Part shown: positions 1-20,000 of the stretch, in pieces | Layout of the letters: each line of letters begins with the position of its first letter | How positions within the stretch are numbered: the first letter of the stretch is position 1 | Virus record (IMG/VR): IMGVR_UViG_3300008267_000250 | Span: 52,255 to 72,254 of that record | Strand: one strand, 5' to 3' | Source of the DNA: an uncultured virus (IMG/VR IMGVR_UViG_3300008267_000250) | Lineage: Duplodnaviria; Heunggongvirae; Uroviricota; Caudoviricetes | Length of the DNA: 20,000 nucleotides | The notes under the pieces: generated by a model | The model's database searches: none | Told to the model about the DNA's origin: nothing | What the model saw: the letters and a program-made list of their open reading frames with translations, nothing else | Position numbers and translations under genes: made by a program

Positions 1-2
1 GT

Positions 3-302
3 GTGATATTAACAATTTTATTATTAAAAATTTATAACACCAATTACGATAACAGTGAACTTATCAAGTTTAAATTGGAAACCTTAGACAAAGAAATTGA
101 ATTATTGAACAAACAAAGAAAGGGTCTGGACTCCACAATTAATATTTACAACAAAAATATCAAAAAAATAGATTCATCTTTGACAAAGTTAAAAATTGAA
201 AAAACGACAATTAATAACTTTTTTGAAGAAAATGAAAGTAAAATAAGAAATGCTGACGCTAAAATGGTTGACAGTTTACTTAGATTAAGATACAAATATT
301 AA
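3..302 (+). CDS. Membrane-anchored coiled-coil protein, i-spanin-like (probably 5'-truncated by the window edge)
   Basis: Hydrophobic N-terminus (ILTILLL) followed by a long heptad-rich coiled coil; 2 nt from the next gene. Confidence 0.45.
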   Translation: MILTILLLKIYNTNYDNSELIKFKLETLDKEIELLNKQRKGLDSTINIYNKNIKKIDSSLTKLKIEKTTINNFFEENESKIRNADAKMVDSLLRLRYKY

Positions 303-304
303 AT

Positions 305-718
305 ATGAAAAAATTAATTTTAACTCACTTTATTTTATTAAGTACCTTTTGTTTTACCCAGACAGAGATAAAAAAAGATAGTACCCAAATTTGTTTCCCA
401 TATCAAGTAGGAAGAAGGATTTTAATTGAATTAAACGAAGGTGATAGAAATAAAGAACTTTTAAGAGTTTCAAATCAAGAAATTAAATTATTAAAGGAAA
501 AAATTATATTTAAGGACTCAACAATAATGGATCTTAAAAAAACAATTGAAATTGCGGATCAAGTTACCAAAAAAAATGAAGAAAAATTCAAAATAGTTAA
601 CGAAGATAACGAAACATTAAGAAAGGATAACAACCTATTAAAATTAAAAAATACAATCTCAAATATCATATCTGGGATTGTTATTGGGATATTAACTTAT
701 GAAGTTGTAAAAAAATAA
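305..718 (+). CDS. Secreted coiled-coil protein with C-terminal TM helix, putative spanin partner
   Basis: Signal-peptide-like MKKLILTHFILLSTFCFTQ, coiled coil, C-terminal hydrophobic IISNIISGIVIGILTY followed by KK. Confidence 0.5.
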   Translation: MKKLILTHFILLSTFCFTQTEIKKDSTQICFPYQVGRRILIELNEGDRNKELLRVSNQEIKLLKEKIIFKDSTIMDLKKTIEIADQVTKKNEEKFKIVNEDNETLRKDNNLLKLKNTISNIISGIVIGILTYEVVKK

Positions 719-719
719 T

Positions 720-1208
720 ATGAAAAAAATAGACATAAAAAAGATTATTTCAGAAATTCAAAACGAAACCAAAGAAGGTATGGGTGCAGCTTCGGCTGGT
801 GGTTTTGAGGGTCCGGCCTTTAGTATGTGGTCAGATGATGAAAAAGCCAAATCCGAATATAAAAAAAATGAATCAGAAGAAGGCGAGTTTAAAGAAGCTA
901 CCTCATCTTCATCTGTTGGTGCATATGATGCTCCAGGGTTTGAAGATGTGAAAATGAAAGGAAATCATCCGGTTGGTAGAGGTAAACAATTTAAAAAACC
1001 ATTATATAAAGGAGGGGGGTTCGTAACCATTCAAAAAAAATGTAAAAAGTTTCCATATTGTAGTCAAGGCGACAGTAAGGACAAACCAGTTAAGGTTAAA
1101 ACGACTTTATCACCACTTAGTGAAGCAATAAAAAATGTATCATTAAAAACAGGATTAAGTGAAGAAGAAATAAAAAATATAATTAAATTAAAATTCACTA
1201 AAAATTAA
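720..1208 (+). CDS. Hypothetical protein, probable virion/head protein
   Basis: 162 aa ORF; N-terminal KKIISE motif; two related segments EGMGAASAGGFEGP / EATSSSSVGAYDAP; CKKFPYC motif. Confidence 0.6.
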   Translation: MKKIDIKKIISEIQNETKEGMGAASAGGFEGPAFSMWSDDEKAKSEYKKNESEEGEFKEATSSSSVGAYDAPGFEDVKMKGNHPVGRGKQFKKPLYKGGGFVTIQKKCKKFPYCSQGDSKDKPVKVKTTLSPLSEAIKNVSLKTGLSEEEIKNIIKLKFTKN

Positions 1209-1232
1209 TAAACTTAAAGATATTTATTAGGT

Positions 1233-2231
1233 ATGAACAAAGATATTTTAAACATAGTAAATAGAGTTTTGTCTGAGGAATATAACGACAAAATGAACGA
1301 ATCCAAAAAGGATACGTGTGAACAATGTGGTGGAAACACAATGAAAGAAGGTGAATGCTCAGAATGTGGATATATGAAAGAGGAGTTTAAAGAAGGTAAA
1401 AAACTTTCTAAAAAACAGGAATATATTGCTAAACAAGCTGAACCTAAAAACAAAATTGACGCTAAAGATTTTGCTAAACTTAGAAGTAAAAAATCAGACA
1501 CAAAAAATTCAAAATCTGAAAAAACTAAAGTAGATGAATCTAGATATAGTATTGAATTAGACGGAAAGAGATACGTATTTAACGAAAATGAAGTAGTTAA
1601 CATCATTGAAAATATTGTTTTAGAGGAGAAGTCAAAAGAGAAAAAAATGACCAAAACATTAAACGTAACTAAAGATTCACAAAACAAGTCTAAAAAAGAA
1701 AATGACGACTACATATCAAGTGTTGTTAAAAAAATGAAAGATTATTTAAAGGACGGATCAAAAGGTGATTTTGAAATGGAACCGGATAGTTTCCCCAAAG
1801 GAAATGGTGAATTAGCTAAAATGGATAAAATGGCTTATGTACCATCTGATGGTGTTGAGGAGTATGTACAAAACTTTACGGCCGCTGGACTTGAAAATTT
1901 AGATTATGATGCGATTCATCCGAATGAGGAATGGGTTGATGACTTAATGGTTGGTTCATCAAGAACTGGAAATAACCCAGAATGGGCAAACGCAGTTGAG
2001 ACACCAGTTAACAAAAAAAGAAACCAAATCAGAAAAGATAACTTACTTGCCAAAATCAAAAGAAAGGCTTACAACAAGTCAGCACAACCGATTGTAAATG
2101 ACAAGAGTGGAAATGAAACGGATAAAGCATCAAAAATAATGATGCAAGTTGAATCAGAAACAGAAAAGAAAGTGTTGTCTGACATTGAAAAAATGAAAAA
2201 ATTGTTGTCATACAATTCAAAAACCCAATAA
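1233..2231 (+). CDS. Hypothetical charged protein with Zn-ribbon, prohead core/internal head-like
   Basis: 332 aa; CEQC...CSEC; many (L/M/V)xE motifs; KIDAKDFAKLR segment; TATTTAT 5 nt upstream of the ATG. Confidence 0.6.
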   Translation: MNKDILNIVNRVLSEEYNDKMNESKKDTCEQCGGNTMKEGECSECGYMKEEFKEGKKLSKKQEYIAKQAEPKNKIDAKDFAKLRSKKSDTKNSKSEKTKVDESRYSIELDGKRYVFNENEVVNIIENIVLEEKSKEKKMTKTLNVTKDSQNKSKKENDDYISSVVKKMKDYLKDGSKGDFEMEPDSFPKGNGELAKMDKMAYVPSDGVEEYVQNFTAAGLENLDYDAIHPNEEWVDDLMVGSSRTGNNPEWANAVETPVNKKRNQIRKDNLLAKIKRKAYNKSAQPIVNDKSGNETDKASKIMMQVESETEKKVLSDIEKMKKLLSYNSKTQ

Positions 2232-2274
2232 ATAAAACTTTAGTTTTAATTGACCCATATTATTATTAGACTAT

Positions 2275-2769
2275 ATGAACTTAGATGGTAATAATATGGG
2301 TCGTTTTTTTGATTGGTTAGCCAAACCAATGGAAAGAGAGGATATTGATGCTTGGTATATGGCAAACAATATACTTCCAGAATATACCGAATTATTCAGA
2401 GACTTCTGTTTATCTTTTTTAAACATTCTTAATGACACATATCTAGGTGACACTACTGACTCTAATGACACCAAAATCATTATGAGTGAAGATCAAAACA
2501 AAGAACACTTTAGATGGTGTTGGAAAAAAACAGTTGAGAATTTCCAAAAAGAAAATATAAATTTCATCTTCAAAGAGAATGATTATGAATTTTTTGAGAG
2601 TTTCTTTTATGAAATATTCTATAATCAAGAAAGTGAAAAAATGAAAAACGCACTCAACGAGTTCTTCGTTGATTTATTTGATGAAAGTCACAACAAAACA
2701 AAATCTGATATAGAAATATTCACTGATATCTACAAAACCTTAGAAAGATCTTTAAATATTGTTGATTAA
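2275..2769 (+). CDS. Hypothetical protein
   Basis: 164 aa acidic/aromatic ORF collinear with neighbours (alternative start 2296). Confidence 0.7.
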   Translation: MNLDGNNMGRFFDWLAKPMEREDIDAWYMANNILPEYTELFRDFCLSFLNILNDTYLGDTTDSNDTKIIMSEDQNKEHFRWCWKKTVENFQKENINFIFKENDYEFFESFFYEIFYNQESEKMKNALNEFFVDLFDESHNKTKSDIEIFTDIYKTLERSLNIVD

Positions 2770-2837
2770 AAACTTTACTAAGTCAAAACATTAAATTACC
2801 TTTTTGTTAATTCAATAAACCAAATTATAAAATTAAA

Positions 2838-3020
2838 ATGGAAACTTTAGAACAAATTAAAACATTAGTAGAAACTCTAACTGCCGAAACAACAAAATTT
2901 TATACAAAAAGTAATAAGTCAGCAGGTACGAGAGCAAGAAAAACAGCACAAGAATTAAAAGATCTTATGCAAGTTTTAAGAAAAGAGATTTTAGCTTTCA
3001 ATAAAGAAGAAGAAAAATAA
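2838..3020 (+). CDS. Histone H1-like protein (Hc1 family)
   Basis: 60 aa helical protein with NKSAGTRARK, matching the GNKAAGTRARK signature of Hc1-like proteins of Bacteroidota and Chlamydia. Confidence 0.75.
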   Translation: METLEQIKTLVETLTAETTKFYTKSNKSAGTRARKTAQELKDLMQVLRKEILAFNKEEEK

Positions 3021-3023
3021 GAT

Positions 3024-3215
3024 ATGTTTCTTTTAACACCCTTTCTTACCTTTTTATTTATATTCTCTATCGTGGTTTTAGTTACTTTTGGAGTAAATTT
3101 AACTATTTCAATGATGTCAAACCCACCTAAACCATATGAGTTCAAAAGATATGAAACAACAACTTATATGATGTTGTTGAGTTATGTTGTAACTTATATT
3201 ATTTATTTATTTTAA
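3024..3215 (+). CDS. Small two-TM membrane protein
   Basis: 63 aa, two hydrophobic stretches separated by NPPKPYEFKRYE. Confidence 0.65.
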   Translation: MFLLTPFLTFLFIFSIVVLVTFGVNLTISMMSNPPKPYEFKRYETTTYMMLLSYVVTYIIYLF

Positions 3216-3217
3216 TT

Positions 3218-3661
3218 ATGATATTCAGTCAATTTATAACAAAAACCGATAAGTATTTAAAAACCGTTAGAGTATTAAAAAATTACGTTTCTTTTGACAT
3301 GATCTTTCCTTCGGGATGGGTCATGTTAAAGAAATCACCAGAGAATGTTGAAATCTTACAAACAGAAACAAAAGATGGTATTGTGACTTCATTTGTTTGT
3401 CAAAATGATTCGGAAATAATCCAAACCCTTGAATCTACAATGGATTTGGTCATTAAAACGAATATTGAAAGGGAAGAAAAAGAAAAATTATTTAAGTTGA
3501 AAGTAAAAGAGTTACAAAACATTTTTGAAAAAGAAAAACTTTCAGACTTAAAGGAATTAAAAATTGCAATTGAAGTGGATGAACCAAATTTAGAGGAATA
3601 TTCAAAATTAGTAGAAAATGGAACAGAAACCAAATCTGAAGGAGTTGAACAGGGAGCTTGA
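3218..3661 (+). CDS. Hypothetical protein
   Basis: 147 aa ORF tightly packed in an operon; C-terminal coiled coil. Confidence 0.7.
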   Translation: MIFSQFITKTDKYLKTVRVLKNYVSFDMIFPSGWVMLKKSPENVEILQTETKDGIVTSFVCQNDSEIIQTLESTMDLVIKTNIEREEKEKLFKLKVKELQNIFEKEKLSDLKELKIAIEVDEPNLEEYSKLVENGTETKSEGVEQGA

Positions 3662-3836
3662 ACGGTTTGAACTTGAATCAAAAAAGTACGAAAAACAAAA
3701 CGAAGCCTACAAAAACTCTATTTCAACCGAATTAAAAAAAATTAACAAAGAAATACTATTTAATTCAAAACAAACCGAAATTGAAACTGAATTGACATTA
3801 TGGGAAAGATTGAAGAAAGTTTTGAGGATGAATTAG
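3618..3836 (+). CDS. Hypothetical protein
   Basis: 72 aa coiled coil ending TLWERLKKVL; overlaps both neighbours. Confidence 0.6.
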   Translation: MEQKPNLKELNRELERFELESKKYEKQNEAYKNSISTELKKINKEILFNSKQTEIETELTLWERLKKVLRMN

Positions 3837-4018
3837 CGAAGTTGGCCAAAATTGTAGAAATTATTGAAGATAGCTTTATTTCAACCGATGACATTGAAAT
3901 TGAATTAAAAGTTCCAGATGATAAATTTAAATATCTTTCACAAAATCTTAGATATCAAAATCAAGAAAAAGTAACAATAACTATTGATAATGTTAGTTTT
4001 ACTTTTTTGAAAAAGTAG
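3800..4018 (+). CDS. Hypothetical protein
   Basis: 72 aa ORF with protein-like composition, coupled to the upstream gene. Confidence 0.6.
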   Translation: MGKIEESFEDELAKLAKIVEIIEDSFISTDDIEIELKVPDDKFKYLSQNLRYQNQEKVTITIDNVSFTFLKK

Positions 4019-4643
4019 TTTTTAACCTATAAAGGTAACTCTTATCAAACCCTTTCCCTACCAAAATATCATACACCCACTTTCTCTGAGCAATTGAAAC
4101 GTCTCTAATAAAAAGAGCATCACTTCTACCATTCTCAATAAAATAATTTTCAACAATACCTAAAAACCGGTCAGATTCATATTTATCCTTCAAGGAGAAC
4201 ATATTTACATCTTCATTAATTTGGACACAAACCTTATTATTTAGACAATATATACTTTTAAGTTCCTTACTTGTACAATATTTCTTTATGAAGTCCAAGA
4301 ACTTTATTTTTTTCTTCGTTTGCCAATCAAATATCAATTCTTCAATTTTATATGGTTGGAAATCCAAAAAGATATAATCCGGGTCCTCCAAATCAACTAC
4401 TTTATTTCTACCCAACTCATCTTTTATAACCAATGTTTTTTGAAGTTGTTTTTGATTTGTGACAATTGCCAAATAAAAATTACAATATTCTGCATTTTCC
4501 ACTTTTTTTTCAAAATAAATTGTTTTACTTTTATCTAGAAGTGTTTTATAACGTTCAGTTGCTTTTTTCTGAGTAATGAATGTTTTAATAAGTTTTTTCT
4601 TCTTATTATTTTTAAACAGGACAATATTGAAATTATTTAACAA
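3999..4643 (-). CDS. Hypothetical basic protein
   Basis: 214 aa ORF, the only long frame in the interval; TTG start abutting the dnaJ ATG. Confidence 0.7.
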   Translation of the reverse strand: MLNNFNIVLFKNNKKKKLIKTFITQKKATERYKTLLDKSKTIYFEKKVENAEYCNFYLAIVTNQKQLQKTLVIKDELGRNKVVDLEDPDYIFLDFQPYKIEELIFDWQTKKKIKFLDFIKKYCTSKELKSIYCLNNKVCVQINEDVNMFSLKDKYESDRFLGIVENYFIENGRSDALFIRDVSIAQRKWVYDILVGKGFDKSYLYRLKTTFSKK

Positions 4644-5639
4644 ATGAAGGACTATTATACTATTTTAGGTGTTACTGAAACAGCAACACAAGATGAAATC
4701 AAAAAAACATATAGAAAATTAAGTAAACAATATCATCCAGATGTAAACCCTGACGGAGAAGAAAAATTCAAAGAAATTACTGAAGCGTATGAGAACATAG
4801 GTGAGGAATCAAAAAGGAATGAATATGATATTAGAAGAAAAAATCCATTCCAAGGTATGGGTGGTTCACCTTTTGATATTCATAGTATGTTTGAACAAAT
4901 GATGAACGGTGGTGTACCAAAACAAAAAAGAGCACCAGACAAAGTGATAAACATAACAATTAACCCATTGGAATCATACTTTGGTACTAAAAAAGAACTG
5001 ACATTAAAAAATTTAAGTAAATGTACACCATGTCAAGGAACCGGTGGAACTAAAAAAATATGTGAAACATGTCAAGGTCAGGGAATGGTTGTTCAAGTAA
5101 TGGGTACTGGTTTATTCGCCCATAGAATCCAAACAACGTGCCCAACATGTCAAGGGTCCGGTAGTCAGATATTAAATGCTTGTACAAGTTGTTTTGGTAA
5201 TGGAAGAAGGGTTGAGGATGAAAAATTAATGGTTAACATCCCACCAAATGTGGATAATGGTGATTTTTTAAGGTTATCACAAAAAGGTGATTTTGATTCT
5301 AGTACAAAATTAAGGGGGGACTTGATTCTAAAAGTAAATTTAATAAATGATGATAAGTTTGAAAAAAGTGGATTTGATCTGATATATAATTTAAGGATTC
5401 ACCCACTCAATTTAATTTTAGACGACGAACTAATTGTTGAACACCCAGACGGTAATCTATCCATAAAAATACCAGAAAGTATAACAACTAACAAACCTTT
5501 GAGAATTGTCGGAAAGGGTTATAAAACTGATCAAGGTAGCGGAAACTTTTATATCAAAGTAATTGTTGAAAAACAAGAAAATCTTGATTCAAAATTAAAA
5601 GAGGAACTTAAACAAGTTCTAAAACTGGTTATTAATTAA
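4644..5639 (+). CDS. dnaJ: DnaJ/Hsp40 co-chaperone (class A)
   Basis: J-domain DYYTILGV...YHPD; four CxxCxGxG repeats (CTPCQGTG, CETCQGQG, CPTCQGSG, CTSCFGNG); C-terminal domain (GDLILKV, GFDL). Confidence 0.95.
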   Translation: MKDYYTILGVTETATQDEIKKTYRKLSKQYHPDVNPDGEEKFKEITEAYENIGEESKRNEYDIRRKNPFQGMGGSPFDIHSMFEQMMNGGVPKQKRAPDKVINITINPLESYFGTKKELTLKNLSKCTPCQGTGGTKKICETCQGQGMVVQVMGTGLFAHRIQTTCPTCQGSGSQILNACTSCFGNGRRVEDEKLMVNIPPNVDNGDFLRLSQKGDFDSSTKLRGDLILKVNLINDDKFEKSGFDLIYNLRIHPLNLILDDELIVEHPDGNLSIKIPESITTNKPLRIVGKGYKTDQGSGNFYIKVIVEKQENLDSKLKEELKQVLKLVIN

Positions 5640-5777
5640 TTCAATTAATTTTACTGTACCGTATATTGAACTTAAAAGGATATATAAACTTAAAACTAAT
5701 AATCCTTTTTGGGGTGTTGACAATCCTTTTTCACATTGTTTACATCCGGTTACTTGTGTTGCTTTTTTTTCTTCCAT
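5619..5777 (-). CDS. Small CxxC single-TM protein (52 aa, absent from ORF track)
   Basis: Manual translation MEEKKATQVTGCKQCEKGLSTPQKGLLVLSLYILLSSIYGTVKLIELINNQF; fills the gap after dnaJ. Confidence 0.65.
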   Translation of the reverse strand: MEEKKATQVTGCKQCEKGLSTPQKGLLVLSLYILLSSIYGTVKLIELINNQF

Positions 5778-5889
5778 AATGTAATTATATAATCTTTTTT
5801 TTAATAAGTGAATTTATTTTTTAATTGAACATATTAATCATTTAAAAATTTTTCTTATATTTGTGATATTTATTATTAAAACATAAATT

Positions 5890-7263
5890 ATGGCAATGAG
5901 ATTCACCAATATTTTAAAAGACTTGATTGTTGAAAGTTCAAGATTTCAAGTACTATTTGACAAATATGTTAAACCAAATAAAGAAACAAAAAAAGGCATC
6001 ATGCCTTTTGAAACGTTGTTTGCAATAATTGCGGCTGACCCAACATCAAGAATTCCTGAAGGAATGGTTATTGACAACGCGAGACCACAAGATATGGAAA
6101 AAGTAAAAATTGGAAAATATACCCAATGGTTACTTAAAAACTTTACAACACCAAGTATTGAACTAAGTAGTGGTGTTACTGACCCTAATAGTCCAGTGGT
6201 TAAACAAGCCATTAAAGAGTACCAAGCGTTATTTTTGGAGGATCTTTATAAAGTTACCGGTGACTTAATGAAATATGAGAGATTCAAAAATAGATTACCA
6301 CAAGAGTTTAGAGATATTAATAAACTAACGCCAGAGACACTTTATGACCAAGTAAAGGATTTCAGTTTAGAAAAAACTAAAGCAACCGCTGAGGAGAAAA
6401 AAGAGGCATCAAAAACGTATGCTCACCCAGGCGCTGATATCGTTTTTAAAGGTTCAGATTGGACTGTTGCTAGAATTTCAGATACTGGTCAATTAGGGAA
6501 AGATGCTGCGTGTTTTTATGGTGGATATTATTTGGAACCACAAAAAGGTGAAACAAGATGGTGTACATCATCACCTGGACTTGATTGGTTTAATAGATAC
6601 ATCAAAGATGGTCCATTATATGTTGTAATACCAAACTCACCTCGTAAATTTACTGGTAGTGACGAAATTGGTCAAAAATCAGGACTTCCTGCTTATAGAT
6701 ACCAGTTCCACTTCCCATCTAATCAATATATGGATCCAGCTGATAGACAAATTGATTTGGTTAAGTTTTTACAAGGCGAAGAACAAGGACTTAAAGAGTT
6801 TTTCAAACCAGAATTTATGAAAGGACTTTCACAAAATAATGGTGAAAAAGTATCTGTAAACTATCCAAGTGATTCGGCATCCAAATTTATTGCACTTTAT
6901 GGGTTTGATGAGTTTTTTGAAACATTACCAGCAAATATCAAAAGATTGGAATTCACACACAAAGGTGGTGATGCGTTCAATTTAGATTTACCAGAAAAAA
7001 TCGGAGATTTTAAACAATTAAGTGCTTTACATTTAGTTGGATGTGTTTCTAAGATTCCAGATAGTATATGTAATTTGAAAGAACTAAAATTCTTATCATT
7101 ACCTGATAATCCGAATTTACAACCATTACCAGCATGTTTGGCTGACCTACCAAAACTTTCAATCATTAATATTAAAGGAAGTAAAACTGACGGAACAATT
7201 CCGGATGCTTTAAGAGAAAGAACTGAGAGAGATAGTAATTTCTTTATATTTGATAAGAAGTAA
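5890..7263 (+). CDS. Phage protein with a WCT-motif central domain and C-terminal leucine-rich repeats
   Basis: ACFYG...TRWCTS...FNRY...GPLYV...YQFHF core; LRR units LPEKIGDFKQLSALHL, IPDSICNLKELKFLSL, LPACLADLPKLSIINI. Confidence 0.75.
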   Translation: MAMRFTNILKDLIVESSRFQVLFDKYVKPNKETKKGIMPFETLFAIIAADPTSRIPEGMVIDNARPQDMEKVKIGKYTQWLLKNFTTPSIELSSGVTDPNSPVVKQAIKEYQALFLEDLYKVTGDLMKYERFKNRLPQEFRDINKLTPETLYDQVKDFSLEKTKATAEEKKEASKTYAHPGADIVFKGSDWTVARISDTGQLGKDAACFYGGYYLEPQKGETRWCTSSPGLDWFNRYIKDGPLYVVIPNSPRKFTGSDEIGQKSGLPAYRYQFHFPSNQYMDPADRQIDLVKFLQGEEQGLKEFFKPEFMKGLSQNNGEKVSVNYPSDSASKFIALYGFDEFFETLPANIKRLEFTHKGGDAFNLDLPEKIGDFKQLSALHLVGCVSKIPDSICNLKELKFLSLPDNPNLQPLPACLADLPKLSIINIKGSKTDGTIPDALRERTERDSNFFIFDKK

Positions 7264-7272
7264 TTTTTTTGT

Positions 7273-7280
7273 TATCTTTG
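7273..7280 (+). promoter_or_regulatory. Bacteroidota-type -7 element
   Basis: Intergenic TATCTTTG; similar elements at 5856-5863 (TATATTTG) and 12234-12241 (TACCTTTG). Confidence 0.55.
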
Positions 7281-7298
7281 TTTTAAAATTGTGTTGTT

Positions 7299-7580
7299 AT
7301 GAGTAATTTGGATGTTGAAATATATATGACTAACTTCAAAAAGTATTTTGAAAATAATCCAGACCAACTAACACAATTGATTGGTGACATTGAAAAAGAA
7401 AGGTTTTTTGATGGTGTCAGAAAAATAGTTGAAGAAAATTCAACACAAGAGGATAAAGCCTTGGAACCAACAAGGAAACAACTTATTGGTTTATTACTTG
7501 ACTTAAATGGAGTTACCACAAATATTGAAAAAGTTTTACCTTTTATGGAACATCATATGGGTTTAATTTGTCTTAATTAG
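7299..7580 (+). CDS. Hypothetical protein
   Basis: 93 aa ORF downstream of a TATCTTTG promoter element. Confidence 0.7.
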   Translation: MSNLDVEIYMTNFKKYFENNPDQLTQLIGDIEKERFFDGVRKIVEENSTQEDKALEPTRKQLIGLLLDLNGVTTNIEKVLPFMEHHMGLICLN

Positions 7581-7601
7581 AAACAATTTTAATTTTTAAA
7601 T

Positions 7602-9251
7602 ATGTCAAACATGACAGTTTTATATAAGTTTGAGAAAAAAACTTATATTACATATCTTTACGAGAACTTCAATGAAATACAAATTGAAAAGGATGATATC
7701 TGGCCTATTTATAATCCTTCGGGTAATGGCTCCTTTAAATCAAAAGATGATAAAGTATATGATACCGAAGAGGATTTTGTTACTAATTATGGTAATCCTT
7801 TTGCGTCACCACATATGGAACGACAACTTTATGTGATTGAAGAAAATGAAGATAAAATCGCATTTAAAATCTATAATTACCACTCCTTTAGGAATGTCGG
7901 AAAAAAGTATTTTAAAGTCAGAAAAACAATCAAGTTTTTAACATTTAATTTTAAAAGAAAAATATTTTATTTGGGTGAGGCCTCGTTTAAAAGAAAAATA
8001 AAAATAGGGTTCAAATGTAAAATGAATGTACCAAATTTAATGGATAGTAGCTTCGTGGGTAGTCTGTACCGATTGGGAGAACAACAAGTCAACGATTTAT
8101 TATTTATGTTTTTAGATAAAATAAGAGAAAAACTTGGTTTTGAAATTAAAAGACCAAATTTACCTTTTGAATATTATTATGAAACAATATTGAAATTATC
8201 CAAAATAAAGTATCCAGATGCGTTTTTTAAATTTTCAACAATGTTTGCGCCAGTAAAAGATATTAGAAAATATGATTCAAATCTTGTGACTTATTTTATG
8301 AGAAAAAACGACCTTAAAGGTAAAAAAATCAAAACGTTATTAAACAAATACGACAAATTGGATGTGGATAACATTATTCAATTATATAGGTTTTTTGGTC
8401 AAGACATGTTTAATAAAATAGATGATAATGTTTTTTTAACCAATGAGCTTTATAGTCTTTATAGTATTTATACACCAGCGATGGAAGGAAATTTACATAA
8501 CTCTACTTTAACAAAAAAAGAAAAAGAAAATGTTTTAACAATTTTAAACAATACAAGAACGCGTGTTTTTGTTCCAACATTAATTGACCATATAGGTTTT
8601 AAAAAAAGATTAAAAAAATATGGTGAGAATGTTAAAATTGAGGCAAAAACATTGGATCAATTTACACAAGAGCACGTTGAATGGTCAACACTGGTACAAT
8701 CGTATAATAATGGCCACGTTACAAGGTCTTATGGTGAAGAATCAAATTTGGTTGAGGAACCAATCCACATTAATAACACAACCTATTTTCCGGTTCTTTT
8801 AAAAACAACAGAACAATATGAAAATGAATCGACACATCAATCAAATTGTGTTAGGACTTATTCTGAAAAACCGTATTGTTTAATTATTTCATTAAGGAAG
8901 GACGATATAAATGGTGATAAAAGAGCAACCATTGAATATCAATTTAATAGGGAGGGAATAAGAAGGTCACAAACGTTGGGTAAATACAATCAACCATTAA
9001 GTGAAGATTGGCACGAACCAATTATTGATTTGGATCAAAGGTTGACATATTATTATATGAAGGAGATAATAGAATTACCAGAAATGGTTAAAAGATATCC
9101 AAATGGTAAAACAATTAAAACGGTTTCAAATTTTACAGATGAAAAAGAACCATTTTTTGAAATGTTACCAAAGTGGTTTAACGAGGATATGATCAAAACT
9201 GAAAATAGTTATAATAACCCTTTTGATGAATATTTGTTTGATTTGTTATGA
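7602..9251 (+). CDS. PcfJ-like domain protein
   Basis: 549 aa; C-terminal LKTTEQYENESTHQSNCVRTY...IISLR...RATIE...QTLGKYN matches the PcfJ pattern (E-x3-[MQ]-x-[HN]CV-x2-Y). Confidence 0.75.
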   Translation: MSNMTVLYKFEKKTYITYLYENFNEIQIEKDDIWPIYNPSGNGSFKSKDDKVYDTEEDFVTNYGNPFASPHMERQLYVIEENEDKIAFKIYNYHSFRNVGKKYFKVRKTIKFLTFNFKRKIFYLGEASFKRKIKIGFKCKMNVPNLMDSSFVGSLYRLGEQQVNDLLFMFLDKIREKLGFEIKRPNLPFEYYYETILKLSKIKYPDAFFKFSTMFAPVKDIRKYDSNLVTYFMRKNDLKGKKIKTLLNKYDKLDVDNIIQLYRFFGQDMFNKIDDNVFLTNELYSLYSIYTPAMEGNLHNSTLTKKEKENVLTILNNTRTRVFVPTLIDHIGFKKRLKKYGENVKIEAKTLDQFTQEHVEWSTLVQSYNNGHVTRSYGEESNLVEEPIHINNTTYFPVLLKTTEQYENESTHQSNCVRTYSEKPYCLIISLRKDDINGDKRATIEYQFNREGIRRSQTLGKYNQPLSEDWHEPIIDLDQRLTYYYMKEIIELPEMVKRYPNGKTIKTVSNFTDEKEPFFEMLPKWFNEDMIKTENSYNNPFDEYLFDLL

Positions 9252-9604
9252 GTATAGAGATTGAAAAAAATACGGTTCCAAAGTTTATCGTTGGTTTTTA
9301 TATGGACAAATACGAACATTATCCTTGTTTTACTCAGACAAGGAATGTAACCTATGAAGCTATCAATGTGTTAACCAAAAAAAACAGAATAATCTGGTTT
9401 GATAAGTTTTTTGACGGTAACACAACAACTATTAGAGAAGCGTTAATTGATTATAGTACTAATTATAAGGTAATGGTTTATGTTAAGTCAAAAGGCGATG
9501 AACGTGTATTTAATTTATTTTTGTTATCAACCTCAGACGATAATGAACATATAAATTATCTTATAAACGCATTAAATAAATTTTACACAATAGATATCGT
9601 ATGA
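9248..9604 (+). CDS. Hypothetical protein
   Basis: 118 aa; ATGA overlaps with both neighbours. Confidence 0.7.
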   Translation: MSIEIEKNTVPKFIVGFYMDKYEHYPCFTQTRNVTYEAINVLTKKNRIIWFDKFFDGNTTTIREALIDYSTNYKVMVYVKSKGDERVFNLFLLSTSDDNEHINYLINALNKFYTIDIV

Positions 9605-9888
9605 AGGTAGTTGTTTTATTCACAATGAAAGGTTGTCCTTTTTGTGATATGATTAAAGAGGAATTTAAAAAAGAAGATATATTATTTCTTGAAAGAGATA
9701 TTGAGGAATTTGAAGAAGAATACGACTCGTTTGTTGAAGCAACCGAAAATGATTTTGTTCCGGCAATGACCCTATTAACATTAGATGAAAATGAGGAAGC
9801 GACAAATGTTAAACTTATCGCTCCCGACAGAGATTTTGATGACATTTACCAGGGCGTTGAATTGGTTAAACAATACCTATCAGAATAA
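9601..9888 (+). CDS. Glutaredoxin/thioredoxin-fold protein
   Basis: VVLFTMKGCPFC active site and downstream FVP cis-Pro motif. Confidence 0.85.
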   Translation: MKVVVLFTMKGCPFCDMIKEEFKKEDILFLERDIEEFEEEYDSFVEATENDFVPAMTLLTLDENEEATNVKLIAPDRDFDDIYQGVELVKQYLSE

Positions 9889-10705
9889 TATAAGTTCATC
9901 CACCAAATCAAGTTTTTCCCAAAGTAATTCATTTTTACTCAAGTATAGATCACAACCGTTAAATTGTGACAAATCAAACCTTTCTTTTAATTCGTTAAGT
10001 TCAAAAGGAAATACATCCAAAATTAAAGATACCAACCAATCTTTATTTACTATGTGTTTACCGGAAACAATATCAAAAATAACATTCTCATTATTGATTT
10101 CATTAATTGTTCCGATGTTACTTAACTTATATGTAATTTCTGACGATATACCTTTTTTGAATAAATGGTACGTGATATATCTTAATAAGATGTGATAGTA
10201 TTTTTCATTATTATTGGATAAACCAAAAAACTATGGACCTACTTAATGGAAAATTGTTCAGAATGTCGTAGTTACATCTTGTTAAATCTTTTTCACTACA
10301 ATCAAAATAAATAATATCATCATCAATTTTTAAATTTAGTAAAACACCTTCCTTTACTAGACCATCAACAAATGTTTGCAACGTACTGTTATTATTTTTT
10401 GATTCACTATAACTTATAATTAAGTTTTTAGTATCAACTTCGGTGTTATAATTAATAACATCAAAAACTCTGATGGAATTCGCCAGTTCCTCACTATAAG
10501 TCAAACAAAATTCCCTTAATAGGTCACTTAAATTTATAACCACATCGGAGTTGGTATTTCCTTTAACAACAAAAAAATTCCTGACGTTAATAACACTTAT
10601 TTTTGTGTTTGCGTCAGGAAATGTTTCATTAATTTTATTTACAATAAGACTTGCAAAGATATTACAAAGGTGTTTACCACCCAATAAATTGTATACTTCA
10701 ATCAT
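9880..10705 (-). pseudogene. Degenerate S-adenosylmethionine synthetase (MetK)-like gene split by a +1 frameshift near 10225-10233
   Basis: 10211-10705 resembles the MetK N-domain. A start-less frame 9880-10230 (116 aa: ...LRYITYHLFKKGISSEITYKLS...WLVSLILDVFPFELNELKERFDL...LWEKLDLVDEL) resembles the MetK C-domain. Could be a pseudogene, programmed frameshift or assembly error. Confidence 0.55.
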
Positions 10706-10768
10706 ATTTTATTTTTTAACATTTTATTTTTAGTTAATGTTAAAAAAAATAAAAATACGGTTAAATGC

Positions 10769-10906
10769 TTAATTACTCTTTTTGTAATATTTCTCAACAA
10801 TTTTTTGTACAGCGTTTTTTACTGACTCATTGTTTTGTTGTTGAGTTTGAACAGGTTGAGCCTGTTGTTGTCCGTTGTTTTTGTTCTTACACCCGCAGCC
10901 TGACAT
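10769..10906 (-). CDS. Small GCGCK-motif, Gln-rich protein (45 aa, absent from ORF track)
   Basis: Manual translation MSGCGCKNKNNGQQQAQPVQTQQQNNESVKNAVQKIVEKYYKKSN; minus-strand TATTTATA at 10936-10943 upstream. Confidence 0.7.
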   Translation of the reverse strand: MSGCGCKNKNNGQQQAQPVQTQQQNNESVKNAVQKIVEKYYKKSN

Positions 10907-10992
10907 TTTACTTAGTTTTATAAGTTTATTTTTAATATAAATATTTATAAATTACAAATAATCTTTTGTCAATACAAACTATTTATAAAAAT

Positions 10993-12201
10993 ATGAAAAT
11001 TAATTCTCTAATTAGAAAAATCATCAAAGAAGAAACCGAAGAATGGATTGACGTTTCTCCGGAAGAATATAAAGAACTTTTGGACTACGTTAATGGTGAC
11101 GGGTCAGTAATTAAAAGACTTCCAGACTATAAAGGTAAGAAAATTAAAATTACCGGTGATTTGGATCTTAGTAGAAGAGACGATGTTGAAAATATTGATA
11201 GTATTGATTACGTGGACGGTAAATTAGACATTAGTAATACAAATATTTCATTTTTTGACAAATCCAAGGTAAAAAAATATATGTGGTACGGCAATTCCAA
11301 AATGGATAAGATTGAACGACAAAAGATATATAACCAAAGAATGGAACATCAACAAGAGTTAAGAGAAGAAGATACCTGGAATGTTGAAAATGATGACGAG
11401 GAATCAAACGAAACTGAAGCGATTTATGATTACCTACTTGAACATAAAATTCCGGAGGTAATTGAAGATGAAACGACCGGTGAAGAAGTTAGAGAAGATA
11501 AATATTTTTTATTTAAAACAGATTATGATCACCACGGTGGTAACATTTATATTTGGCTTGGAAACGGTAGTCACGGAAGTGAATATGTGGTGTTTAGAGA
11601 TGATGAAATTAAAGATGCCGCAAAAAAAGAACTTCAAAACACGATAGATGAAATTGGTTTGGATGTATTTAGATGGTATGTTTGGGAAAATAATTTTGAT
11701 GAAGAATATACCAGAAGATGGTTATATGATGATTATGAGGAAGTGATTAGAGAGGATCCAGAAGGTTGGTCTATTGAAAAAGAACTAACTGACGACCAAA
11801 AAAGATATATTGAAATTTACAATCAAAATATTGAAAGTTTAAGAAAAAAATTGGAAAATCAATCTTTAACTGACGAACAAAAAGATGAGATTGAAAATGA
11901 CATATATGATTTTGAACAATTAATAGAGGACATCAATGAAAATCCGGAAGGTGATTATTCTGAGGAAAGTATTGAAGAACGGATTGAAAGTATGGTGGAT
12001 GATAATATTAATGATTTCCTTAAAAACAAAAAAAGAGAAGGATACGATGATGACTTTCTTATGGACTTTATTGACGTTGACGGAGCAATTGAAGATGTTA
12101 TACAATCAGATGGTTACGGAAATATTTTAAATCGTTTTGATGGTAGTGACGACGAATATAAAATCAACGATACTTGGTACCATGTAATGCGTCACAATTA
12201 A
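10993..12201 (+). CDS. Highly acidic hypothetical protein, probable head protein
   Basis: ATG at 10993 (MKINSLIRKIIKEE) 6 nt after TATTTAT; short ITGDLDL/VDGKLDI repeats; very D/E-rich. Confidence 0.7.
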   Translation: MKINSLIRKIIKEETEEWIDVSPEEYKELLDYVNGDGSVIKRLPDYKGKKIKITGDLDLSRRDDVENIDSIDYVDGKLDISNTNISFFDKSKVKKYMWYGNSKMDKIERQKIYNQRMEHQQELREEDTWNVENDDEESNETEAIYDYLLEHKIPEVIEDETTGEEVREDKYFLFKTDYDHHGGNIYIWLGNGSHGSEYVVFRDDEIKDAAKKELQNTIDEIGLDVFRWYVWENNFDEEYTRRWLYDDYEEVIREDPEGWSIEKELTDDQKRYIEIYNQNIESLRKKLENQSLTDEQKDEIENDIYDFEQLIEDINENPEGDYSEESIEERIESMVDDNINDFLKNKKREGYDDDFLMDFIDVDGAIEDVIQSDGYGNILNRFDGSDDEYKINDTWYHVMRHN

Positions 12202-12256
12202 ATATTGTTATTTACAGTTAGGTTAATATTTTTTACCTTTGAATTAAAACGATGTA

Positions 12257-13006
12257 ATGAAAACTGACTGGTTGTTTCAAGAACCCATTGATTTAGAACA
12301 CAAACAATATGTACTTTTGGATTACCTTCAAAAACTGGATAAAAATTTAAACAACTTCAAACTATACCCCCAATTTCAAGAAATATCATTACATCTTGCA
12401 AGTATCAACTTATTAATTGAAAAAGGTCAAACATTAACACTTAACAGGACATTAAAGGACCCAGACGACGAAATACTACTGTCAGATTTAATACCGGTTG
12501 ATTGCCCGTTACTATCAAAAGAAGAAATACTTGAGGTTTACAAAGTTTGTAAATATTCCTCAACAAAACTGACCGATTACTTCAACCACGCAAAAGCAAT
12601 ATGGGACATTGTGAATGATTCGGTTTCAATTGATCCTGTACAAAATAAGAAAAACATTGACCCAAAACAAGGATTATTTTTTTTGGATTACAATGAAAAA
12701 ACAATATTTTATGAGTTTAATATAAAACCAATCAAAAAAGGAAACCTTGAAACAAAATGTCACATCAAAAAAATATGTGAATGTAAAAGAGATGAGTTTG
12801 AACAAAAAATTAAGGAAATAAAAAGACCTTTAATTAAAAATTTACAAGAAAAAACAATATATGAAAATTTAATTGTGTTTACTGTAAACCACAATAATAA
12901 TTACCCCCTCAAAGAAACGTTACTACCAATTGTTAAAAGAAAAATTATGAATTATATGATTCAGTCAAAAATTATTAAACATAAAAATTTGACAAATAAA
13001 ATATAA
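12257..13006 (+). CDS. Conserved hypothetical protein
   Basis: 249 aa ORF after a TACCTTTG promoter element; IDLEHKQYVLLDYLQ...KLYP...ETLLPIVKRK. Confidence 0.75.
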   Translation: MKTDWLFQEPIDLEHKQYVLLDYLQKLDKNLNNFKLYPQFQEISLHLASINLLIEKGQTLTLNRTLKDPDDEILLSDLIPVDCPLLSKEEILEVYKVCKYSSTKLTDYFNHAKAIWDIVNDSVSIDPVQNKKNIDPKQGLFFLDYNEKTIFYEFNIKPIKKGNLETKCHIKKICECKRDEFEQKIKEIKRPLIKNLQEKTIYENLIVFTVNHNNNYPLKETLLPIVKRKIMNYMIQSKIIKHKNLTNKI

Positions 13007-13019
13007 TTCATTAATTTTG
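12988..13019 (+). promoter_or_regulatory. Bacteroidota-type -33/-7 promoter
   Basis: TTTG, 20 nt spacer, TAATTTTG; 14 nt before ATG 13034. Confidence 0.7.
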
Positions 13020-13033
13020 AAGAAAAAAAAGTC

Positions 13034-13231
13034 ATGGTAGTAAAACAAAGAACATTAAATGAATTGAGACAGGAAAAAGAGTTTGGTTATAAACATCCTG
13101 CGGTTAAGAACAACAAACCAAATGTTGATTCACAACACATTGTTGATTTGGTTATGAAATTTCCAAATGATGCGGATTTGGGTAAACAAGTTAGAAACTA
13201 TTTAATTGGTCTTGGGGTTTATGGAAAATAA
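13034..13231 (+). CDS. Hypothetical protein
   Basis: 65 aa with FPNDADLGKQVR motif; promoter upstream. Confidence 0.7.
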   Translation: MVVKQRTLNELRQEKEFGYKHPAVKNNKPNVDSQHIVDLVMKFPNDADLGKQVRNYLIGLGVYGK

Positions 13232-13448
13232 AGAAATGGTGAACCACCCAGATCATTATGGGGGAAAAAATAACCCATATGAAGCGATAAAGGTGATAGA
13301 TGCTTGGCATCTTGGATTTAGTTTGGGTAACACGGTTAAATATATCTCAAGAGCTGGTAAAAAACACAAGGATAAGGAACTTGAAGATTTGAAAAAAGCC
13401 AAGTTTTACCTGGATCATTATATAAGTCAACTAGAAAGCCAACAATAA
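13221..13448 (+). CDS. DUF3310 family protein (T7 gp1.7 nucleotide kinase-like)
   Basis: VNHPDHY...EAIKVI...FSLGNTVKYISRAGKK...EDLKKAKFYL signature; ATG at 13221. Confidence 0.88.
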   Translation: MENKEMVNHPDHYGGKNNPYEAIKVIDAWHLGFSLGNTVKYISRAGKKHKDKELEDLKKAKFYLDHYISQLESQQ

Positions 13449-13485
13449 TGTTGGTTTTTTTTGTTTTGTGGAAGTATTTATCTAT

Positions 13486-14274
13486 ATGATTATAGATGTG
13501 TGGAGACCCAGAATAAAAAAAGTTAATGGTAAGGGTATCGCCGTGTCGTATGAAATGGTTGATATTGGTGTTTTTATTAAAGAAAAAAGAAAAGGGTGGA
13601 TTGTTAGGTATTATTGTGATTCGTGTAAAAATGACAAAATAATGACAACCACCACACATGTTTTATTAAACCCAAAAGTTGTTTATAATACCTTAGAAAA
13701 ACAAACCTGCAGATCATGTAGGTCTAAAATTTCAGAATATGAAATAAAAAAAAGTCACATACCTTTTGATGTTATAGAAAAATCCGTAATAGAGTCAAAT
13801 TACACACTACTTTCAACTGAGGATGAATATATGTTATGGGGTCAAAAATCACAATTTAAACATAAAGTTATTTGTGAAAATAACCATAACTTAACAATAA
13901 CTTGGAATAATTGGAGTAAAGGTAAGCGTTGCAGACAATGTTATGAACAAAAAAAATTTGAAAATGCGGTTAAGTATAAGGAAGGTTGGGAAAGGTACTC
14001 GTATTTGGTTTATTATTATACTGAAAAAAGTTATAAAAAATATAAAAACAAAATCAACCCAACAAATATTGAAAGAAGTAAAGAGTACCACCTAGACCAT
14101 AAATATTCAATTAGTGAAGGGTTTGGTAATGGTATTTTACCAAACATAATTGGTCAATTTTATAATTTAGAAATTTTAAAAAGTCACGATAATTTAAAAA
14201 AAAATAAACAATGTTCAATAACATTAGATGAATTATTTGAATATGAAAAAACTTATAAAAGAATCGGGGATTAG
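13486..14274 (+). CDS. Free-standing HNH homing endonuclease with Zn-binding repeats
   Basis: CDSC/CRSC, CENNH...KGKRCRQC; C-terminal YHLDHKYSI...NLEIL...DNLKKN HNH motif. Confidence 0.8.
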   Translation: MIIDVWRPRIKKVNGKGIAVSYEMVDIGVFIKEKRKGWIVRYYCDSCKNDKIMTTTTHVLLNPKVVYNTLEKQTCRSCRSKISEYEIKKSHIPFDVIEKSVIESNYTLLSTEDEYMLWGQKSQFKHKVICENNHNLTITWNNWSKGKRCRQCYEQKKFENAVKYKEGWERYSYLVYYYTEKSYKKYKNKINPTNIERSKEYHLDHKYSISEGFGNGILPNIIGQFYNLEILKSHDNLKKNKQCSITLDELFEYEKTYKRIGD

Positions 14275-15997
14275 GGATATTAATAATATTGCTAAAAGAT
14301 ACAAAAAAGCAAAAATATATTTCCACCAGGATTTAGATGGTGTTACCACGGCTTTAGCCATGAAAAACTACCTTGAACAACACGGAATAAAAGTTGTTGA
14401 TTGTGAGGTCATACAATATGGCGATAAGGAATTTGCTATAAAAAAACCAGACGCTTCTGGTGAAGTTATGCCAGTTTTAGTTGACTATAGTCACGGGCGT
14501 CCGATGTTTGTTATACACACGGATCATCATGACTCACAATCAGGAGTTGAAAAAGAAACGGCAACAAGTTTTAGACATTCAAGATCAAACGTTGAAACAA
14601 TATCCCAGGTCGTATCACCAAAAGAAATATTCCCATCCGATGACATCCTTTTAATTTCAACGGTGGATTCGGCAAATTTTGCGTCAAATGAAATAACACC
14701 TGAAATGGTAATGAATTACCTTTTTAAATTTGACAAAGATTCATCCTTAAAACAAAACAAAATGTTGATGGGCTTGGTGACAAATAAATTATTGTTAGCA
14801 TTCAAGAACAAGCCAAAGTTTTTGGAAACAATAGTAATGGAAGCAAAACCATCACTTATCAGCATATTAAATAATATCAAAAAACAAATTTTAGAGAAGG
14901 GTTATGTTAAACCGGAGATTCTAAAACAAAACCAAGAAACGTATGTTCAACAAATGAAATCACACCCAAATGTAAAAGTTGAGGATGGTATCATTATTCA
15001 ATATGGTGGTGGTAATATGATGAAACCCGGTTCTTATGATAGGTATACACCATTCAGAAACAACCCAGAAGCCGACTTTATTGTGATAGCTTGGCCACTA
15101 GGTTTGGTTCAAGCATCTTGTAATCCATTTAAAAAAGAAAGAGCGTTGAAAGGAATTAATTTGGGTGAAATAGCACAAGAAGTTCTATCAAAGTGGGAAT
15201 CACAATTAAAAGAAAAATATGTTTCGTTATCAACATTAAAATGGATTTCAGAATCTGGAAAAGATTTTGGTCCAGAATCGGTTGGTTTTACTTTTAAAGA
15301 TTTTATGGCTCTTTATGGTGATTATTATAAGTCAGTTGATAGGGGTGATGAGGTGTTGGACTTAATTGAAAAGGCGATGTTAAAACCATTCACAAGTTTA
15401 ACTGAAGAAGAAATGAAACTACTGGATGATGTTGAAATTAATGTGTGGGATTTGATCCAGGCTAACAGTGGGGGTCATAAATCGATTACTAATATTTCCG
15501 GGCTAAATTACATCGGAAGATCAAAAAGACCACCAAAAGGAGGTTATAAATACGACGCAGAAAGTGAAGATGCGCCATATGTTAAGTTTACTAAAATGAT
15601 TCAAAAAGAATTTGTGAGGGTTCTAAAAGAAAAAATGAAACAAACCGAAAATATTACAGAATCGGTTGAAAAAAAAAACTTAATTTCTCTTTTAAAAAAC
15701 CACATCAATAAAAAACACCTATTATCTGAAAAAGATTGGGATTTTATAATTAATGAGTTGGATTGTGTTATTGATAATAGAGGACAATGGGATCATCCCG
15801 GCAAATGTACACTTATTAATAGTAACACCATCACAATGAAGGATGTACTATATTCGTTAGTGGGAATTGATAATACTGGACATATGAAACTTATGTTACC
15901 AGAAAAAAACTATAATTTTCCAGGAAAAAAGGTACTTGAAATACCTTTAAAAGGGAAATTTAAGGATTTGGCATTAGAATTATTGAAAAAAGATTAA
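14243..15997 (+). CDS. DHH/DHHA1-family phosphoesterase with extra C-terminal domain
   Basis: YFHQDLDG, VLVD, HTDHH and SGGH motifs; likely start MKKLIKES at 14243 (ORF open from 14228). Confidence 0.85.
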   Translation: MKKLIKESGIRDINNIAKRYKKAKIYFHQDLDGVTTALAMKNYLEQHGIKVVDCEVIQYGDKEFAIKKPDASGEVMPVLVDYSHGRPMFVIHTDHHDSQSGVEKETATSFRHSRSNVETISQVVSPKEIFPSDDILLISTVDSANFASNEITPEMVMNYLFKFDKDSSLKQNKMLMGLVTNKLLLAFKNKPKFLETIVMEAKPSLISILNNIKKQILEKGYVKPEILKQNQETYVQQMKSHPNVKVEDGIIIQYGGGNMMKPGSYDRYTPFRNNPEADFIVIAWPLGLVQASCNPFKKERALKGINLGEIAQEVLSKWESQLKEKYVSLSTLKWISESGKDFGPESVGFTFKDFMALYGDYYKSVDRGDEVLDLIEKAMLKPFTSLTEEEMKLLDDVEINVWDLIQANSGGHKSITNISGLNYIGRSKRPPKGGYKYDAESEDAPYVKFTKMIQKEFVRVLKEKMKQTENITESVEKKNLISLLKNHINKKHLLSEKDWDFIINELDCVIDNRGQWDHPGKCTLINSNTITMKDVLYSLVGIDNTGHMKLMLPEKNYNFPGKKVLEIPLKGKFKDLALELLKKD

Positions 15998-16072
15998 ATT
16001 TTCTGAACTTTTGTTCAACATTGATATATTTATAATTATTCCTGACAAATTTCATATTTTTTTTAAAAAACA

Positions 16073-16104
16073 TTTGACAGTTCAAAATAAATGTTTTAGA
16101 TTTG
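16073..16104 (+). promoter_or_regulatory. Bacteroidota-type -33/-7 promoter
   Basis: TTTG, 20 nt spacer, TAGATTTG. Confidence 0.75.
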
Positions 16105-16154
16105 TAAAACAATTGGGGAACGACCCAATGATAAAATTGAAATACGAATAAAAC

Positions 16155-16298
16155 ATGAGTGAAGAACAACACATTGAAAGTGAAATCTACTCATACATCA
16201 CCGACAAAGGTCAGAGGGTGTATACACCAAATGTTCAGTTTGCCGAAATTATGGCAAACAAATATGGAACTCAAAAGGTATATGTAGAAAAAAATTAA
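16155..16298 (+). CDS. Small hypothetical protein (47 aa, absent from ORF track)
   Basis: MSEEQHIESEIYSYITDKGQRVYTPNVQFAEIMANKYGTQKVYVEKN, downstream of the promoter at 16073-16104. Confidence 0.65.
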   Translation: MSEEQHIESEIYSYITDKGQRVYTPNVQFAEIMANKYGTQKVYVEKN

Positions 16299-16315
16299 AA
16301 AAAGTTGACAAAGTA

Positions 16316-16347
16316 CTTGTCTAAATGAAAAAAAAGACTTAACTTTG
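16316..16347 (+). promoter_or_regulatory. Bacteroidota-type -33/-7 promoter driving the large ncRNA
   Basis: cTTG (16316-16319), 20 nt spacer, TAACTTTG (16340-16347). Confidence 0.7.
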
Positions 16348-16354
16348 TAAAACA

Positions 16355-17275
16355 AATCGGAAAAGTCCGAAACGTTCTTTGAAAATAGGAAATTAGACCG
16401 AAAGGTTAACATAATTAAAAAAAGTGAATTAACACCTCCCTTTCTTTAAGTATGGAATTTAATAGGTCATTGGGCCGTGTATGGTCCATTAAAATAAACC
16501 ATGAAAGTGGGATAAAGTGAATCAGAAGTGTAACTGATTTGCGGCTTGGGAGACCGAGCTTGAGTACACAAGCGGGATACCGTTTAACCTTTAGTACCGA
16601 GGGCAACGCTGTAGGGAAAGTGGTTAGATGATTTGGCGATGTGGGTCGTCTGATTGAGGTGGGAACACCAATAGGAATAACCCGTAGGAATAGTGCAAAA
16701 CTTAAAGTTATCCAACTTTAATATTGCGTGTTCCAGTATTATAGGATACTTAAAACCGAAAGGTATGTTTGTGTACAGGTGGTGCTGTTACAAACCCTAA
16801 TGATTCCTTACCAAAGGAATTGTTTTGAAGTAGTCTAGAAATATGGAAACTGGGAAGTTTCAGAGAGTAGTTAAGTATTGATTCGTTCAAAAGATGGGTC
16901 AGCTTGGTTGACGGACCACTACTTTCACAATCCACGACACACAACATTTTTTACAATTGGATGTAAAATCATAAACGTAATAATGGAAAAGTGTCCGTCA
17001 GGTTTGGATGAAAGGTGATTACATAGTAATGAGTTGTTCATTGCACACAAGGATCCCAAGTCTGAGTGTATTTATCCAAAAAACCTTTAATCCCGCAAGG
17101 ATGAACTGGGGCGGCAGTCTCGGAAAGAGTTAAGTAAGATGAGAGTAATTCAAACCTCAAGGAGTGGTATACCTAAAAAACCATCACTGAGAAATACCAT
17201 TCAAAAGATGGTGGATACGAAGGGAAACAATAATCCTTCAAAAGGTTCTCACAAACAGCTGTAATCTCAGGCTTA
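16355..17275 (+). ncRNA. Giant structured non-coding RNA, GOLLD-like (boundaries approximate)
   Basis: About 920 nt with no + strand ORF in the track, visibly richer in G/C than its flanks, many hairpins with GNRA loops and G-U pairs that work on the + strand, own promoter and terminator, tRNA nearby. The GOLLD assignment is inferred from size and context. Confidence 0.7.
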
Positions 17276-17307
17276 TTTTTAAAAAAAAATTACTGGTAAA
17301 AAAATTG

Positions 17308-17339
17308 ATGGATGAGATGGATTTCTTATCCATTTTTTT
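17308..17339 (+). terminator. Intrinsic terminator closing the large ncRNA
   Basis: ATGGATGAGA-tggatt-TCTTATCCAT hairpin followed by a T-tract. Confidence 0.75.
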
Positions 17340-17365
17340 ATTTCAAAAAAAAAATAAAAAAAACA

Positions 17366-17397
17366 TTTGTCAGATTCAAAAATTATTCCTACATTTG
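17366..17397 (+). promoter_or_regulatory. Bacteroidota-type -33/-7 promoter
   Basis: TTTG, 20 nt spacer, TACATTTG; 14 nt before ATG 17412. Confidence 0.75.
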
Positions 17398-17411
17398 TAG
17401 AAATAAAAGAT

Positions 17412-17675
17412 ATGACACACAAACACGTTACAATTATTCATCCAAAGTACGGTGAAGTTTTAAATGAAACTTTTATGGATGAGGTTCAGTTTAAAATATT
17501 TTTGAATATGGTCCATTCTTCAATTGCGATGGATCAAAACCTTTCAACCTTTAATGGTAAGGACTTTTTGGTACACATTCCTTGTTCAATATTAAAAGAG
17601 TCTCTGGTAATTGGTAAAACAACTGAAGTTTCAATGGCTGATGTTGTTTTGACGAAATCTAAGTTGGAGGGGTAG
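17412..17675 (+). CDS. Hypothetical protein
   Basis: ATG 17412 (MTHKHVTIIHPKYG...) preferred because the promoter at 17366-17397 lies within the longer TTG-started ORF. Confidence 0.7.
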   Translation: MTHKHVTIIHPKYGEVLNETFMDEVQFKIFLNMVHSSIAMDQNLSTFNGKDFLVHIPCSILKESLVIGKTTEVSMADVVLTKSKLEG

Positions 17676-17739
17676 TTTCTTTGTTTCTCTTTAAAACAAA
17701 GTGGTGGCTGTTGCGACATTCAATGTCGTCCCTAAAATT

Positions 17740-17766
17740 AAGGTGAGGTAATACTCACCTTTTTTT
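17740..17766 (+). terminator. Intrinsic terminator
   Basis: AAGGTGAG-gtaata-CTCACCTT followed by a T-tract. Confidence 0.85.
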
Positions 17767-17777
17767 GTTTCTGGATA

Positions 17778-17784
17778 TATTTAT
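17778..17784 (+). promoter_or_regulatory. TATTTAT element (candidate phage late promoter), representative copy
   Basis: Recurs just upstream of starts at 1221, 5867, 10980, 13475, 17778 and on the minus strand within 10936-10943. Confidence 0.55.
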
Positions 17785-17790
17785 TGGTAT

Positions 17791-18345
17791 ATGAAAAAGA
17801 TTATATCTGAAAATATGAACTACCATTTGGATAATGGTATAACATTAACTGAAAACATATTCAGACCATTTTCCGATGAGTTTTTTAATTTAATCAATGA
17901 GGCCAGAGAATTATATAACGAAGGTTATATTGATGTGGATGAGGATGAAAAATGGTTGGTTGAAAGTGATTTTGGAAAAAAAGTAAAACTTACAAGTGGG
18001 AAAATTGTTAGACTTGAAGTTCCATATATTGAAAATTCAATTAATGAAGCTGAATATAAGGGTAGAAAAGTTGAACTTGGGAAACCGATGAGAAATACAG
18101 GTGGTGGAAAAAAATATGTGGTGTATGTTAAAAATCCATCTACCGGTAAAGTTAAAAAAATTAGTTTTGGTGATAAAAAGGGGGGTTTAACCGCTAAAGT
18201 ATCAAATCCGGAAGCTAGAAGGAATTTTGCTTCCAGACACAATTGTAAAGCCAAAAAAGATAGGTTAACGGCCGGTTACTGGGCCTGTAGAATCAATCGC
18301 TATGCTCATTTATGGGGAGGAAAAAGTTATGGAGGGTACTGGTGA
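17791..18345 (+). CDS. Phage virion-associated protein, DUF6321-like C-terminal domain
   Basis: EAEYKGRKVELGKP...VYVKNP...KKISFG...RRNFASRHNC...AGYWACR; N-terminal KKIISE; TATTTAT upstream. Family name recalled from memory. Confidence 0.6.
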   Translation: MKKIISENMNYHLDNGITLTENIFRPFSDEFFNLINEARELYNEGYIDVDEDEKWLVESDFGKKVKLTSGKIVRLEVPYIENSINEAEYKGRKVELGKPMRNTGGGKKYVVYVKNPSTGKVKKISFGDKKGGLTAKVSNPEARRNFASRHNCKAKKDRLTAGYWACRINRYAHLWGGKSYGGYW

Positions 18346-18607
18346 TTTACCATTTAAACAAAAAGATTTTGGAAACACCAAAATAAGAACGTTTGATTCG
18401 TCGGTGGATGAATATGAATTAAAATGGCATAGAGATAGAGAGGACCGGAAAGTTATTATCATTGAATCAAACGGTTGGAAATTCCAATCGGATAATTCAT
18501 TACCAACGACATTAAAAGAAGGCGATCAGATATTTATACCAAAAGATACCTTTCATAGAGTTATCAAGGGGAATGGAAATTTAAAAATTAAAGTTGAGTT
18601 TTTATGA
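18329..18607 (+). CDS. Cupin-fold protein
   Basis: WHRD...E and LKEGDQIFIPKDTFHRV cupin motifs (ORF open from 18302). Confidence 0.8.
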   Translation: MEGTGDLPFKQKDFGNTKIRTFDSSVDEYELKWHRDREDRKVIIIESNGWKFQSDNSLPTTLKEGDQIFIPKDTFHRVIKGNGNLKIKVEFL

Positions 18608-18903
18608 AAAAAATTATTATAACAGAAAAACAATTGGAAGATATGGTTAAACACATCAAAGAAAATCATGATGATGGTTCATATATGGCAAAACAACAAT
18701 TATTTACAATCGCAACATTGGCTTACAAAATGTGGGAAATGATGGAGGATGGTGAACAACTTGAGGATTGGATGGAAACCAAAATCGCTCAATCCGAACA
18801 ATCAATCCTTGCCGTTGTAAAATCCTTTATGTATGATGAAGCTGAAGATAGGATGAAAAAAAATGGTGATATCGGATTGGATGGATTAATCATTGGAATG
18901 TAA
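18604..18903 (+). CDS. Hypothetical protein, probable head protein
   Basis: MKKIIITEKQL...HIKE leader; SYMAKQQL...LEDWMETKI. Confidence 0.65.
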   Translation: MKKIIITEKQLEDMVKHIKENHDDGSYMAKQQLFTIATLAYKMWEMMEDGEQLEDWMETKIAQSEQSILAVVKSFMYDEAEDRMKKNGDIGLDGLIIGM

Positions 18904-18923
18904 TTTAAAATTAATATAATTTG

Positions 18924-18951
18924 TCCTCCGGTTATTGACTGGGGGATTTTT
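18924..18951 (+). terminator. Intrinsic terminator
   Basis: TCCTCCGGT-tattg-ACTGGGGGA followed by TTTTT. Confidence 0.75.
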
Positions 18952-18964
18952 ATTTTGTATCTTT

Positions 18965-19156
18965 ATGAAAAAAAGGATGTACGTTATAGTTAAACATATT
19001 AAAACGGAAAATAGAAAAAGAGTTCCAGTTATCATTTTGAATGGTCACAATGAAATTTGGGAATTTGACACTTTTGAACAGGCCGATGATATGAAAAAGA
19101 TTTTTGAATTGAATTCAGATTCCGGTCACAAATATGAGGTTAAAAAACTTCATTAA
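18965..19156 (+). CDS. Hypothetical protein
   Basis: ATG 18965 (MKKRMYVIVKH...); the longer start overlaps the terminator. Confidence 0.65.
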   Translation: MKKRMYVIVKHIKTENRKRVPVIILNGHNEIWEFDTFEQADDMKKIFELNSDSGHKYEVKKLH

Positions 19157-19161
19157 AATAT

Positions 19162-19440
19162 GGTCCCGTAGCTCAACTGAATAGAGCAATTGCCTCAAAT
19201 AGGGGGCGTTTAATTGGAAACAGTTAAATGGAACTCATCAAATTCGGGGAAGCCTGTAAAATGGTAATCCCGAGCCAAGATCTCAGAAATGGGATAAGGT
19301 GTAGAGACTTGACGGTGAGTACCTAAGTCCAAATGGATAAGGTAATGAGAAAGTCCAGACCACAAACAATTAAATTGGTAGTGAAAACTATAGTGGTACG
19401 TCTAAGCAATAGGTTGATGGTTTGAATCCATCCGGGATCA
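19162..19440 (+). tRNA. tRNA-Arg(UCU), intron-containing (exons 19162-19195 and 19401-19440)
   Basis: Joined exons fold as a cloverleaf: acceptor GGTCCCG/CGGGATC+A, D-stem GCTC/GAGC, anticodon ATTGC-CT-TCT-AA-GCAAT, T-arm GATGG-TTTGAAT-CCATC; A20 Arg identity base; CCA not encoded. Confidence 0.92.
19196..19400 (+). mobile_element. Group I self-splicing intron (205 nt, ORF-less, IC3-like)
   Basis: 5' exon ends in U paired to G in P1 (GCCU|C with GGGGC); P2 with GAAA loop; P3 ACTCATC/GGTGAGT; P4 TTCGGG/CCCGAG; P7 GACTT/AAGTC; P8 TACCT/AGGTA; P9 region ACCAC/GTGGT; terminal omega-G at 19400. Confidence 0.92.
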
Positions 19441-19456
19441 CAAAAACAAAACTAAT

Positions 19457-19564
19457 ATGGAGGATATTCACCAACAAATCCACGAAGAATTTGTAAATAG
19501 CGAAGATTTTTTAATTTTTTTAAAAGAACTTGACATATATTCAGAAAAATATGTATCTTTGTAA
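19457..19564 (+). CDS. Possible 35 aa peptide
   Basis: MEDIHQQIHEEFVNSEDFLIFLKELDIYSEKYVSL; A-rich leader; overlaps a promoter. Confidence 0.35.
   Translation: MEDIHQQIHEEFVNSEDFLIFLKELDIYSEKYVSL
19529..19561 (+). promoter_or_regulatory. Bacteroidota-type -33/-7 promoter
   Basis: cTTG, 21 nt spacer, TATCTTTG; 14 nt before ATG 19576. Confidence 0.7.
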
Positions 19565-19575
19565 AAAGAAATCAT

Positions 19576-19875
19576 ATGAACAAGGAACTTATCGCACTAT
19601 TTTTTGCCATGGAACATGAAGCCGACGAATTGATTGATGTATTTGTTAAAGAACAACTCCTTGATTTTTATATTAACGGATGTGAGTTAAGGTTACGAAT
19701 GGAAAAAAGATTCAATGAATTTAATGAGTTTCATAAAGAAACCGGAATCACTTTGGGTAATTTGTTACTTAACAAATACAATTTGGCAAAACAACTTCAC
19801 GTATTAAAAATCGCGTTGGGAAAGTTGGGTGTACAGGGAATTGATGAAGACCAATATATAATGTTAAATAACTAA
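19576..19875 (+). CDS. Hypothetical protein
   Basis: 99 aa helical ORF directly after a Bacteroidota-type promoter. Confidence 0.7.
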   Translation: MNKELIALFFAMEHEADELIDVFVKEQLLDFYINGCELRLRMEKRFNEFNEFHKETGITLGNLLLNKYNLAKQLHVLKIALGKLGVQGIDEDQYIMLNN

Positions 19876-20000
19876 TGAAATCATTCAAAGACATAGAATT
19901 TAAAACACATCCAATAGGTGAAGGTAAACACGGATTAATTTTTTTTCCAAATGGGTATGGTGTGTCTGTTGTTAGATTTAAAAGACCGTATAGTGATAGA
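19875..20000 (+). CDS. Hypothetical phage protein (3'-truncated)
   Basis: TAATG overlap; MKSFKDIEFKTHPIGEGKHGLIFFPNGYGVSVVRFK... open to the window end. Confidence 0.65.
   Translation, partial: MKSFKDIEFKTHPIGEGKHGLIFFPNGYGVSVVRFKRPYSDR

What the first reader, a model, noticed from the sequence alone, without database searches (positions are those of the whole stretch)
16355..17339. ~0.95 kb stand-alone, ornate non-coding RNA (GOLLD-like or new giant RNA)
Seen: in an otherwise wall-to-wall coding region, about 950 nt carry no credible ORF yet sit between a host-type promoter (TAACTTTG 16340) and a terminator (17308-17339). The stretch is packed with stems: TCGGA-aaag-TCCGA (16357-70), TGGGCCGT/ATGGTCCA (16471-88), GCTTGG-GAGA-CCGAGC (16544-59), TTAGATGATTT/GGGTCGTCTGA (16624-53), GGTG-GGAA-CACC (16658-69), ACC-GAAA-GGT (16755-64), ATTCCTT/AAGGAAT (16803-20), GAAACT-GGGA-AGTTTC (16846-61), and TTTGGATGAA/TTTATCCAAA (17003-80) enclosing GTAATGAG/TTCATTGC. 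G-U pairs and GNRA loops give + strand polarity. Known: GOLLD RNAs are about 800 nt, occur in lake metagenomes and phages near tRNAs, and have no established function. Inference: this is a GOLLD-class or related giant RNA of a Bacteroidota phage.
Basis: partly seen in the sequence, partly recalled or inferred. Interest (0 to 1): 0.85.

Follow-up and report, generated by a model that had tools for sequence, protein, structure and literature searches.

The report
Ordinary GOLLD cage RNA, rRNA-style leader
The gene-free kilobase encodes a full-length copy of GOLLD, a known giant phage RNA that assembles into hollow RNA-only cages, here made as its own transcription unit behind a leader signal otherwise typical of ribosomal RNA operons.

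Summary
Window 16863-17273 (+) matches Rfam GOLLD (RF02032) end to end at 322 bits (cut-off 150). The 393 nt upstream (16470-16862) are the GOLLD 5' domain. It aligns with more than 70 phage contigs, and 97 of 117 tested base pairs show compensatory changes. The ~804-nt core is collinear with env-38 GOLLD, whose cryo-EM structure is a 14-mer nanocage. Every inter-subunit contact motif I could map is kept.

The gene stands alone. It has a Bacteroidota-type promoter (TAACTTTG, 16340), a 5' hairpin, a ~115-nt leader and an intrinsic terminator (17307-17334). No tRNA lies anywhere in the 72-kb phage contig.

One point is less ordinary. The leader holds GTTCTTTGAA (16374-16383), present in 69 of 72 homologue rows. 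The same word lies in 16S rRNA operon leaders (33 of 109 sampled), where such a sequence is called boxA and binds NusB/NusE. GOLLD is therefore probably transcribed like rRNA, which would protect it from Rho termination and help it fold. No paper in the library searched links GOLLD and boxA, but earlier notes of this scan saw the same on other DNA.

Verdict: a new member of a known family, of low to moderate interest.

The parts
16316..16347 (+). Bacteroidota-type promoter: CTTG (16316-19), 20-nt spacer, TAACTTTG (16340-47). The transcription start is inferred near 16352-16354.
   Evidence: Read from the sequence. TAnnTTTG is enriched 20-40 nt before start codons, 6 observed against 0.81 expected. 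The same word lies 23-50 nt before the box in 39 of 72 homologue rows. The consensus itself is recalled, and the start site is not mapped.
16357..16370 (+). 5'-proximal hairpin TCGGA-AAAG-TCCGA, in the position of boxB
   Evidence: A hairpin of 4 bp or more lies between promoter and box in 30 of 39 promoter-led homologues, with different stems: UCGGA/UCCGA, UCAGGA/UCCUGA, UCUCA/UGAGA, AUCAC/GUGGU. It is not general. Under a stricter test 25 of 39 promoter-led and 6 of 30 other leaders have it, against 107 of 345 background segments.
16374..16385 (+). boxA-like element GTTCTTTGAAAA, a candidate NusB/NusE binding site
   Evidence: GTTCTTT[GA]A is present in 69 of 72 homologue rows at -15 to -117 from the core. 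It is the only GTTCTTTGA in the 72-kb contig. G[CT]TCTTT[AG]A lies upstream of 16S in 33 of 109 rrn loci. In Bacteroidota it is found in 5 of 10 loci exactly, and 3 more have GATCTTTGAA. The published gamma-proteobacterial boxA consensus is GYTCTTTAANA (PMC5725501, passages).
16386..16469 (+). Variable leader expansion between the box and the core
   Evidence: The box-to-core distance ranges from 15 to 117 nt among homologues. This version is shared only with L187 and L194, including AACACCTCCCTTTCTTTAAG at 16431-16450.
16470..16862 (+). GOLLD 5' ('cap') domain, env-38 type
   Evidence: It aligns with two huge-phage records and IMG/VR contigs. RNAalifold gives 110 pairs, 92 with compensatory change. 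In the pair count, 96.1% of cells are paired against 37-44% when partners are slid. The env-38 construct starts at the same position (Suppl. Table 4 of PMC12286853).
16863..17273 (+). Rfam GOLLD match: hairpin with CAAAAG loop (16863-16924), A/U-rich variable linker (about 16925-16995), and 3' ('ring') domain with pseudoknot
   Evidence: RF02032 positions 1-416, 322 bits, gathering score 150.
17307..17343 (+). Intrinsic terminator: 11-bp hairpin followed by a T-run
   Evidence: Found by the consensus scan. A terminator-like site lies within 110 nt of the core end in 43 of 72 homologue rows.

Best explanation
Window ~16353-17340 (+) is one transcription unit for a GOLLD RNA of the env-38 architectural type, carried by a large freshwater phage.

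Shown:
- It belongs to the family.
- A conserved two-domain fold is supported by covariation.
- The contact motifs used between subunits in the solved cage are conserved.
- Pieces of it occur in RNA libraries.

Inferred:
1. Host RNA polymerase starts at the TAnnTTTG promoter.
2. The nascent 5' hairpin and boxA (GUUCUUUGAA) recruit NusB/NusE and the other Nus factors, as in rRNA operons. The long untranslated transcript then escapes Rho-dependent termination and folds co-transcriptionally.
3. Transcription ends at the intrinsic terminator.
4. The ~804-nt core assembles without protein into a D7 homo-14-mer nanocage like env-38. The 5' domains form the caps, the 3' domains form the rings, and the variable linker points inward.
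5. The biological job of the cage is unknown. My best guess, about 20%, is sequestration or scaffolding of translation components late in infection.

My odds: GOLLD member 0.97; single RNA with both domains 0.95; cage-forming 0.75; the box acting as a Nus-dependent boxA 0.55.
For: Family and fold:
- Full-length Rfam hit, 322 bits against a 150-bit cut-off.
- 5' domain: 117 pairs tested on 71 sequences. 96.1% of cells are paired against 37-44% slid; 97 pairs have double changes against 36-46 slid; the covariation score is 0.583 against about 0.1; 0 of 500 shuffles reach it.

Contact motifs of env-38, taken from its Supplementary Table 2 and mapped by me, in 72 rows:
- B1 GAAA in 72 of 72; B3 GGAA in 71 of 72.
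- B7 pairs 16985-17057 and 16986-17056 are paired in 72 of 72, with CG 37, GC 31 and AU 4. The window has the GC variant.
- B8 is GC or CG; B9 is GGCA in the window.
- The L14 and L26 CAAAA loops are kept. The B5 loops GGUGGUG and ACCAA are kept.
- The three core pairs of B4 hold in 71, 71 and 65 of 71.
- The elements that the 12-mer S. agalactiae GOLLD lacks (P9, P11a-c, P21b; review PMC12990946, passages) are all present here. The P numbering is my inference.

Box as boxA. The order boxB-boxA just after the promoter, and again before 23S, is stated in PMC10250234 (passages).

Expression: contigs of 4 freshwater RNA libraries from 3 studies lie on pieces of 16413-17368. Six listed pieces are identical to the window.

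Transcription unit: own promoter and own terminator go with absence of flanking tRNAs. Of 39 rows with a promoter, 33 have no tRNA within 500 nt upstream; 28 of the 33 rows without one have such a tRNA. Of 43 rows with a terminator, 41 have no tRNA within 300 nt downstream.
Against: - No transcript ends are known, and contigs cannot show them.
- Cage formation and stoichiometry are untested for this sequence.
- Its P11a stem is about 22 nt shorter than in env-38 (compared with the printed sequence).
- Its B4 kissing loop has 3 Watson-Crick pairs where env-38 has 5.
- The box is invariant, so covariation cannot say what it contacts.
- Nus-factor action on boxA is established in E. coli, not in Bacteroidota.
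- 2 of the 10 Bacteroidota rrn leaders sampled show no such word, and 3 have GATCTTTGAA.
- The hairpin before the box is not above background in leaders without the promoter word (6 of 30 against 107 of 345).
- The host is not identified.
- tRNA adjacency, often quoted for GOLLD, is absent here.
Confidence: 0.85

Rival explanations
1. The GTTCTTTGAA box is not a Nus/boxA site. It is another kind of RNA signal: a maturation cleavage site, or a single-stranded docking site kept on the mature RNA, 14 copies per cage, for a cargo or host factor.
For: The box sits at the 5' end of the RNA whether that end is made by a promoter or follows a tRNA. It starts 6 nt after the tRNA in L130 and L137. It is invariant, as a protein or RNA contact would be. 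It lies outside the Rfam model and outside the env-38 cryo-EM construct.
Against: The same 9-10-mer is enriched in rrn leaders of many phyla, 33 of 109 where I estimate about 1 by chance, at -47 to -321 from 16S for 32 of the 33. That is the simplest reading. I found no consistent RNA partner in the core or in the 3' tail.
Confidence: 0.25
2. Two separate RNAs lie here: an independent ~400-500-nt 5' RNA followed by a half-size GOLLD (the Rfam match only).
For: The Rfam model covers only 16863-17273. [quoted passage not shown] A TAnnTTTG word lies at 16764.
Against: Both halves are collinear in all 83 full-length homologue loci and form one chain in env-38. No terminator-like site lies between them. 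The word at 16764 lies within the conserved P11a-P11b region.
Confidence: 0.03
3. A decayed, non-functional GOLLD relic.
For: No tRNA neighbours. The function of the family is unknown.
Against: The match is full length with 4 non-standard pairs marked. All mapped contact motifs are intact. The promoter, box and terminator are intact. Identical pieces occur in RNA libraries.
Confidence: 0.03
4. Protein-coding or pseudogene DNA, or a giant RNA unrelated to GOLLD.
For: None beyond the absence of annotation.
Against: ORFs are at most 73 aa with no Pfam match at E<=0.01. Substitutions are compensatory in stems. The Rfam hit has E 6e-92.
Confidence: 0.01

Closest known systems
GOLLD RNA env-38 (Rfam RF02032; 833 nt; cryo-EM D7 14-mer; Kretsch et al. 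2025, PMC12286853; PDB 9MEE as listed in PMC12990946)
   Same: The layout is collinear from the first core hairpin to the last 3' hairpin. It has the same 5' domain type, the same loops used for inter-subunit bridges B1-B10 where mapped, a variable linker, and a phage origin.
   Different: P11a is about 22 nt shorter. The B4 kiss has 3 rather than 5 Watson-Crick pairs. This copy has a ~115-nt leader with hairpin and boxA, which the construct and the Rfam model do not include. It has its own promoter and terminator instead of lying behind tRNA-Met, and there is no tRNA in the 72-kb contig.
Streptococcus agalactiae GOLLD (700 nt, 12-mer; PDB 9L0R as listed in PMC12990946)
   Same: The same family and the same conserved 3' domain.
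   Different: According to the review, that RNA lacks P9, P11a-c and P21b and forms a 12-mer. The window has counterparts of all of these (my mapping), so a 14-mer is the better guess.
Leader of bacterial rRNA operons (boxB-boxA-boxC; rrn antitermination complex with NusA/B/E/G, SuhB, S4)
   Same: The same boxA word, close to the 5' end and preceded here by a hairpin. A second mode behind tRNAs resembles the boxA before 23S. The product is a long, highly structured, untranslated RNA.
   Different: I found no leader-trailer helix: cognate leader-tail duplexes average -6.5 kcal/mol against -6.0 for non-cognate ones. No boxC was identified. Binding of Nus factors is untested.
ROOL RNA (phage and prophage RNA nanocage, 8-mer)
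   Same: It works alike: a phage-borne RNA-only cage, often near tRNAs, of unknown function (PMC12286853).
   Different: Sequence and fold differ, and there is no Rfam match at E<=1 in 16000-17500. This RNA is not a member.

Membership tests
GOLLD RNA (RF02032) | Covariance-model score at or above Rfam's gathering score over the conserved 3' half | tested here: met
   322 bits against 150, model positions 1-416 of 416, E 6e-92.
GOLLD RNA (RF02032) | A large structured 5' domain joined to the 3' domain through a variable linker, about 800 nt in all | tested here: met
   The core 16470-17273 is 804 nt. The 5' domain is supported by covariation. The A/U-rich linker at about 16925-16995 is poorly conserved.
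GOLLD RNA (RF02032) | Encoded in a phage or prophage | tested here: met
   The source is an IMG/VR virus record. PHROG matches include baseplate wedge, virion protein, primase, exonuclease, SbcCD and sigma factor. The nearest records are two uncultured phages of 634 and 642 kb.
GOLLD RNA (RF02032) | Neighbouring tRNA genes (frequent, not obligatory) | tested here: not met
   ARAGORN finds 0 tRNAs in the window and in the whole 72,254-bp contig, and Rfam finds none. The contig is about 25% complete and ends 2.7 kb downstream. 28 of 72 homologue rows also lack a tRNA in their flanks.
GOLLD RNA, env-38 type (14-mer cage) | Loops and linkers that form the inter-subunit bridges B1-B10 | tested here: met
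   All mapped motifs are present in the window and conserved or covarying in 72 rows. B4 is kept only as a 3-bp core. The residue mapping from Supplementary Table 2 was done by hand.
GOLLD RNA, env-38 type (14-mer cage) | Protein-free assembly into a closed homo-oligomer | not testable with these tools
   This needs mass photometry or cryo-EM of the transcript.
GOLLD RNA (RF02032) | Expressed as RNA | tested here: inconclusive
   Contigs of 4 RNA libraries lie on parts of 16413-17368, some identical to the window. Contigs show neither strand, ends nor level, and many come from relatives.
rrn-type boxA antitermination site | Match to the boxA word found in rRNA operon leaders, near the 5' end of the transcript | tested here: met
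   GTTCTTTGAA starts about 20 nt after the inferred start. The same word lies in rrn leaders of Saccharicrinis, Prevotella, Bacillus, Mesorhizobium and others. The published consensus is GYTCTTTAANA.
rrn-type boxA antitermination site | Binding of NusB-NusE and Nus-dependent read-through of Rho terminators | not testable with these tools
   This needs a biochemical or genetic test.
ROOL, OLE, RNase P, tmRNA, group II intron | Rfam covariance-model match | tested here: not met
   Besides GOLLD, nothing in 16000-17500 at E<=1 except a chance snoRNA match at 16.9 bits.

The most novel reading that the evidence does not exclude
Cage-forming GOLLD RNAs of this clade are made by an rRNA-style, Nus-factor-modified RNA polymerase. 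A boxA, preceded by a hairpin in promoter-led copies, heads the RNA whether it starts at its own promoter or follows a tRNA. The antitermination complex then shields the kilobase of untranslated RNA from Rho and acts as a co-transcriptional chaperone for a fold that must go on to build a 14-mer. This leader is absent from the Rfam model and from the env-38 construct, and the S. agalactiae constructs were not checked, so the solved cages may lack a conserved functional appendage.
Probability: 0.5. Interest if true: 0.5.

Novelty: new member of a known kind. Interest (0 to 1): 0.3.

Why it matters
As a GOLLD copy it adds little.

Two points are modestly useful.
1. The family boundaries in Rfam and in the env-38 structural construct omit a conserved leader whose boxA word points to rRNA-like biogenesis. 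This gives a testable handle on how such RNAs reach high levels and fold.
2. GOLLD genes come in two interchangeable settings: embedded in tRNA arrays, or standing alone with their own promoter and terminator. Either way the box heads the RNA.

Tried and rejected
- Box partner by covariation: mutual information of box-flanking positions against all core columns gave no Watson-Crick pattern.
- Box partner by RNAduplex: the most frequent target (62 of 69) was the GGAA hairpin 16658-69. That hairpin covaries as a hairpin, and its variant CGGAAG could not pair with the box. I judged it spurious.
- Leader-trailer helix: cognate leader-tail duplexes average -6.5 kcal/mol against -6.0 for non-cognate ones, and the cognate ranks 28.7 of 69 on average. 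No support.
- First IMG/VR scan with the 14-mer CAGGTGGTGCTGTT was too unspecific: about 17 true homologue loci among 120.
- Literature searches for the box word found only primers and unrelated text.
- A search combining boxA, antitermination and GOLLD found no paper linking them. Supplements and papers outside the held library were not covered.
- RNA-library contigs: nothing was laid on 14500-16160 and almost nothing on 17369-19000 in the four runs. By the tool's own caution this is no evidence that the flanks are silent. Nor does the low depth over 16312-16412 show that the leader is removed.
14 runs of 9 studies hold 37-66% of the sampled words, labelled lake water or freshwater, with three labelled 'fungus metagenome'. 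One may be the source sample.
- I did not align env-38 with tools, because its sequence is known to me only from a paper's supplement. The mapping was by eye.

Full report
**What is there**

The window is the last 20 kb of a 72,254-bp IMG/VR virus record that CheckV rates about 25% complete. A scan of the whole window against Rfam 15 gives two matches. One is GOLLD (RF02032) at 16863-17273 on the + strand: model positions 1-416 of 416, 322 bits against a gathering score of 150, E 6e-92. The other is a group I intron at 19186-19381. A permissive scan of 16000-17500 adds only a chance snoRNA match. Between 16299 and 17412 no ORF exceeds 73 aa, and the ten small ORFs have no Pfam match at E<=0.01. 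The + strand of 16470-17273 folds with z = -5.0 and the - strand with z = -0.8.

**The upstream half belongs to the same RNA**

The Rfam model covers only the conserved 3' half of GOLLD. BLASTN against GenBank phages matched the upstream part too, in two uncultured phages of 634 and 642 kb. A three-way alignment shows conservation from window ~16470 onward.

Two pattern scans of IMG/VR, both capped at 120 loci, gave many homologues. An nhmmer profile found 83 full-length loci, which reduce to 72 rows after removing exact duplicates. The rows include the window and the two GenBank records. L010 and L004 were dropped for lack of an anchor, and one contig is counted twice as L081 and L156.

RNAalifold on 71 sequences (L081 left out) predicts 110 pairs for 16470-16934, 92 of them with compensatory changes. 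I edited this structure by adding the first hairpin, treating its loop pairing as a pseudoknot, and adding one intermolecular kiss. On the edited structure:
- 96.1% of 8275 cells are paired, against 37-44% when partners are slid by 1-3 columns.
- 97 of 117 pairs have double changes, against 36-46 slid.
- The covariation score is 0.583 against about 0.1, and no shuffle of 500 reaches any measure.

The ACCAA-loop hairpin at 16803-20, badly aligned by MAFFT, is 80.5% paired in register against 34-59% out of register.

**Relation to the solved structure**

Supplementary Table 4 of Kretsch et al. 2025 (PMC12286853; I read passages of the main text and part 2 of supplement 1) prints the 833-nt env-38 construct. 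After two added G residues it starts exactly where my conserved core starts. It shows the same 5' domain type. That RNA forms a D7 14-mer cage, with residues 1-420 as caps and 421-833 as rings.

I mapped the contact residues of their Supplementary Table 2 by hand. The window keeps the following:
- the GAAA loop of B1 (72 of 72 rows) and the GGAA loop of B3 (71 of 72);
- the GGGUAAC-type loop of B2;
- the GGUGGUG and ACCAA loops of B5;
- the CAAAAG loops of B6 and B10;
- the GC dinucleotides of the self-complementary kisses B8 and B9.

The B7 kiss covaries perfectly. 16986-17056 is CG in 37 rows, GC in 31 and AU in 4, and 16985-17057 is GC in 68 and UA in 4, so all 72 are paired. B4 is kept as a three-pair core in the window and in most rows. 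The two outer pairs of env-38 exist in only 24 and 11 of 71.

A review (PMC12990946, passages) says that the 12-mer S. agalactiae GOLLD lacks P9, P11a-c and P21b. By my numbering, inferred from residue numbers, the window has all of these, with a P11a about 22 nt shorter than in env-38. A 14-mer is therefore the better guess, untested.

**The transcription unit**

TAACTTTG at 16340 fits the Bacteroidota -7 element (consensus recalled). CTTG lies 20 nt upstream. The word TAnnTTTG lies 20-40 nt before 6 of 31 plus-strand start codons in the window, against 0.81 expected. A hairpin with a T-run at 17307-17334 ends the unit.

Among the 72 rows:
- 39 have the promoter word 23-50 nt before the leader box.
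- 43 have a terminator-like site within 110 nt.
- 27 have both.
- 44 have a tRNA somewhere in their flanks.

Own promoter and own terminator go with absence of flanking tRNAs. Of 39 promoter rows, 33 have no tRNA within 500 nt upstream, and 28 of the 33 rows without the promoter word have such a tRNA. Of 43 terminator rows, 41 have no tRNA within 300 nt downstream. The stand-alone form of the window is therefore one of two common settings, not a peculiarity. The contig itself has no tRNA and no other Rfam family.

**The leader**

Upstream of the core the sequences diverge, except for one word. GTTCTTT[GA]A occurs in 69 of 72 rows at 15-117 nt from the core, and two of the remaining three have GTTCTTAGAA. 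In promoter-led copies it starts 23-50 nt after the promoter word. In L130 and L137 it starts 6 nt after an upstream tRNA. In 30 of 39 promoter-led leaders a hairpin with varied stems precedes it, and the window's is TCGGA-AAAG-TCCGA. The hairpin is not above background in the other leaders. In the contig the word GTTCTTTGA occurs only here.

I looked for an RNA partner and found none. The word is, however, that of boxA, the NusB/NusE site of rRNA operons. The published gamma-proteobacterial consensus is GYTCTTTAANA (PMC5725501, passages). In rRNA operons the elements lie in the order boxB, boxA, boxC just after the promoter, and again before 23S, and boxA suffices to form the antitermination complex (PMC10250234, passages).

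To test this on data, I fetched 120 loci around the 16S 5' end from genome contigs. G[CT]TCTTT[AG]A lies upstream of 16S in 33 of the 109 loci with at least 250 nt upstream. It sits at -47 to -321 in 32 of them. I estimate about one match by chance. Of 10 Bacteroidota loci, 5 have GTTCTTTGA and 3 have GATCTTTGAA at -85 to -222. The Saccharicrinis leader reads like a GOLLD leader.

I therefore read the box as a boxA. The consequence, that GOLLD is transcribed by a Nus-modified polymerase that resists Rho and aids folding, is inference.

**Expression**

Four freshwater RNA libraries from three studies, laid at 90% likeness, give contigs on pieces of 16413-17368. Six of the listed pieces are identical to the window, and many others differ and come from relatives. 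This shows presence in RNA libraries, not strand, ends or level.

**Context and novelty**

The contig is a phage with baseplate wedge, virion protein, primase, exonuclease, SbcCD, sigma-factor and methyltransferase genes. A 589-aa protein is 40-46% identical to the two huge phages that also hold the closest GOLLDs.

No paper in the library searched links GOLLD with boxA or antitermination. Earlier notes of this scan report boxA-led GOLLD genes, and one ROOL gene, on other DNA. I saw these notes after reaching the same reading.

The finding is a new member of a known family.

Noticed in passing
window 19186-19381 (+): Group I intron match (RF00028, 66 bits against a 50-bit cut-off). Its core (about 19225-19398) resembles stretches in other phages, including two 735-kb records and Pelagibacter phage HTVC120P. 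The ORF 18935-19156 stops 30 nt before the match, and no clear downstream exon frame was found.
   Followed up: partly
window 16431-16450 (+): The leader word AACACCTCCCTTTCTTTAAG is shared only with the leaders of L187 and L194. It resembles the pyrimidine-rich 3' end of 16S rRNA (resemblance recalled, not tested).
   Followed up: no
72 GOLLD homologue rows (loci L002-L204): There are two settings for the same RNA, tRNA-embedded or with its own promoter and terminator, and the two are anti-correlated. In both, the boxA word heads the RNA.
   Followed up: yes
L139, L189, L203, L166, L174, L194; and L033, L192, L161, L178, L165 (leaders before the box): Other conserved leader modules lie upstream of the box in relatives that lack the close promoter, for example ...GGTGATGAAAGATACTCGG... 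and ...GGTYGTAAAGWTTCC.... They are absent from the window.
   Followed up: no
L035:576-925: A tmRNA gene lies about 260 nt upstream of that contig's GOLLD, and a tRNA-Met lies directly after it.
   Followed up: no
contig G000:C1:46810-47625 (L247:7810-8625); window 4644-5639: The phage encodes a sigma-70-family factor (phrog_351, E 2e-53) beside two tandem DNA methyltransferases. It also encodes a full DnaJ (J domain, CXXCXGXG, C-terminal domain).
   Followed up: no
L004 (Acinetobacter phage Ab15, PP763259.1 about 25999-26697): A GOLLD (219 bits) inside a 12-tRNA array is annotated there only as small hypothetical proteins.
   Followed up: partly

What the first reader, a model, noticed from the sequence alone, without database searches (positions are those of the whole stretch)
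19162..19440. Phage tRNA-Arg(UCU) interrupted after U33 by a minimal 205-nt group I ribozyme
Seen: removing 19196-19400 gives a clean cloverleaf. The intron has the P1 U-G splice pair, a possible P10 (3' exon TCTA with TAGG 19200-19203), the P3/P4/P7/P8 core and omega-G, and no ORF. Known: classic bacterial tRNA group I introns are in Leu(UAA), fMet(CAU), Ile(CAU) and Arg(CCU); the compact Azoarcus intron is of similar size. Inference: Arg(UCU) at position 33/34 in a phage is an uncommon host/site combination that standard tRNA scans would miss. AGA is visibly the main Arg codon in this window, so splicing could gate supply of this tRNA or hide the anticodon loop from host anticodon nucleases until needed.
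Basis: partly seen in the sequence, partly recalled or inferred. Interest (0 to 1): 0.75.

Follow-up and report, generated by a model that had tools for sequence, protein, structure and literature searches.

The report
Self-splicing intron in phage tRNA-Arg
A freshwater phage's only detected tRNA gene, for the arginine codon AGA, is split in its anticodon loop by a small, intact-looking self-splicing (group I) intron that closely related phages lack at the same spot, so it is most likely a mobile passenger of a known kind and not a new regulatory device.

Summary
ARAGORN finds no tRNA in the window without the intron option. With it, it calls tRNA-Arg(UCU) at 19162-19441 with a 205-nt intron at 19196-19400. 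Rfam's group I model hits 19186-19381 at 66.2 bits, E 4.5e-15.

I drew a P1-P9 fold by hand. On 43 related phage introns it keeps 87.5% of cells paired, against 32-43% when partners are slid, and 42 of 65 pairs show changes on both sides. The window departs from the family at 1 of 88 highly conserved columns.

Sixteen viral contigs carry Arg(UCU) split after U33. They give 7 distinct mature tRNAs, and every cloverleaf pair is kept in all of them.

Of 62 metagenome contigs with a near-identical 3' exon, 55 have the gene uninterrupted, reading exactly as the predicted ligated exons. Seven carry the intron, and the flanks are homologous. That pattern fits a mobile intron.

The kind is known. U33/U34 is the classical tRNA-fMet site, tRNA-Arg(UCU) introns are in print for bacteria, and introns in phage tRNAs were reported in 2019. 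This scan has also noted group I introns in phage tRNA genes on other DNA. Splicing itself is not shown, and the gating or anti-nuclease idea has no support.

The parts
19162..19195 (+). 5' exon of tRNA-Arg(UCU): acceptor 5' strand, D arm, 5' strand of the anticodon stem, then C32 and U33. U33 (T19195) is the base before the 5' splice site.
   Evidence: ARAGORN with the intron option. Uninterrupted alleles in 55 metagenome contigs read straight across this junction.
19196..19400 (+). 205-nt ORF-less group I intron of the tRNA-intron type, ending in G19400 (omega-G).
   Evidence: Rfam RF00028 at 66.2 bits, E 4.5e-15. Structure and covariation. The window departs at 1 of 88 conserved columns.
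19191..19208 (+). P1 hairpin: exon bases 19191-19195 plus intron C19196 pair with the internal guide 19203-19208. T19195.G19204 is the splice-site wobble; the loop is 19197-19202.
   Evidence: Read directly from the sequence. The wobble column is U.G in 40 of 43 aligned introns. The guide changes with the exon: pair column 15/36 is C-G in 14 rows and A-U in 3.
19209..19228 (+). P2, 8 base pairs with a GAAA tetraloop.
   Evidence: All 8 pairs show changes on both sides across 43 sequences (helix 2).
19233..19320 (+). P3 (19233-19239 with 19314-19320). It encloses P4 (19243-19249 / 19268-19274), P5 (19252-19254 / 19263-19265), P6 and P6a (19275-19299, GAAA loop) and the 5' strand of P7.
   Evidence: P3 has 7 of 7 pairs with double changes and 88% of cells paired; P4 with P5 has 95% paired; P6 has 95%; P6a has 87%.
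19304..19356 (+). P7 pseudoknot (19304 and 19306-19310 with 19351-19356; A19305 bulged). By analogy it holds the guanosine-binding site. P8 and P8a lie between its strands at 19321-19343.
   Evidence: P7 is 100% paired. Five pairs never vary, and T19310-A19351 swaps to A-U in 24 rows against U-A in 19 (helix 8). Assigning G19306-C19355 as the G-binding pair rests on my recall of the Tetrahymena P7 layout, not on a call.
19360..19396 (+). P9 three-way junction: P9 (19360-19363 / 19393-19396), P9a (19367-19369 / 19375-19377), P9b (19378-19382 / 19387-19391, GAAA loop).
   Evidence: helices 11, 12 and 14: 98-100% of cells paired, and 6 of 11 pairs have double changes. The third P9a pair (helix 13) has letters in only 6 rows, 4 of them paired.
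19401..19440 (+). 3' exon: U34 C35 U36 anticodon, the rest of the loop, the 3' anticodon stem, variable loop, T arm, acceptor 3' strand and discriminator A19440. CCA is not encoded. Bases 19401-19404 can pair with 19200-19203 (P10).
   Evidence: ARAGORN. The exact 40-mer is found in 5 sister viral contigs, the same contigs that carry the intron.

Best explanation
Bases 19162-19440 encode a working tRNA-Arg(UCU). An AT-rich freshwater phage (31.8% G+C; AGA is 67% of its Arg codons) carries it to read AGA.

The gene is interrupted between U33 and U34 by a 205-nt ORF-less group I intron. The intron belongs to the same family as the bacterial and plastid anticodon-loop tRNA introns.

Inferred mechanism, none of it shown here:
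1. [quoted passage not shown]
2. A free guanosine bound in P7 attacks after U33.
3. G19400 then takes the same pocket while the 3' exon pairs with 19200-19203 (P10).
4. The exons are ligated into a 7-nt CUUCUAA loop.

The intron is best read as a selfish, horizontally moving passenger that is phenotypically near-neutral because it splices. It is present in a minority of otherwise near-identical tRNA-Arg(UCU) genes at homologous phage loci. Its relatives sit in many other phage tRNA genes.
For: - Intron identity: Rfam E 4.5e-15. ARAGORN with the intron option gives a clean cloverleaf. The minimum-energy fold of the precursor independently reproduces the tRNA arms, P1, P2, P3, P4, P5, P6a, P8 and P9 (z -3.87).
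- Fold under selection: on 43 aligned introns, 87.5% of 2647 cells pair, against 32-43% for slid partners. 42 of 65 pairs have changes on both sides, and 0 of 500 shuffles reach the covariation score.
- Ribozyme intact: the window differs from the consensus at 1 of 88 columns that are at least 90% conserved, and that base lies in the P1 loop.
- tRNA under selection: 16 loci give 9 distinct precursors and 7 distinct mature tRNAs. All 21 cloverleaf pairs are kept in 7 of 7. Three of 5 anticodon-stem pairs show two pair types.
- Junction confirmed by nature: 55 of 62 metagenome contigs matching the 3'-exon pattern have the gene uninterrupted, reading GCCT directly followed by TCTAAG. Seven carry an intron of 201-210 nt at that point, one identical to the window's.
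- Same locus with and without the intron: flanks of intron-bearing loci match intron-less loci. The window's own lineage (L184) matches intron-less loci at 79% over about 310 nt downstream and 81% over 81 nt upstream. L169 matches at 95% over 314 nt.
- Movement between tRNAs: the closest public relative (79% over 174 nt) sits in tRNA-Leu(UAA) after U34 of a 735-kb phage. Of 125 loci oriented on a core motif, ARAGORN mapped 69 to an intron-split tRNA; 63 of these could be placed with U before and G at the end. They split as Leu(UAA) after U34 32, Arg(UCU) after U34 5, Arg(UCU) after U33 4, Met(CAU) after U33 3, Leu(UAA) after U33 3, Asn(GUU) 3, 9 ARAGORN 'Tyr(ata)' calls that are probably Leu, and 4 others. 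On the tree, host labels need 12 changes where 8 is the minimum.
- Demand for the tRNA: AGA is 409 of 606 Arg codons, and this is the only tRNA on the 72-kb record.
Against: - No direct evidence of splicing. One RNA library holds contigs over 19444-19700 and over a relative's intron 3' end, but no contig joins 19195 to 19401.
- No homing endonuclease lies in the intron or beside it in the window, so the means of movement is unknown.
- The tree's deep branches are unresolved (22 of 40 open), so neither the direction of jumps nor a single origin of the Arg/U33 introns is shown.
- The presence/absence pattern could reflect loss as well as gain.
- The alignment came from sequences fetched with a conserved core motif. 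This inflates the invariance of that motif (P7 3' strand), though not of the covarying helices.
Confidence: 0.85

Rival explanations
1. One reading: the intron is kept because it is useful. Splicing would gate when tRNA-Arg(UCU) becomes available, or the precursor would hide the anticodon loop from host anticodon nucleases.
For: - The precursor is identical in six viral contigs including the window, so the intron is stably carried in this lineage.
- It is the only tRNA on the 72-kb record, and AGA is heavily used.
- A precursor without an anticodon loop cannot be a substrate for loop-cutting nucleases. This is inference.
Against: - 55 of 62 near-identical tRNA-Arg(UCU) genes lack the intron, some at homologous loci.
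- The same intron family is scattered over Leu, Met, Asn, Ala and other tRNAs, which is the pattern of a selfish element.
- The spliced tRNA, the only form that works in translation, is exposed again.
- No sensor or regulatory element was seen in the intron. Its peripheral loops are ordinary GAAA tetraloops.
Confidence: 0.06
2. The intron persists and spreads together with free-standing HNH endonucleases that cut intron-less tRNA-Arg genes (collaborative homing). The intron's main effect would be at the DNA level, breaking up the nuclease's target.
For: - HNH-domain ORFs lie directly beside the intron-bearing tRNA-Arg in two other contexts.
- L130 has a 163-aa ORF (PF14279, E 2.5e-16) on one side and a weak 197-aa match on the other.
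- L136 has a 113-aa ORF (PF01844, E 1.1e-4) immediately upstream. The near-identical locus L132 has no such ORF there.
- Earlier scan notes describe similar pairs (e1-6060132, e1-5340344).
Against: - In the window and its five sister contigs, no nuclease domain was found in the flanking ORFs at 18935-19156 and 19576-19875.
- The upstream ORF is unrelated to the L136 HNH.
- Only 12 flanking ORFs from 5 contexts were scanned.
- Target specificity is untested.
Confidence: 0.2
3. The intron is splicing-dead and the gene is a pseudogene.
For: - Splicing has not been observed.
- The P8 receptor-like motif differs from its relatives: 5 of the 9 Arg/U33 rows, the window among them, read ATAAGG where 31 of the 43 rows read ATGG.
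Against: - All 65 drawn pairs are intact.
- Only 1 of 88 conserved columns deviates.
- Among the paired positions where the window differs from its nearest relative, the window still forms a standard pair at every one.
- The exons keep every cloverleaf pair, with compensatory changes.
Confidence: 0.05

Closest known systems
[quoted passage not shown]
   Same: A compact 205-nt ORF-less intron in a tRNA anticodon loop, lacking the large peripheral domains of the Tetrahymena intron. P1 is formed by the 5' exon end and an internal guide. It self-splices efficiently in vitro.
   Different: The host is a bacterium, the tRNA is Ile(CAU) and the site is after loop position 5 (after U36), not position 2. 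I did not align the two sequences, because no Azoarcus sequence was fetched. The similarity of core motifs is my recall.
tRNA-fMet(CAU) group I intron of cyanobacteria (class 'fMet.2Ug' of Williams 2020)
   Same: The insertion point is the same, between U33 and base 34. Phage Met(CAU) introns at this site (L059, L064, L117) share the window's P1 layout: U.G wobble, two guide Gs next to it, then T or G. In L059 and L117 the first intron base is C, as in the window.
   Different: The tRNA differs, and the guide differs by one base that matches the exon (A-U in Met and Leu-after-U33, C-G in Arg, column pair 15/36). Some cyanobacterial fMet introns carry a homing endonuclease (reference list of PMC3984707); this one carries none.
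[quoted passage not shown]
   Same: The closest public sequence is 79% identical over 174 nt of the core, and the intron in LR756501 is the same length, 205 nt.
   Different: It is inserted one base further 3' (after U34) in another tRNA, with guide GAGTGC where the window has GGGGCG.
Putative group I introns in tRNA-Arg-TCT of Beggiatoaceae (PMC4853749, passages, citing MacGregor 2013, which I have not seen)
   Same: The same isoacceptor is interrupted by a group I intron and is therefore missing from standard annotation.
   Different: The host is a bacterial chromosome, and the insertion position is not given in the passages I read. Two exact-pattern scans for the window's lineage found 0 matches in 185,579 species genomes.
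'Enigmatic' introns in tRNAs of Lak megaphages (Devoto 2019, PMC6784885, passages)
   Same: Introns in phage tRNA genes. The authors state that, to their knowledge, these had not been reported before.
   Different: These are gut phages of Prevotella, with other tRNAs (Tyr, Thr). The passages I read do not classify the introns as group I.

Membership tests
Group I intron (Rfam RF00028) | Match to the covariance model above the curated score | tested here: met
   66.2 bits against a gathering score of 50, E 4.5e-15, full model 1-253. The same hit appears in the whole record.
Group I intron (Rfam RF00028) | Conserved core helices P3-P8 with the P3/P7 pseudoknot, supported by covariation | tested here: met
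   Structure. In one search, P3 has 7 of 7 pairs with double changes. P4 with P5 is 95% paired. P7 is 100% paired, with one pair swapping A-U and U-A (24 against 19 rows). The whole structure is 87.5% paired against 32-43% when slid.
Group I intron (Rfam RF00028) | U before the 5' splice site in a U.G wobble within P1, and G as the last intron base | tested here: met
   T19195.G19204 and G19400. U.G is found in 40 of 43 relatives. No other offset in the loop keeps U and G and still yields a tRNA with an Arg anticodon (one search lists offsets -5, -4 and 0).
Group I intron (Rfam RF00028) | Guanosine-dependent self-splicing | not testable with these tools
   Needs an in vitro assay. RNA contigs gave no spliced joint.
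Bacterial-type tRNA anticodon-loop group I introns (subgroup IC3 per Williams 2020) | Sits in the anticodon loop of a tRNA, and its removal restores a 7-nt loop | tested here: met
   Uninterrupted alleles give the same loop.
Bacterial-type tRNA anticodon-loop group I introns (subgroup IC3 per Williams 2020) | Sequence kinship with an accepted member (a tRNA-Leu(UAA) intron) | tested here: met
   79% identity over 174 nt to the intron of tRNA-Leu(UAA) in LR756501. It aligns throughout with 18 phage Leu(UAA) introns. No cyanobacterial or plastid reference was aligned.
Bacterial-type tRNA anticodon-loop group I introns (subgroup IC3 per Williams 2020) | Formal assignment to subgroup IC3 by the structural criteria of the intron databases | not tested
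   No classifier or reference set is at hand. The helix inventory (P2 present, no P5abc, three-way P9) fits my recall of IC3.
Mobile group I intron with its own homing endonuclease | An endonuclease ORF inside the intron | tested here: not met
   No sense-strand ORF lies in 19196-19400. The only frame of at least 50 codons is antisense (19210-19365) and was not followed up.
Mobile intron (any mechanism) | Presence/absence polymorphism at the same site of homologous loci | tested here: met
   7 loci with the intron and 55 without, among 62 contigs. Flanks are homologous between the two sets.

The most novel reading that the evidence does not exclude
Phage tRNA genes, not bacterial chromosomes, may be the main home of this lineage of small ORF-less group I introns.

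The introns appear to move between anticodon loops (Leu, Arg, Met, Asn, Ala, suppressor tRNAs) by retargeting their short internal guide. One example is the single A-U to C-G swap that separates Met or Leu introns after U33 from Arg introns after U33. Another is the Arg-after-U34 intron (L121) that still carries a Leu-type guide.

This would make freshwater and gut phage tRNA arrays a natural experiment in RNA-guided intron transposition, probably by reverse splicing. A 2014 review said no phage intron had yet been seen in a tRNA gene.
Probability: 0.45. Interest if true: 0.55.

Novelty: new member of a known kind. Interest (0 to 1): 0.4.

Why it matters
- Annotation: the phage's AGA-reading tRNA, the only tRNA on this 72-kb record, is invisible to default tRNA finders. 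Inventories of phage tRNAs and codon-supply arguments built on them will therefore be incomplete.
- Biology: the locus offers a clean natural set. Intron-bearing and intron-less alleles sit at homologous loci. There are two insertion sites in the same tRNA (after U33 and after U34). Some copies have neighbouring HNH genes and some do not. Together these could be used to test how ORF-less introns move.
- Literature context: the locus adds to evidence that introns in phage tRNA genes are common. A 2014 review (PMC3984707) said none had been seen in phage tRNA genes, and a 2019 paper (PMC6784885) called the ones it found enigmatic.
- What it does not show: a new mechanism or a regulatory role.

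Tried and rejected
- RNA evidence: one search found 20 runs holding the stretch, mostly lake or freshwater metagenomes, and one RNA library. I laid three RNA runs and one DNA run. No contig joined 19195 to 19401. The RNA contigs covered only 19444-19700 and pieces of relatives' introns and tRNAs. This says nothing for or against splicing.
- Near-identical phage genomes: a megablast of the whole window against 50,697 phage records found nothing.
- Intron-less allele with the window's exact 3' exon: only 5 viral contigs matched, all the intron-bearing sister contigs. Intron-less alleles appeared only when the pattern was loosened to include the nearest relative's 3' exon.
- Bacterial copies: two exact patterns (P1 plus 3' exon; core motif plus 3' exon) gave 0 of 185,579 species genomes. 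Exact patterns miss diverged copies, so this does not show absence of Arg(UCU)/U33 introns in bacteria.
- Homing endonuclease by the window's tRNA: 21 window ORFs were scanned against Pfam and PHROGs. None near the tRNA has a nuclease domain. A weak PHROG HNH match (E 2.5e-4) lies 5 kb away at 13468-14274.
- Rfam scan of the 12 six-kb loci listed the intron in only 3, although five hold an intron identical to the window's. I take this as a filter effect of the larger search, not as absence.
- Tree: it could not resolve whether the Arg/U33 introns have one origin. There are two starred clades plus L153, and one origin is not ruled out.
- Papers: five of my eight searches sought a description of group I introns in phage tRNA genes and found none beyond Devoto 2019. 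Searches dealt with tRNA-Arg introns and search 27 with GOLLD. Table 1 and Fig. 3 of Williams 2020 are images and its supplements are closed, so whether an 'Arg.2Ug' class is already listed remains open.

Full report
**Where the window lies.** The window is the last 20 kb of a 72,254-base IMG/VR virus record. The record is classed as linear and estimated about 25% complete. It has 31.8% G+C. Runs that hold the stretch are mostly lake and freshwater metagenomes. No near-identical phage is in the 50,697-record phage collection.

**The observation.**
- ARAGORN without the intron option finds no tRNA in the window or in the whole record.
- With the option, it calls tRNA-Arg(tct) at 19162-19441 with a 205-nt intron, 'tgcct-Intron-tctaa'.
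- The exons joined by script give a normal 75-base cloverleaf with a 7-nt loop.
- Rfam's Intron_gpI model matches 19186-19381 over its whole length at 66.2 bits, E 4.5e-15.
- The junction is unambiguous.

**Anatomy.** I drew the full fold by hand, guided by the Rfam alignment:

| Helix | Coordinates | Note |
|---|---|---|
| P1 | 19191-19196 / 19203-19208 | splice wobble T19195.G19204 |
| P2 | 19209-19228 | GAAA loop |
| P3 | 19233-19239 / 19314-19320 | |
| P4 | 19243-19249 / 19268-19274 | |
| P5 | 19252-19254 / 19263-19265 | |
| P6, P6a | 19275-19299 | GAAA loop |
| P7 | 19304, 19306-19310 / 19351-19356 | A19305 bulged |
| P8, P8a | 19321-19343 | |
| P9, P9a, P9b | 19360-19396 | three-way junction, GAAA loop |
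| tail | TAC, then G19400 | omega-G |

All 65 pairs are standard pairs in the window. The minimum-energy fold of the 280-nt precursor finds the tRNA acceptor, D and T arms and most of these helices unaided. Its energy is -82.9 kcal/mol against a mean of -63.9 for shuffles (z -3.87, 0 of 200 as good).

**Relatives.**
- BLAST against public phages gave 9 records. The best is a 735-kb uncultured phage (LR756501), 79% identical over 174 nt. There the intron, also 205 nt, sits in tRNA-Leu(UAA) after U34.
- Agrobacterium phage Atu_ph07 has a 278-nt relative in its tRNA-Leu(UAA).
- Weaker hits lie between split capsid genes of marine podophages and next to helicase genes of crAss-like phages.
- Of 125 oriented loci (the 122 stretches plus the window, L002 and L006), 69 gave an intron-split tRNA call over the motif.
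- After I required U before and G at the end of the intron, 63 were placed and 6 were left out as ambiguous:

| tRNA and site | Loci |
|---|---|
| Leu(UAA) after U34 | 32 |
| ARAGORN 'Tyr(ata)', which I read as Leu(UAA) with a mis-set 5' border | 9 |
| Arg(UCU) after U34 | 5 |
| Arg(UCU) after U33 (window included) | 4 |
| Met(CAU) after U33 | 3 |
| Leu(UAA) after U33 | 3 |
| Asn(GUU) | 3 |
| Others | 4 |

**The Arg(UCU)/U33 class.**
- A pattern tying the window's P1 to the 3' exon found 12 viral contigs. A second pattern, tying the core motif to the 3' exon, found 15.
- Both patterns found 0 matches in one genome each of 185,579 bacterial and archaeal species.
- The 15 contigs plus the window are all tRNA-Arg(tct) with an intron of 197-209 nt after U33. 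They give 9 distinct precursors and 7 distinct mature tRNAs.
- The window's precursor is identical in five other contigs.
- Those five sister contigs also carry the GOLLD RNA. Four of them extend further and show three more tRNAs about 2.7 kb downstream of the tRNA-Arg, beyond where the window's record ends.

**Selection on the ribozyme.** I aligned 43 distinct introns of at most 220 nt, chosen from 60 distinct sequences. The 17 left out were 11 longer introns, one odd call (L020), one duplicate of the window (L145) and four further 'Tyr(ata)' rows. The named structure gives these results:
- 87.5% of cells are paired, against 39, 32, 41, 43, 35 and 41% when partners are slid by 1-3 columns.
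- 42 of 65 pairs have changes on both sides.
- The covariation score is 0.430, against 0.06-0.11 for slid partners, and 0 of 500 shuffles reach it.
- P1 scores low (54%) because the rows come from different tRNAs and insertion sites.
- Within P1 the wobble is U.G in 40 of 43 rows. The pair two steps in is C-G in 14 rows and A-U in 3, so the guide tracks the exon.

The structure was drawn from the window, which favours it over the slid versions. The size of the gap and the double changes go well beyond that bias. The window departs from the other 42 at 1 of 88 columns that are at least 90% conserved: T19200, in the P1 loop, where it adds a fourth possible P10 pair. Among the paired positions where the window differs from its nearest relative (92% identical), the window still forms a standard pair at every one.

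**Selection on the tRNA.**
- In the 7 distinct mature tRNAs, all 21 cloverleaf pairs are standard pairs in 7 of 7.
- Three of 5 anticodon-stem pairs and 4 of 5 T-stem pairs show two or more pair types.
- The window's tRNA has GA in the D loop and TTTGAAT in the T loop, where the other six have TTCGAAT in the T loop and five of the six have GG in the D loop (L153 aligns differently there). This may be a matched change of the G19-C56 tertiary pair. The D-loop alignment is not firm, so this is an inference.

**Intron-less alleles.**
- A degenerate pattern for the 3' exon found 62 metagenome contigs.
- 55 hold an uninterrupted tRNA-Arg(UCU) whose loop reads exactly as the predicted ligated exons.
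- 7 hold an intron of 201-210 nt at the same point, one identical to the window's.
- The flanks of intron-bearing loci match those of intron-less loci. The window's lineage (L184) matches at 79% over about 310 nt downstream and 81% over 81 nt upstream. L169 matches at 95% over 314 nt.
- So the same locus exists with and without the intron in related phages. This fixes the exon borders independently and is the usual mark of a mobile intron, whether by gain or by loss.

**How it moves.**
- The intron has no sense-strand ORF, and no nuclease domain was found in the ORFs flanking it in the window.
- In two other contexts, HNH-domain ORFs lie directly beside the intron-bearing gene (L130 and L136). 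The near-identical locus L132 lacks the ORF.
- The tree of intron cores is poorly resolved at depth (22 of 40 inner branches open). It still places the window in a starred four-member Arg/U33 clade and mixes host tRNAs elsewhere: Arg/U34 with Leu, Arg/U34 with Ala, Met with Leu. Host labels need 12 changes where 8 is the minimum.
- One Arg/U34 intron (L121) keeps a Leu-type guide.
- Together these fit repeated jumps between anticodon loops with later adjustment of the guide. The mechanism could be reverse splicing or nuclease-aided recombination. This is inferred.

AGA is indeed the main Arg codon: 409 of 606 in the record, and 107 of 156 in the window. That explains why the phage carries this tRNA. 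Nothing supports a gating or shielding role for the intron:
- Most near-identical genes lack it.
- The family is spread over many tRNAs.
- The loops are ordinary tetraloops.
- The mature tRNA is exposed after splicing.

**What is known.**
- Williams 2020 (bioRxiv 10.1101/2020.01.27.920355, whole text read; table, figures and supplements not visible) lists four classical bacterial classes: Leu.3Ug, Arg.5Ug, fMet.2Ug and Ile2.5Ug, all IC3. It extends them to 21 classes, so the U33/34 site is classical for fMet.
- Hausner 2014 (PMC3984707, passages) states that all phage introns seen to that date were in protein-coding genes.
- Devoto 2019 (PMC6784885, passages) reports 'enigmatic' tRNA introns in Lak megaphages as the first in phage tRNAs.
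- The Azoarcus intron is 205 nt and lies in the anticodon loop (PMC13168695, passages).
- Earlier notes of this scan record group I introns in phage tRNA genes on other DNA, including tRNA-Arg(UCU) at 34/35. This is therefore not the scan's first sighting.

**Verdict.** This is a genuine, intact-looking group I intron of the tRNA type in a functional-looking phage tRNA-Arg(UCU), polymorphic among related phages. It is a new member of a known kind. Splicing is inferred, not shown. Interest is moderate.

Noticed in passing
window 16863-17273 (+): A full-length match to GOLLD RNA (RF02032, 322 bits, model 1-416) lies 1.9 kb upstream of the split tRNA-Arg. The same RNA is in the five sister contigs. 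As I recall, GOLLD is known to lie near tRNAs in phages.
   Followed up: partly
window 4644-5639 (+): A phage-encoded full-length DnaJ with J domain, CXXCXGXG zinc centre and C-terminal domain (E 1e-23 to 1e-26). A second ORF with a weak DnaJ-centre match lies downstream of the tRNA in sister contig L138:4008-4964.
   Followed up: no
L138 and L140 5874-6168; L134 and L135 49-343: Sister contigs show three more tRNA genes about 2.7 kb downstream of the tRNA-Arg, beyond the end of the window's record. The phage therefore has a tRNA cluster that the window does not reach.
   Followed up: no
L121:263-479 (-): This tRNA-Arg(UCU) is split after U34 by an intron whose guide is the Leu(UAA) type (GAGTGC). 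It pairs only 3 bases with the Arg exon and nests among Leu introns in the tree. It looks like a recent jump from tRNA-Leu.
   Followed up: partly
L022, L041, L047, L055, L081, L086, L097, L114, L123: ARAGORN calls these nine as tRNA-Tyr(ata) with an intron. The P1 pairing and the anticodon stem fit tRNA-Leu(UAA) better, with the 5' splice site two bases upstream. This is a caution for automated intron mapping.
   Followed up: partly
L130:2361-2852 (-) and 3215-3808 (-); L136:3258-3599 (-): Free-standing HNH endonuclease ORFs directly flank the intron-bearing tRNA-Arg(UCU) in other phages. L132, which is near-identical to L136 at this locus, lacks the ORF.
   Followed up: partly
window 19175-19183 and 19416-19422: The window's tRNA has GA in the D loop and TTTGAAT in the T loop, where the six other distinct tRNAs have TTCGAAT and five of them have GG (L153 aligns differently there). 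This may be a compensating change of the G19-C56 tertiary pair to A-U.
   Followed up: no
window 18923-18947 (+): A terminator-like hairpin (11 pairs, then a T run) lies just after a promoter-like site at 18893-18920. It overlaps the TTG start of the 73-codon ORF upstream of the tRNA, so that ORF's real start, or its reality, is doubtful.
   Followed up: no
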